Positions 1 through 64,000 of a stretch of 64,000 bases of DNA are shown here, piece after piece. Position numbers and translations under genes: made by a program. The DNA is taken from IMG/VR virus record IMGVR_UViG_3300043567_000723, one strand, 5' to 3'. Numbering within the stretch: position 1 is the stretch's first letter; every line of letters starts with the position of its first letter. Source of the DNA: a virus. Lineage: Duplodnaviria > Caudoviricetes. Below the pieces are notes generated by a model. The model was not told where the DNA came from, searched no databases, and saw only the letters and a program-made list of their open reading frames with translations.

Positions 1-1
1 G

Positions 2-160
2 CGAATAAACACGCCGGCTATGTTTAACACGTATAACGTGCCGCCAAATGCGCGACCAGCTATGGGTAGTCAGCCTATGCAGCCGCTCAACAGACCAGTC
101 GACATGTCGGTACTTTCTCCTCCGCGTCGTCTAATGTCCGCTAACGAGGCCCCGGTATGA
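2..160 (+). CDS. 3' end of a gene starting before the window (hypothetical, Pro/Met-rich tail)
   Basis: Frame open from base 2 to TGA at 158-160, which overlaps the ATG at 157 (ATGA coupling). Confidence 0.6.
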   Translation, partial: RINTPAMFNTYNVPPNARPAMGSQPMQPLNRPVDMSVLSPPRRLMSANEAPV

Positions 161-420
161 ACATCTTTATCCGACCAAACGGAAACGCACAATGTTTATA
201 TGGCGAAAATATCAATCTCGCCAAGTTGGGGCAACTGGATATCAAACGTGCAAGTCACGTAGAACCAAACGAAAACAAACCCGGTGAATGGATTGCAGAC
301 TTAGCCCCTGTGGGCGGTCCGCTTTTTGAGGGTTTTGATTCTCGTGCCGCGGCTCTTGCGGCGGAAGAAAAATGGCTCAACGCAAAAATGGCGCAGTTTA
401 ATATACATGTGGTGACGTAA
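157..420 (+). CDS. Conserved hypothetical protein (RASHVEP...W.ADL.PV.GP type)
   Basis: 87 aa ORF coupled to both neighbours; motif recalled from planctomycete/phage clusters with DUF1257 and AAA ATPase (not verified). Confidence 0.75.
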   Translation: MNIFIRPNGNAQCLYGENINLAKLGQLDIKRASHVEPNENKPGEWIADLAPVGGPLFEGFDSRAAALAAEEKWLNAKMAQFNIHVVT

Positions 421-815
421 TGCACCCTGTAACGTGGACTGTCGAAGATTCGTCGACCTCTAATCCGCTTGGGAAGTCAGGCGAATTTGAATTTGAAGTC
501 GATTTTATTTTTGAGCCAGAAGAACAACAAGTTCGATATGACAGTGATCTTGGTGGTTATCCGGGTAGTCCCGCGCGCGCAATTGTCTCTGACGTTTGTT
601 GCACGCACGTGTCTTTAACTGGCGAAGAACCAAGAGAACCCGAAAAGGTAGAAAATAAAAAACTGCAACAGTGGTTTTTTGATTGGCTAGAACAACATCC
701 AAAAGAAGAGAACGCGTTGTGCTCGCGTGCACTTAAACTCAATGACCCGTCTAACGATGTGACAGACTGGGAAATAGAGGCTGAAGAGCGCGACCGCTTA
801 GATGATTATTTTTAG
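420..815 (+). CDS. Acidic hypothetical protein
   Basis: 131 aa ORF, TAATG overlap with the upstream stop. Confidence 0.7.
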   Translation: MHPVTWTVEDSSTSNPLGKSGEFEFEVDFIFEPEEQQVRYDSDLGGYPGSPARAIVSDVCCTHVSLTGEEPREPEKVENKKLQQWFFDWLEQHPKEENALCSRALKLNDPSNDVTDWEIEAEERDRLDDYF

Positions 816-856
816 TTTTGGATACCCCGCCGGTAGGATTGCCGGCAAATTTGGGG

Positions 857-894
857 TTGCATAAAAATTCGAATCGGCTATACACATGTAGCCG
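857..894 (+). promoter_or_regulatory. Sigma70-like promoter candidate, TTGCAT-16nt-TATACA, -10 overlapping a hairpin
   Basis: TTGCAT 857-862, TATACA 879-884; inverted repeat cggcta (875-880) / tagccg (889-894). Confidence 0.45.
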
Positions 895-992
895 TGCAAT
901 ACTGCGACGCACACTTGGTGGAACCAACGTGCGCCGCATTTGAAAAACGGACGCGTGTCCGTTTTCAATGTTCGGTGGTTTTAAAGGAGTTC

Positions 993-1328
993 ATGATGAA
1001 GTCTTTCTTTGCTGCTTTTGTTCTTTCTTTCGTCTCGTTCGTTTCGGCGGCCTCTGCCGGCGAGGGCCCGCAGAGCGTGCTCCAGCAGCCAACGGTTGCT
1101 GAGTCCGTTGCTGCGGCTCCGGCCTGTGAGACCGTCGTTGCGAGCCAGCCCGCCGTGGTTTGCGCTTCTGGCAACTGCCAGCGGCTCTACACCGCGGACA
1201 CCAAGTCCACCGAGAGCTGTCGGAATCGGCTGTTCGGTGGTAAGGTGGTGAAGAAGGTAAGCCGTACGGTTGTTCGTCCGGTTCGTGAGCGCGCTCGCGA
1301 CTGCGGCGGCAACTGCGCTTGCCGTTGA
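993..1328 (+). CDS. Secreted Cys-rich small protein, planctomycete-like
   Basis: AAGGAG RBS before ATGATG at 993; signal peptide MMKSFFAAFVLSFVSFVSAASAG; CASGNC, CRNRLFG and CGGNCACR motifs. Confidence 0.75.
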   Translation: MMKSFFAAFVLSFVSFVSAASAGEGPQSVLQQPTVAESVAAAPACETVVASQPAVVCASGNCQRLYTADTKSTESCRNRLFGGKVVKKVSRTVVRPVRERARDCGGNCACR

Positions 1329-1357
1329 ACATCTGACAGCATTTAGGCAGTACGCCA

Positions 1358-1396
1358 AGGAGGGCGTCGAGCTTGCTCGGCGCCCTCCTGCTTTTT
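1358..1396 (+). terminator. Rho-independent terminator
   Basis: aggagggcg-t-cgagc-tt-gctcg-g-cgccctcct stem followed by a T run. Confidence 0.8.
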
Positions 1397-1409
1397 ACAA
1401 GGATACAGA

Positions 1410-1634
1410 ATGAAATACTACTGCGTGCGAATCAATGTGACGTCTACGGAAGAATATCTAGTTGCCGCTGAAGATATCAATGCAGCCAGTTTGATTGCCG
1501 GCGATCTTGACCCTAGAAACGCCAACGACGCCGACGCATTTATGACACGCGAATACCAAAATACGAGCACAGATATTTCCGAGGTTGACAGCGCTGTGTG
1601 GGAAGAAGAAAAACTCAATCGGGGGATCAAATAA
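1410..1634 (+). CDS. Hypothetical protein
   Basis: 74 aa ORF with AAGGA RBS, coupled to the next ATG. Confidence 0.65.
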   Translation: MKYYCVRINVTSTEEYLVAAEDINAASLIAGDLDPRNANDADAFMTREYQNTSTDISEVDSAVWEEEKLNRGIK

Positions 1635-2143
1635 TGGGTATTGATATTTATTTGGAATGGGACAACATGTCCGAAGAGGACCGGAAAGCGCAAGCTACCG
1701 GATTTTCGATCACATCTGGAAATGTTGGCTATTTGCGAGAAGCGTACCACGGCGGGCCATACGCCACGCGTATCCTTGTGCGTGAAGCGTTTGAGGCCGA
1801 CAACTGTAAAGCGCCTATTCCAGCCGCAATAATGCGCGAGCGGCTAACCAGCCTGACAGAACCTGATTACGGAGCTACCGGCGGACACAAGCTTGCCGCC
1901 GCGGTAGTTGAGCTACTCAGCAGTATGAACGGGCCAGACGACAATCACACGTTTGTTCAAGCAGATACGACACGCCCGATGAGCGTAGAAGAAGCTGTAC
2001 GCGAACGTATGCGCCGGTTATACCCCGACGCTACACCAGACTTTGTCAACGAGGTTGTTGAGTCGTTTCGTGCGTTTGTCGCACTCGCAGAAGACAAGGA
2101 AAAAAAGACTGGCAAACCATGCACCGTGTTGGCGTCTTATTGA
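1634..2143 (+). CDS. Conserved phage hypothetical protein (MGIDIYL...GYLREAYHG)
   Basis: ATG at 1634 overlaps the upstream TAA; motif typical of phage hypotheticals. Confidence 0.7.
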   Translation: MGIDIYLEWDNMSEEDRKAQATGFSITSGNVGYLREAYHGGPYATRILVREAFEADNCKAPIPAAIMRERLTSLTEPDYGATGGHKLAAAVVELLSSMNGPDDNHTFVQADTTRPMSVEEAVRERMRRLYPDATPDFVNEVVESFRAFVALAEDKEKKTGKPCTVLASY

Positions 2144-2149
2144 GCAATC

Positions 2150-2599
2150 ATGGCAAAAACTAAAACAACAAAAACCCCGGTTGAGCAGATTAAAGATTTT
2201 TGCACTGTGCTTCATGCGTTTGGCGTTTCACGCGTTGAAGCTGAGTACTGCGGCAGCGGAGACTCCGGCGATTTTGACACGATAATGTACGACTTTAATG
2301 ATACCTCTGCCGCAAATACATCGCAGATAAGAGACACGGGCGTGGCTCCGCACAATTCACCACTGCGAATGGTGCACAAGGACGGTCTCCTAGAAAAATT
2401 AAATAACCCCGGCGGAGACATCATTACAAAAAAAAAGTTAGATGTGTTCGAAAATAACTTGTTTCATTTGCTGCCCGGTGGTTGGGAAATAGATTCCGGT
2501 AGTTTTGGCAGCATTGTCGTCGACGTGGCAAGGAAGACAATTCACGTCCATCACAACGAACGAATCGAAGAAGTAAATTCAACAACATATGATTTCTAA
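2150..2599 (+). CDS. DUF6878-like protein
   Basis: V..EY.GSGDSG motif and C-terminal GWE.DSG.FG.I.VDV; a DUF6915-like gene lies downstream. Confidence 0.6.
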   Translation: MAKTKTTKTPVEQIKDFCTVLHAFGVSRVEAEYCGSGDSGDFDTIMYDFNDTSAANTSQIRDTGVAPHNSPLRMVHKDGLLEKLNNPGGDIITKKKLDVFENNLFHLLPGGWEIDSGSFGSIVVDVARKTIHVHHNERIEEVNSTTYDF

Positions 2600-2844
2600 T
2601 GCCACGTAAATTTTCGCCTGACCTGCATTGCGCTACGGTCACAGTTCTTGAGTTTATTCGCGTTGCGGTAACGCATTTTCCGAAAACAACGGACAAGATC
2701 CTTACACATATGGATCTATCCGACGAGGGTTTTGACGAAGAAATCGACGTGCTCGAAAACATGCTGGCGGCCGCTGACGAGAAGGACAAAAAGCACGAAC
2801 GAATTGTGCCGCGGCTGGCAGAGCAAAAAGAGGACGAAGATTAA
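2599..2844 (+). CDS. Hypothetical protein
   Basis: 81 aa ORF, TAATG coupling. Confidence 0.6.
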   Translation: MPRKFSPDLHCATVTVLEFIRVAVTHFPKTTDKILTHMDLSDEGFDEEIDVLENMLAAADEKDKKHERIVPRLAEQKEDED

Positions 2845-2864
2845 ACAAGAAAGACAACACAACC

Positions 2865-3140
2865 ATGACACCCGGAACACAGTATCGCGTAATCAAGCCT
2901 GATGCTCGATTGCAGTGGTGGAAGCCTTGTGGGCCCAACTGTCAGCAGGGCGCAAGCCTAAAGCTGGCCGTCGGCGACATCATTACATACGAACGTAACG
3001 CGTATGGCGGCGGGAGCGACGACGTTAATTACGACTACTTCAGCAAAGACGGCAAGTGCGGCGCGTTCTGGCCTAACAACTGGGGCTCGTGCGACAAGAG
3101 TTTCTTTGAGCCCGTAGATGAACCTGTCGGTGCCGCATGA
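2865..3140 (+). CDS. Hypothetical protein
   Basis: 91 aa ORF, ATGA overlap with the next gene. Confidence 0.6.
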   Translation: MTPGTQYRVIKPDARLQWWKPCGPNCQQGASLKLAVGDIITYERNAYGGGSDDVNYDYFSKDGKCGAFWPNNWGSCDKSFFEPVDEPVGAA

Positions 3141-3346
3141 CTATAGACGACGCAATTAGAAACCTAGAGTCGGCCAAACGCGGCGGCACAAAAAGCATCA
3201 TCCTTGCGTGGTGGTCAGCCGATATGTTTGACCGAGAAGATAACGACGAATGGGAACACGCCACCGAAGTCGTTGAGGACAAAATGGATTGGTCAGCTGC
3301 GCACAGCGATTTACATCAAGTTCTTGACCTTTACACAAACGAATAA
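3137..3346 (+). CDS. Hypothetical protein
   Basis: 69 aa ORF coupled on both sides. Confidence 0.6.
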   Translation: MTIDDAIRNLESAKRGGTKSIILAWWSADMFDREDNDEWEHATEVVEDKMDWSAAHSDLHQVLDLYTNE

Positions 3347-3816
3347 TGAACGTGCACAAACAACTGTGCACACCAACTGGCGTGCAAGAAGCGGCTAAAG
3401 AATGGTGGGATTGCAACGTCTCCACAGAAATAGCAGAAAAGCTCAGCGCAAAGTACGTAAAACAGCGCAAAAAACCGATGGAAGCAAGTATTAAAACCGG
3501 CAGCACAAATAGCGCGTTGGCCGGCGGCCACCTTGTTTGGCTTAAAAATATGTTAAACGAAGCCGGTTTATTGCCGGTGTCGGGCTCGCCGCCGCCGGAC
3601 GATAAAGCTGTTGCCGTGACAGCTGTTTTGCACGTTGGTTTTATTACGCTTGCTGAAACCGAAAAGATGATTGAGCGACTTCAAAACGAAGAACAGCTTG
3701 AAGAAACAAACGCGCCGGCCAGATCAAAGATATTTAAAACAGCACAAAAACAAACAATCACACCGATTGATGCAACGGCTAGCATAGTGACGCACAGTAC
3801 GCAAGAAGACAAATAA
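3346..3816 (+). CDS. Hypothetical protein
   Basis: 156 aa ORF. Confidence 0.6.
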   Translation: MNVHKQLCTPTGVQEAAKEWWDCNVSTEIAEKLSAKYVKQRKKPMEASIKTGSTNSALAGGHLVWLKNMLNEAGLLPVSGSPPPDDKAVAVTAVLHVGFITLAETEKMIERLQNEEQLEETNAPARSKIFKTAQKQTITPIDATASIVTHSTQEDK

Positions 3817-3826
3817 AGGACGAATA

Positions 3827-4210
3827 ATGGCACACCCATATCACCACGCACTGTCGTCAGTACGCAAGTGGGGCGGCTGCGTAGAAGACTACCAGCCAAT
3901 CCACGACTGGTTCGATGAGTCCAAAGCGCACATGGCTGATTTCAGACACAGGGCGCTCAGGCATCATTCCGAAGGGATTTTCTTATCAGAAAAAATCTTT
4001 GGCAAAACAATCACAAATAGCGACGGCCGCGTTGTGCCCGTCCGGTACGTTGGCGAGCAACACGTAAACGAAGACCTTGGTCGAATTCCGTCAGTCGCGG
4101 ACTGGCTGCGCTGCATTCGTCCTAGCGACGACGCCGCGTGGATGTTTGGTCGCGGTAAAAACCTAGAGAAGGAGTTAGCTGATGCCGATTTGTCGGTTCA
4201 AAGCGTCTGA
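3827..4210 (+). CDS. DUF6915-like protein
   Basis: AHPYHHALSS..KWGG...DY..IHDWFD.SK.....RHRALRHH..GIF signature; EQHV.EDLG.IPS. Confidence 0.75.
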   Translation: MAHPYHHALSSVRKWGGCVEDYQPIHDWFDESKAHMADFRHRALRHHSEGIFLSEKIFGKTITNSDGRVVPVRYVGEQHVNEDLGRIPSVADWLRCIRPSDDAAWMFGRGKNLEKELADADLSVQSV

Positions 4211-4646
4211 GCTAAAGCGCTGCATTAATCACGCCCGCGCATCGACAGAATGGGAAATGGGTTACGAAAATATGACTGACGAGCAGTTAGCAGAAGTTGG
4301 TTTACCGCCAATAGCGAATCGCACGCCAGTCGGCCCGTGTCTTTTATTTGTGCACGATAGCGGTGTGTACCTGATGAGCAACGGTATTCCGCGAGACTTA
4401 GATGAAAGCGAACGGCGAGAAAAGTCATACGCTGTATACGCCGAAGATTGTAACCCGATACACAACGAAGACTGCTGGGAAACTAGCCGCGCATTAGTTG
4501 GCGGCGACGACTTTGTGGAAACAATTCCGATTCCTAAAAGCTGGCTAGATGCCTGCGATCAGTTTGAAACGTTTGAAATTAAGATTGACAACGCCGTCAT
4601 AGATTGCGGCTTTGCTGACCCCATCCTTTCTTCTCCAACTAATTAA
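4182..4646 (+). CDS. DUF3085-like protein
   Basis: LFVHDSGVYLMSNG...YAE.CNP...GGDDFVE signature. Confidence 0.75.
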   Translation: MPICRFKASELKRCINHARASTEWEMGYENMTDEQLAEVGLPPIANRTPVGPCLLFVHDSGVYLMSNGIPRDLDESERREKSYAVYAEDCNPIHNEDCWETSRALVGGDDFVETIPIPKSWLDACDQFETFEIKIDNAVIDCGFADPILSSPTN

Positions 4647-4647
4647 C

Positions 4648-6075
4648 ATGAAGTCCAAAATTTCCAAGGCTCACCGCGCAATTGTACGAAACACGCTTGA
4701 TCGCTGGGTGCAGAACTTAACAGACGGAACGCCTGACGTTCATAAAGCTGAAGAATATCTTCGCGCTGGTTACAACAACGGTATTGGCTCGTTTCGCCGA
4801 GACAAATACAAGAAAATGGACGTGGATTTTCATGTAGTCCCGTCACCTATTGCATTTATGATTGCCGTAACTGTAGCGCGTGGGCGTATGAGCAAACGGG
4901 CAGGAAAAGATCTGTGTCACGAGCTGGGCATTGAGTCCGGGTTTCTACGAGATATTCACCGAGACTCGTTGCTGAAGTGGAACCCGGAGACTAGCCGTTG
5001 GCGGCAAGAAGCAAACAACGAATTTACGCGTACGTGGCTCAGGGCTATTCGAGAAGAATATTTGTCTGACGAACAATTGGTAGCGTCGGTCAATGGCGTA
5101 GCGCGACGATGGTGGCGAAATAGCAACCGGGATGACAATCTTGTGCAGATGATGTACCGCACAAATGACCTAGCGCAGGTTATACCAATACTGCACTCGC
5201 TTCTTAATGACTCTCTTGGCTTAGAGAAAGTAAATCAGACTGCGCGATCGTGGGACGGTCGTCAGACTACTTTCCAACGTTCCAAGGCAGAAAGTCGCCG
5301 CAACGAGCTAGTTAATAAAATCATCTGGGACAGCGGTACGACCAGAGGATCGCTTGGAGAGTTGCGGCGCGCTGTCGATATAAACGATCTTATGCGGGCG
5401 GACACAAGCGATAACGTAAATCCGTGGTTAGGTTCAGTGCCGAAAGCTGTTGACGCAGAAATCCTCTGCAAAATTCTAAAGATTGACGACGCTGAAATGA
5501 CGTGGGAGCATGAAGTGTTTCATCACTGCACAGCTTTTGCAGCGTTTCAGCGGTCGTGCATTGTTTTATCCGCGCGTCCGCAACTCAGCATGAACGAAGA
5601 AGGTAATTTGCATAATACAACTGGCCCGGCTGTGTCGTGGGCTGATGGCACACAGCTCTGGTACAACGACGGTCACTACCTCAACGAATGCGGCAAGCGT
5701 ATTGTCGCTGAACCACATAAGCTGTCGACGGCGCATATTCTTGAGATTAACAACGAAGAAACACGCCGAGTTGCCATTGAAAAGTTTGGATGGGATCGTT
5801 TTATCGCAGAAGCTGATTGTCCAGTTATTGATCGCCGTGTAAATGACATTGATAACACAATCGAAATGCTGGTCGGCCCACCCCGCGCTGATGAGGGTCG
5901 CGCCCGTCAAAACCGAATGGTTCTGTTCTGTCGGTCAACCGGTCGCCGTTACTTTTTAGGCGTACCGCGAAACGTTGAATCGTGCGAGGCGGCTCAGACG
6001 TGGATGTCTGATTCTGGTAGCAACCCGCTTATTCCCTATTCGGCCATGCCAATGCGGCTGGTCGGAGCATCGTGA
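4648..6075 (+). CDS. DUF6745-like domain protein
   Basis: C-terminal LH...GPAVSWADG..LWY..G...I....N.E.RRVAIEKFGW motif. Confidence 0.65.
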   Translation: MKSKISKAHRAIVRNTLDRWVQNLTDGTPDVHKAEEYLRAGYNNGIGSFRRDKYKKMDVDFHVVPSPIAFMIAVTVARGRMSKRAGKDLCHELGIESGFLRDIHRDSLLKWNPETSRWRQEANNEFTRTWLRAIREEYLSDEQLVASVNGVARRWWRNSNRDDNLVQMMYRTNDLAQVIPILHSLLNDSLGLEKVNQTARSWDGRQTTFQRSKAESRRNELVNKIIWDSGTTRGSLGELRRAVDINDLMRADTSDNVNPWLGSVPKAVDAEILCKILKIDDAEMTWEHEVFHHCTAFAAFQRSCIVLSARPQLSMNEEGNLHNTTGPAVSWADGTQLWYNDGHYLNECGKRIVAEPHKLSTAHILEINNEETRRVAIEKFGWDRFIAEADCPVIDRRVNDIDNTIEMLVGPPRADEGRARQNRMVLFCRSTGRRYFLGVPRNVESCEAAQTWMSDSGSNPLIPYSAMPMRLVGAS

Positions 6076-6095
6076 TTTTCACAGGAGTTTTAGAC

Positions 6096-6713
6096 ATGAG
6101 TACTGCAGTTCTCGACGATCGCACCATCAACCACCCGGCTGTCCTCGCTTTGCGTGAGGCGCAGGCTACGGTGGAAAGTATTAAGAATGACGCGCCGCAG
6201 TATTTCCCGGAGGCTGCGAGCGTTGGCGACGCCGTTCGGCAGGGCGACATCTATATCCAGCTCATCGAGCCGGTGACCAAGACGCCGTTTTTATACCGCA
6301 ACGCCTTTCCAACGTTCCCAATGCAGCTGGCTGACGGTAACACCAAGGGCAGCCGACACTGCCTTGCGCGCGGTAACGGCGTTACGGTGTACGCCCCGGT
6401 TGGCGTTAACAGCTTAGAAATGCTGTCGGACGTTGCTGCGCAATTTGGTATCAAGCCGTCAGATGTCGACTGGACCACAAAGCTACGCAACGCCGAGTGG
6501 GAAGAACGTCGTACGGCTTCACCGCAGAAGAACACACATACCGTGAATGCCGCGCAAATGCTCACGTTTGCCGGACCGATCTTCAACCTGACGGAAACTA
6601 ACACTGTAACGCACCCTGAGCACGGGGACTGGATTCTGCCGCCCGGCTCATACCGTGTCACTTATCAGCGAACCGTGGCGCGTGACAACACGGTCACGCG
6701 AGTCCTCGACTGA
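6096..6713 (+). CDS. Conserved partner of DUF6745-like proteins (RQGD...H...HPEH...LPPG.Y.V..QR)
   Basis: GGAG RBS; motifs RQGDIYI, GSRH and HPEHGDWILPPGSYRVTYQR. Confidence 0.7.
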   Translation: MSTAVLDDRTINHPAVLALREAQATVESIKNDAPQYFPEAASVGDAVRQGDIYIQLIEPVTKTPFLYRNAFPTFPMQLADGNTKGSRHCLARGNGVTVYAPVGVNSLEMLSDVAAQFGIKPSDVDWTTKLRNAEWEERRTASPQKNTHTVNAAQMLTFAGPIFNLTETNTVTHPEHGDWILPPGSYRVTYQRTVARDNTVTRVLD

Positions 6714-6724
6714 TAGATATCTAA

Positions 6725-7162
6725 ATGCAACCACACCCGGACGGTAGCCTCAAAAACTACCGTCCGGGTTTATCTAAGAGTAGACGAATGACAAAAACAG
6801 AAATGCTTTGGACAGACGTATCGCCGGACGTAGTAAAAGCAGCCGCAGAACTGTGTGACGGGCACAGCATCTTTGACCCGGAAGCGCTGCGGGAAGTTGG
6901 CGTGCCACCAGCACTAGTCGAGCGCTTTACCGAGATCTTTGAGAGCGATTTCAGCAATCCAAAGGCCACGATCTTTGATAACAAAACCGGTAAGCCGGTC
7001 AATCAGATGAGCGGCGTCTACGGCTACAACGTGCTGTCGGGAATGGTTCGCGACTTGCAGCTACTGTGTGCACCAAAGTTTGGGCGCGGGTTTCAAGCTG
7101 AAGTATGGAAAAAAGCAATTTTTGACTACTGTGACGGCGCAAAGCCGGCGGAGAATTTATGA
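6725..7162 (+). CDS. Hypothetical protein
   Basis: 145 aa ORF in the operon. Confidence 0.6.
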   Translation: MQPHPDGSLKNYRPGLSKSRRMTKTEMLWTDVSPDVVKAAAELCDGHSIFDPEALREVGVPPALVERFTEIFESDFSNPKATIFDNKTGKPVNQMSGVYGYNVLSGMVRDLQLLCAPKFGRGFQAEVWKKAIFDYCDGAKPAENL

Positions 7163-7626
7163 ACGAGGCCGACCTGCAACTGCAATACATGGTGGCGAAT
7201 AAAGAACCCGTAACAGCAGAAGTTATAGAAGCATTAATCTTGCGAGCTTTTGCGAATCACTTCTGCGACGTGGATAACGCAGAGACGGCTGGCAACGTTA
7301 TTTCCAGTTTATGCGGCTGCCTGTGCGACATGCGGCTTGGCGAAGCTTACGCAGCCGGCGAAGAACAAGAAACAGTTGTTGAGACGCAAATCCTAAGTGG
7401 CTCAGACGCAGAAACATGCTACTGCAACGAAGTTATTCGGCTGTACTGTGAGCGCGGGTTTGACAGGCTGTACGCCGAAGAATCTGCATCATGGCCAGAT
7501 GTACTTCCAATGAGCAGCGAATATCTAGAAAACACGCTGCACAAGCTGGCAGCACTAGAAGTTGGGCATGACCTTATCGTGCTTGATTACCTTCGCGCAA
7601 CGGCAGCACGTAAACGTAAAGGTTAA
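7159..7626 (+). CDS. Hypothetical protein
   Basis: 155 aa ORF, ATGA coupling. Confidence 0.6.
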   Translation: MNEADLQLQYMVANKEPVTAEVIEALILRAFANHFCDVDNAETAGNVISSLCGCLCDMRLGEAYAAGEEQETVVETQILSGSDAETCYCNEVIRLYCERGFDRLYAEESASWPDVLPMSSEYLENTLHKLAALEVGHDLIVLDYLRATAARKRKG

Positions 7627-7628
7627 AA

Positions 7629-7901
7629 ATGGTCTCGATAAATAGTAATTTTGAATTAGATCATCCGTCTGACGACGTTTTGGAATTCTGCAAAAACATC
7701 GTGCGCGTTATTGCGGACGGCGGTGTGTGGGGAATTCCAAGATCTAACACAATCTTTCGTTTAGACCACAAAAACAAACGACTGGTACTTATAAACGCCG
7801 GCAACGACGATGACGCAGATTTTCTTGCAACGCAGCGAGTATTTAAACACATTGGCTGGGACGTAGTAGAAAAAGAAGACCATGGAACAACAAAATCATG
7901 A
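7629..7901 (+). CDS. Hypothetical protein
   Basis: 90 aa ORF. Confidence 0.6.
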   Translation: MVSINSNFELDHPSDDVLEFCKNIVRVIADGGVWGIPRSNTIFRLDHKNKRLVLINAGNDDDADFLATQRVFKHIGWDVVEKEDHGTTKS

Positions 7902-8412
7902 ATTGCTTGGTCTCGTTGTAGCCCGGCAACGCGCTCTTTGTGACGCGCTACGAAATACAGAGAAGAAAGAAGAAGACCAACTAGCTTTGCGGCACGCAGC
8001 GTTTATAGATACATGCCTGCCGCAAATATGGAATAGCATAATCGCGCTAGACATTCTTGTGCCGCACTATAATGACGACAGGCGCGCGCTTACAATCCCG
8101 GCGCGGCGTTACGGTCGTTATGTACGCGCAAATGACGTCATTGTTGGGATTACGCTTAAACGGCACGGCGGCGGAGAAGCCACGTGGAAATGTCGTCGAA
8201 CCAAGAGCGGCGAGATTAAATATATGGGCGATCTTGTAGAGGTTGACGACCGTTTAGAGTGCAACAAAGAATTTACAAAACAGCAATTTGAGCAGACGTT
8301 TATAAATCACGTCGCGCAGATTATCCCAGTTGATAAGCTGGAACACATCGAACCAGTTGACACAATTGAAAAGAAAGGGCGGCGTCGCGTTTTAGCGCCG
8401 CTAGCGCAGTAG
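7882..8412 (+). CDS. Hypothetical protein
   Basis: 176 aa ORF. Confidence 0.6.
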   Translation: MEQQNHELLGLVVARQRALCDALRNTEKKEEDQLALRHAAFIDTCLPQIWNSIIALDILVPHYNDDRRALTIPARRYGRYVRANDVIVGITLKRHGGGEATWKCRRTKSGEIKYMGDLVEVDDRLECNKEFTKQQFEQTFINHVAQIIPVDKLEHIEPVDTIEKKGRRRVLAPLAQ

Positions 8413-8413
8413 C

Positions 8414-8686
8414 ATGAAACTGACAGAGCAAGAAACGCAGTTAGTTTATCAATTGTTGCGCGTTTCAAATGCAGCGGTAAGCAAACACAAAATCGAGCTA
8501 ATCCGCCAATACATTAAAGACACCAAAAACGACGAATGCGCGGATTCAGCGGAATTAGACGCCACATTTGACTTCCACGAAAAAATATGGCAACTTCTCC
8601 AAAAAGTTGAAAAACGCGTAAAAAACAGCGACAAAAAATCGTTGAATAAGAAACCAAGGAACGGTAATCGTGAGAGACGAACTTGA
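8414..8686 (+). CDS. Hypothetical protein
   Basis: 90 aa ORF. Confidence 0.6.
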   Translation: MKLTEQETQLVYQLLRVSNAAVSKHKIELIRQYIKDTKNDECADSAELDATFDFHEKIWQLLQKVEKRVKNSDKKSLNKKPRNGNRERRT

Positions 8687-9134
8687 GCAGCAATTGGTCA
8701 CGAAGTTTCCTGAGCTGTTTGGAGATCGGGACAAACCGCCCACGGAAACGCTGATTTGTTTTGGCTGCGAGTGCGACGACGGCTGGTTTGACCTGATCTA
8801 CACAGCCTGCCACGTGATTCAAAATCACATGGAATACAAGCCTGAAACTCCGCAGTTTCGGTTTAGCCAAATCAAAGAAAAGTTTGGCGGACTGCGGTTG
8901 TACTTCTACGGCGGCGATGACTACACACGCGCGGTGTGCGTCGTGGCTGAAACTATGTCGTACAAGATCTGCGAGATCACTGGCGACCGCGGGCAGCTGT
9001 GTTCAACCGGATACTGGCTGCGCACTTTGTCACCAGCAATGGCAGAAAAACACGGATACAAGCTGCTGTCAAAGGATGACGACGATGACGAAGAAAAAAA
9101 CAATAGCGACAGCGCCGAGCAAACAGAAAAGTGA
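8670..9134 (+). CDS. Conserved phage protein (C..GW..LI...QIKEKFGGLR.Y)
   Basis: Widespread phage motif QIKEKFGGLRLY plus CEITG. Confidence 0.75.
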   Translation: MRDELEQQLVTKFPELFGDRDKPPTETLICFGCECDDGWFDLIYTACHVIQNHMEYKPETPQFRFSQIKEKFGGLRLYFYGGDDYTRAVCVVAETMSYKICEITGDRGQLCSTGYWLRTLSPAMAEKHGYKLLSKDDDDDEEKNNSDSAEQTEK

Positions 9135-9147
9135 GCGGGCTCCGCGC

Positions 9148-9465
9148 GTGTCAGTGCCCGAGCTATTTCGGTTGTGGCACGAAGAAATAAACACAACCGA
9201 TATCTGCGTGCGGCTTGGTATTAGCAAATCAGCTATTAGCCGGCTAGCTAAAAGATACGGATTGCCAAAACGAAAAAACGGCAATAACGGAAAAACTAAA
9301 AACGTTGACCCGTCGCCAGAAGAAATAGCAAAGTTGGCACTTGAAACACGCGCAAAATGGTCGGATAAAGAACTAGACGATCGCTATCAAGGTCCGAGTC
9401 GCAAGAACTGGTGCGCGCCTGCGTATACGTATAACGCTAGCAGCGGCAGCTTTTTACCAAAATGA
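9148..9465 (+). CDS. Helix-turn-helix DNA-binding protein
   Basis: GTG start; TTDICVRLGISKSAISRLAKRYGL is HTH-like. The longer ORF-track start overlaps the upstream gene. Confidence 0.55.
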   Translation: MSVPELFRLWHEEINTTDICVRLGISKSAISRLAKRYGLPKRKNGNNGKTKNVDPSPEEIAKLALETRAKWSDKELDDRYQGPSRKNWCAPAYTYNASSGSFLPK

Positions 9466-9474
9466 GCAACGCAA

Positions 9475-9708
9475 ATGACACTACCTTACGAGCGTTATCG
9501 CGCGGTGCAACACGCCCGGGAATTGCTGCAAGACTTACTAGACGCAAAGAAAACGCCAAAAGTACCAAGAAAAATTCGCCTGCGTGCGCTCAGTGTGTTG
9601 CGGCACTATCCGTATAAATATGACATGGAGAATGCGGCACAAGCAGCGCCAGACGTATTTGCAGTAACAAGCCCGCTGTGTAAAGGAGACACGCGCGAAG
9701 ATGCTTAG
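9475..9708 (+). CDS. Conserved small phage protein (BPSL0761-like)
   Basis: MTLP.ER.RA....RE.L..L...TP.VP..IR..A...LRHYP. Confidence 0.65.
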   Translation: MTLPYERYRAVQHARELLQDLLDAKKTPKVPRKIRLRALSVLRHYPYKYDMENAAQAAPDVFAVTSPLCKGDTREDA

Positions 9709-10030
9709 AACAAATAAAAAGTACGACGGTTACGAACCGTCAGACCAAGATATTGTTATCAATAACTACAGGCTCGTCTGTACGTGCCCCGCGTGCCCTG
9801 AGCAATATGACGTATTTGACGATACCACTGGCGGGCTTATGGGCTACCTGCGTTTGCGCCACGGCGACTTTCGCGCTGACTGCCCAGACGTTGGCGGCGA
9901 AATTGTCTACTCGTCAAATCCAAAAGGCGACGGAATATTTGACGAAGACGAACGGTTACCAGAACTCATAAAAGCCGTAGTGGCAATAAAAAACTGGTGG
10001 GACAAACTTAAGGAGGAGCAAAATATATGA
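9701..10030 (+). CDS. Conserved phage hypothetical protein
   Basis: TC.ACPEQYDVFD...GYLRLRHG motif. Confidence 0.7.
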   Translation: MLRTNKKYDGYEPSDQDIVINNYRLVCTCPACPEQYDVFDDTTGGLMGYLRLRHGDFRADCPDVGGEIVYSSNPKGDGIFDEDERLPELIKAVVAIKNWWDKLKEEQNI

Positions 10031-10290
10031 AAAAACAACACGACGATGCCGGCATTTGGTCGCTGATGGCAATAGTGTTTATTATCGGCACATTTGTATC
10101 TATGGTAATCGGCGGCGTTACAAATACAAGCAGCACGCCAACTCCAATGTTCAACCCCGACGCAGGCTCGTTTGAGCATCGGTACGTCAAAGAGCGCGTC
10201 AAGTTAGAAGGCTATAGCGACAAAGAAGCAAGCCAAGCCGCAGACGCGATCATGAAGTTTCACAACGCTCAACAGGCGCGCAAGAAATGA
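10027..10290 (+). CDS. Single-pass membrane protein
   Basis: Hydrophobic segment IWSLMAIVFIIGTFVSMVIG. Confidence 0.65.
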   Translation: MKKQHDDAGIWSLMAIVFIIGTFVSMVIGGVTNTSSTPTPMFNPDAGSFEHRYVKERVKLEGYSDKEASQAADAIMKFHNAQQARKK

Positions 10291-10424
10291 AAACGTACAT
10301 TGTGTACGACCCCAAGGGCGATGAGATGCCCGAACTAATTAAAGCGGCAAGCCATAACGCAGCCGAAAAGAAAGCCGTAAAAAAATACGGCGCAGGTTCA
10401 AGCGTCTCTTACACTGAGGTTTAA
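10287..10424 (+). CDS. Small hypothetical protein (45 aa)
   Basis: ATGA overlap at 10287; MKTYIVYDPKG...SYTEV fills the gap between two ORFs (below the ORF-track cutoff). Confidence 0.55.
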   Translation: MKTYIVYDPKGDEMPELIKAASHNAAEKKAVKKYGAGSSVSYTEV

Positions 10425-10425
10425 C

Positions 10426-10752
10426 GTGACCCAGAAATACAAATATCTGGACAAAGGATTTCTCAACCGCATCAATCGCATGTCGCGCGACGTGCTGCAG
10501 TACAACAGGTCGCTACCGCAGTCGCTAGTAGACGCGCTACCAGAAGAGCGGTTTTACGTTATCACGTGGTCAATGTTGCACGAGCACATTGCCGGAAAGC
10601 CGGCTGACCCGCATATGCGCTGCCTGATCTATGGCGGCCCAGACGTACCAAACCCACTAATCCTCGATATGGAAATGGGATTGTACGAGATTCTGCCTGA
10701 ATACGAAGTGCGTGAAAAAGAAAACGGCGAAATTGAAACCGTGCAAGTTTAA
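10426..10752 (+). CDS. Hypothetical protein
   Basis: 108 aa ORF, GTG start. Confidence 0.6.
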   Translation: MTQKYKYLDKGFLNRINRMSRDVLQYNRSLPQSLVDALPEERFYVITWSMLHEHIAGKPADPHMRCLIYGGPDVPNPLILDMEMGLYEILPEYEVREKENGEIETVQV

Positions 10753-10765
10753 TGAAAGGATTTAT

Positions 10766-12193
10766 ATGGGACGAGGGAGCAATAAGCGAATGGCCAAGAA
10801 ACGCGCTGCCCGGCAAGTTGCGGCAGCAAGAAATGAAAGCTATCTAGACGCGCAAGACGTAGATCTTGACGACGAAGATATGGTTGTGGCAAATGTTACA
10901 GTCAAGCCAAAGCAGTTGTCGTGGAAGCACCGCAAGTCTGGAGAGACGGGTGTATTCGCAGCGCTGTTTGAAGAAGTGCTATACGACGTACCAGAAGGAT
11001 TGAGCGCTACACCGGCGACACGTATTGCAAAATACAACGCCATTATGCGGGCTATTAATTCAACGCCGGCAAACGCGGACAAGACTGGAACCATCACAGT
11101 CCGCATTCCGTGGACGATGTTGGACTTCCCGCCAGACGGCGTGGGCCGTGAGGTGCGCGTTAATAAAGGCCACATCGGCCATATTGTGCGGCATTATCAC
11201 GAGCCAAGCTGGTGCCCGCCAATGGTTACAATGCTGCCAATCTATGACGACAACGGGCAGCTTATTACCGTGCGCTTTTATGTACCAGATGGCTGGCATC
11301 GCACACGTATCCGGCTAGAGATGCATTACGCGCAAAACCCGGAGAATCTGCGCACAGGTAAAAATCCTGTCGAGATCGAAGTGAGTGCGGCGCCAGTAAA
11401 GTCTATTGTTGAAGTAGCAGAGGCGTTTGCTGCTGCTAACGGCAAAGGCACGCAGCCGATGGCCGGCAGCGATTCGTGGCGCAACGACTACATTGCCGGC
11501 GAAGAAAACGTTGTCAAGGCAGTTGAGCTGGCGGCTGAGTATGGGCTTGATGCATCTGCGTCCCCAAACAAGCGCGGTTGGCCGCGGTTTACAAACGGCA
11601 AGATCATCATGCATATGTGCAATGGCGCGCGTTATCATTTTCCGTGGATCACAGAAAAAGACGTACGCCGAGCACTGCAGCTGATTACAGATCCGGCGTG
11701 TGAAGGGCTGTACGGTCACAAAGACGCCTTGAAGCAAAACTTCTTTGGCGGACTGTGCCACCTGATTGCTTATTACGAGCGACCGGGTTACATGCACGAC
11801 GCAGGGCTAAAGCACGTGTTCTCTCGACCTGACGTTTTGTCGCGCGTCGAAGAGCTGGCCAAGGAAATGTCGCCAGCGTTGCTCGTAGTTGAAATGCAGA
11901 TTCCAGAAGCGTCAATCTCGCGTGACGAGTCAAAGCGCTATCACAACTACGCTGCGGCAATGCGCCGGCTATACTTAGCCAGCGTACCGGCACCAAAAGC
12001 GCGCAACAGCAACTGGATGGAATGCCCGCCAGAGCTGCGACAGTTGTTTCACGTAGCGCCCGGCATTCAAGATGAAAACGAGCGTAAGCGATTCATTGCC
12101 GAAATGAACGCTGCGCTTATTAAGAAAACAGGACCCAAGAAAAGGGCCAACAAGAGCAAAATTACCGATGAAGATAAAAACTTCACACGGTAA
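10766..12193 (+). CDS. ParB/Srx-like (DUF6551-like) domain protein
   Basis: AAGGA RBS; V...HI..IV......W.PP.V...F.VPDGWHRT matches the ParB-N DG.HR motif. Confidence 0.5.
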   Translation: MGRGSNKRMAKKRAARQVAAARNESYLDAQDVDLDDEDMVVANVTVKPKQLSWKHRKSGETGVFAALFEEVLYDVPEGLSATPATRIAKYNAIMRAINSTPANADKTGTITVRIPWTMLDFPPDGVGREVRVNKGHIGHIVRHYHEPSWCPPMVTMLPIYDDNGQLITVRFYVPDGWHRTRIRLEMHYAQNPENLRTGKNPVEIEVSAAPVKSIVEVAEAFAAANGKGTQPMAGSDSWRNDYIAGEENVVKAVELAAEYGLDASASPNKRGWPRFTNGKIIMHMCNGARYHFPWITEKDVRRALQLITDPACEGLYGHKDALKQNFFGGLCHLIAYYERPGYMHDAGLKHVFSRPDVLSRVEELAKEMSPALLVVEMQIPEASISRDESKRYHNYAAAMRRLYLASVPAPKARNSNWMECPPELRQLFHVAPGIQDENERKRFIAEMNAALIKKTGPKKRANKSKITDEDKNFTR

Positions 12194-12207
12194 AGTAAGA
12201 TAAACGC

Positions 12208-12252
12208 GTAGGGGCGGGTGTAATAACCCGCCCCTACCGTTTCTTTTCTTTT
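12208..12252 (+). terminator. Rho-independent terminator
   Basis: Perfect 12-bp stem gtaggggcgggt / acccgcccctac followed by a T-rich tail. Confidence 0.85.
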
Positions 12253-12302
12253 GATATCAGCAGCTTGTCCGGCAGCTTCCTGTCCAGTAAAGCCGGGCTC
12301 AC

Positions 12303-12420
12303 TTGTCTGTTCTACGTGCTGTGTTCACTTCCACAGAAAACAGACTGGTAATCCCAAACGCGTGTCACGATAGGTTCATGCCCTATTGTGTGACTGTGCA
12401 ATTCAGTCGTTGGGATCTTT
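12303..12420. ncRNA. Candidate structured non-coding RNA
   Basis: No ORF; stems gtctgtt/aacagac, ctgtg/cacag, atcccaaacg/cgttgggat, gtcac-gatagg/cctatt-gt-gtgac, gactg/cagtc. Confidence 0.3.
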
Positions 12421-12457
12421 TTAAAAACGTGTAGTACCTACAAAGCTACAACAACAA

Positions 12458-12619
12458 ATGACCAGAGAACAAGCAATAAAGTTTATTCTGCGCGTTTTAA
12501 ACAGCCGAATGTCAATCTTGAGTCCAGACAAAGCAAAAGCATTACAACTAGCAGAAGAACACAAAGTAACAACTATAGAGTTGATCGAAGCGTACGAAAA
12601 AATAGCTAAACAGATCTAA
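12458..12619 (+). CDS. Small hypothetical protein (53 aa)
   Basis: MTREQAIKFILRVLN...YEKIAKQI, amphipathic helical; below the ORF-track cutoff. Confidence 0.5.
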   Translation: MTREQAIKFILRVLNSRMSILSPDKAKALQLAEEHKVTTIELIEAYEKIAKQI

Positions 12620-12675
12620 GCTGTCATCTAAAAAATAATCAAACAGCCCCCGATCATCTAATACCCTTAAAAACG

Positions 12676-12800
12676 CTTAGAGAGCCTTTTTGGCTCTAAG
12701 CTCCGTGTAGGCAAAGCCTACACTAGGTCCGCGTAAATCGGACAAGATTTGTGTTTTGCGCTTGCTCTAAGTCTTTGGTGCGTAAGACTTTGAAGCGCAA
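12676..12800. promoter_or_regulatory. Cluster of four tandem hairpins upstream of the 12855 gene
   Basis: cttagagagcc/ggctctaag; gtgtaggc/gcctacac; gtccg/cggac; ttgcgctt..aagtctt/aagactt..aagcgcaa. Confidence 0.5.
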
Positions 12801-12854
12801 TTTTGGGTCATTTTACCCCCTTGGTTTTGCCCTCGCACCAATTTAAATATCAAA

Positions 12855-13745
12855 ATGTCAGATCTCACTCTTATGCCCGCTAGAAAAAAACGGGCTGCAA
12901 CGATAGGCTCTGTCCAAGTAGCAGTCAAAACTGTGACGGGCAAAGCGCTACGAGCCAGAAAAAAACGACAGCAGCGCCGGCAGACAGCTTCCGGGTGCGT
13001 TCTGTACCGCGGGCCGAGCCCGTGGGCGTTAGACGGCCTCCCAGAAGCTGACAGGGCCATTGTGATCCTGCTGACGTTCTCGTCCACGAACCGCAAGACA
13101 GGCGACACGTGCCAGCTGTGGCTTTTTGCCGACAAGCTCAAGCCCACCGAAGCCAAAGCTGCTGGGCTGAACCAGCTGGTCTGTGGCGACTGCGCGCTGA
13201 TGCAGGTCTGCTACGTCAAGCTGCATCAGGCTCCGCGCATGATCTGGAACTCCTACAAGAACGGAAACTACCCAGATTACCAGCCAGACCAGCACGATTG
13301 GATTATTGCTGAGAAAGGCGTTCGGTTCGGCGCCTACGGCGATCCAGTTCTGGTACCGATTGAATTGGTCCAGCATTTTGTTAGAGTTTCAAATCACAAC
13401 TACACCGGGTTCACAGAGCAATGGGCCAAACCCGAGTACCAGATGTACCGGCCGTATTTCATGGCCAGCGTTCACCGCGACGAAGATATTCCCAGAGCCA
13501 CGGCACTGGGTTGGCGCCACTACAGGGTTGGCACTGACGGCCCGAAAGCCGGCGAAGTCTTGTGCCCGCACCAGAACGAAAAACTTACGCAGGTTATTCA
13601 GTGCAGCACGTGTCAGGCGTGCAATGGCGCCAGCAGACCAGTGGGCCAGCAGCAGCGTCACAGTATTTTTGCCTATCCGACTGGCACAAAGTACATCAAC
13701 ACGCGATGGAAGAAAAACCTCGCAAGAACTCAACTAGAAAATTAA
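12855..13745 (+). CDS. Conserved Cys-rich phage protein (possible Fe-S/Zn enzyme)
   Basis: CGDC.....CYV, RFGAYGDP, TGFTEQW, FMASV, GWR.YRV, CP...C..C..C motifs. Confidence 0.65.
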   Translation: MSDLTLMPARKKRAATIGSVQVAVKTVTGKALRARKKRQQRRQTASGCVLYRGPSPWALDGLPEADRAIVILLTFSSTNRKTGDTCQLWLFADKLKPTEAKAAGLNQLVCGDCALMQVCYVKLHQAPRMIWNSYKNGNYPDYQPDQHDWIIAEKGVRFGAYGDPVLVPIELVQHFVRVSNHNYTGFTEQWAKPEYQMYRPYFMASVHRDEDIPRATALGWRHYRVGTDGPKAGEVLCPHQNEKLTQVIQCSTCQACNGASRPVGQQQRHSIFAYPTGTKYINTRWKKNLARTQLEN

Positions 13746-13759
13746 TCAAAGAACTAAAA

Positions 13760-13897
13760 ATGAACAACATTCATTTTGATCCGGTAGCCGTTATTGACCA
13801 CCCAGAATTATTGACCTCTGAGCTAGGTAAGGTATGCTGCGCAATATTTTGTATGCGCGATAGCTTTAAAGACGACTGCCGTTTGCCTAAAGAATAG
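13760..13897 (+). CDS. Small hypothetical protein (45 aa)
   Basis: ATG at 13760 within the 13562-13897 frame. Confidence 0.4.
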   Translation: MNNIHFDPVAVIDHPELLTSELGKVCCAIFCMRDSFKDDCRLPKE

Positions 13898-13926
13898 GCC
13901 GCGTACGTTTTAACACGGAGGTTTAT

Positions 13927-14457
13927 ATGAGTTTGATTCGTGGCAACATGTCTGTTCGACGCAACGATAAATGCCCGTGCGACAGCGGCAAGAAATATAA
14001 ACATTGCCACTCGCCGGAAGCGTCAAAGCATCCAAACAGCCACATGAAGCCGGTGAAGTACATAGACAGCGGCGAAGAAGCTGTGAAGTACGTAATCGGC
14101 GATAGTACAGGCGTAAAATTCTTCTCCGACAAAGATAACAATATCCTTGTCTTTGCCTCGCGCGAAGAAGCCACGGCAATTGCGCTGCTCGAAGACTTTG
14201 CTGACCAAGCGCCCGGCGAGATTAACGTTGCCGGCGTTGGGCAAACCAAGTGGGAGCATTTGCAAACCAAGCTGCCGTATGTAGAAGTTAAAAGTGTTGA
14301 GCACGCCGCGAGCCTCATTCGCGAGCGTATTGAAATTCAAGCCGCCAAACTGGAGAGCATGTCTGATGAAGTCGACCAACCAGAAGAAGAAAATAGTTCC
14401 AAAGAAAAAGCCCAGCCGGAAACCGCAAGCGAAGAAAACGAAATCAACGCGCAGTGA
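13927..14457 (+). CDS. SEC-C motif (Zn-binding) protein
   Basis: GGAGG RBS; RNDKCPCDSGKKYKHCH. Confidence 0.8.
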   Translation: MSLIRGNMSVRRNDKCPCDSGKKYKHCHSPEASKHPNSHMKPVKYIDSGEEAVKYVIGDSTGVKFFSDKDNNILVFASREEATAIALLEDFADQAPGEINVAGVGQTKWEHLQTKLPYVEVKSVEHAASLIRERIEIQAAKLESMSDEVDQPEEENSSKEKAQPETASEENEINAQ

Positions 14458-14752
14458 TGCCGTTGACGTAGTCCTTCTTGAAACGCTGGACGAGTTGGTG
14501 TCTGTATTGAAGGGTCACCGGGAAGTGCTGGCCGACCTGCAAAAGCATGTAGCTGCGTTATATGCGCGCAGTAAATACGATAATCAGCCGCAGCAGCCGC
14601 AGCCGCAACAATGGCCTAGCTGGCCGTTAGCCGGCAAAGGCACATACACATATGCGGCGCCGTATTACGTCGACTGCACGAACGGTTCGCAGCATTTGTA
14701 CGGGTATATCGGCAACCAGCCAGCGGGTTCAAACCAACCTAAGAACAAATAA
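14294..14752 (+). CDS. Hypothetical protein (true start uncertain, probably after 14457)
   Basis: Frame reads protein-like from about 14460 (coiled coil then QP-rich); no clean start codon seen. Confidence 0.35.
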   Translation: MLSTPRASFASVLKFKPPNWRACLMKSTNQKKKIVPKKKPSRKPQAKKTKSTRSDAVDVVLLETLDELVSVLKGHREVLADLQKHVAALYARSKYDNQPQQPQPQQWPSWPLAGKGTYTYAAPYYVDCTNGSQHLYGYIGNQPAGSNQPKNK

Positions 14753-14754
14753 CA

Positions 14755-15051
14755 ATGGACCTTGAGCCTATTTGGGCCGGCGACAAGCAGGCTATTCGGC
14801 TTGCCATGGGTGAGTTGAGCGCGCAAGAAATGCGTAGCGTTCTTGCGTTGCTCAATCTTCTTCGCCCAGAGCACGAGAAGCTGCAATACAAGCTGCGCGA
14901 GTATTCATTGGAATTACTCGCGCTGCACGATCAGGCACTATTAACTCAGATGGCTTACCTCAAACAACAAGGATGCTGTAATGACGTTTCACGAACTGGA
15001 AGAGAAGGTGCTGCAGTGGGCGATGGACCGGAAGATCATTCCCAACAGTAA
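14755..15051 (+). CDS. Hypothetical protein
   Basis: 98 aa ORF; 3' end overlaps the MazG-like gene. Confidence 0.55.
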   Translation: MDLEPIWAGDKQAIRLAMGELSAQEMRSVLALLNLLRPEHEKLQYKLREYSLELLALHDQALLTQMAYLKQQGCCNDVSRTGREGAAVGDGPEDHSQQ

Positions 15052-15289
15052 TCCCACAGCGCAACTCATGAAGACAATGTCGGAGTTGGGCGAGTTAGCC
15101 GACGCCACGCTCAAGGGCGATGACGCCGGCATTGTGGACGGCGTAGGCGACGTGCTGGTGACACTGATTCTGTACTGCAAATTACAAGAAATCAGCGTAG
15201 CGGCATGTTTAGGTCGTGCCTACGATGAGATTAAAGATAGAAAAGGCACTTTAACACCAGAAGGTATTTTTGTGAAAGAGACAGCATGA
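14981..15289 (+). CDS. MazG-like nucleotide pyrophosphohydrolase
   Basis: W...R......AQL.K..SE.GEL......D...I.DG.GD.LV.LI......CL..AY.EIKDRKG. Confidence 0.85.
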   Translation: MTFHELEEKVLQWAMDRKIIPNSNPTAQLMKTMSELGELADATLKGDDAGIVDGVGDVLVTLILYCKLQEISVAACLGRAYDEIKDRKGTLTPEGIFVKETA

Positions 15290-15591
15290 TCGATCCAAAT
15301 AAAGTAATAAGTGACTGCGAGCAAGCCGATCATATTATGCAGGATCAACGGGCCGAAATTGATCGGCTCAAGGAAGCCCTCCGCCGCCTCGCTGACCAAG
15401 ACGCCACGCTCTCGGTGTGCAACGGCAACGTAATTGTGACGATGGACGCCACGCTCACCGACGAGGAGTTGGAGGCGGTGGAGTGGTCGATTAACGATCA
15501 GATTGCCGGTGGGCATCAAGATCACCCAACTGTTAAAGCCGTTATCGTCACCCTGCGCGGCCTGCTGGAGCGGCTTGGAGGTGACAAGTGA
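15286..15591 (+). CDS. LTDEERE-family small protein, copy 1
   Basis: TLTDEELEAVEW...VTLRGLLERLG. Confidence 0.7.
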   Translation: MIDPNKVISDCEQADHIMQDQRAEIDRLKEALRRLADQDATLSVCNGNVIVTMDATLTDEELEAVEWSINDQIAGGHQDHPTVKAVIVTLRGLLERLGGDK

Positions 15592-15839
15592 GTGACATCG
15601 TTTTCGACGGCATGGTGTTTGACAGGCTCCGCGAGATAGGCGACCAGAGCGACAGGATTGCATCGCTGGAGTCAGAGATCGCCCGCCTGCGCCTCACCGA
15701 CGATGAACGGGAGACGATCAAGCGGGCGATTGACTCGCAGCAGGACCGGGCTGCCGAAATGCACAGTAGATCATGGGACGCAGCCGCCATCGACGAGGAC
15801 TGCGACACGCTACGCGGGCTGCTGGAACGACTAGGTTGA
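15588..15839 (+). CDS. LTDEERE-family small protein, copy 2
   Basis: RLRLTDDERETI...DTLRGLLERLG; stop overlaps an attC-like R box. Confidence 0.7.
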   Translation: MSDIVFDGMVFDRLREIGDQSDRIASLESEIARLRLTDDERETIKRAIDSQQDRAAEMHSRSWDAAAIDEDCDTLRGLLERLG

Positions 15840-15926
15840 GAACACCGAAGATCAACAGCCGCGAACTAGGAGGGCGGCGACTATGAGCGATACGAATGAG
15901 CAGTCTGTTGCATCGAATGGTTCTCA
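15837..15926 (-). mobile_element. Integron attC-like recombination site, reversed relative to the genes
   Basis: Minus strand reads TGAGAAC-CATTC-GATGCAAC...GTTGATC-TTCGGT-GTTCTCA, i.e. R''-5nt-8nt L''...7nt L'-6nt-R' with one extrahelical base; R boxes are exact 7-bp inverted repeats. Confidence 0.6.
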
Positions 15927-16206
15927 CGGGGAGCCAGTCGCGTGGGGTGTGTTTTACGGCGATGGAAAACTTCATTCATTATTGGACTCGCACGCAAAGG
16001 CCGAATGCACGGCGTTGACAATGCGAAAGTTCGACCATCTCGGCGTCTATGTTTCGCCGCTCTATTGCCAGCCAACGCTCACCGAAGCGGAGCAACTCGC
16101 AGTTGCATGGGCGGCGAGAGAGGCCGACGAGTGGGACGAGGAAGACACCCCAGAGGTCGCTGCACACGCCGATGCGTTGCGCGGGTTGGCAAGGCGACTA
16201 TTCTGA
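15883..16206 (+). CDS. LTDEERE-family small protein, copy 3 (EPVAW motif); start lies inside the attC-like site
   Basis: GGAGG RBS and ATG within the attC loop; PTLTEAEQLAV...ALRGLARRL. Confidence 0.7.
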   Translation: MSDTNEQSVASNGSHGEPVAWGVFYGDGKLHSLLDSHAKAECTALTMRKFDHLGVYVSPLYCQPTLTEAEQLAVAWAAREADEWDEEDTPEVAAHADALRGLARRLF

Positions 16207-16232
16207 GAACGAACAGGATCGCGTGGTTCTGG
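16204..16232 (-). mobile_element. Internally deleted attC-like remnant
   Basis: TGAGAAC-GAACAG-GATC-GCGTG-GTTCTGG: both R boxes and both spacers, with the L boxes fused at the shared ATC. Confidence 0.5.
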
Positions 16233-16244
16233 AGACACACACAC

Positions 16245-16412
16245 ATGACAATCACTCAAATAATCGGCGCTGCACTGATCTCATCACCATTTGCGGGCGT
16301 TGCTGTGTTGTGCCACATGCACGGCGGCTGGCCCGCCGTTGCTGTAGTGTTTGGTGCGAGCGGAGCCGTTGTTGCTGCTATCGCACTTGGGTGTCGACTT
16401 CTGGTTCCATAA
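16245..16412 (+). CDS. Small two-helix membrane protein (55 aa)
   Basis: GGAG RBS; MTITQIIGAALISSPFAGVAVLC...VAVVFGASGAVVAAIALG. Confidence 0.6.
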   Translation: MTITQIIGAALISSPFAGVAVLCHMHGGWPAVAVVFGASGAVVAAIALGCRLLVP

Positions 16413-16437
16413 CACGCAGGATCAGGAGCGGCGAACA
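16407..16437 (-). mobile_element. attC-like half site
   Basis: CCATAAC-ACGCAG-GATCAGG-AGCGGCGAAC then ATGAGCGAT, paralleling the left half and start of the 15837 site; stop TAA overlaps the R box. Confidence 0.45.
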
Positions 16438-16632
16438 ATGAGCGATGACAACACGCACATGGCTACGGCAAAGCTGGCTGCCGCGAACACATGGCTGCAA
16501 GAAGAAATCAAGCGGTTGCGGCTCACCGACGCGGAGCGGGAGGCGGTGGAGTGGGCGGAAGAACTCGCTGGAAACTGCGAAGAGTTTGATCGCGTTGACA
16601 CGCTTCGCAACCTACTGGAGAGAACGAAGTGA
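16438..16632 (+). CDS. LTDEERE-family small protein, copy 4
   Basis: RLRLTDAEREAVEW...DTLRNLLERTK. Confidence 0.7.
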   Translation: MSDDNTHMATAKLAAANTWLQEEIKRLRLTDAEREAVEWAEELAGNCEEFDRVDTLRNLLERTK

Positions 16633-16877
16633 CTAAAACACAATGTCAAGTTCCGTCGCAAATAAACGTGACGCTCACAGACGAGCAGCGAGAGTCATTG
16701 CGGGCGTCCTTGTCAGGCGGTGCAGGAGGCCCGCTGGTTCATCCACCGCAGCCCGCGCTCACCGACGAGGAGCGTGAGGCGATACAGCGGCTGATTGAAG
16801 ATTACGAACAAGACGGCGAGCCAGCGAGCGCAGTCTGTGTTGCCACGCTGCGTACTTTATTAGAAAGGCTGAAATGA
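16629..16877 (+). CDS. LTDEERE-family small protein, copy 5 (two motif copies)
   Basis: TLTDEQRESL and ALTDEEREAI...ATLRTLLERLK. Confidence 0.7.
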   Translation: MTKTQCQVPSQINVTLTDEQRESLRASLSGGAGGPLVHPPQPALTDEEREAIQRLIEDYEQDGEPASAVCVATLRTLLERLK

Positions 16878-17317
16878 ATCCAATTCGAGAAAACACTATT
16901 CCGCTCAACGAGTGTCGCAACGGCTGGGTGTATAGATTGTCCAGTCGAAATCTTGGCTTTGGCGTTTTCGTGCAGGCCAGCAATGGTTTTATCGGCATCC
17001 GCGAGAAATTTAATCACAAATATCTATTCACTGAGTACCACCGTGATACGGGTGTGCCGTTTGGAACAGTGTGCCCCAAGGAAGAACTGGAACCTGCTCC
17101 ACCCGGTTTAGTATTGAAAGAAAACGGCCCGCTTATTAATGAGGAAAACGGTCGCGTCGTCGTGCTCGAAGCGGGAACGGAATATCCGTCACCGCGAACC
17201 TATCGGTACGCCGATACATCAGAGATCTGCGATCCGGGTGAAATTGTGTGGTCGTGCAACCAACCGTTACACGACTATATGTTGTTAGTTGAAAACAAAT
17301 ATTGCAATAAAACATAA
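16874..17317 (+). CDS. Conserved phage hypothetical protein
   Basis: Y...SRNL..GVF.....GFIGIREKF...YLF.EYH motif. Confidence 0.7.
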   Translation: MNPIRENTIPLNECRNGWVYRLSSRNLGFGVFVQASNGFIGIREKFNHKYLFTEYHRDTGVPFGTVCPKEELEPAPPGLVLKENGPLINEENGRVVVLEAGTEYPSPRTYRYADTSEICDPGEIVWSCNQPLHDYMLLVENKYCNKT

Positions 17318-17330
17318 AAGAGAAAACGAC

Positions 17331-17543
17331 GTGAGGAGCGACCCCAACGACTGCGACGAGACCGTCCTTTTGACCGCCGAGGTGCGGCGATTGCAGGCGA
17401 TTATCGCCGCAAGTGATCCTGTACTCACCGACGAGGAGCGGTTCGTCTTGCGAGAGGCGCGAGACTTTTACGCCGACGTTGACGATGTCAGGTGCAACGA
17501 AATAGCGGCGGTCATCGACGGGCTGCTGGAGCGCACAAAATGA
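17331..17543 (+). CDS. LTDEERE-family small protein, copy 6
   Basis: VLTDEERFVL...IDGLLERTK; GTG start chosen. Confidence 0.65.
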   Translation: MRSDPNDCDETVLLTAEVRRLQAIIAASDPVLTDEERFVLREARDFYADVDDVRCNEIAAVIDGLLERTK

Positions 17544-18151
17544 ACGCCGACATCCCGACGTTTCGCTGCTGGGTCAGACTTCCGCACATTTCTCGCCGTG
17601 ACGGTGTTGAGGAAGCGTATGCCTTTGCAGTTCAAAGCGTTAAGGGGCGGGCGTTAGGATTTCATTGCATGCTCAAGTCAGGTGCGCATTATAGAAACGT
17701 GCCGATTCACGCGCTGTCTTTGTACCCCGAAGTTCCAGAGCGCCGGTTAGGCGATTTGCAACTTTGGGATTGTTTTTCAAGCAAACCAGTTGTCCATGTC
17801 TTTGATTACCTCTGCAACCATGAGTGCATCTGCTACTTGAGAAGCGGCGAACAGGCGGAAGGAACATACCAATTCACTGTAGATTGGCTGCCTGATTCGC
17901 GAGAGTCGCCCGGGTTTGTGCTGCGCCCGGAGCAAAACAAATGCGCGCATATTATTGCCTTGGCAGATGGCAACATTTGCGCTCTGCCGACAAACCGGAT
18001 CGCGTGGCGGGATGCGTATTTTATTGGCCGGAACCCAGACCCGAAGTCGGCAGGATATTTAGTGCAGGATCTTGTCTACCAAGCAGAAGATTCTCGCTGG
18101 GATTTCAGCGGAGACGACGGCGGGTATATGTATGAACCAAAACAAATCTAA
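17540..18151 (+). CDS. Conserved phage hypothetical protein
   Basis: FHC.L..GA....VPIHAL, LQLWDCFS, Y.FTVDW, KC.H...L..G....P.NRI.W. Confidence 0.75.
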   Translation: MNADIPTFRCWVRLPHISRRDGVEEAYAFAVQSVKGRALGFHCMLKSGAHYRNVPIHALSLYPEVPERRLGDLQLWDCFSSKPVVHVFDYLCNHECICYLRSGEQAEGTYQFTVDWLPDSRESPGFVLRPEQNKCAHIIALADGNICALPTNRIAWRDAYFIGRNPDPKSAGYLVQDLVYQAEDSRWDFSGDDGGYMYEPKQI

Positions 18152-18256
18152 AAATTGCAACGCTCCGCGCGTTGTTGAATCGTTTGATAACGCAGACATT
18201 AAATAATGCTGTGTCCGGTATAAACGACACAAACAAACACAGGTGAAAGATTCCCT

Positions 18257-19342
18257 TTGAGTGTATTTGATTTTGTTGCGCATGTTCGGCGCTACAAGTT
18301 GCGCCCGTGGCGTGTAGCACGCGTTGGTCGACGAATGTCGCAGACGTTTGCGCAACAATTCGGGCTGCACTTAGATAGCATAAAAAGCTACAAAGTAGTT
18401 GTGGCGCGTACAAATGCTGTACGCAATAAATGGGCGATGCGGTTGAAAGAACTGGCTTCGAGAAACCTATGGTTTCCGCATTCAAAAAACCTGAACCCGT
18501 ATTCCGCCGATTTTGACCTTAAAAAATTTACGCTTACGTTTCAGCGTTGTTTATTCTGCCGCCCGTCGTATTTGTATTTTTTCTGGAAGCGTACAAAAGT
18601 TTTTAGGCCGTGTAACCGATCGTACTTCTGTCCGTTTTGTTTTGCTCGCGTCAGTCAGGCGCAGTACGTTCACGTGCGCAAAAAAATACGGGCTATTGGC
18701 AATCAGAACTCCAGTACGCCACTTATTGCCACATGTCGCGTAACCAGTCGGTTTTTGCCGGCGCCTGACTTTGATCTGATATCTGGCTGCGACAACGATA
18801 AAGTCTCGGAGTACTCGCGGTTGTTATGGGGCGAGTTACGGCGAGAGCGTGCCGCGTATCAAAAACTAGTTAAACAATTGAATCGAAAAACGCGCGGATC
18901 TATGTGGCGGCTAGTTGTAGTGCCGCAAGACACCGGCTGGATTATTGAGACGCGTCAATTTCTGTTGCATCAGCCAAAAATAAAGATGCCGTTTGTGCGA
19001 CCCAAGAATGGCAAAGTGGTGTACCTGAAATCTATCAAAGCCGCTGTTTGCTATAACCAGTCCGACACAGAATTTTATTTTATGCTGGGGCAGTTCAATC
19101 GGTATCCAGTCGAGCTATTGACTGGCTACGCTGAATTGACCGCGGCATATCTGCGCGCCGTCGACGGGATGCACACTATTTCAGGTACCGGTATTTTTCG
19201 CCGGGCTGGGCGGTCGCTTGTTGAGCTTTTCAAAGCGAGGCACGAAACACATGGCGAAGGCGAGAAGAGGCAGAAAAACAACGTACGCCCAGTACCGGCG
19301 GAAAATGCTGCACGACGATCAGCCGTGGCGTCAGCGCCTTGA
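18257..19342 (+). CDS. Basic Zn-finger protein, possibly a degenerate HUH Rep/IS91-like fold
   Basis: CLFC and C...FCPFC; Arg/Lys-rich; no intact HUH motif. Confidence 0.55.
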   Translation: MSVFDFVAHVRRYKLRPWRVARVGRRMSQTFAQQFGLHLDSIKSYKVVVARTNAVRNKWAMRLKELASRNLWFPHSKNLNPYSADFDLKKFTLTFQRCLFCRPSYLYFFWKRTKVFRPCNRSYFCPFCFARVSQAQYVHVRKKIRAIGNQNSSTPLIATCRVTSRFLPAPDFDLISGCDNDKVSEYSRLLWGELRRERAAYQKLVKQLNRKTRGSMWRLVVVPQDTGWIIETRQFLLHQPKIKMPFVRPKNGKVVYLKSIKAAVCYNQSDTEFYFMLGQFNRYPVELLTGYAELTAAYLRAVDGMHTISGTGIFRRAGRSLVELFKARHETHGEGEKRQKNNVRPVPAENAARRSAVASAP

Positions 19343-20438
19343 GTATGTTTGTGCGCAGCTTTTTAACAGCAGTACGTACTATTTTGCCCGCGGCATCGAA
19401 TTAGACGTAACGCACGTTAAAAAAGTTTTAACTAGCGAGCGCAGCGTCACGGTTAAATTCTTAGCGCAGGTTTTAAGTCACACGGCTGTTCGAGCTGACT
19501 GGTTAATTTGGGGCAACGGCCCTATGCTGTACGCTGAGACTCCGGGCGTATTATCTGTTCCGGCAGATTTTCAAAGTCTGTACCCGGTTTTTAATACGCT
19601 TACTGCAACCATTCCACCGGTGCAAATTATGCCGCTAGCACCAATAGACACGCACACCGAGTTGTCAAAAAACCATGTTGCAGCAGCAAACGCTATTCAC
19701 ACCGCTCGTTGCGCGAATAGTCGCGTAATGTTGTTTGTTAGCGCGCCGGCCGTATACGCTGGCGCTGGTATTGTCGCTGCAGACATGTTGCGCAAAAAAT
19801 ACCTCACGTCTGTTTCAACAACCGGCACAGGTTTGCTGGCTGATATTGAAATGGCTCAAACGCCGCAGACAGTTGATTTGAATTACGTGGCGCGGTTAGC
19901 TGCAGGGCAGGGCGTTGGCTATGGCGAAGCTGTTGGCCGCTGGGCGTTCAATGCAAAAGATATCAAAACGCGCAGTTTGTTCTATACGGCGTATTCGCTT
20001 GGTGTGCCGGCTACGGCGCACGTAGAGATGGGCGAACTACGCGCGCATACTGGACCGTCGGCCCGCGGCGCTGAGTTAGGCGCGGCTATCGGCGCCGCGA
20101 GCTATACCGACTTGCTGGTATTCACAGAACAAGTCCGGCAGCTGTGTGAAACAACAACCGGCGTGTTCATTTTTGTCGGCGACACTGGCCGCGGCTTGCA
20201 GTTGTTCTTGCAGGCTCGCGCAGCAGCTGCAGGAACCGCAAATGAGTTTATTGCAATTTTTATTGACAGCTACGTTCAACCTGAAACACAAGACTACGTT
20301 AAAAGTCAGGGAGGACAAAGCTACACACTGACTGGTACATACCGGTCAAACTTGTCAAATCTTTTACGCGCATGCGACGCTATTTTTAGCGGAAAGAATC
20401 CACATGATGATCAAACAGCAATTATCGACAATTGTTAG
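19251..20438 (+). CDS. XRE-type HTH fused to a deoxyhypusine-synthase-like domain
   Basis: N-terminal HTH ending WLIWGNGPM; C-terminal G.GYGEAVGR, SL..TAY..GVPATAHV..G, G.A.G.AS..D...F...V..L..GV. Confidence 0.6.
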   Translation: MAKARRGRKTTYAQYRRKMLHDDQPWRQRLEYVCAQLFNSSTYYFARGIELDVTHVKKVLTSERSVTVKFLAQVLSHTAVRADWLIWGNGPMLYAETPGVLSVPADFQSLYPVFNTLTATIPPVQIMPLAPIDTHTELSKNHVAAANAIHTARCANSRVMLFVSAPAVYAGAGIVAADMLRKKYLTSVSTTGTGLLADIEMAQTPQTVDLNYVARLAAGQGVGYGEAVGRWAFNAKDIKTRSLFYTAYSLGVPATAHVEMGELRAHTGPSARGAELGAAIGAASYTDLLVFTEQVRQLCETTTGVFIFVGDTGRGLQLFLQARAAAAGTANEFIAIFIDSYVQPETQDYVKSQGGQSYTLTGTYRSNLSNLLRACDAIFSGKNPHDDQTAIIDNC

Positions 20439-21549
20439 GAAGTTTTTGAATGATTTTGAAGGCGTAGATACAGCACACAAACTTGTCCTTGCCGCTTGTA
20501 CGTTAGAGTTATTTCGGCAGGCGCAGACTCCAGAAAAACGTGCGCCCTTTTTTCGGGCATTGTCTGAGTTTGCAAAAAATGCTCACGATGTAAATTGGGG
20601 CGCTGTTCCGTTTTCGTTTACAAAATACGCGCTGACAGACGGCCGCCGGGTTGCCGTGGAGTATGGCGCAGATCCCGAGCAGATCGACGACATCTTGATT
20701 GAGGCGTTAGCCGTATTTTCAGATTTAATCTGTGACGGCTTTGCAGATTCGGATGTAAAACCCGAAGCGCTTTTTGACGCCGTTATCGCTGAACTAACAG
20801 AAGCAAAAAAGACGCAGACGGTAAAGACAAAATTTAATGCTCCCGAGATTCACGCAGAGCGTATGTTGTCGCGAGTATTTAAACCGGCTGAGTTCACAGA
20901 CGACGTTGCAAAAAAGTCTGGCGCAAGCCTTGTGACCTTTCGAGACAGTCTCCCAAACGGCGATCCCGGCCCGTCTTTGCGCGGTATCGCGTTTGACAAC
21001 GGAACGAACCAGTGGCTCGTCTTGCTTGAAACAGGCGAATTCGTGCGCCGGACGAAAGGCGACGAGTCAATTACGGCCACAAACACGGCTGAAGATTATG
21101 CGGCTGTTTGTCCGGCGTTGCTGTTGTTTGTTTACGTTGCCGCCAAAGAACTACATACGTGGGCGATACTAGACGACGCGCAGTATGACTTCATATCAAA
21201 ACAAGCTGGCTTTGGGTCGCTCGTTAAACAGCACGCTGCTGTAGTGGCGCGGCAAGAAATGGTCGCGTCGCTTGAAAACGTTATTGACGCAGCGACCGAA
21301 GACGTTAATCTAGGCTTAACTGGTGCCACGGGGCCACACGGCGCGTCCGTTCGATTTGCGGTCCCCGAGACTGATTTCGTAATTGTGCTTGACGCTATGA
21401 CGTCTACTACAGGCCCATACGTCGTTGCTCGACTTATGCAGCATGAGCGTGTCTTAATGCGGTTGGAACACCCGCGGCAATTCTCTACGCGCGGTGTGTA
21501 TTTGTTCCCGCTTGCCGGCCATGCTGTCTCCCTCACCGTAATTCACTAA
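20404..21549 (+). CDS. Hypothetical protein
   Basis: 381 aa ORF in the operon. Confidence 0.75.
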   Translation: MMIKQQLSTIVRKFLNDFEGVDTAHKLVLAACTLELFRQAQTPEKRAPFFRALSEFAKNAHDVNWGAVPFSFTKYALTDGRRVAVEYGADPEQIDDILIEALAVFSDLICDGFADSDVKPEALFDAVIAELTEAKKTQTVKTKFNAPEIHAERMLSRVFKPAEFTDDVAKKSGASLVTFRDSLPNGDPGPSLRGIAFDNGTNQWLVLLETGEFVRRTKGDESITATNTAEDYAAVCPALLLFVYVAAKELHTWAILDDAQYDFISKQAGFGSLVKQHAAVVARQEMVASLENVIDAATEDVNLGLTGATGPHGASVRFAVPETDFVIVLDAMTSTTGPYVVARLMQHERVLMRLEHPRQFSTRGVYLFPLAGHAVSLTVIH

Positions 21550-21557
21550 GGTATTAA

Positions 21558-21830
21558 ATGACTAACTTTGATTTTGGCGGATTTCTCAATGAAGAAAATC
21601 CCTACGTGCACGAAAACGAAGAGTCTGGTTTTGAAGAGTACTTAACCGTCAAGGCGTTGCTGTGTTTGAAATTTGGCGACGTTCGCGGCGGCGCTATTTA
21701 TCGCATGCTGACGACGTATGCGAAGCGCGCCACGAAAGGCATGTCTGGAGAACCCGGTATTTTGTTTAACGGGGAAGGCGGTGAGTTCGTGAGCTTTAAC
21801 GACAACGCTAGAACCGCTGACGACGAGTAA
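21558..21830 (+). CDS. Hypothetical protein
   Basis: 90 aa ORF with AAGG RBS. Confidence 0.65.
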   Translation: MTNFDFGGFLNEENPYVHENEESGFEEYLTVKALLCLKFGDVRGGAIYRMLTTYAKRATKGMSGEPGILFNGEGGEFVSFNDNARTADDE

Positions 21831-21871
21831 CTTGCATACCGGTCAAACAACACCGCAAGGAACGCGCATAA

Positions 21872-22465
21872 ATGTATTTGTTCTTCGACACGGAAACAGG
21901 TGGTCTAACGCCAGACCATAGCTTGCTGACGTTGTCTGCAATTGTGACCGACGACAAGTTTAATATCATTCCAACGTTAGGTTTTGATCCCGGCGTGTAT
22001 GTGCGCGTGAAATACGCTAATTACGTCGTGCATCCAAAAGCCATGGAAGTCAACGGCATTAAACTAGCTGACAACGACGCAAACGGTTTTACCGTAGCGG
22101 AGACAAAAGAAATTTTTGTGTCGTTTATCAAAGAAGCTTTAGCGACAACTGGCTGCAGAAAATTAATCCCAGCTGGACATAATGTGCCGTTTGATACGCG
22201 GTTTGTCCAAGCGCATTTGCTGCCAGAGCGCGACTGGGGTCTGTACTTCACACATCCGGCTTTTGATACCTGCGCTATTGCGCGGTTGCTGACAGCGGCT
22301 AACGTCATTTCTGGCGGCTGCGGCTTGCCGAAGTTGTGTACCGCTTTTGACATTGATCCCGGAACAGCGCATAACGCCGAAAGTGATAACCTTGCGACCA
22401 TAGAGCTGGCAAAAAAATTCACGGCTATCGTGCCGCCGTCATTAAAAAAACGTAGCGGGATGTAG
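21872..22465 (+). CDS. DEDDh 3'-5' exonuclease (DnaQ-like)
   Basis: FFDTETGG (Exo I), GHNVPFD (Exo II), HNAESD (Exo III). Confidence 0.9.
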   Translation: MYLFFDTETGGLTPDHSLLTLSAIVTDDKFNIIPTLGFDPGVYVRVKYANYVVHPKAMEVNGIKLADNDANGFTVAETKEIFVSFIKEALATTGCRKLIPAGHNVPFDTRFVQAHLLPERDWGLYFTHPAFDTCAIARLLTAANVISGGCGLPKLCTAFDIDPGTAHNAESDNLATIELAKKFTAIVPPSLKKRSGM

Positions 22466-22469
22466 CGGT

Positions 22470-22540
22470 TGCCCGATGGTGTAACGGTAGCACAAGAGAT
22501 TTTGGCTCTCTTAGTCTAGGTTCGAATCCTAGTCGGGCAT
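22470..22540 (+). tRNA. trnQ: tRNA-Gln(UUG), no encoded CCA
   Basis: Acceptor TGCCCGA/TCGGGCA; D arm TGGTGTAACGGTAGCA; anticodon stem AGAGA/TCTCT with loop TT-TTG-GC; T loop GGTTCGAATCC. Confidence 0.92.
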
Positions 22541-22580
22541 TACGGAGGCTGACGGTTGAGTTACGGTAAAGGAGTGCGGT

Positions 22581-22853
22581 GTGAGTGACTTTAATTGGTG
22601 GACAGCGTTGACGGTGTTTGTGGTCTACGTGTTTTTTGACATTCTGTACGCGCTGTACGTGATCTGCGTCAGCCGGCAGCAAGCACTAGCCGCGAGCGCT
22701 ATCAGCGCTGTTTTGTATAGTCTGGGTGCGTACGGTGTCATGAACTATTTGCACAATCCTTGGTATTTGATTCCACTCGCTGTTGGTGCGTTCATTGGCA
22801 CCTACATCGCTGTTCGATATATGGGGAATTTTAACTGCAACAAGGAGGTTTAA
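22581..22853 (+). CDS. Small multi-pass membrane protein
   Basis: AAGGAG RBS, GTG start, three hydrophobic segments. Confidence 0.7.
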   Translation: MSDFNWWTALTVFVVYVFFDILYALYVICVSRQQALAASAISAVLYSLGAYGVMNYLHNPWYLIPLAVGAFIGTYIAVRYMGNFNCNKEV

Positions 22854-22854
22854 A

Positions 22855-23109
22855 ATGACTGGCGCTTTTTTGCGCGTTGAGCGCGACGGCAAGTTTGAAA
22901 ATGTTGAAATTGAACACCTGACAGAAGCAGAACTGGAAGAAAAGTTTTTAACAAGATCGCCAGAAGAATTGGTGAGCTGGTTAAAACTGATGTGTTACGC
23001 ACTGCAAAAGGTTGAGCCGCTGTTGGAGCAATTAGAGCGCGACGGTATTATTCAAAGTATGTCCAAAGAAGAATACGACAAGTTACAGCAGGAAGACGAC
23101 CTGCGATAA
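22855..23109 (+). CDS. Hypothetical protein
   Basis: AAGGAGG RBS before ATG at 22855. Confidence 0.7.
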   Translation: MTGAFLRVERDGKFENVEIEHLTEAELEEKFLTRSPEELVSWLKLMCYALQKVEPLLEQLERDGIIQSMSKEEYDKLQQEDDLR

Positions 23110-23142
23110 TACGCCGCAACCGAAACAACGAATCAAACACAA

Positions 23143-23787
23143 ATGTTCGACCCAAATAAAATAACGCAGGTAGAGCTTGCGTTTATTGGCGCGTATGTTT
23201 CGGCTATGAAACGTGAATACGCTTTGCTGTATTCTGTTTTAGACTTGATGGATCCGCGCAACCTAGCAATTAAAGATGTAGTGTCCGCGGCTAAACTGGC
23301 GCTCGAACTGCAGACTATGCAAAAGTCGTTTGACGAGTCGTTGCACACAATAGGAACAAAGCACGGGTCTAAACTGAAATCTATGACAACTGCGCCATCA
23401 GCAGACGAGCTGGCGGATTTATTTACGTTGTCGTTTTTTAAACTAGTCTCGGCTACATCCAGCGGTAAAAAAGACGACGGCTGGTTTAGCGGTGAGCCGG
23501 GGGCTATGAAGAAGTTTTTTGCGGCGCTTCAAAACATTGAAAATCAAAAATTACCGCAATTGCTTTCTCCGTATTTAGCGGCGGCATTCAAACTATTTGC
23601 GCATAACGCAAAGAAGTATCCTCTGAACGACAACCCGTTAAATCCTTGGATTGTAAATTTACCGCCGCAGACATTTAAGTTCAAAGGACACCTCCTGTAC
23701 GAAAGCGATCAGGAGGAGTACGAGGAAGACGACGAAGATGAAGACGATGATTATTACTACCAATTTGGCGAAGACGACGACAATTAA
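23143..23787 (+). CDS. Hypothetical protein with acidic C-terminal tail
   Basis: 214 aa; ends EEYEEDDEDEDDDYYYQFGEDDDN. Confidence 0.7.
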   Translation: MFDPNKITQVELAFIGAYVSAMKREYALLYSVLDLMDPRNLAIKDVVSAAKLALELQTMQKSFDESLHTIGTKHGSKLKSMTTAPSADELADLFTLSFFKLVSATSSGKKDDGWFSGEPGAMKKFFAALQNIENQKLPQLLSPYLAAAFKLFAHNAKKYPLNDNPLNPWIVNLPPQTFKFKGHLLYESDQEEYEEDDEDEDDDYYYQFGEDDDN

Positions 23788-23796
23788 GGTTTTCTT

Positions 23797-24969
23797 ATGA
23801 CTCCGTTGTTTGTTTTCTGCGCTGATCTTCATTTGGAAGACGGCGCGTGGTCAACGCGGCCGGGTATCTATGGCGACGCGTACTACAGCTTTAAACAGAT
23901 TATCGATTACTGCATTGAATATCGCTTGCCGTTGATTCTGGGCGGCGACGTGCTTGAGAAGAAAAGCAACTCCGCCCGACCTATCGCGAAACTTTGCGAG
24001 GGTCTGACGCGCATGCAGTCAGTTGGTCTAGACGTGTACTATATTCAGGGTAATCACGAGTATGACCGGAATGCGCCGTGGCTAAGCGTTCATTCGTGGC
24101 CCGTGCATATGCACAAGAATACGTACAACATTGGCGGCGCAAACGTATACGGCCTCGACTGGTTACCAAAGGGCGAGATTCAGACAGCTTTTACGGAAGT
24201 CCCAAAAGACACGCACATCTTGATTGTGCATCAGGTCTGGAAAGACTTCATGGGAAACGTAGGCCGCACCGAGTGCGAGCTGACTGACGTGCATCATGTG
24301 CAGACTGTACTGGCCGGCGACTTCCACGTAACAAAGACAGTGGAAAGCACGAACGCGCAGGGCCAGCCAATTAAGATGCTTTCGCCCGGCTCTATTTGCA
24401 TGCAGGACTGCGGAGAAGAAGCCAATAAGTTCTTTTTTGTAATCGGCGCAAATGACGACGGCACGTTTGAATTTCGACCTGTACCGTTGAAGACCAGACG
24501 GTTTCTGGACTACACGGTGAAAGAACAGGAACTGCTCGATAATCTATGCGCCGGCTATTTGACCAATGATATCAAAGACGCGCGGTCGCAGATGCCGCTA
24601 CCTGACGAGATCGCCAAGCCGATCGTGCGTATTAAGTTTAACAAGCAGTTGCCCGACGCGTTTCTAAGACTGACGACAACCATCGGTGACGCAGCGCACG
24701 TCTTTTGCGAGGCGCTTACTAACAAGTACGACGTCGAGAAAAGATCATCAGGCCGCGAGGGTTCTAAGAATGACCTGCTTACGGCCATTGCAGACCTGTT
24801 AGGAGAAGACACTGACGCATACAAACTAGCCGCGGCAATGTTAAACGCGGACGATGCTGGAAAAGAGCTTGATGTACAGTTTTCTAAGTTTATGACGGGA
24901 GAACAAGAAGATGCAGCTCTTGAGACTGGAAGTAAAGAACTGGGTGCACCACCGCTATCGAGTGTGTGA
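23797..24969 (+). CDS. sbcD: SbcD/Mre11-like metallophosphoesterase nuclease
   Basis: AD.H, GGD..E, GNHE, .HQ and GDFH motifs; directly upstream of an SMC-like ATPase. Confidence 0.88.
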   Translation: MTPLFVFCADLHLEDGAWSTRPGIYGDAYYSFKQIIDYCIEYRLPLILGGDVLEKKSNSARPIAKLCEGLTRMQSVGLDVYYIQGNHEYDRNAPWLSVHSWPVHMHKNTYNIGGANVYGLDWLPKGEIQTAFTEVPKDTHILIVHQVWKDFMGNVGRTECELTDVHHVQTVLAGDFHVTKTVESTNAQGQPIKMLSPGSICMQDCGEEANKFFFVIGANDDGTFEFRPVPLKTRRFLDYTVKEQELLDNLCAGYLTNDIKDARSQMPLPDEIAKPIVRIKFNKQLPDAFLRLTTTIGDAAHVFCEALTNKYDVEKRSSGREGSKNDLLTAIADLLGEDTDAYKLAAAMLNADDAGKELDVQFSKFMTGEQEDAALETGSKELGAPPLSSV

Positions 24970-27064
24970 ATTTACTCGCGGGCTGGTGGCAATCCTTGGC
25001 GAAAACGGCTCAGGTAAGAGCAGTCTATTCGGCGCAATCCGCTGGCTGCTAACTGGCGAGAATCCAAACTTTGGCGTAAAAGCCGACAACGTTTCGCAAT
25101 ACGCGAAAGAGGGTGAGCCCTCGTACGCGTGTCTTGAGTTTGAGCATAACGGCCACATTGCCGTTGTAACGCGCCATCTGTTGCCAGAGAAAGAACAGTC
25201 CATTTTAACAGTGGACGGTAAAGAAGTCGGTCGCGGTGACAAGTCAGTCACGGCTGGAATTGAAAAGCTGCTGGGCGTCGACGCCAAGTTCATCAGCCGC
25301 TTCATCATTGTGTCGCAGACCGAGATCTTCTCGTTCATCGACGACAACCAGACTGATACGGATAAATTTTTTCAGCGATTGTTTAACACCGCAAAGGCTG
25401 ACAAGTGTCAGGATGCTATCGGCAAGGGTTTGGCGAAACTGACAATCCCTGAGATTGTGCAGACGCCCGACGAGTTGGCTGAGCAGCGCGACGACCTTGA
25501 GCAGCAAGCAGGTGCGCTATCGGAAAAGATATCAAAACTGCCCAACCCCGATGACCTACTGACACTGATGCGCACCGATCAGGGTGTGATTCAGCAATGG
25601 GAATCTCGCGAGCGTGCGGCGGGTGAGCTGTCGAAGCTCGAACACCAGCTTATGCAGCAACAGAAGCAGCTGGACGCTATTACAGCCGCGACATCGCAGT
25701 ACGAGGCTGATCTGTCGGCGCTGACAGACGCGGCAAACGGGCAGGAAGCATCGCATTCAGCTGCGCGGGCCGCGTTGGGGCACTGGGCAAGTTACAAGAG
25801 CGTGGAAAAGGCCAAGGCAAAGATGCAGGCCACACGAGACGAGATTGCGGATGAACGTGCGCGAAATGTAAAGCCAGTAGAGCCCGGGTTGTTGAAAGCA
25901 GAAGAGATCCGTCGAGACGAAGACGCTAAACGCCGGCAGCTCAAAGAAGTTGAGAAGTTTATAGATATGTTCTCAGCCGAAGGCGTCGCCGAGTGCCCAA
26001 CGTGCCACACACCATCGGCTGCGCTAGCGAAACAGGTATCTGATCAGCAGGCTGATATTCCAAATCTGCGCGAGAAAATCAGTGAGCTAGCTAATGCTGC
26101 TAGCAAGCAGACGGCGATTGAAAAAGACTGGCAGAAGTGGCAGATCCGAGAAAAAGAGATCAACGCCAAAGAGCAGCAGCTTATCTCGTCTGAAAACGAG
26201 CTGTTGGCTGTCAAGCCGCCCGCGGCCAGCGAAGACGAGTTGCAGCAGGCTGTTGTGGACTACGAAGAGTTCCAGCGCGTAAAGAAGGAAATTGAGCCTT
26301 TGGCGCAGAAATCTCGCGAGGACAAGGCTAAGTTCTCAGGCGCGATTAACACGATGCACGACCGAAGGAAACAACTTGAGGACGACATCTCTAATATCGA
26401 CGTAACGCAGTCTGATGCTCATCTGGCGCAGACCCGGCTTAATAAACTTCAGGAACAATTACGGCAGCGCACAGAACTAGCCGACCAGCGAACTCAGATT
26501 TTGTTTGAAAAGAGGCGGGTGGAAGAACAGTACAATAGTGTTAAAGAACAGGAGCAAGTAGCAGCAAAATTGCGGCGGTGGACCGGTGTAGCGGAGATAG
26601 CCCGCGAGGCGTTAAAGAACGCGCCTCGTATGGTAGCGCAGAGAAACCTTCAACGGCTTGAATCAGCAATCAACGAACTGCTGCAGATTTTCAGAGTGAA
26701 TTTCGTCGTAAAGGTTGCTACCGATGGAACGCCCACCTTTATCGCCGAATTCTTCGACGGGCGAAAACAAGTCGCTCAACGATTATCTGTTGGGCAGAAA
26801 ACGGTCTTGGCTCTTGCGTTTCGAGTCGCCGTCAACGCCATGTTCGCCGAGGAGATTGGACTGCTTGCACTGGACGAGCCGACTGCGTCTTTGGATCAAC
26901 CGCGTATTCAGGCTCTCGCGCCTGTTCTAGAAAAACTGCGAGAGCTATCTACGGCAAAAGGGTTGCAATGTTTACTAGTCACTCATGCCACGAACCTATC
27001 CCACCTGTTTGAGTCAGCAATCGAACTAGAAGCGCCGGAGTTACGCCATGTACAGCGTTCTTGA
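24911..27064 (+). CDS. sbcC: SbcC/Rad50-like ATPase
   Basis: Walker A GENGSGKS, long coiled coil with Zn hook CPTC, signature LSVGQ, Walker B LALDEPT, H-loop LVTH. Confidence 0.92.
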   Translation: MQLLRLEVKNWVHHRYRVCEFTRGLVAILGENGSGKSSLFGAIRWLLTGENPNFGVKADNVSQYAKEGEPSYACLEFEHNGHIAVVTRHLLPEKEQSILTVDGKEVGRGDKSVTAGIEKLLGVDAKFISRFIIVSQTEIFSFIDDNQTDTDKFFQRLFNTAKADKCQDAIGKGLAKLTIPEIVQTPDELAEQRDDLEQQAGALSEKISKLPNPDDLLTLMRTDQGVIQQWESRERAAGELSKLEHQLMQQQKQLDAITAATSQYEADLSALTDAANGQEASHSAARAALGHWASYKSVEKAKAKMQATRDEIADERARNVKPVEPGLLKAEEIRRDEDAKRRQLKEVEKFIDMFSAEGVAECPTCHTPSAALAKQVSDQQADIPNLREKISELANAASKQTAIEKDWQKWQIREKEINAKEQQLISSENELLAVKPPAASEDELQQAVVDYEEFQRVKKEIEPLAQKSREDKAKFSGAINTMHDRRKQLEDDISNIDVTQSDAHLAQTRLNKLQEQLRQRTELADQRTQILFEKRRVEEQYNSVKEQEQVAAKLRRWTGVAEIAREALKNAPRMVAQRNLQRLESAINELLQIFRVNFVVKVATDGTPTFIAEFFDGRKQVAQRLSVGQKTVLALAFRVAVNAMFAEEIGLLALDEPTASLDQPRIQALAPVLEKLRELSTAKGLQCLLVTHATNLSHLFESAIELEAPELRHVQRS

Positions 27065-36658: not shown

Positions 36659-36693
36659 TTGACTCTTCCATTTTGTCTGCTATAAAGCAGACA
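36659..36693 (+). promoter_or_regulatory. Sigma70-like promoter TTGACT-16nt-TATAAA with extended -10; the -10 forms a hairpin loop
   Basis: TTGACT 36659-36664; TGc-TATAAA 36681-36686 flanked by tgtctgc/gcagaca. Confidence 0.6.
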
Positions 36694-36735
36694 TACCACA
36701 CGGGCAATTGGGCCCTTAATTAGAAAGGTTTTTTT

Positions 36736-38115
36736 ATGCCACGTTACAGTGCGCAGAATCTGGCGGCGATTGATCCCGAGTACCGCAAGGCCAACAACAT
36801 TGGCTCTGGCGGAACCGGAGGTAAGAAAAGCCGTTACGCTTACGGCAAGCAGAACAACGTTCTCGTTGCTGCTGGTAAAGAACTTCTTGATAACGGCATG
36901 TGCTTGCGCCTGCTTCCGATTTATGCGGAAGGCGGCGGTGAGCAGCGGGAGTTTGTAAACTTCCGCGAAGGCCGCGGCGGGGTCGCGTTTGGCGACTGGA
37001 GCCGTTTGATGACGTGCGCACACTGGGTGGGTAACCCGGGCGTTTGCTTCATCATTCACGACGGTAACCCCGAAGTGAATCTTTACGACAGCCCGCTGCA
37101 CGTGCTGCGTAAAGCGGCGTGGGACAACAAGGATACTCCGGGTATTGGTCGGCTATTTTCGGATCTGCTGTCGAAGAACTTCGTCAGGGATTCGCATATT
37201 GGTTCACTCAAGAAGCCTGAGAAGACTTTGTTTATCTCGGCCAGCGTTGTGTACGTTGACGAGCACGGGCAGGTGGTTTTGGGCGCGTTCTCCGACGACG
37301 AGAAGGAGAAGCGCAAGGCACGGATTATTGGTCTGAAGACCAGTGCGACGCAGGCTATCTACTCTGCGCTTAGTGTCCGTGATGATCAGACGGGTGATTT
37401 CGCTAGCGGCGACATGTTGTCGTTTGGCGCGTCGAAGCTTATTACCTTTCTGCCTGAGAACTACGTCAGTGGCGCTCAGAACGTGATTGCAACGAGTGCT
37501 GCAGGTCCGGCAACTTTTCAGTGCCCCAAGTTTGCGCGCAGCGCAGATAAGGGTGCGCAGTATATTGTCGGTTATCCGCAGTCTCGTAGTGACTTCACGC
37601 ACTTTGCTGTGCTTCATGACACGTATCAGGGTCAGGAAGTTATTCTAGAGCCGTACGCTGAAAAGCTTTTGGCTGAAACTCAGTCGTGGGACGACTACCT
37701 CTGGGTTCCCAGTTACGAAGAGCAGGCTGAGTTGCTGTCGACGGCGTTTCCTCGCGAGGCGCTGGACTTTGCGTGGCGTGAGTACCCGGGATACCTACGG
37801 GCTATTCCGAAGAATACTTCAACGTTCACGGGCGCAAATGTTGACGTCGACGATCTGGAAGAGTCGCACATGGAGCGTCCCGCTCCTGTGCAGAAAGCTC
37901 GCGTAGCTCCGAGCGCTAAGCCGCAGCCGGTTGATCCGCCGGCTCCGTGGGATCCGCAGCCTGAAGCCGAAATCTCTGCAGAGGCCGCGGAGAGCGTTGC
38001 GGATATCTTCTCCAGCGCTCCTCCCGCCCAGCCGGCGGCTTCGCCAGCAGCAGCGCCCAAGCGCGATTCTGCGGACATCCTAGCGCGTGCTAGGGCCCGC
38101 GCTGCCGCGAAGTAG
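36736..38115 (+). CDS. Hypothetical protein, putative ssDNA-binding/recombination mediator
   Basis: Lies between PolA and RecA, own promoter and terminator, aromatic-rich core, acidic and Pro/Ala-rich tail; function inferred from position only. Confidence 0.5.
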   Translation: MPRYSAQNLAAIDPEYRKANNIGSGGTGGKKSRYAYGKQNNVLVAAGKELLDNGMCLRLLPIYAEGGGEQREFVNFREGRGGVAFGDWSRLMTCAHWVGNPGVCFIIHDGNPEVNLYDSPLHVLRKAAWDNKDTPGIGRLFSDLLSKNFVRDSHIGSLKKPEKTLFISASVVYVDEHGQVVLGAFSDDEKEKRKARIIGLKTSATQAIYSALSVRDDQTGDFASGDMLSFGASKLITFLPENYVSGAQNVIATSAAGPATFQCPKFARSADKGAQYIVGYPQSRSDFTHFAVLHDTYQGQEVILEPYAEKLLAETQSWDDYLWVPSYEEQAELLSTAFPREALDFAWREYPGYLRAIPKNTSTFTGANVDVDDLEESHMERPAPVQKARVAPSAKPQPVDPPAPWDPQPEAEISAEAAESVADIFSSAPPAQPAASPAAAPKRDSADILARARARAAAK

Positions 38116-38125
38116 TTTTTTCTCT

Positions 38126-38178
38126 GGCTCCGGCACCACGTTGTTCTCTGGGTACGTGAGTGCCGGAGCCGGGGTTTT
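38126..38178 (+). terminator. Long hairpin/terminator
   Basis: ggctccggcac-cacgt...acgtg-a-gtgccggagcc followed by ggggttttaa; T run also upstream. Confidence 0.65.
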
Positions 38179-38244
38179 AATTATTTGCCGCAACATTTGT
38201 TAGGCAAAAGTTGCAATTGAACAGTAACACGCAGAAGGGAATTT

Positions 38245-39615
38245 ATGGGTAGGAAACGTAAAGAAGAAACAGAAGAAGTAAACATCCACGCACGCAACGG
38301 CGAGCACCCGATGTTTACAGAAGTCCTCAAGGCTACCGCCGAGGATCAGGATCCGCTTATCGGCTTACCGTTGCCGACGCTCGCTGCCCGTTATCTCTTG
38401 CAGGCGAACATCTTTCCGCTTAGCCGATTTACGCAGCTCCGCGGAGAGTTTAGCGCCGGCAAGTCGGCGATGCTTATAGAGATTATGCGCTGGTTCCATG
38501 TTTATGGCGGCGGCGCCATTATGATCGACACTGAGAACAAGGGTTCTCCGACAATGATGTCGGGCATCTTTGGTCATAACCAGCAGTACATGAATCGTAC
38601 GCGCGTCGAGACAGCCGCGAGCGTAGAAGAATGGCAGAAGAAGTACATGGGCTTCTGTCAGGCGATTCACAAGCAGATCGACGCAGACAACGCGCCTGAC
38701 CGCGTTATCCCTATTTGTATCGGCGTCGACTCTATTTCGGCTGTTGAGGTTGATAGGCGCGTCGAGAAGGTTGCAGACGAAGGTCATGCGGCCGCAGGTC
38801 ATCCGTACCTTGCGCGTAACTTGTCGGACTTTATGCGGACGGCGCTTGTTCCGACGCTGCGACATTACCCGATTGCGCTGGTGGCCACGAACCATCTCAA
38901 AGAAGAGATTAACTCAATGGGCTTCGGCCCGCCCAAGAAGTATGCTCCGGGCGGCGCGAGTCTGGACTATTACCCGACGCTCATTCTTGATATGTCCAAG
39001 GCGTCGGCCAAGAACATCACAGGTAGGTACGAGGGTCAGTCAGTTCGTATCGCAGCGACTAAGAATAATCTCGGCGCTCCCGGGCGGAAGATCGTTGTAA
39101 ACCTACTCTGGTACAACGAAATCATTGAGGCCAAAGACGCCAAGGGTAATGATACTTATAGGAATCAGCAGTTTCATTTCTGGGACTGGCATACGGCATC
39201 TATTCGGTTGCTGATGGATCTGCAGACCGGCGACGGCAAGTTAAGTCCGGGCATGGACCCCAAGCTTCCGGGCTTGATCAAACAGGTCTGTGATCTTGAG
39301 TACAAGCACGGCACCAAAAACTCAGATACACCGCTCGTCTATTCGACGGCGCTTGGCATCACCAAGCAGCAGGCCGTATCGGAAGTTGAGGCTTCCGTAA
39401 TTCTCGAAGATAACAAAAAGGTTCTGGGCATGCTTCACGGCTTGCTTGGAGTCAACGAGTATCTGGTATGCGATCCGGCTCGTCGCTATCGAGAGCAGGT
39501 TATGGAAGAGCTGAAAACCCGGCAGATGACCGACGTGCCTGAACTGATGGCAGCATCAAGCGTGGTTGGCGAAGTGGTGTCGACTGATTTCGATCCTCTT
39601 GGACAGGTGGACTAA
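38245..39615 (+). CDS. recA: RecA/UvsX-like recombinase
   Basis: Walker A GEFSAGKS, IDTE, IGVDSI, ATNH, PGG...L.YY, KN. Confidence 0.85.
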   Translation: MGRKRKEETEEVNIHARNGEHPMFTEVLKATAEDQDPLIGLPLPTLAARYLLQANIFPLSRFTQLRGEFSAGKSAMLIEIMRWFHVYGGGAIMIDTENKGSPTMMSGIFGHNQQYMNRTRVETAASVEEWQKKYMGFCQAIHKQIDADNAPDRVIPICIGVDSISAVEVDRRVEKVADEGHAAAGHPYLARNLSDFMRTALVPTLRHYPIALVATNHLKEEINSMGFGPPKKYAPGGASLDYYPTLILDMSKASAKNITGRYEGQSVRIAATKNNLGAPGRKIVVNLLWYNEIIEAKDAKGNDTYRNQQFHFWDWHTASIRLLMDLQTGDGKLSPGMDPKLPGLIKQVCDLEYKHGTKNSDTPLVYSTALGITKQQAVSEVEASVILEDNKKVLGMLHGLLGVNEYLVCDPARRYREQVMEELKTRQMTDVPELMAASSVVGEVVSTDFDPLGQVD

Positions 39616-39962
39616 TGATAAAAGCCGAAGATTGCCGCGGCTGGTCGCTAATGACATGTTTTGGCGGGCCACTCGACGGTCGCGATATACCGGTCATGGA
39701 GCCGGAAAACGTAGAGGAGCTTTACCCAGATATTTATTACGAAGCGCCAGCTTTGTTCTATCAAAAAGTGCAGGACGAAAATGGCAATGACGTGTGCCAC
39801 TGGTATTGCATGTTTCAGCAACCAGACCCGGTTAGAGCAAATCGCTGGTGGAATTTTTATGCGTATCGCGGCGTTCACGCAGAAGACGCTGACGTTGGTG
39901 ACATAATTAACTCCAATCCGGTGATCCCGTTGGTATTTCCGCAGCAGGAAAAGGAGGACTGA
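39615..39962 (+). CDS. Hypothetical protein
   Basis: 115 aa; FGGPLDG motif. Confidence 0.6.
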   Translation: MIKAEDCRGWSLMTCFGGPLDGRDIPVMEPENVEELYPDIYYEAPALFYQKVQDENGNDVCHWYCMFQQPDPVRANRWWNFYAYRGVHAEDADVGDIINSNPVIPLVFPQQEKED

Positions 39963-40147
39963 TGCCAGCCCCGACAGGCATAACGATATCGTTTACAAAA
40001 GAAGAGGTAGCGTGGCTGGCGTGGGTTGTGCGTGATGTACTTGCAACACATCAGTGTGTAGAACCCGGAGAAAGCGCTTGTGACAAAATCATCGAGGCTG
40101 AAAAACTACTGCAAGAAACTGCAAAGGTGTTAAATGAAGGAACCTAA
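39962..40147 (+). CDS. Small hypothetical protein
   Basis: 61 aa, AAGGAGG RBS, coupled. Confidence 0.6.
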   Translation: MPAPTGITISFTKEEVAWLAWVVRDVLATHQCVEPGESACDKIIEAEKLLQETAKVLNEGT

Positions 40148-40346
40148 GTTTGGACGATGGACTCATGTAAATGACCGCCTTCCCGGCCGTGACGAAAAGG
40201 TGCTGGCCGCGGATCCTATAACGGGTGAGCAGGTTATAGTCACGGGCGGCGAGGTCGCTGCGCGGGCTGAGCTGCTTTTGTGGATGCCGTTGCTGAGCCA
40301 CTCGGCTATCGGCTCTTGGTTCGACGCCCTGACGTCCGAGGCTTGA
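40134..40346 (+). CDS. Small hypothetical protein (W..V.DRLP...WMPL, DUF551-like)
   Basis: WTHVNDRLP...VLA...LWMPL. Confidence 0.55.
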   Translation: MKEPKFGRWTHVNDRLPGRDEKVLAADPITGEQVIVTGGEVAARAELLLWMPLLSHSAIGSWFDALTSEA

Positions 40347-40347
40347 C

Positions 40348-40926
40348 GTGGATCATCGCGATCAGTTTTTTGGCAATCTGTTCAACGAGTCTGGCGCTGG
40401 CGCTGAAGAAATTAGAATTCAGCGCCAGCTCTCGTTTGAAGAGCGGATTATTAAACGTGTATTTAACGAGTGCGGCGCCAAACGCGCTTTATGGGGTCGG
40501 CTCGTAAACGAATGTCGCGACATGACAGGGCATCACAAATTAAACTTCAACTGGTTTAATGCGGCCTATCGTCAGTTTCCGGGCATTTTATGCGGGAAGC
40601 GAATACCGCGACTTCACGAGTTGACCATTGTTGATTTGTTTAAAAACCCGGATAAGTCAAATAGGCTAGCTAAAGCGATAGCTAAAAATTTGCAGCGTGT
40701 TGAGATAGACTGTGCCCGCAATTTTATTTTTGTTTTTCCTATTGTGCGGACCATGTTTTGCGCGCACAATCTGGAGTTAGAGCGTGGGCCTGATATGTCG
40801 TGCGTTCAGTGGCGCGTTGACTTGCGGCGTGAGGGTAACGTGCCTACGGCTGCAACCCGTTTGATCGTAGAACCGACCACCACCTTGTTTCGAGCAATCG
40901 GTACAGAGTGGTGCGAGGCCGGCTAA
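40348..40926 (+). CDS. Hypothetical protein
   Basis: 192 aa ORF. Confidence 0.7.
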   Translation: MDHRDQFFGNLFNESGAGAEEIRIQRQLSFEERIIKRVFNECGAKRALWGRLVNECRDMTGHHKLNFNWFNAAYRQFPGILCGKRIPRLHELTIVDLFKNPDKSNRLAKAIAKNLQRVEIDCARNFIFVFPIVRTMFCAHNLELERGPDMSCVQWRVDLRREGNVPTAATRLIVEPTTTLFRAIGTEWCEAG

Positions 40927-40941
40927 GTAAGGGGTGTTCTT

Positions 40942-42093
40942 TTGTCTTCGGCGGCGTCTGCTCGTAGCGTTTTTGCGTCTGTGCCTGCATTTTCATTTGC
41001 AGCGCACCAGTACGAATCTTGCCGCGATTTCTTAGCTGCCCGAACTGCGAACACGGAGTCTGTGCCGATTGTAGATGAGTCGCAGCTTTTAATGAGCGCT
41101 GACGGCAGAATAGCCGAGAGCGGATATAGGTTTAACTCAATCGGTTTTCGGGCGTTGGCGTCATATTTGTCTGTCGGCCTTGCGCAACTCTTCAATGAGT
41201 TATCTGGCGAGAACGTTAGAAATATCAAAACGCTGGATCGGGAGACAGACATTGCCGCGGCGGTAAGCGTTTACAACACGACGCTGCGGGTCAGGTTTGA
41301 AGCTCTTCGAGAACGCAGCTTACTGGTAAATCACAAAGAGCAGACAATCGACGGGTTCTTGGGTCTTGACCACCGCATGCTCGACAACAGTGTTTTTCTT
41401 GACACCGTGATTAGCGAACTACAAGCCAAGCAACCCGGAGTCGAATTTTTTCGCTCTGAGTTGCTGGGTCGAGAGCTGCGCCTTTATTTCATTGACCCGA
41501 CGACACAACGTTCTGATATCTATTCCGACAAACGCCACACGTTTGCCGGCGGTTGGTATTGCGCAAATCGCGAAGACACGGGTAACGCTGTGCGGGCTAA
41601 TACTTGCTTATACACACGTTTTGGCGTGGCAGTTGAGCCAGCAAAGGCCGGCGCTCGTTTAAACCACACGGGAGCCGATCTAATTGGCCGCACGGCTATT
41701 CTCGTGTCCCGCGCCGCTGATCGAGCTGTAGACATGGCTCTCGTCGCCAAGCGCGTTAGCGAGCTTTCGCGGCTGTCGCTGGGTCTATCAGACGACAAGG
41801 CTACAAATGATGCCGCGTACGAAAAGTGGGCAACGTATCTCGCGAAATTCAAAATATATCGCGAAGACGCGTTACAGGTTTTAAAGAATGCGGCGCTTGT
41901 TGGTTCAGATTTGGAACCGCGTGACGCATTGACGGTATACACCAAGGAGGTTTTAAAAACTCGGACTGCGTATGACCTTTTTTGTTCTATGCTTCGTTGT
42001 TCTCGCGGTCACTATCATGTGCTCCGCGATCAATTACAGGCTACGGCGTTACAGATATTGCTTCCTGACATCAAAATCAAGAAGCGCAAATAG
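40942..42093 (+). CDS. DUF932-like protein
   Basis: A..QLFN..., L......I.GF....H..LDN..., G.Y..N.E.G...V......Y...G pattern. Confidence 0.45.
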   Translation: MSSAASARSVFASVPAFSFAAHQYESCRDFLAARTANTESVPIVDESQLLMSADGRIAESGYRFNSIGFRALASYLSVGLAQLFNELSGENVRNIKTLDRETDIAAAVSVYNTTLRVRFEALRERSLLVNHKEQTIDGFLGLDHRMLDNSVFLDTVISELQAKQPGVEFFRSELLGRELRLYFIDPTTQRSDIYSDKRHTFAGGWYCANREDTGNAVRANTCLYTRFGVAVEPAKAGARLNHTGADLIGRTAILVSRAADRAVDMALVAKRVSELSRLSLGLSDDKATNDAAYEKWATYLAKFKIYREDALQVLKNAALVGSDLEPRDALTVYTKEVLKTRTAYDLFCSMLRCSRGHYHVLRDQLQATALQILLPDIKIKKRK

Positions 42094-42121
42094 TTTAATT
42101 TACCAAGCAAGGAGATAAACA

Positions 42122-43018
42122 ATGGGTAGGAAATCTAAAGCGGCACTGGCACTTCAGGCCGAGGTTATTGACGCCCGCAATTCGCCGTACATGCCAGATG
42201 TAGAAAATCTTACGCCGGCTTTGCAGGACGTTGTATCTGAAATCGATAACTTGTTTAGCGATATTCAGGTTGCCAGTTTGACTTCGTTTTGGCGTGTCGG
42301 TCGTTTGATCACAGAAGTCAAGGGTGATCCCGAACGTTATCTGACGCCCTCACAGCAGGCTGCCCACGTAGATGGTGCTTCGCTGCTGATATCTATTTTC
42401 GCGCCCGTTTATACAGCAGAGCAGCTGCGTGGTGCGGTGAACTTCTTTGAAAAATATCCCAGTACAGCTGAGATCACCCGACTGCTTGGGTTGCGTTGTC
42501 CTGACCGTCCGCGGTGGCGCCTTACGACGTCGCACGTGCAGCTGCTGTCGCAGATCCCCGACGATAATCAGCGGCACGCGATTGAAGACAAGTGTGCCGA
42601 AGAGGCGTACACGGCGCGAACGCTGGCAACTGAGCTGCAGGAGATGCGCGGTAAGCAGAAGAGCAGCGGCCGCACGCATCAGGCGCCAAAGGGGCTGAAG
42701 CAGCAGATCCACGATCTACTGCAGCATCAGCGTCGGTTTATCGCCCGCTCGGAAGCTCTTTGGTTGTGTGAAAAAAGCGACAACATTTACGACGATATCG
42801 TAAATGCCTCGCCGACAAAGCTGGATGAAACGGCTCGTGGTTATCTGAATGAAGTGTATGAAAACTTCAGCAAGCTTTCAGATATTGTGGCCGACCATGT
42901 AGCCATGTGCGCTAAGGTGCAAGAAGAACTTAGCGGTAGGGAAGAGAACGAAGAAACTGAGGAAGACGGCGACGAGCCGGTTTCTCGTTCGCGGCAGCGT
43001 TCCGATATCACACGTTAG
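42122..43018 (+). CDS. DUF1016 N-terminal (YhcG-like) DNA-binding domain protein
   Basis: FWRVGRLI...L.....F...YP...LT.SH..LL..I.D...R......EE.YT.R.L. Confidence 0.55.
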   Translation: MGRKSKAALALQAEVIDARNSPYMPDVENLTPALQDVVSEIDNLFSDIQVASLTSFWRVGRLITEVKGDPERYLTPSQQAAHVDGASLLISIFAPVYTAEQLRGAVNFFEKYPSTAEITRLLGLRCPDRPRWRLTTSHVQLLSQIPDDNQRHAIEDKCAEEAYTARTLATELQEMRGKQKSSGRTHQAPKGLKQQIHDLLQHQRRFIARSEALWLCEKSDNIYDDIVNASPTKLDETARGYLNEVYENFSKLSDIVADHVAMCAKVQEELSGREENEETEEDGDEPVSRSRQRSDITR

Positions 43019-43032
43019 TTAAGGGCCTAAAA

Positions 43033-43581
43033 ATGTTTTCTGTTCGTAATGTTCCTATTGTTATTGAGCCGGGCGTTGGCGCTTTGGAAGCAGAGTTCTT
43101 TGTTTCAGATAAGAAAATGGGTAATCGGTGTTTTCCGCTACAGCTGCAACGTCTTGAAATTACTGAGACGCTCGTAGAGAAGTTACCGTTTATTCCGTCA
43201 ACGAAGTTTCCGCATACCTTTTCGTTAGTAGCTGATATTGACAAATCAGCCGTTCTTGTTATTTATGACTTACTGGGGCGGCTTTCGTGTGTATACACAC
43301 GCGGCGCCGCTGACGCTGCTTGGGAGCGGTGCGATGTTGCTGATGAGCATGCCGGTAAAACTGTCACCCAGTTTTCTGTTCGTTTTAACTTTGGTTCGTT
43401 AAAAGATCGTGAGTCTTTTTTAGACACCATGGAAAGTATGTTAAAAGAAGCAAAGAACGGCAGGGCACCGGCTTCAAAAGATGTAATGAAGGCCATGACT
43501 ATTTTAAATCGTACGCGAGTGCCTCCGGTTGTGTTGCCGGTAGCTGTCGCTAGATCTAGTATGCGCCCGGTAAAACTGTAA
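43033..43581 (+). CDS. Hypothetical protein
   Basis: 182 aa ORF. Confidence 0.7.
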   Translation: MFSVRNVPIVIEPGVGALEAEFFVSDKKMGNRCFPLQLQRLEITETLVEKLPFIPSTKFPHTFSLVADIDKSAVLVIYDLLGRLSCVYTRGAADAAWERCDVADEHAGKTVTQFSVRFNFGSLKDRESFLDTMESMLKEAKNGRAPASKDVMKAMTILNRTRVPPVVLPVAVARSSMRPVKL

Positions 43582-43599
43582 CGTTTTAAATCTCGCCGG

Positions 43600-44340
43600 A
43601 TGGAGCCGGATATGGCGGAAGGAACCGCTGACGTTTGTGTGTGCGTCTTGTTTTACGGCAACGACGCTACATGCTTTAAATTGGCGCAACGCGTTTTAAA
43701 CGAACCGATGCGGCAATTGGCGCGGCACAACGTAGAGTTTCGTTTTGGCTGCAATGCAGTCAGTGACGACACACGGCAATTTTTACAGCAGCAGGTTGCA
43801 GATACGTTTAAAGGCGCTGTTGTAATTGACTCGGCAGATAACGCACAGAAATACCCAATGATGCGGCGGCTTTTTTATACAAAGCCGGTCACAGCCCCGG
43901 TGACAGTGTGGTTTGACGATGACTCTTGTTTAGCGCCAAATAACAATGTCGATAAGTGGTTGCCGCGATTACAGCAGCAATTGCGTTTTCACGCCATGGT
44001 CGGGTCTATTTACCGAACCCGTTTGGTTGGCAATCAGGCGGAGTGGATTAAAAATCAGGCATGGTATTCCGGCAAAGAACCGCAACCGTACGTGCAGCAC
44101 GCAGCTGGAAGTTGGTGGGCGGCTCAGACGCCAATTCTGCAGCGCTTTGATTGGCCACCTGACGTAGCTACGCACCGCGGCGTGGACGTTATGTTTGGAG
44201 AGTTGTGCCGGCAGCAAGATTTAGTACTCTGCCACTTTCGCGACGGCGTTTGGATCAACGCGAACGCTGACGGCGTAGAAGCCGCCGGATCTCAACGCGG
44301 CAAAGATGAAACACCCATTGGATTTAGTTATCAATCATGA
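43600..44340 (+). CDS. GT-A fold glycosyltransferase-like protein
   Basis: N-terminal VCVLFYG strand, WFDDDS (DxD), late GG-like W..G.W and D...G motifs. Confidence 0.6.
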   Translation: MEPDMAEGTADVCVCVLFYGNDATCFKLAQRVLNEPMRQLARHNVEFRFGCNAVSDDTRQFLQQQVADTFKGAVVIDSADNAQKYPMMRRLFYTKPVTAPVTVWFDDDSCLAPNNNVDKWLPRLQQQLRFHAMVGSIYRTRLVGNQAEWIKNQAWYSGKEPQPYVQHAAGSWWAAQTPILQRFDWPPDVATHRGVDVMFGELCRQQDLVLCHFRDGVWINANADGVEAAGSQRGKDETPIGFSYQS

Positions 44341-44741
44341 AATTACGGGTTGAACGAGTCGACCTAGATAGAACACGGGCGTCGTGGCCGGAAGGCTTGC
44401 CGTTTGAGCCGGCGCTGGTTACCCCTGTGGAAAAAATTGGCGGTTCTCGCTGGATTGTTTTGTCCGCGCCCCTGATGCCCGGCGACGACCCGAACTGGGC
44501 ATATTCAGACAGCGATGAATACTTACGTATCCCGCTATTTCCGTACGACCTCAATCCGGCGGCTGACCTTGCAATGGCTTTTATGCTTCAGCTTGGTCTT
44601 TCTTGTGCTGCTCGTTTACCCGGTAAAATTTCGCAATTTTTTGTTGTGACCGGTAACCCTGTTGCGCTCTTGTATGATTCTGATACAGATATTAATACTG
44701 GTATTCGTTATTGGGTTGGTTTTGCAGTAATGCTTTCATAA
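44337..44741 (+). CDS. Hypothetical protein
   Basis: 134 aa, ATGA coupling. Confidence 0.65.
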   Translation: MKLRVERVDLDRTRASWPEGLPFEPALVTPVEKIGGSRWIVLSAPLMPGDDPNWAYSDSDEYLRIPLFPYDLNPAADLAMAFMLQLGLSCAARLPGKISQFFVVTGNPVALLYDSDTDINTGIRYWVGFAVMLS

Positions 44742-44751
44742 AGGAAAAAAA

Positions 44752-45366
44752 ATGGCAAAAGTTGTAGATGCAGTTAGTTGTTCAAATACCGGCTCCACCA
44801 ACGTTTCCGTTCCGATCAAGATGGATACGTCTGGTCTTGTCAAAGCTATTCAGATGGCCACGCAATCTCAAACGCAACCGACCATGACGCGTATCAACCC
44901 GGCGGATGTAATCAAAGCAGCCGCTGCGCGCATGGAAGATATGTACACGCGTTTCAATGCTTTGAAGCTAATTGGCGCCGAGCTTCACGGCAAAGCAATG
45001 AGTGATCCGGTTCCTGAGTCGTTAAAGATTGAGGAAGTTACTTTCAAATTCAAAACGGTTAAAGACGGCAAGGAATCTGATTCGACAACTGCCGTCGTAA
45101 AAAATGTAATCTGCGTTGGTGACATTGCCAACCTGCTCTCGACAGAGCTTGGTACGATTATTCTGACGCTGCAGCAGGAAGCTGCGGCAGTCAAAGAAAC
45201 GGCGAAGAGCACTGAAGAGACGTGCGCTAAGGCGCGCGAAAGCTGGGAAGCAAATAACCCGGATCGTCGCGTTATCTCGAACGACCAGATTGAAACTCCT
45301 GCCGCTCCGCTGGCTAACGCCGGGTCAGTAACACTTCAGGCGCAAAATGAAACCGGCTCCGTTTAG
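44752..45366 (+). CDS. Hypothetical protein
   Basis: 204 aa, AAGGA RBS. Confidence 0.75.
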   Translation: MAKVVDAVSCSNTGSTNVSVPIKMDTSGLVKAIQMATQSQTQPTMTRINPADVIKAAAARMEDMYTRFNALKLIGAELHGKAMSDPVPESLKIEEVTFKFKTVKDGKESDSTTAVVKNVICVGDIANLLSTELGTIILTLQQEAAAVKETAKSTEETCAKARESWEANNPDRRVISNDQIETPAAPLANAGSVTLQAQNETGSV

Positions 45367-46198
45367 TTACAAGCGGCTTCGCGAGCGCAGAGATCGAATA
45401 ACGACAGTTGCATTGCGTCCTTATATTGACGCCAACATTGTCGGTGACACCCTACGGGATATGTGTCGCGACATACTGGCTGAGATGCCGGACTCAGTAT
45501 CGCAGCTGGCGGTGTTCGACTCTGTGCGCGCGTTAGCCGGCACCAAACTGACGCGTAAAACGGCAAGCGAGCTGGCTTGGCGATTGGCGGGCAATTTAGA
45601 TAAGTTAACCGCCGGCCAGTGCGTCTTGCCGTGGACGCGTCAAATCGACGACGAGATTGTTCCGATAATCGTGGAAAATGTACGGCCGTTTAAACGAAAG
45701 AATACTCCGGGCTTTATCTTCAATTGTCGTGTCTTGGCCGGTTCTTCCTGCCCCATGACATTTACGCAATTTCTATCAAAAGCAAGTTGCGGCGCTATAT
45801 CGCAAAGCATCGGGTTCTCGAAATCTTGGGGTCCGTATCCGTACACGTCCGCGTTGCATTTCGTTAATCTTCTATTTTTTGCGCACATAGAAGCTGCCCG
45901 TAGCCGCGAATCGCCTTTCTTCTTGAAGGTCAGCGCTAGCAGTAGCATGATCAAAGAGAACCGCGGCCGCATAGAAGTCCGTACGCGTGCCCGACCGTGT
46001 CCTGATCAATACGAGCACGCTTGCGTACACTGCTGGCTTGGGTACGATCAGTGCGCTTACGCAACACATCCCAGAACCTATGAAAGTCGGCATTGCTCAA
46101 ATTGCAACGCTGATGGCTTTTTTGATCCCACGGATAACGGTTTATTATGCGTTCGTTGTCGGTATAGGGCGGCGCAGCACGTTGAACCCACTCATTGA
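45347..46198 (+). CDS. Hypothetical protein with C-terminal Zn-finger clusters
   Basis: CP...C..C.....C and CSNC...C.RC. Confidence 0.7.
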   Translation: MKPAPFSYKRLRERRDRITTVALRPYIDANIVGDTLRDMCRDILAEMPDSVSQLAVFDSVRALAGTKLTRKTASELAWRLAGNLDKLTAGQCVLPWTRQIDDEIVPIIVENVRPFKRKNTPGFIFNCRVLAGSSCPMTFTQFLSKASCGAISQSIGFSKSWGPYPYTSALHFVNLLFFAHIEAARSRESPFFLKVSASSSMIKENRGRIEVRTRARPCPDQYEHACVHCWLGYDQCAYATHPRTYESRHCSNCNADGFFDPTDNGLLCVRCRYRAAQHVEPTH

Positions 46199-46209
46199 AA
46201 GAAACTTCT

Positions 46210-46845
46210 ATGGCCAGTATTGGATACAGGCAGAAAGGTGACAGCGGTCCTCTGTATAATCCCGAGCGCGACTACGCGTATGTCACGCCGACGCTGATGG
46301 TTCGCGCCATCGAGAATCTTGACGAGAGTGCGCGATCTGAAGAAGCAAAAATTTGGTATGAGCAGAACAACATATCGCAGGAAGAGATCGTTCAAGTCGC
46401 CGAAGCGCTAGCAAATGCGCAGCGCGACTTTATTAACGCGGCTGATCCTGTTAGTAGCTTTGAGCAGGCGTTAAACCGGCGCAATTTATTCAACTTTCGT
46501 TACCCACTGCGGTTAGCGCTATTCGCGGCGATTGGCGAAGTATTTTGTGCCGCGTGGTTTAAGGCTGTTAGAGAAGTCTCCGCAATCGGCGAAGATTCTC
46601 CTGCAGCCGGCGGCATGGCTCGTTTTTCTTCCGCTGTTGTGGAGTTCGCTAGGCGCAGCGGTGCGCCCGCCTACAACGCTGACTATATGGCGGAGCATCT
46701 CCAGCTTCGTCATGATGTATTGCAGACACGGTTGAATCTGGTGTATAAGGAGTTGCAGGCCGCGCAAGACAAACTTGCTGAGTACGCGGCGAAGGAACAA
46801 CAAACAGCTGCTACACCACCGAGTAAAAAATGGTGGTTCTGGTAA
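46210..46845 (+). CDS. Hypothetical protein with coiled-coil tail
   Basis: ATG at 46210; ends KKWWFW. Confidence 0.7.
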   Translation: MASIGYRQKGDSGPLYNPERDYAYVTPTLMVRAIENLDESARSEEAKIWYEQNNISQEEIVQVAEALANAQRDFINAADPVSSFEQALNRRNLFNFRYPLRLALFAAIGEVFCAAWFKAVREVSAIGEDSPAAGGMARFSSAVVEFARRSGAPAYNADYMAEHLQLRHDVLQTRLNLVYKELQAAQDKLAEYAAKEQQTAATPPSKKWWFW

Positions 46846-46878
46846 TGCGCCAACTTGGTTGTAGCTAGAAAGTAAATA

Positions 46879-47517
46879 ATGCCGAAGTACAGGATGTACA
46901 AAGACCCCAAGACATTTGGGGCCAAGCTTGATAAAAAGCCGGCTGACGCAATCCGATTCCTTGGGCTTGATCTTGGCAGTAACTGCGGTGCGGCTGTTTA
47001 TGACTTTATCCCCGGTAAAAAAATGCTGCAAGACAAGCTGCAGCTTTTTCAATGGGATTTGTCTACGCAGGGTTTAGAGTCTGGCGCTGCTCGTTTTGTT
47101 CGCCTGCGGGCTTTCTTGAACACTGTGTGCCCTGATGTTATCGGCTACGAAGACGTAAAATATACGCCGCCCCGCGAGTTTTTTGTAAACAAGAAATTCG
47201 GTATTCCTGCTGTGTTATCTCGCGTCGCTACGGCATCTGAAGTTCTCGGCGGCATGAAGGTCACTGTAGCCACATGGGCCGAAGAAGCCGATTTGCTGGC
47301 GCAGGGTTTTGCTATCAGTACGATTAAGAAATTCGCTACTGGTAACGGCAAGTCAAACAAGGAAGACATGATTGCGGCAGCGAATAAAACGCTGGGTGCC
47401 GCGTTTGACGCAGATAAGTATAAATCCACCGGTATTGATAACGTTGTCGACGCTGCGTTTGTATTACTCTTGCTTATTCAGACAACAAACGCCGGACTAA
47501 TCAATACAAAGAAATAG
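46879..47517 (+). CDS. ruvC: RuvC-like Holliday junction resolvase
   Basis: LGLDLG, YEDV, IKKFATG.G.S.KEDM..A, DN..DA. Confidence 0.82.
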   Translation: MPKYRMYKDPKTFGAKLDKKPADAIRFLGLDLGSNCGAAVYDFIPGKKMLQDKLQLFQWDLSTQGLESGAARFVRLRAFLNTVCPDVIGYEDVKYTPPREFFVNKKFGIPAVLSRVATASEVLGGMKVTVATWAEEADLLAQGFAISTIKKFATGNGKSNKEDMIAAANKTLGAAFDADKYKSTGIDNVVDAAFVLLLLIQTTNAGLINTKK

Positions 47518-47519
47518 CG

Positions 47520-48164
47520 ATGTCGCGGCCTGACACATTTCGAGAAGCCGACGTCATATCTGGCGCTGACGCGATACCGGTAATATCTTTTACGGACGCT
47601 CTGAGTCAGCGCGATAACCCGGTAGTTCTTTTTACGCCGGCGCTTCTTTTCACGCACGGTGGTTTCGACAGAGATCCGGTCATTGAGTTCGACGCGCGCT
47701 TTCCAGCCGAGTCGTCAAACTTGCGGCCGTTCTGTATCGACCTGACGAGAGATCGAGAATTTTTCTTTAAAGGCTTTGGCAACTTACCGGCGCCCAGTCG
47801 GCAAAAAATTATTAACTGGGATAAGCGCGTCTACGGTATTGCAGCGGAGCGCAAAGAAGAGTGTTTCGAGTTTCTTGGCGGCATTGCGTTTTCAAATCCA
47901 AAAACCGGTGTGTTTGCAAATACGTTCTCGCACGTAATACATGTCACAGATCCGACATCGCGCTCAGGGCAGGTACTGGATATAACTGTATTTGGCGTTA
48001 TGTCTAACGTGGCTGTCGTGTATGTTGAGCAGCGTTTAAAGGGTCCGGGTATCGTGCGGTCTGTGAGCATGAAGGCGTACAACGCAATACCGAAATCAAT
48101 TCGTGAGGCCGGATTGCTTGGTGGTTTCACCGGCGAAGACCCGTTGAGTATGCGAGATAAATAA
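47520..48164 (+). CDS. Hypothetical protein
   Basis: 214 aa ORF. Confidence 0.7.
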   Translation: MSRPDTFREADVISGADAIPVISFTDALSQRDNPVVLFTPALLFTHGGFDRDPVIEFDARFPAESSNLRPFCIDLTRDREFFFKGFGNLPAPSRQKIINWDKRVYGIAAERKEECFEFLGGIAFSNPKTGVFANTFSHVIHVTDPTSRSGQVLDITVFGVMSNVAVVYVEQRLKGPGIVRSVSMKAYNAIPKSIREAGLLGGFTGEDPLSMRDK

Positions 48165-48598
48165 TGAGCGATACTGATAACAATGAAACTGTGTCTTCGC
48201 CAGTTAAATACTATGCGGTTGTTTTGCATATCGACGGCACGCTCGCCGCGGAAGAGTTTGAGACGCTGCCGGATTTGGTAGCAAGACTCAAAGCGCTCAT
48301 AGACCGCGACGTTTCTGTTTTCAGTTTTGCCGGTACGCGGTTTCATATATCAAAACCGCCGTTCAGACACCTACTTACGGCAGACGGCCCTGTGCCGCTT
48401 TTTGATATTCCAAAAGAGAACTTCGAACCCGATGAAACTGGGTATCTCGGCGTTGATCCGGCGCACCTAGAAAATCCACCAGAGATTAAATCGCCGACAG
48501 TAAACAAGTCGTCTACACCCACTAACGAATTCTTCTCCGACGACGACGAAAACGTAATAAACGTTTTTGATGGCATTCTGCCAGACCCGGATAGCTGA
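48164..48598 (+). CDS. Hypothetical protein, acidic tail
   Basis: 144 aa, TAATG coupling. Confidence 0.7.
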   Translation: MSDTDNNETVSSPVKYYAVVLHIDGTLAAEEFETLPDLVARLKALIDRDVSVFSFAGTRFHISKPPFRHLLTADGPVPLFDIPKENFEPDETGYLGVDPAHLENPPEIKSPTVNKSSTPTNEFFSDDDENVINVFDGILPDPDS

Positions 48599-48707
48599 GC
48601 TAAATTTTTTGGCATATGCGGGCATATTTATTGTGTCCCGTGTTCTTCTGTTTGCCGCGGGCTCAGTTTAAATACGGTAGCAGTATCGCTGCCCGGGGGT
48701 TTTATGC

Positions 48708-48983
48708 TTGCGCGACGTAATTTGTTTTAGGGGGCGCCCTGTCCGTAGACAGGAGACCCTCGACATTAGTCGGATACTCGTGCAATTTTTTGACAAAGAC
48801 GTCTACGGCGCCTGCGAAGAGATTATCGTAACGCCGCGGGAATGGACTTTGTTTTCTTCGAAGAATTTCAACCGACGTCCAAGTAGGGACAACGGTATAA
48901 CCTTGTATGAAGGAGCAGAAAATGAACGGAAAAGAAATCGTAAAGATGCAGGCTGCAGGCGTGCAGGCTTTCGATCGCGTTAG
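48708..48983 (+). CDS. Hypothetical protein
   Basis: TTG start after GGGGG; 3' end overlaps the next gene by about 60 nt. Confidence 0.35.
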   Translation: MRDVICFRGRPVRRQETLDISRILVQFFDKDVYGACEEIIVTPREWTLFSSKNFNRRPSRDNGITLYEGAENERKRNRKDAGCRRAGFRSR

Positions 48984-50124
48984 CGCACGGTGCGAAGGAC
49001 TCGTAGCCGTGAGCTGGCTGGCCGGAGAAGACCGGACGTTCGACGAGAAGTTGCGTCGGTTTGGTGACGTTGTTCGCCCAACCGCGTTAGTTCTTGAGGT
49101 TACTCAGTATGGTGGTTTGACGTTATCAGTTGCGATTGTAAAACCGCAAGATGGTACCCCTGTTTTTGAAACATTAGGCAAGTGGGATTTTAGAGCGCCA
49201 ATTTCGCCTCGCGGGAAAAAGTCGCAAATGAATCTCAACCGGCTAAAGCATCGTTTAAACGCTAAGCGTGCCTGCGATATGCTGCACGTAATTTCTGACT
49301 TTGGCTACGCCGACAGGCGCGGCGAAGCTCCAAAGTTGTCTACGGCAAGGTGGCCGCAAGTTTGGGTTCCGTTTTATACGGGCAGAGAAGTCGTCGACCG
49401 TGATCGGTTGACGGCACTGGCTCTTCGGACCGCGCCAGAGTCTCTTCTGGAAATGCAATGCAGTCGGCTATACGACGAGCTTGTACGGCCAAATGGCGAC
49501 ACTACTTTAGTAGCCGCTGTTATTGCCGATCCAGAAGACGTGGCTGATGCAGTCCGTCGTGATCGTGCGCTGGAGGATTTTTCTCCGGTACTTGGTGCCC
49601 TAGACCGAAACCCTTTTGTGGGCGTAGATAACTTAGTTATTTCTTTCCCAAATCCAGCCGGCAAAATTCTAAGCCGCCGTGGAATTGCGGAAATTGATAA
49701 CCATACGTCGCAAACCGTCGTCGATGAGATTGCAGCCGAGATTCGTTTAACGATGCCTGATATCGAAATCTCAGAGTCAGAGGTGGCCGAGGCCATTCTT
49801 GATACTGACGCGCCGATTCGGGTGGCGGTGGATGTTAAAACGGCTGTCAACGATATGCCGGATACCGCGGCGTCTATTTTGCGGTATCAGGCTTCTAAGC
49901 GAGCGCAGCGGGAGGCTACGGATCAGGAGCTATTTACAGCTTTGGCAGATCCGAGTAAACCTTTGGTAATGCACAGGCTCAGCACTATTCAGGTTAACGA
50001 CATCGCGGCGTGGCAGAACATGCCGCGTCCGTATGCCGGTGACCTACTAGCGCCCATAGACTGGCAGCCCGCTTACAGGTTTCATACAGCACCTGTCGAG
50101 GAAACTACTGCTGAAGTAGTGTGA
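48922..50124 (+). CDS. Hypothetical protein
   Basis: AAGGAG RBS before ATG at 48922; about 400 aa. Confidence 0.75.
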   Translation: MNGKEIVKMQAAGVQAFDRVSARCEGLVAVSWLAGEDRTFDEKLRRFGDVVRPTALVLEVTQYGGLTLSVAIVKPQDGTPVFETLGKWDFRAPISPRGKKSQMNLNRLKHRLNAKRACDMLHVISDFGYADRRGEAPKLSTARWPQVWVPFYTGREVVDRDRLTALALRTAPESLLEMQCSRLYDELVRPNGDTTLVAAVIADPEDVADAVRRDRALEDFSPVLGALDRNPFVGVDNLVISFPNPAGKILSRRGIAEIDNHTSQTVVDEIAAEIRLTMPDIEISESEVAEAILDTDAPIRVAVDVKTAVNDMPDTAASILRYQASKRAQREATDQELFTALADPSKPLVMHRLSTIQVNDIAAWQNMPRPYAGDLLAPIDWQPAYRFHTAPVEETTAEVV

Positions 50125-50125
50125 C

Positions 50126-50413
50126 ATGCGCTATTTTATCAAACCGCAAAACAACGTTGCGTTATCGTGGCTATTAGACATAGACGCGGTACCGAGCACG
50201 TTGCCGTTTTTTCCAGAAAACGGTGATAGCGGTTTGGTAGTAGCACAGTTAATCTCCGGCAAAATACTCGCAGAAGTATTGCCGACGGCTGGGCATGTCA
50301 AGCTGGTATGCGGCGGCGGCGTTCCACTTGGTCGGCTGTATTTTCGAATTCCGAAAGAACAGCTATACGAAGTGTGTGACGATTTGACGCCAGAATCTTT
50401 CGGGGGGCAGTAG
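50126..50413 (+). CDS. Hypothetical protein
   Basis: 95 aa ORF. Confidence 0.65.
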   Translation: MRYFIKPQNNVALSWLLDIDAVPSTLPFFPENGDSGLVVAQLISGKILAEVLPTAGHVKLVCGGGVPLGRLYFRIPKEQLYEVCDDLTPESFGGQ

Positions 50414-50438
50414 GGCCCAACTACTCCCCCCTTTTTTT
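50402..50438 (+). terminator. Rho-independent terminator
   Basis: gggggg-c-agtag...ctact-cccccc followed by T7; marks the boundary with the structural module. Confidence 0.75.
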
Positions 50439-50454
50439 AGCTATTGGAGATTTT

Positions 50455-51396
50455 ATGGACGGTTACGGAGATCCTTCAACGACGCGGCTCGAAAACGGCC
50501 GCTCCATGTCCGAGCTTATGCGCGGCGGTGTTAAGGGTTTGCGTGGTGTCGTTGTTGCGCCGTCAACACCCGGCGGCGTACCGATCAATTTTGACCCGCA
50601 CGACCGCAGCAAAATTCAAATTAATGTGATCGACCCAAACGGCTCAAACGTGGGCGGCTTGCGGCTAGACAGCGTAAGCCGAGAGTCCGTAGAGCAGGCA
50701 ATGGCGCACGCCAAAGAGCAAATACACGGTAATGATATCAATTCAATTAGGGAGCGGGCCGCAATGGTATTCGAAGAATTGGCGAAACTGGAGAAATCAA
50801 GCGTGCAGCGTGTTCCAGTTAAACAAACCTCATCGCCACGCCCGCGCCAAGTAGTCGCGCCAAGAACAGACGATGAGTTTGAGCAGCAGGTTGTGGCCGA
50901 GCTGGAAACAGAGTCTGAGCTGCTCGCTGCGGCCCCACAACCGCGTCTACCGCCGATTGAGCAGATTGACCGCGGCTACAGTCCTATGGCCGCTTTTGGT
51001 CTTAAAAAGCAAGCTATGCAGATTCAAACGCCCGCTATAAATCCGGCGCACAAAGCCGGCCCACCGCAGAAATTAGTTTACTTTGAGAAAGAGGGTATTG
51101 GGACAGTTCCCGCATTTTTCCATGACGTAATAGTGTCTATTTCCCGCAAGGAAACCGACAGCACGGAAGAGAGCGGGTTTATTGTACTAATCTACGATTT
51201 GCGTTTTGAGCAAAATGCCGCACGCTGGTTTCCGCCCTCAAACGATCCGTATCAACGCCCGTGGGCAGCCAAGATTAGCGATGATCGGCGTTTATACCTT
51301 GTTCATACGACGGGATTTCAGTATGTTTATGATAACCGCGAGTATTGCATTTTACTCGTTGAGCGGGCCCTTCGGGCGAATTACGACGAGGAATGA
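50455..51396 (+). CDS. Hypothetical protein upstream of the putative portal
   Basis: 313 aa, GGAG RBS. Confidence 0.75.
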   Translation: MDGYGDPSTTRLENGRSMSELMRGGVKGLRGVVVAPSTPGGVPINFDPHDRSKIQINVIDPNGSNVGGLRLDSVSRESVEQAMAHAKEQIHGNDINSIRERAAMVFEELAKLEKSSVQRVPVKQTSSPRPRQVVAPRTDDEFEQQVVAELETESELLAAAPQPRLPPIEQIDRGYSPMAAFGLKKQAMQIQTPAINPAHKAGPPQKLVYFEKEGIGTVPAFFHDVIVSISRKETDSTEESGFIVLIYDLRFEQNAARWFPPSNDPYQRPWAAKISDDRRLYLVHTTGFQYVYDNREYCILLVERALRANYDEE

Positions 51397-51398
51397 AA

Positions 51399-51545
51399 AT
51401 GGAAAAACGTGGTGTCATTAAAGCCGGCCTAACTCCGCCAGTTGAACAGGACGAGCCGGTATCAAAAAGTCAGGAAAAGCGCGCTACAATCCAGCAGCTG
51501 GATGACGACTTACGCAAGCGCGCGGCCGAAGCAGCCAGTAAATAA
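51399..51545 (+). CDS. Small hypothetical protein (48 aa)
   Basis: MEKRGVIKAG...AAEAASK fills the gap; GAGGA RBS. Confidence 0.55.
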   Translation: MEKRGVIKAGLTPPVEQDEPVSKSQEKRATIQQLDDDLRKRAAEAASK

Positions 51546-51556
51546 ACGAGGCTCCT

Positions 51557-53503
51557 GTGTCGCTACAACCCACAGCTTCAATGGGCTACAACTCTCTCGG
51601 CCGCGGTGCGCAGGCTGACGAGCGGTTCCCAGATCCGTTTTGTGACATAGCCAGCCTGTCGATGCCTGAGAGCATCCAGTCTGCGCTTCGTTGGACAGAA
51701 TACATCATGAACGCGAACGGCCCTTATCGGCAGGCCGTTGATCGCGTTGTGTCTTATTTTATTACCGACGTCGAAGTTAGCGATGTCGGTGAAAATAAAA
51801 CAGGGCGCGAAGAGAAAGAAAAATATCAGACGTTTCTTGAAGATACGTTGAGCATAAAGAACGTACTGCATTCCGTAGCCATGGATTACATGACTTACGG
51901 TAACTCCTTCACGAGCGTCCTTGTTCCTTTCCGGCGCTATCTGTCGTGTAAAAAATGCGGCCTTGAGATGCCGCTGGACCGTGTTCATAACTCAAAATCG
52001 TGTGCTTTTTCGTGGCAGAACTTTGAATTTCATGCCACGTGCCCGAACTGCAAATATGTCGGCCCTTGGAAACACATCGACCGGCGCAGCGGAGATACAG
52101 GGCATATAACAGTTAAACGCTGGAGCCCGCACGAAATAGATATCTTATGGGATCCGTATACGGGCGAATGCAGCTATGTGTGGAAAATCCCAGAAGACTA
52201 CCGCAATCTGATTAAAGCTGGTCACCTGCACCACATTGAACGCGCAAGCTGGGAGATTATTCAGGCCGTCAAGAACGGCCAGAATCTAATGTTTGATAAA
52301 GGCGTGGTCTTCCACTTGTCTGAAGATCCGCTGGCCGGCATGCGCAATCGCGGTTGGGGTATTTCGCGCATACTCGTTAATTTTCGCCAAGCGTGGTATT
52401 ATCAGATTCTGCAGCGCTACAACGAAGCTATCGCGCTTGACTACATCATTCCATTCCGCGTCATCACGCCGCAGCCTCGCGGTGGTGACGGACAATCAGC
52501 AGACCCAGTCCACACGATTAATCTGTCGAGCTTCACAGCCCGCGTTAATTCGATGATTCGCGCGCGGCGTACTGACCCGGCGCGCTGGAACGTGCTGCCG
52601 TTTCCGGTGAACTATCAGGCCCTTGGCGGCGACGCGTCTCAATTAGCGCCGCGCGACTTAATTGAGCAGGGCCTTGAAACGTTGCTTAAATGCATCGGCA
52701 TGCCAGTTGAGCTATTTAACGGTTCGCTGTCGTTCCAGTCTGCGCCAGCTGCGCTTCGCTTATTTGAGGCAAATTGGAGCCACTTACCGCACAATTTAAA
52801 TATCTTTTTGAACGAGCTGGTTGGGCAAGTATCGAAGATTATGTCGTGGGATCCTGTAAGCGCCCGGCTCGTAAGAGTCACGCACGCCGACGATCTCAAC
52901 CGTCAGATGGCCAAGCTGCAGCTTATGCAGGGCCAGCAGATCAGCAAACGCACTGGTCTCAAGAGCGTTGGCTTGGATTACCAAGACGAAGTCAAGCAAA
53001 TGCTCGAAGAGGAAAAGATCTACGCGGACGAGCAGGAGCGCATGCAGGTCGAGATGCAGCAGGCTCAGTCGATGAAGGACATGAGCCAATCGCCCGACAT
53101 GATGATGGGCGCTGGCAATACAGGCGCAAGCGCAACTGGTATGCCCGCGCCGCCAGCACAGGGTGCACCGGCTGGTGGTCAACCGCAAGCCGGCGCTATG
53201 CCGGGACAGGCGCCAAGTCCAGTCGATCAGTTCCTCGCACAACGTCAGAACTCGCCGAATGTCCCGCGCACGCCGGAAGAATTACAGCAACAAGCGCAGC
53301 TGATTGCGAACCAGCTGTTGTCTATGCCGGAGTCGATCAAGGACGGCGAGCTGCTCAAACTAAAACGCTCGGACGCCACGATGCACGCACTCGTTACAAG
53401 CATTATCGACGACATACGCCAGCAGGCGCGTTCGCAGGGCGGCGCTATGGTAATGGCGCAGCAATTTGGTCAGGGCCAGCCGCAGGGGGCGCCACCGGTT
53501 TAA
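51557..53503 (+). CDS. Putative portal protein with Zn-ribbon insertion
   Basis: 648 aa, helical, Gln/Pro-rich C-terminal tail, at the start of the structural block; CKKC and CPNC insert; assignment by recollection of large-phage portals. Confidence 0.5.
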   Translation: MSLQPTASMGYNSLGRGAQADERFPDPFCDIASLSMPESIQSALRWTEYIMNANGPYRQAVDRVVSYFITDVEVSDVGENKTGREEKEKYQTFLEDTLSIKNVLHSVAMDYMTYGNSFTSVLVPFRRYLSCKKCGLEMPLDRVHNSKSCAFSWQNFEFHATCPNCKYVGPWKHIDRRSGDTGHITVKRWSPHEIDILWDPYTGECSYVWKIPEDYRNLIKAGHLHHIERASWEIIQAVKNGQNLMFDKGVVFHLSEDPLAGMRNRGWGISRILVNFRQAWYYQILQRYNEAIALDYIIPFRVITPQPRGGDGQSADPVHTINLSSFTARVNSMIRARRTDPARWNVLPFPVNYQALGGDASQLAPRDLIEQGLETLLKCIGMPVELFNGSLSFQSAPAALRLFEANWSHLPHNLNIFLNELVGQVSKIMSWDPVSARLVRVTHADDLNRQMAKLQLMQGQQISKRTGLKSVGLDYQDEVKQMLEEEKIYADEQERMQVEMQQAQSMKDMSQSPDMMMGAGNTGASATGMPAPPAQGAPAGGQPQAGAMPGQAPSPVDQFLAQRQNSPNVPRTPEELQQQAQLIANQLLSMPESIKDGELLKLKRSDATMHALVTSIIDDIRQQARSQGGAMVMAQQFGQGQPQGAPPV

Positions 53504-53509
53504 TCGCAG

Positions 53510-54553
53510 ATGCGCATTGGTATTTACACACACTATGCTCACTGCGACGAGGCGTATTTTGCCATACGCCTTGCCGATTTTTTACGTGCGCAAGGCATTG
53601 ACTGCGGCATTTATTCAGATGCGCCGCCAGCAAAGTTACGCACCGCTCACGACGGCGCTGTTTGCCATAAAAAGAAACGCAGCTTTTCTTCGTGGGTCAA
53701 AGACTGCTCTACGATTATTTGGACGCACCCACCAAAACTAGACACGCTGAGTTACACAAAGCGTTTGGGCATTCGTACGTTTATCGTACCTATGTGGCAG
53801 GAACTGTTGCGCCCGTTTCGTAAAGTTCTTCAGCGGGCGGATCACGTTATTGTGATGAGCGCGGAAGAGCGCGAGCTATTCACAAAGATCTACAAATTAA
53901 AAAATGTGACAATGATCCCGTTTGATACGGGGTTGCCAAATACCAAAAAAACAAAACCCGTCAATCACCGGCAGATAAAGATATTTTTACCGTGGTTTGA
54001 TAGGAATGCCCGGTGCGCGCATAGCCAGTTTCTCGGCTTTTTGGGCTATCTGATTGAGCGCATGCCGGACGCCACGCTGACTGTGGCGATTACGTCTAGC
54101 CGGTTTTCGCCCGCTATAGCCAAGTTTTTTCAGCGGCTTGGGCGTAAGACTAGCGGCCGCGTAAAGCTGCTTAGAAACATCCCGCTCTCAAAGCGGCCGG
54201 CGCTATACACAGCGCACGACGTTACGCTTTTTCCGGCAGAATGCGACAACTACGGGTTCTGTAATTTAACGTCAATTAGCTGCGGTACACCGGTGTTGTC
54301 TTTTGCCCTGTCGCCCCAAATTGATTTTGTGTACCAAGATGCAAACGGCGTACTTGTAAAAACTCGTGTAGACTACGACGAAAACGGAGTACCGCACGCA
54401 GCGCCAGACTACGAAAAGCTGATGACTGTATTACAAACCATGATTGCGGAACCGCTACATATTGATAACTTAAACAAACGCGTGACATATAACCTGACAA
54501 CTCGGCGCAAATCGTTCGAGCTTGGTTGGCAGACGATATTAAAGCTTGTTTGA
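53510..54553 (+). CDS. GT-B (GT4-like) glycosyltransferase
   Basis: MRIGIY strand, ADHVIVMS, Y.AHDV.LFPA.CDNYGFC.LTSISCGTPVL. Confidence 0.75.
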   Translation: MRIGIYTHYAHCDEAYFAIRLADFLRAQGIDCGIYSDAPPAKLRTAHDGAVCHKKKRSFSSWVKDCSTIIWTHPPKLDTLSYTKRLGIRTFIVPMWQELLRPFRKVLQRADHVIVMSAEERELFTKIYKLKNVTMIPFDTGLPNTKKTKPVNHRQIKIFLPWFDRNARCAHSQFLGFLGYLIERMPDATLTVAITSSRFSPAIAKFFQRLGRKTSGRVKLLRNIPLSKRPALYTAHDVTLFPAECDNYGFCNLTSISCGTPVLSFALSPQIDFVYQDANGVLVKTRVDYDENGVPHAAPDYEKLMTVLQTMIAEPLHIDNLNKRVTYNLTTRRKSFELGWQTILKLV

Positions 54554-54569
54554 GGCATACGGAGATGCC

Positions 54570-55319
54570 ATGAAAAAAATTGAAGGTTCGTCCATCAGAA
54601 AGACGTTTGATTTTGCCGTCGCGCATTACGGCGACAAACAGACGCACATGGGTGTCAAACTCGTAGATCACTGCAAGCTTGTTGCACGCCAGTCTGAGAT
54701 CATCGCTCAAAAACTCTATCAAGATGTGCGCGCTGACCACCTACCGGACGACACAAAAGACAGCATATCGGCAATTATGCAGGGCGCGCTGCTGCACGAC
54801 GTTCTTAACGTTAGCGCATGCGCCTTTGAGAATATTGCAGAAATTTCTAGTGTTCAGATCGCCGCCATGGTCGCAGACATTAGTCGGGATTTCAGGCTTG
54901 TAGAAACAAAGCGGGATATGGAGTTTCGCGGGCGGTTAAGTCAGAGCCCTGTCGGCTCGCAGATTATCGTTGTGGCTGATATTATCTGCACGGCAAAAGA
55001 CATTCTGCGGAGCTTGAGCGATTCTGGGCTGGCGGCCGTCCCGAAAGCTAAAAAACTACTGACGCAACTGGACGGCGACTTGCTGGCAATTCACGCGGCT
55101 AGTCGGTATTACATGCTGCGCCTTTACGTACACGCTGCGAGAAACATGCTTGGCGACGTAAGTCAGACAATTAAAACCTGCAGGCACAAAGCGAAACTTG
55201 ACAAAATCGTAGCTCAAAATACAACCGGTATACGCGCCAAAGCCGCTGCGGCTGAAAAACAGGCAAATACTAAAAAGAAGAAGGAAGTGCGTTATGCTCG
55301 AAAGCGAAGTGTTGAATAA
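54570..55319 (+). CDS. HD-domain protein, SpoT/Mesh1 hydrolase-like (degenerate)
   Basis: F.FA..H..D.Q......H...VA, ALLHDV, I..MV..IS, I.VAD. Confidence 0.65.
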   Translation: MKKIEGSSIRKTFDFAVAHYGDKQTHMGVKLVDHCKLVARQSEIIAQKLYQDVRADHLPDDTKDSISAIMQGALLHDVLNVSACAFENIAEISSVQIAAMVADISRDFRLVETKRDMEFRGRLSQSPVGSQIIVVADIICTAKDILRSLSDSGLAAVPKAKKLLTQLDGDLLAIHAASRYYMLRLYVHAARNMLGDVSQTIKTCRHKAKLDKIVAQNTTGIRAKAAAAEKQANTKKKKEVRYARKRSVE

Positions 55320-55611
55320 GATTCTTGACGATTTCACGTCTAGCAATCCTGACATGGCGACAGAGCAGTTGAAGACATTTTGTCAGTATGCCGCTACGTG
55401 GCTTGCTTCTCGTGGTGTGGTCGGCGTAGGACACACGGTCGACGGCATGTCTCTACGATTTGCTGACGGGCAAGAGCTGCTGCTTCTTAGCCCGCCAGAA
55501 GTAACTAAGAGCCCCGCGCTGTCAGACGCAGTGGGCATCACGGGCAACGCGTCAAAGATAACAAAACCGGTTATTGATTCGCCGAGCTTTAATATCACAG
55601 GTCGTCAGTAG
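55294..55611 (+). CDS. Hypothetical protein
   Basis: 105 aa, AAGGA RBS. Confidence 0.65.
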   Translation: MLESEVLNKILDDFTSSNPDMATEQLKTFCQYAATWLASRGVVGVGHTVDGMSLRFADGQELLLLSPPEVTKSPALSDAVGITGNASKITKPVIDSPSFNITGRQ

Positions 55612-55621
55612 AGAGGTTTTT

Positions 55622-56227
55622 GTGTTTGTTTGCTTTGAGGGGATTGACGGCGCTGGTAAATCCACGCAGGCACGTATGCTGCACCAGCGTCTTTTGAATG
55701 ACGGTGTATCTGCCGCACTTGTTGCCGACCCGGGAACAACAAAGATAGGAACTGCAATCAGGCAGATCCTGCTGCACAACGACGACCCCATCTCCCCGGC
55801 GGCCCAGATGTTGTTGTTCTCAGCTGCCCGGGCAGAGCTGGCAACGCACATTAAAAGTTTGCTGTCAGATAACCAGACTGTTATTTGTGACCGCTGGTTG
55901 CTGTCTACGCTTGTTTATCAGGGCGAGATAAACAACATTTCGGCTGAGCTTATTACGCACATCTTTCGCGAGACATCTGATGTGCGCCCGGACATATGCT
56001 TTCTGCTCGACATTGCGCCTGAAGATGCGCAAAAAAGAATGGGGCAGCCCCGCGACCGGTATGAGCGGCGTTGTTCAGAAGAGCAAAACCGCATGCGGCT
56101 AGCCTACACGACGCATGCGCAGCAGCGACCACACGCAGCTGCCGTGCATCACATCAACGCAGACCGAGATCCAGAAGAGACACATAGCGATATTTATTCT
56201 CTTTACAAGCTTGCTCAGTCAGTTTGA
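55622..56227 (+). CDS. tmk: Thymidylate kinase
   Basis: FEGIDGAGKSTQ, DPG, LLFSAARA, VICDRW..S..VYQG, PD....LD. Confidence 0.92.
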   Translation: MFVCFEGIDGAGKSTQARMLHQRLLNDGVSAALVADPGTTKIGTAIRQILLHNDDPISPAAQMLLFSAARAELATHIKSLLSDNQTVICDRWLLSTLVYQGEINNISAELITHIFRETSDVRPDICFLLDIAPEDAQKRMGQPRDRYERRCSEEQNRMRLAYTTHAQQRPHAAAVHHINADRDPEETHSDIYSLYKLAQSV

Positions 56228-56264
56228 ATAACAGCTAACACCACGTGAAAGGACTCACACAACA

Positions 56265-56759
56265 ATGACGATTTCGGCTGCGGCAGAAAAACAGCAAATT
56301 GATCGAGATAATTTTGTTCGTAAAACTAAACAACGAGCGAAATTACGCGAGATAGATTTAGATACCAAAACAGCCGGGTACTTAGAGCTGCAGAATATTT
56401 GTGTGGTCCTGCAGCATCTTGCGCAAAAATATGTACCGAACAGCGCGCAGTCATTTTGTGATTTTGACGCGTTAAAGCACGCTACGCGCTCTCTGCAGCG
56501 ACTTGGCTCTAGTATAAAAGTAGCCGCGCATCTGGCCGCGCCGGTTAAAAGCGTAGAAAAAGCCGCCGTGACCAACTCTGTGGAATATCGGACGTTGCGC
56601 AATAAATACATTGCGGCGCTTTCAACTATTGCGGATATAACTGCTAAAAATACTCCGCCCGGTCACCCCGAGTATCAGCGCGGCGTTCGTGAGGGTTATC
56701 GGCGGGCAAGCGACGTGGCTATTTTATTTCTTGAAGACATTCAGACTGGAGCTATTTAA
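56265..56759 (+). CDS. Hypothetical protein
   Basis: 164 aa, AAGGA RBS. Confidence 0.7.
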   Translation: MTISAAAEKQQIDRDNFVRKTKQRAKLREIDLDTKTAGYLELQNICVVLQHLAQKYVPNSAQSFCDFDALKHATRSLQRLGSSIKVAAHLAAPVKSVEKAAVTNSVEYRTLRNKYIAALSTIADITAKNTPPGHPEYQRGVREGYRRASDVAILFLEDIQTGAI

Positions 56760-57025
56760 TGGACTATCACCATTTCATAAATCAGCTTTCTGACCTAAAT
56801 CCGGAAGCAGTATTTTTTGATAACATGGACGCGGCAATCGTCGGTATTGGTCGTATCGGCGGCGACGACCCGGTACCGGTTTACAGCAAGTCAAAGATTT
56901 ACGAAAAATTGTTAGCAGACGGTTTTTCGCTGGAGGACGCCCACGAGTATTACTCCGGTAAATTTTTAGCGTTGCGCGCTGGAGCCGCCACGCCCGTAAT
57001 TATTGAAGATCTGCCGCAGGAGTAA
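56759..57025 (+). CDS. Conserved small phage protein
   Basis: D.AIVG......VYS..KI...L...G.S.EDA.EY. Confidence 0.7.
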   Translation: MDYHHFINQLSDLNPEAVFFDNMDAAIVGIGRIGGDDPVPVYSKSKIYEKLLADGFSLEDAHEYYSGKFLALRAGAATPVIIEDLPQE

Positions 57026-57031
57026 ATTGTT

Positions 57032-57334
57032 GTGGCCACAGTTGTTATTAATCAGCCCGATCACATAGAATTTAGGAACGTTAATGCAGCCAAATTGCCG
57101 GCCGAGTCGCCGACCGTTAGTCTGCAGGCTGGAGATTGGGACGCCGAAAATTACACCGAAACAGGTATTGTTATCGACGTTTACGGGCCACAGCTTCCGC
57201 TTCTTTCGCCGGCAGACGCGCGCAAATTAGCGAAATGGCTAAACCGCGCCGCCGACGATCTAGACGGCCGTAAGCCGGATAAGAAACGGAAAAATCGCTA
57301 TCACTCTGATGACGAAGATAACGAGATCTACTAA
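57032..57334 (+). CDS. Hypothetical protein
   Basis: 100 aa, GTG start. Confidence 0.65.
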   Translation: MATVVINQPDHIEFRNVNAAKLPAESPTVSLQAGDWDAENYTETGIVIDVYGPQLPLLSPADARKLAKWLNRAADDLDGRKPDKKRKNRYHSDDEDNEIY

Positions 57335-57346
57335 TAAGTGCTGGCT

Positions 57347-57940
57347 ATGGCAAATAAGAAAATCTCTGAGCTGCCAGTTAAATCGTCACCTGTCGCAGCC
57401 GACATCATTCCGATAGTTGATGCGGCTACGACGCCGTTCTCTTCAAAACGAACTACGGTCGGCGCCATTGCGTCTGTCGCGGTTGGTTTAATTAGCTCCG
57501 GCGGCATTGTCACCGTTCCCGGCGCGACGGGCCCCACTGGCGTTGGCGTCACGGGGCCGACGGGTCCTACGGGCCCATCCGTTGTCGGTGCTACGGGCCC
57601 GACTGGCCCCTCTGGCGCTGGCTCAAACAACACATACGAATTCACCGTCACTTACTCTGGTTCGTCTCCGTCGTCTATTTCAAATCTGCCGACAGGGTGG
57701 ACGGCCTCTATCGCCGCCAACGACGTCACGATTACGCATAATCTGAACAAGGAGATTAAAGACGTAACTTACTGGGGTTACACATCCGGTACAGATTTGT
57801 GGCGTGCGCGTTACCCCACGGCCAGCAGCGAACTGACGTTAAGCGGCGCGACTAGAAACAGCGCCTTTAAGATTCGTATTTCTAATTCTGTCGTAGCCTG
57901 CGACACCAGTGGTACAGCTCGTATCGTTTGCTTCTTTTAA
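57347..57940 (+). CDS. Virion structural protein with short collagen-like (GxT)n linker
   Basis: ANKKISELP...D..PIVD N-terminus; [18 protein letters not shown]. Confidence 0.75.
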   Translation: MANKKISELPVKSSPVAADIIPIVDAATTPFSSKRTTVGAIASVAVGLISSGGIVTVPGATGPTGVGVTGPTGPTGPSVVGATGPTGPSGAGSNNTYEFTVTYSGSSPSSISNLPTGWTASIAANDVTITHNLNKEIKDVTYWGYTSGTDLWRARYPTASSELTLSGATRNSAFKIRISNSVVACDTSGTARIVCFF

Positions 57941-57957
57941 CAACGAAAACCTGAGCT

Positions 57958-59754
57958 ATGCCATTTACACCTCCAAAGGTTTTGTTGATACGGCTACGCT
58001 CAATGAGCGCAGTGTCGTATTGGAGTGCGGGTGGACCGTGGAATGGATACGCGTACCGCTGGTCTGCGACGCTTGATGTTTCTCCGCAGCCGCACGGGGA
58101 TCCAACAACCCCAACCCCGAATTTTTATGACGGTAATGATATTAAAGTCGGTGACTACATTGTCACTAGCGGTCAGGGTCGAATCCTAAAAGTATCGGCT
58201 ATTACGTCTGCCGCCGATACGGTTGTGCAGTGTGTGTTGGAAGATGAAAACCAACAAAACACACTTTCAAATGAGGGACAAGACGGCGACGGCAGCGTCA
58301 CATCAGACGTAGACGGCCTGTTATTTGAAACAAAAAACGGCTGGCCTATTCTTCATCCGCTGCCTAATTCTTTAAGCGGTAGCTTGCCGCCATATTTCTC
58401 CGCCGACGTCATTGCGCGTTTTATGTACACGCGCATCGACACGGGTGGCGGCGGTAGTTCAACTGTTGGGCCGTCTGGGCCGACTGGCATTACCGGGCCT
58501 ACTGGTCCAACCGGTGTTGGCGCGAGCGGGCCGACGGGTCCTACTGGTCCAACCGCCGTCGGCGCCACGGGCCCGACTGGTCCAACTGGTGTCGGAGTTA
58601 CTGGTGCTACAGGACCTACCGGCGCGTCAGTAAAAATTAAAGGTCATCTTGTTCAGTGGCCGCCAAGCTCGTCGCCGCAGTTTGGCGACATGTGGCTTGT
58701 ACCGACGCCTGTACCAGCTGGTATCCCGTCTAATCTTAGTGCCGTTGCTGGCGACGGCATCGCGTGGGTAGAGTCTGGTTCGGCCGGCGGCTGGCTAAAT
58801 CTTGGCCCTATCCGCGGACCGCAAGGCCCGAGCGGCGCACAAGGCGCTCAGGGTTTGCAGGGCATAAATGGCGTTATGGGTCCCACCGGCCCATCTGGCG
58901 TTTCCGCGAACAGTCTGGTGCTTAGTGTAAACGCGCAAACCGGCGCAGTGTCTTTGCAATCTGATGACATCGCGTTAGATACGGCGATTACGGTAAAAGC
59001 TGTAACGCAAGGCAGTTATGCCGACGGCGTTGTTATTCCAGCTGGCACGCCGTTATCAGATATCATTAAAAATATGCTGCAGGTTCGTGTGCCAGCTACA
59101 TATACGGCACCTACGCTCACTATTTCAACAGTTAATTCTCTGGTATTTGAATACGGCGCTACCGTAGCCGGGAACGTAAACTTGACGTGGGCGCAAAATG
59201 ACGCTGGCGCCGCAACTTCTTTTGCCTACCGCATCGACAATACGTTTGTTCAAACTGTCCCGGGTTCTTCTCCCGCGGCGTTTATTTTTTCAGTACCAAA
59301 CGGCACTGCCGCGTTCACAATGTCTGGGCGGGCTGTTCACACAGCTGGTGCTCAAAAACCAGACAACTTTGGCAATTTTGTCGATCCGGCAATTCAGGCT
59401 GGTACGATATTCACGAGTAACTCGCTGACTTTTACGCCGCAATATAAGCGTTATTGGGGACTCTCTACGGCCACTAGTATTTCTGACGCGCAAATACTGT
59501 CGTTAAACTCCGAGCTATCAGCCACACGCGTTCAAACCAGAAACGACTTCCAGCCCGCTAATCAGTACATTTATATTGCGTATCCAGCAGCGTTTGGGCT
59601 GGCGACGATTAAATTCAACGGTTATATTTCTACCAGCGCTTGGGAATTGACAACGCGATCTTTCGTAAATGCTAACTCGTTCTCTGCGTCGTACCATATT
59701 TATCGCACAAAATACACGCAGAACTCGCCGGACATTGATATTGAGGTGCTGTGA
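57958..59754 (+). CDS. Collagen-like tail fibre/appendage protein
   Basis: Two Gly-X-Y tracts (GPTG, GPQG), SVNAQTGAV motif. Confidence 0.8.
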
Positions 59755-60029
59755 TGGGTGCGATTTCTGGCGGCATTAATCTTGGCGCGCCTATTCTGCC
59801 CGCGACTACGGAAGATATCTTTCCGACGCATGACGCTAATTACGGCAAAGGCGGCTACCGCGCTGTGGATAACATTACTTTAAGAAATCAAATACCCTAC
59901 GCCCGGCGAGAAGTTGGTATGATTGTGCGCACAACTGACACCAACATAAATTGGATTTTAAAAGTTAACACTGCGGATCTAGAGCAAGCTGTATGGGTCG
60001 AAGAGACACTTGACGGCGGTACTTTTTAA
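59754..60029 (+). CDS. Small structural protein
   Basis: FPTH.A..GKGG..AV....R..IP..RR..GM.V; ends LDGGTF. Confidence 0.7.
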   Translation: MGAISGGINLGAPILPATTEDIFPTHDANYGKGGYRAVDNITLRNQIPYARREVGMIVRTTDTNINWILKVNTADLEQAVWVEETLDGGTF

Positions 60030-60105
60030 CTCGTTTTTTTTACTGTAGACCACCGTTGCACGATATAATCAGATCAGCGCTCACCCCCTAAAATAGGTTG
60101 CTACC

Positions 60106-63100
60106 ATGGCCAACACACTTCGGATCAAACGTCGCGCTTCCGGTAATGCTGGCGCACCTACAACATCGCAGTGCGTTAACGCTGAACTCGCGTTCAACGA
60201 AGTTGACGGCATTCTGTACTACGGCAAAGGCGGCTCTGATACTGCATCGTCGAGCGTCATCGCGATTGGCGCTGAGTTAGGTACTGGCGTCGCGGCGTTT
60301 TTGAAGACACCGTCGAGTGCAAATCTTGCTACGGCTCTGACGGATGAGACTGGTTCTAGCACAGTTGTGTTTTCGAACAGCCCGACGCTTGTAACGCCTA
60401 ACATCGGCACGCCCTCTGCCGGCACGCTGACAAGTTGCACCGGCCTGCCTATTAGTAGCGGCGTTTCTGGTCTCGGCAGCGGCGTGGCTGCTTTCTTGGC
60501 TACACCGTCGAGTGCAAATCTTGCTACGGCTCTGACGGATGAGACTGGTTCTAGCACAGTTGTGTTTTCGAACAGCCCGACGCTTGTAACGCCAAACATT
60601 GGCACGCCCTCTGCCGGCACGCTTACAAGCTGCACCGGCCTTCCCATCAGTACGGGTGTCTCTGGTCTTGGCACTGGCGTCGCCACGTTCTTGGCTACGC
60701 CGACTAGTGCTAACCTAGCATCGGCGCTTACAGATGAAAGCGGTAGTAGCAAAGTCGTTTTTTCGACCAGCCCGACGTTTACCACTAGCGTGTTAACCGA
60801 CAGCACTACGCTCGGCGTATTCGACACAACGGCGACAACAATCAATGCTTTCGGCGCCGCTACAACTGGCAACATCGGCTACGACGGAACAGACACCAGC
60901 GCGACGAATATTTCTACGGGCGCGGCGGCGAGCACCAAAGTAAAAACGATTAATATCGGTACCGGTAGCGCAGCAGGCTCGACTACGAACGTGGTTATTG
61001 GGTCGGTTTCCGGTACAAGTTCCGCGCGAATTTTGAGCACTTTAAAAGTTGGCTCGAACGAAGCCAATTTACCCGGCAAAATCGATGTTGAGTATAACGA
61101 CGGCGGCGGCTACTTGTTCCGCGTCGGTACGAATAACAGAGTAGACATAAATTCACCGTTGTACTTAGGTACGCCCAGCGGCGGCGGCGCCACGTTAATC
61201 GACATGCAGTCCGGGTCTACCGGTATCCCCGGCGATAGCAGCAAAATATTAATCGGCGGCATTACCATAGACTCCGCCGGCCACACGGTTGCCGTTGACA
61301 CATACAAAGGCGCTATTTCTGGGTGCGTCTGGCAGGGCGACGCAATTGGCGCCACATATGGCGGCACCGGGCAATCCAGTTACGCAACTGGCGACTTGGT
61401 GTACGCGTCTGCGTCGAACACTCTCAGCAAACTTACAAAGCCTGCGTCGGCTACGTCAGTGCTGCAGATGACATCGGCCGGCGCGCCTTCATGGAACGCA
61501 GCAACCGGAACCGGCAGCGTTGTATTTTCTACCAGCCCGGCGTTCACAACCAGCGTCACTACGGCAAGCACGACGTTCGCTGTGTTTAACACAGCAGCCA
61601 CGACAGTCAACGCGTTTGGCGCCGCGACCGCGCTCAGCGTGGGCGCCAGCTCCGGCACGACAACGATCAACAATAACTTGGCTGTCACTGGTAACCTGAC
61701 GATCAACGGCACAACGACTACCGTCAACTCCACTACGGTAACGATTGACGATCCAATTTTTACCATCGGCGGAGACACGGCGCCGGCAACAGACGACAAT
61801 AAGGACAGGGGTATTGAATTCCGTTGGCACAACGGTACGGCGCCCAAAATTGGTTTCTTTGGATTCGACGACAGCACCGGCAAGATGACCTTTATCCCAG
61901 ACGCCACGAACACGAGCGAAGTGTTCTCTGGCACGTTGGGTACAATTGACGTCGGCGCCGTGCATATTAGCGGGTCGCAGATTGCGGCTAGCAACCTTAG
62001 CAACGGCGTAACAGGTTCGGGCAGTGTCGTGCTGGCGAGCAGTCCGACGCTAGTAACACCGGCCCTTGGCACTCCTTCGTCCGGTACGCTTACTAGTTGC
62101 ACCGGCTTACCTATCAGCACGGGTGTTTCTGGTCTCGGAGCTAACGTGGCTACGTTCTTGGCCACGCCGACCAGCGCCAATCTTATTAGCGCCGTATCGG
62201 ACGAGACTGGTTCCGGTTCGTTGGTGTTCGCCACCAGCCCAACACTGGTAACTCCGAGCATTGGTGTAGCCACGGGTACGTCTTTTAATGGCCTTACTGG
62301 TTTAAGCAACGCAACTCCGGTTGTAGACGGTACGGCCGCTGTTGGCACCGCCACCACCGCCGCGCGCGCTGACCACGTACATCCTACAGATACCAGCCGT
62401 GCCGCTACGTCCGGCACACTGGCTCAGTTTGCGGCTACTACGTCGTCGCAACTTGCCAGTGTCATCAGTGACGAGACAGGTTCCGGGTCGCTAGTATTTG
62501 CCACCAGCCCGACGCTGGTAACACCTACGCTTGGCGTGGCCAGTGCGACGAGCGTCAATAAGGTCGCAATCACAGCGCCGGCTACTAGTGCCACGCTCAC
62601 GATCGCCGACGGCAAAACACTGACAGCGAACAGGTCGCTGACTTTTACCGGTACCGATAGCACAACGATGACGTTCCCATCGGCAAGCACGACTGTTGCT
62701 GGGTTGGGCACGGCGCAGACGTTTACTGCTGCAAATACATTTAGTTCAACGCTTCAGGTAGGTGGCAGCGCAAGTTTTAATAGCACCGTGTTTATTGCCC
62801 CGCAAAATGAAGTGCCAGCACAAAACGGCGTTTTTATTGTTGCCGGTTCTGGTGATACGCAGGGGCTTTACATCACACACGGCGCCCCGGGCAGCGACGC
62901 CATTAGAATTCTGCCCGCAGAAACCGGAATGACTAGTAACGCCGCGGTTACCATCACTACGCCGCAGTCCGGGCTTATTGGGAATACGACGCTTACACTG
63001 CCAACGTCAACTGGTCGTCTTGCAACAATTGACGAAGTAAACGCTGCCGTTACCGCGGCTATCGGTTATTCAACCAGCTCAACCGACGCGCGCACCGCGT

Positions 63101-64000
63101 GCGTCGCGGCCACAACAACCAATATCACGCTGTCAGGTACGCAAACTATCGACGGCGTTTCCGTAGCTGTCGGCAACCGCGTACTTGTAAAAAACCAAAC
63201 AACCGGCGCAAACAACGGGATTTACGTTGTCGCCGCCGGAGCGTGGTCACGCGCCACGGATGCCGATACTTCTGGGGAAGTAACTACCGGTATCTATACG
63301 TTTATCTTGAACGGCACAACTAACGGCAATAAAACGTTTACGCTTACTACAACCGGCACTATTACGCTGGGCACTACAGATCTTACGTTTGCTAATTTGG
63401 CCGCCGACGCAATAGTTACTGCTGGTACAGGTTTAACTCGCAGCCGCACCACACTATCGTTGACTGCTGGCGTAGTGGCGACTGGAACATACCGCAGCGT
63501 GACGGTCGATACGTATGGCCGCGTCACCGCAGGTACAACACCGACGACGTTTACTGGCTACGGGATCAGCGACACAAGCGCAAATCTTGCTGCGGCTATC
63601 ACAGACGAGACTGGCTCTGGTTCGCTGGTATTCGCCACCAGCCCGACGCTTGTGACGCCCAACATTGGTGTCGCTACTGGTACGTCTTTTAATAGCATTA
63701 CTGGTTTAAGCAGCACAACGCCTGTTGTAGACGGTACGGCTGCTGTCGGCACCGGTACAACGGCAGCCCGTGCCGATCACGTACATCCGACTGACACTAG
63801 TCGCGCTGCTACGTCCGGTACGCTAGCCCAGTTTGCGGCTACTACATCAGCGCAACTTGCCGGCGTTATTAGTGACGAGACTGGCTCTGGTTCGCTGGTA
63901 TTCGCCACCAGCCCGACGCTTGTGACGCCCAACATTGGTGTCGCTACTGGTACGTCTTTTAATAGCATTACTGGTTTAAGCAGCACAACGCCTGTTGTAG
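60106..64000 (+). CDS. Long tail fibre protein, partial (continues beyond the window)
   Basis: MANTLRIKRRASG...ELAFNEVD (Mtd-N-like); repeated TDETGS.S.VF..SPTLVTP modules; NITLSGTQTIDGV...RVLVKNQ...NGIY still in frame at 63061; missed by the ORF track because it has no stop. Confidence 0.85.
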   Translation, partial: MANTLRIKRRASGNAGAPTTSQCVNAELAFNEVDGILYYGKGGSDTASSSVIAIGAELGTGVAAFLKTPSSANLATALTDETGSSTVVFSNSPTLVTPNIGTPSAGTLTSCTGLPISSGVSGLGSGVAAFLATPSSANLATALTDETGSSTVVFSNSPTLVTPNIGTPSAGTLTSCTGLPISTGVSGLGTGVATFLATPTSANLASALTDESGSSKVVFSTSPTFTTSVLTDSTTLGVFDTTATTINAFGAATTGNIGYDGTDTSATNISTGAAASTKVKTINIGTGSAAGSTTNVVIGSVSGTSSARILSTLKVGSNEANLPGKIDVEYNDGGGYLFRVGTNNRVDINSPLYLGTPSGGGATLIDMQSGSTGIPGDSSKILIGGITIDSAGHTVAVDTYKGAISGCVWQGDAIGATYGGTGQSSYATGDLVYASASNTLSKLTKPASATSVLQMTSAGAPSWNAATGTGSVVFSTSPAFTTSVTTASTTFAVFNTAATTVNAFGAATALSVGASSGTTTINNNLAVTGNLTINGTTTTVNSTTVTIDDPIFTIGGDTAPATDDNKDRGIEFRWHNGTAPKIGFFGFDDSTGKMTFIPDATNTSEVFSGTLGTIDVGAVHISGSQIAASNLSNGVTGSGSVVLASSPTLVTPALGTPSSGTLTSCTGLPISTGVSGLGANVATFLATPTSANLISAVSDETGSGSLVFATSPTLVTPSIGVATGTSFNGLTGLSNATPVVDGTAAVGTATTAARADHVHPTDTSRAATSGTLAQFAATTSSQLASVISDETGSGSLVFATSPTLVTPTLGVASATSVNKVAITAPATSATLTIADGKTLTANRSLTFTGTDSTTMTFPSASTTVAGLGTAQTFTAANTFSSTLQVGGSASFNSTVFIAPQNEVPAQNGVFIVAGSGDTQGLYITHGAPGSDAIRILPAETGMTSNAAVTITTPQSGLIGNTTLTLPTSTGRLATIDEVNAAVTAAIGYSTSSTDARTACVAATTTNITLSGTQTIDGVSVAVGNRVLVKNQTTGANNGIYVVAAGAWSRATDADTSGEVTTGIYTFILNGTTNGNKTFTLTTTGTITLGTTDLTFANLAADAIVTAGTGLTRSRTTLSLTAGVVATGTYRSVTVDTYGRVTAGTTPTTFTGYGISDTSANLAAAITDETGSGSLVFATSPTLVTPNIGVATGTSFNSITGLSSTTPVVDGTAAVGTGTTAARADHVHPTDTSRAATSGTLAQFAATTSAQLAGVISDETGSGSLVFATSPTLVTPNIGVATGTSFNSITGLSSTTPVV
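60307..60593 (+). repeat. Direct repeat, 92 nt identical, 195-nt (65 aa) period
   Basis: 60307-60398 equals 60502-60593; a third, diverged unit follows. Confidence 0.85.
63604..64000 (+). repeat. Direct repeat, 127 nt identical, 270-nt (90 aa) period
   Basis: 63604-63730 equals 63874-64000; diverged copy near 62200-62480. Confidence 0.85.

Follow-up and report, generated by a model that had tools for sequence, protein, structure and literature searches.

Whether an integron attC site can form the junction between two small phage genes, and at the same time supply the start of the second of them, is the question raised by positions 15837-15926 (plus strand) of the 64,000-nucleotide stretch of phage DNA analysed here, referred to below as the window. 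Integrons are viewed as bacterial devices, and attC sites in phages have been reported recently and in small numbers. An earlier note, made from the letters of this DNA, proposed that the junction is such a site, that it is reversed with respect to the genes, and that the phage shuffles or acquires small genes as cassettes with an integrase supplied from elsewhere.

The site starts with a left R box, TGAGAAC (15837-15843), and ends with a right R box, GTTCTCA (15920-15926). By direct reading and by an inverted-repeat search the two are an exact 7-bp inverted repeat, and on the minus strand they take the places of a canonical R' and R'', respectively. Internal to the left box is a 6-nt spacer (15844-15849), which lies across the unpaired central region from the 5-nt spacer (15915-15919, also read directly) that precedes the right box, and internal to the spacers are the arms of an L helix. 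The left arm (15850-15862) is GATCAACAG (15850-15858) with the extension CCGC (15859-15862); the right arm (15900-15914) consists of GCAG, a bulged T (T15904), CTGTTG, a bulged C (C15911) and ATC. GATCAACAG pairs with CTGTTG-C-ATC (15905-15914), leaving C15911 unpaired, and behind the second bulge, T15904, CCGC and GCAG (15900-15903) make an extra 4-bp helix with one C·A mismatch. The variable loop (15863-15899) contains the Shine-Dalgarno sequence AGGAGGG (15868-15874, with GGAGG at 15869-15873), the start codon ATG (15883-15885) and the initial codons of the gene that follows, the 107-amino-acid cargo ORF (15883-16206), approximately 14 N-terminal residues of which are encoded within attC, the L arm on the right contributing S-V-A-S and the right R box G-S-H. 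On the other side, the 83-amino-acid upstream ORF (15588-15839) ends in the left R box, its TGA (15837-15839) being the first triplet of the box, while the AAC at 15841-15843 of the same box is the putative crossover triplet. Direct reading bears out what the earlier note had described, from the R boxes, L boxes, spacers and bulged base to the upstream TGA overlapping an R box, the GGAGG and ATG in the loop and the S-V-A-S-N-G-S-H encoded by the right arm.

Two inverted box pairs, with AAC and GTT in the R boxes, are what an attC has, and so is the asymmetry seen in the 6/5 spacers and in the two extrahelical bases, C15911 and T15904, on the 3' arm. With respect to the R-box consensus RYYYAAC/GTTRRRY, the pair TGAGAAC/GTTCTCA agrees in AAC/GTT alone. 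GTTCT or GTTCG boxes are, however, present in many host sites beside intI (see below), and so in Planctomycetes the consensus is loose and cannot serve as a strict criterion. A canonical integron gene cassette, a promoterless top-strand ORF followed by its attC, is not what the window has; its ORF is carried by the bottom strand and has its start within attC.

From the window alone the site is statistically weak. Folding as single-stranded DNA had been suggested in the earlier note as a check, and it lends no help: the 90 nucleotides, folded as either DNA strand or as RNA, give z values of -1.33, -1.57 and -1.67, within the range of shuffled sequences. When the window was shuffled 200 times with dinucleotides preserved, 1% of the shuffles had the compound R plus L architecture with AAC/GTT, by a definition that was fitted after the site had been seen. 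A similar compound repeat, lacking AAC/GTT, is at 45549-45636, and repeats of that kind occur in 46% of shuffles. Such values are those that a chance inverted repeat would give, yet that explanation is contradicted by covariation, by more than 300 homologous copies and by an E-value of 2.8e-11 with a model made from host sites, and it is given no credence. It is the relatives that show the site to be real, its acceptance being due to compensatory changes in the L stem and to two covariance models, as follows.

Homologues of the 107-amino-acid protein are encoded in six IMG/VR loci (L001-L006) with 50-63% identity, some with an attC in front and some without. In L002 and L003 the homologue lacks both the element and the first 12 or so codons, and is start/stop-coupled to a different upstream gene. 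Where the element is present its L stem has changed in a compensatory manner, CAACAG/CTGTTG in the window being CAGGAG/CTCCTG in L001 and CAGCGG/CCGCTG in L006, with the bulged C kept throughout the relatives compared. A covariance model, R1, was built from 21 phage copies gathered first by regular expression. It finds 55 copies across nine loci, every one of them on the coding (plus) strand and spaced at 250-420 nt, a single copy at nearly every small-gene junction, with 16 within 5.2 kb in L006; the window site scores 84.6 bits, as high as any other copy. Over the 21 copies the inner helix, helix 2, is 98.5% paired and five of its pairs are changed on both sides, which none of 500 shuffles matches, and in slid-alignment controls pairing drops to 28-45%. 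The 6/5 spacer asymmetry is present in all copies and in the host sites, both extrahelical bases are always on the right arm, and AAC/GTT is invariant in the 21 phage copies as it is in 39 host copies. The copies are of two forms. The long one, of 87-91 nt, has in its loop a Shine-Dalgarno sequence, an ATG and about eight codons, and the short one is a hairpin of 49-51 nt without a start codon.

The family is a large one. A regular expression finds 312 copies in 134 phage loci (viral loci collected from IMG/VR), and never on both strands of one locus. The 14-base pattern CTGCATCNNNTGGTTCT gave nearly all single chance matches in viral contigs, and a spaced 22-base pattern was used instead, which matches at least 120 stretches in IMG/VR. 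Where contigs carry large arrays they are from real phages, having genes for TerL, portal, tape measure, helicase and primase, and what they have in common with the window is small accessory genes only. The cargo of approximately 50 cassettes is diverse, with more than 20 singletons in addition to two larger families, and an LTDEERE...LRxLLER family is among it. In the window, the 13000-19000 region has no DNA match among INPHARED phages, Pfam detects nothing but MazG and SEC-C motifs in ten neighbouring small ORFs and assigns no family to the 107-amino-acid ORF, a protein atlas search with the latter gave no named look-alike, and in a search in E-value mode of the window region and four loci no Rfam family matches the element.

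The same spaced 22-base pattern matches 110 stretches of GTDB genomes, nearly all from Planctomycetota and including three complete chromosomes. R1 matches cluster in whole Planctomycete chromosomes and the clusters abut integron integrases, which score 395-439 bits with TIGR02249 (cut-off 265); a Planctomycete genome often has several of them, two genomes having at least three and at least six matches above that cut-off. In Pirellulaceae SH449, intI at 2,978,577 (plus strand) follows an array that ends at 2,978,143 (plus strand), and there is a mirror-image intI/array pair at 4,631,703-4,662,487 (minus strand). An array beside intI is found also in Lacipirellula limnantheis, in Stieleria magnilauensis and in two MAGs. 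In these host arrays the modelled strand is the one that carries intI, and each cassette ORF, running on the opposite strand, stops immediately ahead of a site. Integrons of the textbook type are organised in this way, and so what R1 models is the attC bottom strand. The phage ORFs are on the modelled strand, and the geometry is accordingly reversed relative to the genes, just as the earlier note had it.

A second covariance model, R2, was derived from 39 host sites beside bona fide intI in two Planctomycete chromosomes, where the helix is 99.6% paired with 11 of its 13 pairs doubly changed. Its match in the window is 15837-15926, full length and on the plus strand only, at 49.4 bits (E 2.8e-11), a score to be read with the knowledge that the training sites were chosen with the phage-derived R1 and so are biased towards phage-like sites. 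The covariance-model check proposed in the earlier note is in this way passed with a model made from hosts alone. The likeness of the phage site to the attC of Planctomycetota chromosomal integrons extends to a length of about 90 nt, R boxes with AAC/GTT, 6/5 spacers, a covarying stem, an L helix of the form GATCA.../...TG-C-ATC, extrahelical bases on the same arm and a right box that is complementary to the next left box. The differences are that the host sites are beside intI with their cassette ORFs on the opposite (top) strand, whereas in the phage site the ORF is carried by the folding strand, the loop includes a start codon, the crossover box includes the stop of the previous gene and no intI is nearby. 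Moreover, the R boxes are mostly GAGAAC/GTTCTC in the phages and CTAAC/GTTAG in the hosts. Homologues of the phage cargo were absent from the three host arrays examined, with no direct exchange of cassettes between phage and host seen, and the phage cargo pool looks phage-specific. A Planctomycetes-specific attC model has been published (Ghaly et al. 2021, PMC8352920). As a separate observation, the cargo matches in other loci labelled bacterial look like phage contigs binned into MAGs.

Homology to attC leaves the question of whether the phage copies have behaved as attC sites do, and here the flanks are informative. When all pairs of copies were compared together with their flanks, 40 pairs had the same element and downstream gene with a different upstream gene, and 11 had the same upstream gene with a different element. 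The mirror cases at the right box number three and two, so that 51 breakpoint pairs at the left box stand against five at the right, the pairs being phylogenetically non-independent. Gene content does vary at these junctions in related phages, the lack of which the earlier note had named as telling against its proposal. The boundaries fall at offsets 0-3 and 7-8 around the AAC of the left box: its first four bases go with the upstream gene, and everything from the spacer onward goes with the downstream gene. This split places the exchange point within AAC. IntI cuts the bottom strand at AA/C, equivalent to G/TT on the top strand.

When an integron cassette circularises, its own two R-box halves end up at successive sites of the array, and this leaves a signature that can be sought in the boxes themselves. 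Among 139 adjacent pairs of phage sites, the outer four bases of the right box complement the next left box in 102, and complement the left box of their own site in 30. Mean complementarity is 3.55 for the next box and 2.45 for the own box, with a permutation value of 2.34 +/- 0.07 (none of 5000 as high), and where the cases are informative the next box beats the own box by 89 to 13. Host arrays beside intI, which served as a control, give 20 to 6. In the window, GTTCTCA (15920-15926) complements the TGAGAAC at 16204-16210 in all seven positions. From this match and the breakpoint rule, the gene cassette would be 367 bp (15843-16209, plus strand), attC first and then the 107-amino-acid ORF, running from the C of AAC at 15843 to TGAGAA/C at 16209. 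A cassette that is duplicated in two contexts in L001 shows the same limits, identity extending from left box to next left box and ending right after AGAAC. The logic of cassettes, that is, breakpoints at the left box together with complementarity to the next box, is present in the phage arrays. AAC junctions in one R box and complementary R-box halves are both expected from a circular cassette intermediate.

The explanation favoured, at a probability of about 0.8, is that the element is a Planctomycete-type integron attC at the 5' end of a 367-bp phage cassette and is recombined by a host integrase. On this model the plus strand, folded as single-stranded DNA, would be bound by the integron integrase of a Planctomycete host acting in trans; the integrase would cut between the A and C of TGAGAA/C, and cassettes moving as circles would be excised, inserted or swapped. 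With its own translation start, a cassette could be expressed by read-through transcription wherever it landed in the phage operon. For the family as a whole, gene acquisition as cassettes is supported, and the interpretation offered in the earlier note is largely right.

The assumption that the enzyme comes from the host is made because there is no integron integrase in the window or in the related phage loci. Searched by tblastn with host IntI, the 64-kb window has no IntI, as the earlier note had stated, and 2.2 Mb of related phage loci have no integron integrase and carry Xer-like recombinases only. IntI has its closest relatives among the Xer recombinases, whose ability to act on folded single strands is established for CTX phage. 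It could then be supposed that the sites are truly of attC type and that the enzyme is a phage-encoded Xer-like tyrosine recombinase, of which four of five related phage contigs have one with 275-302 amino acids, or some other phage enzyme. These proteins, though, reach at most 18.7 bits on TIGR02249 against a cut-off of 265 and are shorter than its 315-position profile; they are encoded 12-26 kb from the arrays and are plainly the integrases with which temperate siphoviruses establish lysogeny; an HMM of the relatives' recombinases detects no homologue in the 64 kb of the window; and the sites are homologous to those served by host IntI. A phage enzyme is on these grounds quite improbable, and a host integrase acting on the phage sites is the reading retained.

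The orientation of the phage cassettes merits particular attention. Since ORFs are on the modelled strand in phages and on the other strand in hosts, the phage cassettes are inverted relative to those of the host, with the ORF on the recombinogenic (bottom) strand and attC at its 5' end. A start codon in the loop that opens an ORF of at least 30 amino acids beyond the site is found in 208 of 258 long phage copies (81%), in keeping with the suggestion of the earlier note that each site supplies translation signals. A same-strand upstream ORF has its stop at or in the left box in 88% of the long copies, most commonly with TGA opening the box TGAGAAC. Translation of the loop and right arm gives a leader that ends S/P-x-A-S-x-G-S. 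In bacterial loci this layout is present in 10 of 254 sites (4%), as against approximately 80% of phage copies.

So close an association with translation invites the alternative that the element is selected at the level of RNA, for instance as a translation operator, processing site or stabiliser at the start of each gene in a phage operon, and that shuffling is a by-product of homologous recombination between the repeats, which has been proposed for the promoter-early stem-loops of T4-type phages. Every copy being on the coding strand, the presence of Shine-Dalgarno and ATG in the loop of 81% of long copies, a Shine-Dalgarno sequence within the L stem itself in two subtypes, the constant length of the long form, 88-91 nt, and the eight G-U cells of helix 2 on the coding, mRNA-sense strand of the 21 phage copies against approximately one C·A, all fit this. 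What it fails to accommodate is that host arrays beside intI have their ORFs antisense to the modelled strand, so that there the structure is no feature of an mRNA, and that breakpoints are ten times commoner at one R box than at the other. Further, the junction triplet of 3 nt is too short for homologous recombination while junctions are seldom found on the other side, at the longer conserved block, the complementarity between a right box and the next left box has no RNA rationale, and no Rfam family matches in the window region and four loci. As the whole explanation an RNA element is improbable. An added effect of the hairpin on translation is plausible, because of the Shine-Dalgarno sequence in the stem of two subtypes and the G-U pairs on the mRNA strand, but it cannot explain the linkage to intI or the pattern of junctions.

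Three further candidates were considered separately and rejected. An intrinsic terminator would have a T run after the stem, and there is none. Like the terminator, an RNase III-type processing site and a MITE fail to account for the intI linkage and the one-sided AAC junctions.

Phage attC sites themselves are already published. Qi, Rajabal, Ghaly, Tetu and Gillings (2023; PMC9892861) describe, in the portions of their report drawn on here, attC sites in phages both temperate and virulent, and 17 CALINs that each have at least two predicted attC sites; IntI1 recombined five of the six phage attC sites tested, those of virulent phages in vivo. Common to their sites and those considered here are the lack of an accompanying integrase and the proposal that a bacterial IntI acts in trans. 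The copies here are distinct in numbering hundreds, in forming arrays with as many as 16 sites in 5 kb, in being uniformly inverted and in having translation signals within the site, where the same portions of PMC9892861 describe no start codon in attC; the hosts here are Planctomycetes, which are not among the groups discussed for phages in those portions. In the full-text literature searched, nothing was found on attC arrays in Planctomycete phages or on inverted cassettes with their start inside attC, and the inverted, translation-supplying variant seems to be undescribed so far.

Structured repeats at the starts of small accessory genes are familiar from other phages, as the promoter-early stem-loop (PeSL) mobile regulatory cassettes of T4-type phages and as the start-associated sequences (SAS/ESAS) of Cluster K mycobacteriophages. 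Those motifs also are tied to expression signals and to modular shuffling of genes, but the action ascribed to them is by homologous recombination or control of translation, and they are not known to be linked to any site-specific recombinase, whereas the element here is homologous to integron attC and has its junctions at a single triplet.

A broader proposition, to which a little more than even credence can be attached, is that Planctomycete phages keep much of their small accessory repertoire as a phage-adapted, inverted pool of integron cassettes, with RBS, start and leader supplied by attC and the previous stop placed in the crossover box, and that the pool is shuffled by host integrases. 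A whole clade of environmental phages appears to use the integron machinery of its hosts to shuffle its own small genes, with a recombination signal and a translation start fused into one object. If this is confirmed, the integron system would extend to the evolution of virus genomes on a large scale, and the hyperplasticity of the small-gene regions in these phages would have its mechanism. With one covariance model, hundreds of accessory genes could then be collected from phages as separate cassettes, whose likely roles are in host takeover or counter-defence, and uncultured lake phages would be linked to Planctomycete hosts. On the side of the phages the pool would correspond to the cassette 'biobanks' of bacteria, and the host of a phage would be predictable from its attC type. 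Transcription of the bottom strand may expose the recombinogenic strand or let it fold as RNA, and could in this way couple expression to recombination.

The window itself is a modest representative of the family. Runs of at least two attC within 4 kb without an integrase are found in L001, L004 and L006 (9-16 sites), while R1 and R2 find one intact site in the window, its second and third sites failing the models, and no complete integron, in the sense of intI and attI beside an array, is present in it. A single attC that lacks an integron integrase is a SALIN, a term used in 10.1101/2024.07.02.601686. The window resembles one in having one intact attC and no integrase within reach, and differs in that its site has two degenerate ones for neighbours and is a member of a phage cassette family, not a stray cassette of bacterial origin. 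With one site intact, one collapsed and one reduced to a half, its own array is decaying. That it is currently active is doubtful, because the intact site is single and its neighbours are dead.

Decay could be taken further, the site being then a dead passenger, a fragment of a host array that arrived by illegitimate recombination and is now a mere intergenic spacer with a start codon. Two of the three sites in the window are degenerate, L002 and L003 have cargo homologues without a site, and neither the window nor the related phage loci have the integrase. The phage copies nevertheless make up a distinct class peculiar to phages, with inverted ORF, start in the loop and stop in the box, features shown by approximately 80% of them against 4% of bacterial copies. 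The R-box chain signature in the phages is no weaker than that of host arrays, which argues that recombination has acted on cassettes of the phage type, and the 84.6 bits of the intact site are unsurpassed by any copy. A dead passenger is very improbable, and an attC recombined by host integrase within the family, with local decay in the window, remains the better account.

The collapsed relic (16204-16232, plus strand) has kept its R boxes and spacers and lost the L helix and loop, by a deletion that runs through the ATC common to both L arms; the 107-amino-acid ORF ends with the TGA of the relic. It scores 18.2 bits with R1 (E 0.026) and 13.1 bits with R2 (E 0.39), being the next-best R2 match. 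In L002, L003 and L005 the homologous gene has this relic behind it too, and so the deletion is old. The DNA of the window is from lake-water metagenomes, and contigs from four lake-metagenome runs (Logan) switch neighbour exactly at 16230, after the relic, and exactly at 16411, between the first four bases and the AAC of the left box of the half site, these contigs being assemblies of mixed related phages and so no evidence of ongoing excision. The half site (16407-16460, plus strand) has a left R box, CCATAAC, a spacer and a left L arm, GATCAGGAG, and has lost the right arm. The TAA within CCATAAC is the stop of a 55-amino-acid membrane ORF, an ATG at 16438 begins an MSDDNT leader, and the left half as a whole is nearly identical to L001:703-792.

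Small ORFs flanking the intact attC-like site (15837-15926, + strand) share, over positions 15286-17543, a C-terminal module, L-T-D/E-x-E-R ... L-R-x-L-L-E-R, that lies directly ahead of the stop codon, and their N-terminal parts are unrelated. In related phages, many left R boxes come right after a gene that ends in this way, e.g. ...LLERLG-stop and ...LLERTK-stop. Either the conserved block reaches upstream of attC, or these cargo genes form a family that is diversifying. Between the relic, a collapsed attC at 16204-16232, and the half site at 16407-16460 is a 55-aa hydrophobic ORF (16246-16412), likely a small membrane protein; relatives and other lake contigs have a different gene in its place, one of 60 aa, MPCPKCGS..., whose product is zinc-ribbon-like. 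Downstream of the small-gene region there is a tRNA-Gln gene with anticodon TTG (22470-22540, + strand). A second compound inverted repeat, with outer arms of 7 bp and inner arms of 9 bp with one bulge, is present at 45549-45636; it is without AAC/GTT and was matched by neither of the covariance models (built respectively on phage copies and host sites), and as such repeats occur at 0.69 per shuffled window, it is within chance expectation.

Directly behind one attC copy of a related phage (locus L001, 215-280) is a stretch resembling the DUF3800-VIII RNA, Rfam RF03075, with a score of 39.6 bits that is just under the gathering score of 40.2. Phage-type copies, those having the ORF on the folding strand, its start codon in the loop and the previous stop in the left R box, are also present in a few non-Planctomycete 'genomes' (loci L283, L305, L310 and L267; the MAG labels listed are Beijerinckiaceae, Afipia, Cyanobium and Methylocystis). 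Homologues of phage cargo are found in two of these loci as well, L283 and L310. Rather than reflecting a wider host range, these cases are best explained by phage contigs that were wrongly binned with the MAGs.

The Pirellulaceae SH449 chromosome has a 322-aa open frame in five copies (2,965,763-2,966,572; 2,975,257-2,976,066; 4,646,544-4,647,353; 4,649,990-4,650,799; 6,024,803-6,025,606), each matched by the integron-integrase model, TIGR02249, only as two pieces of about 117 and 76 bits, below the cut-off of 265. Four are within the two large cassette arrays and the fifth is about 9 kb away from a third cluster, which is smaller; they may represent an IntI-derived or IS-borne tyrosine recombinase resident in integron arrays. 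A single Planctomycetota MAG (CAVXOB01) has at least six integron-integrase matches above the cut-off, among them C2:928,900, C2:1,458,435 and C11:1,649,635. For several of them the open frame spans 465-627 aa, whereas a usual IntI has only about 320 aa, and so these may carry extensions or be fusions.
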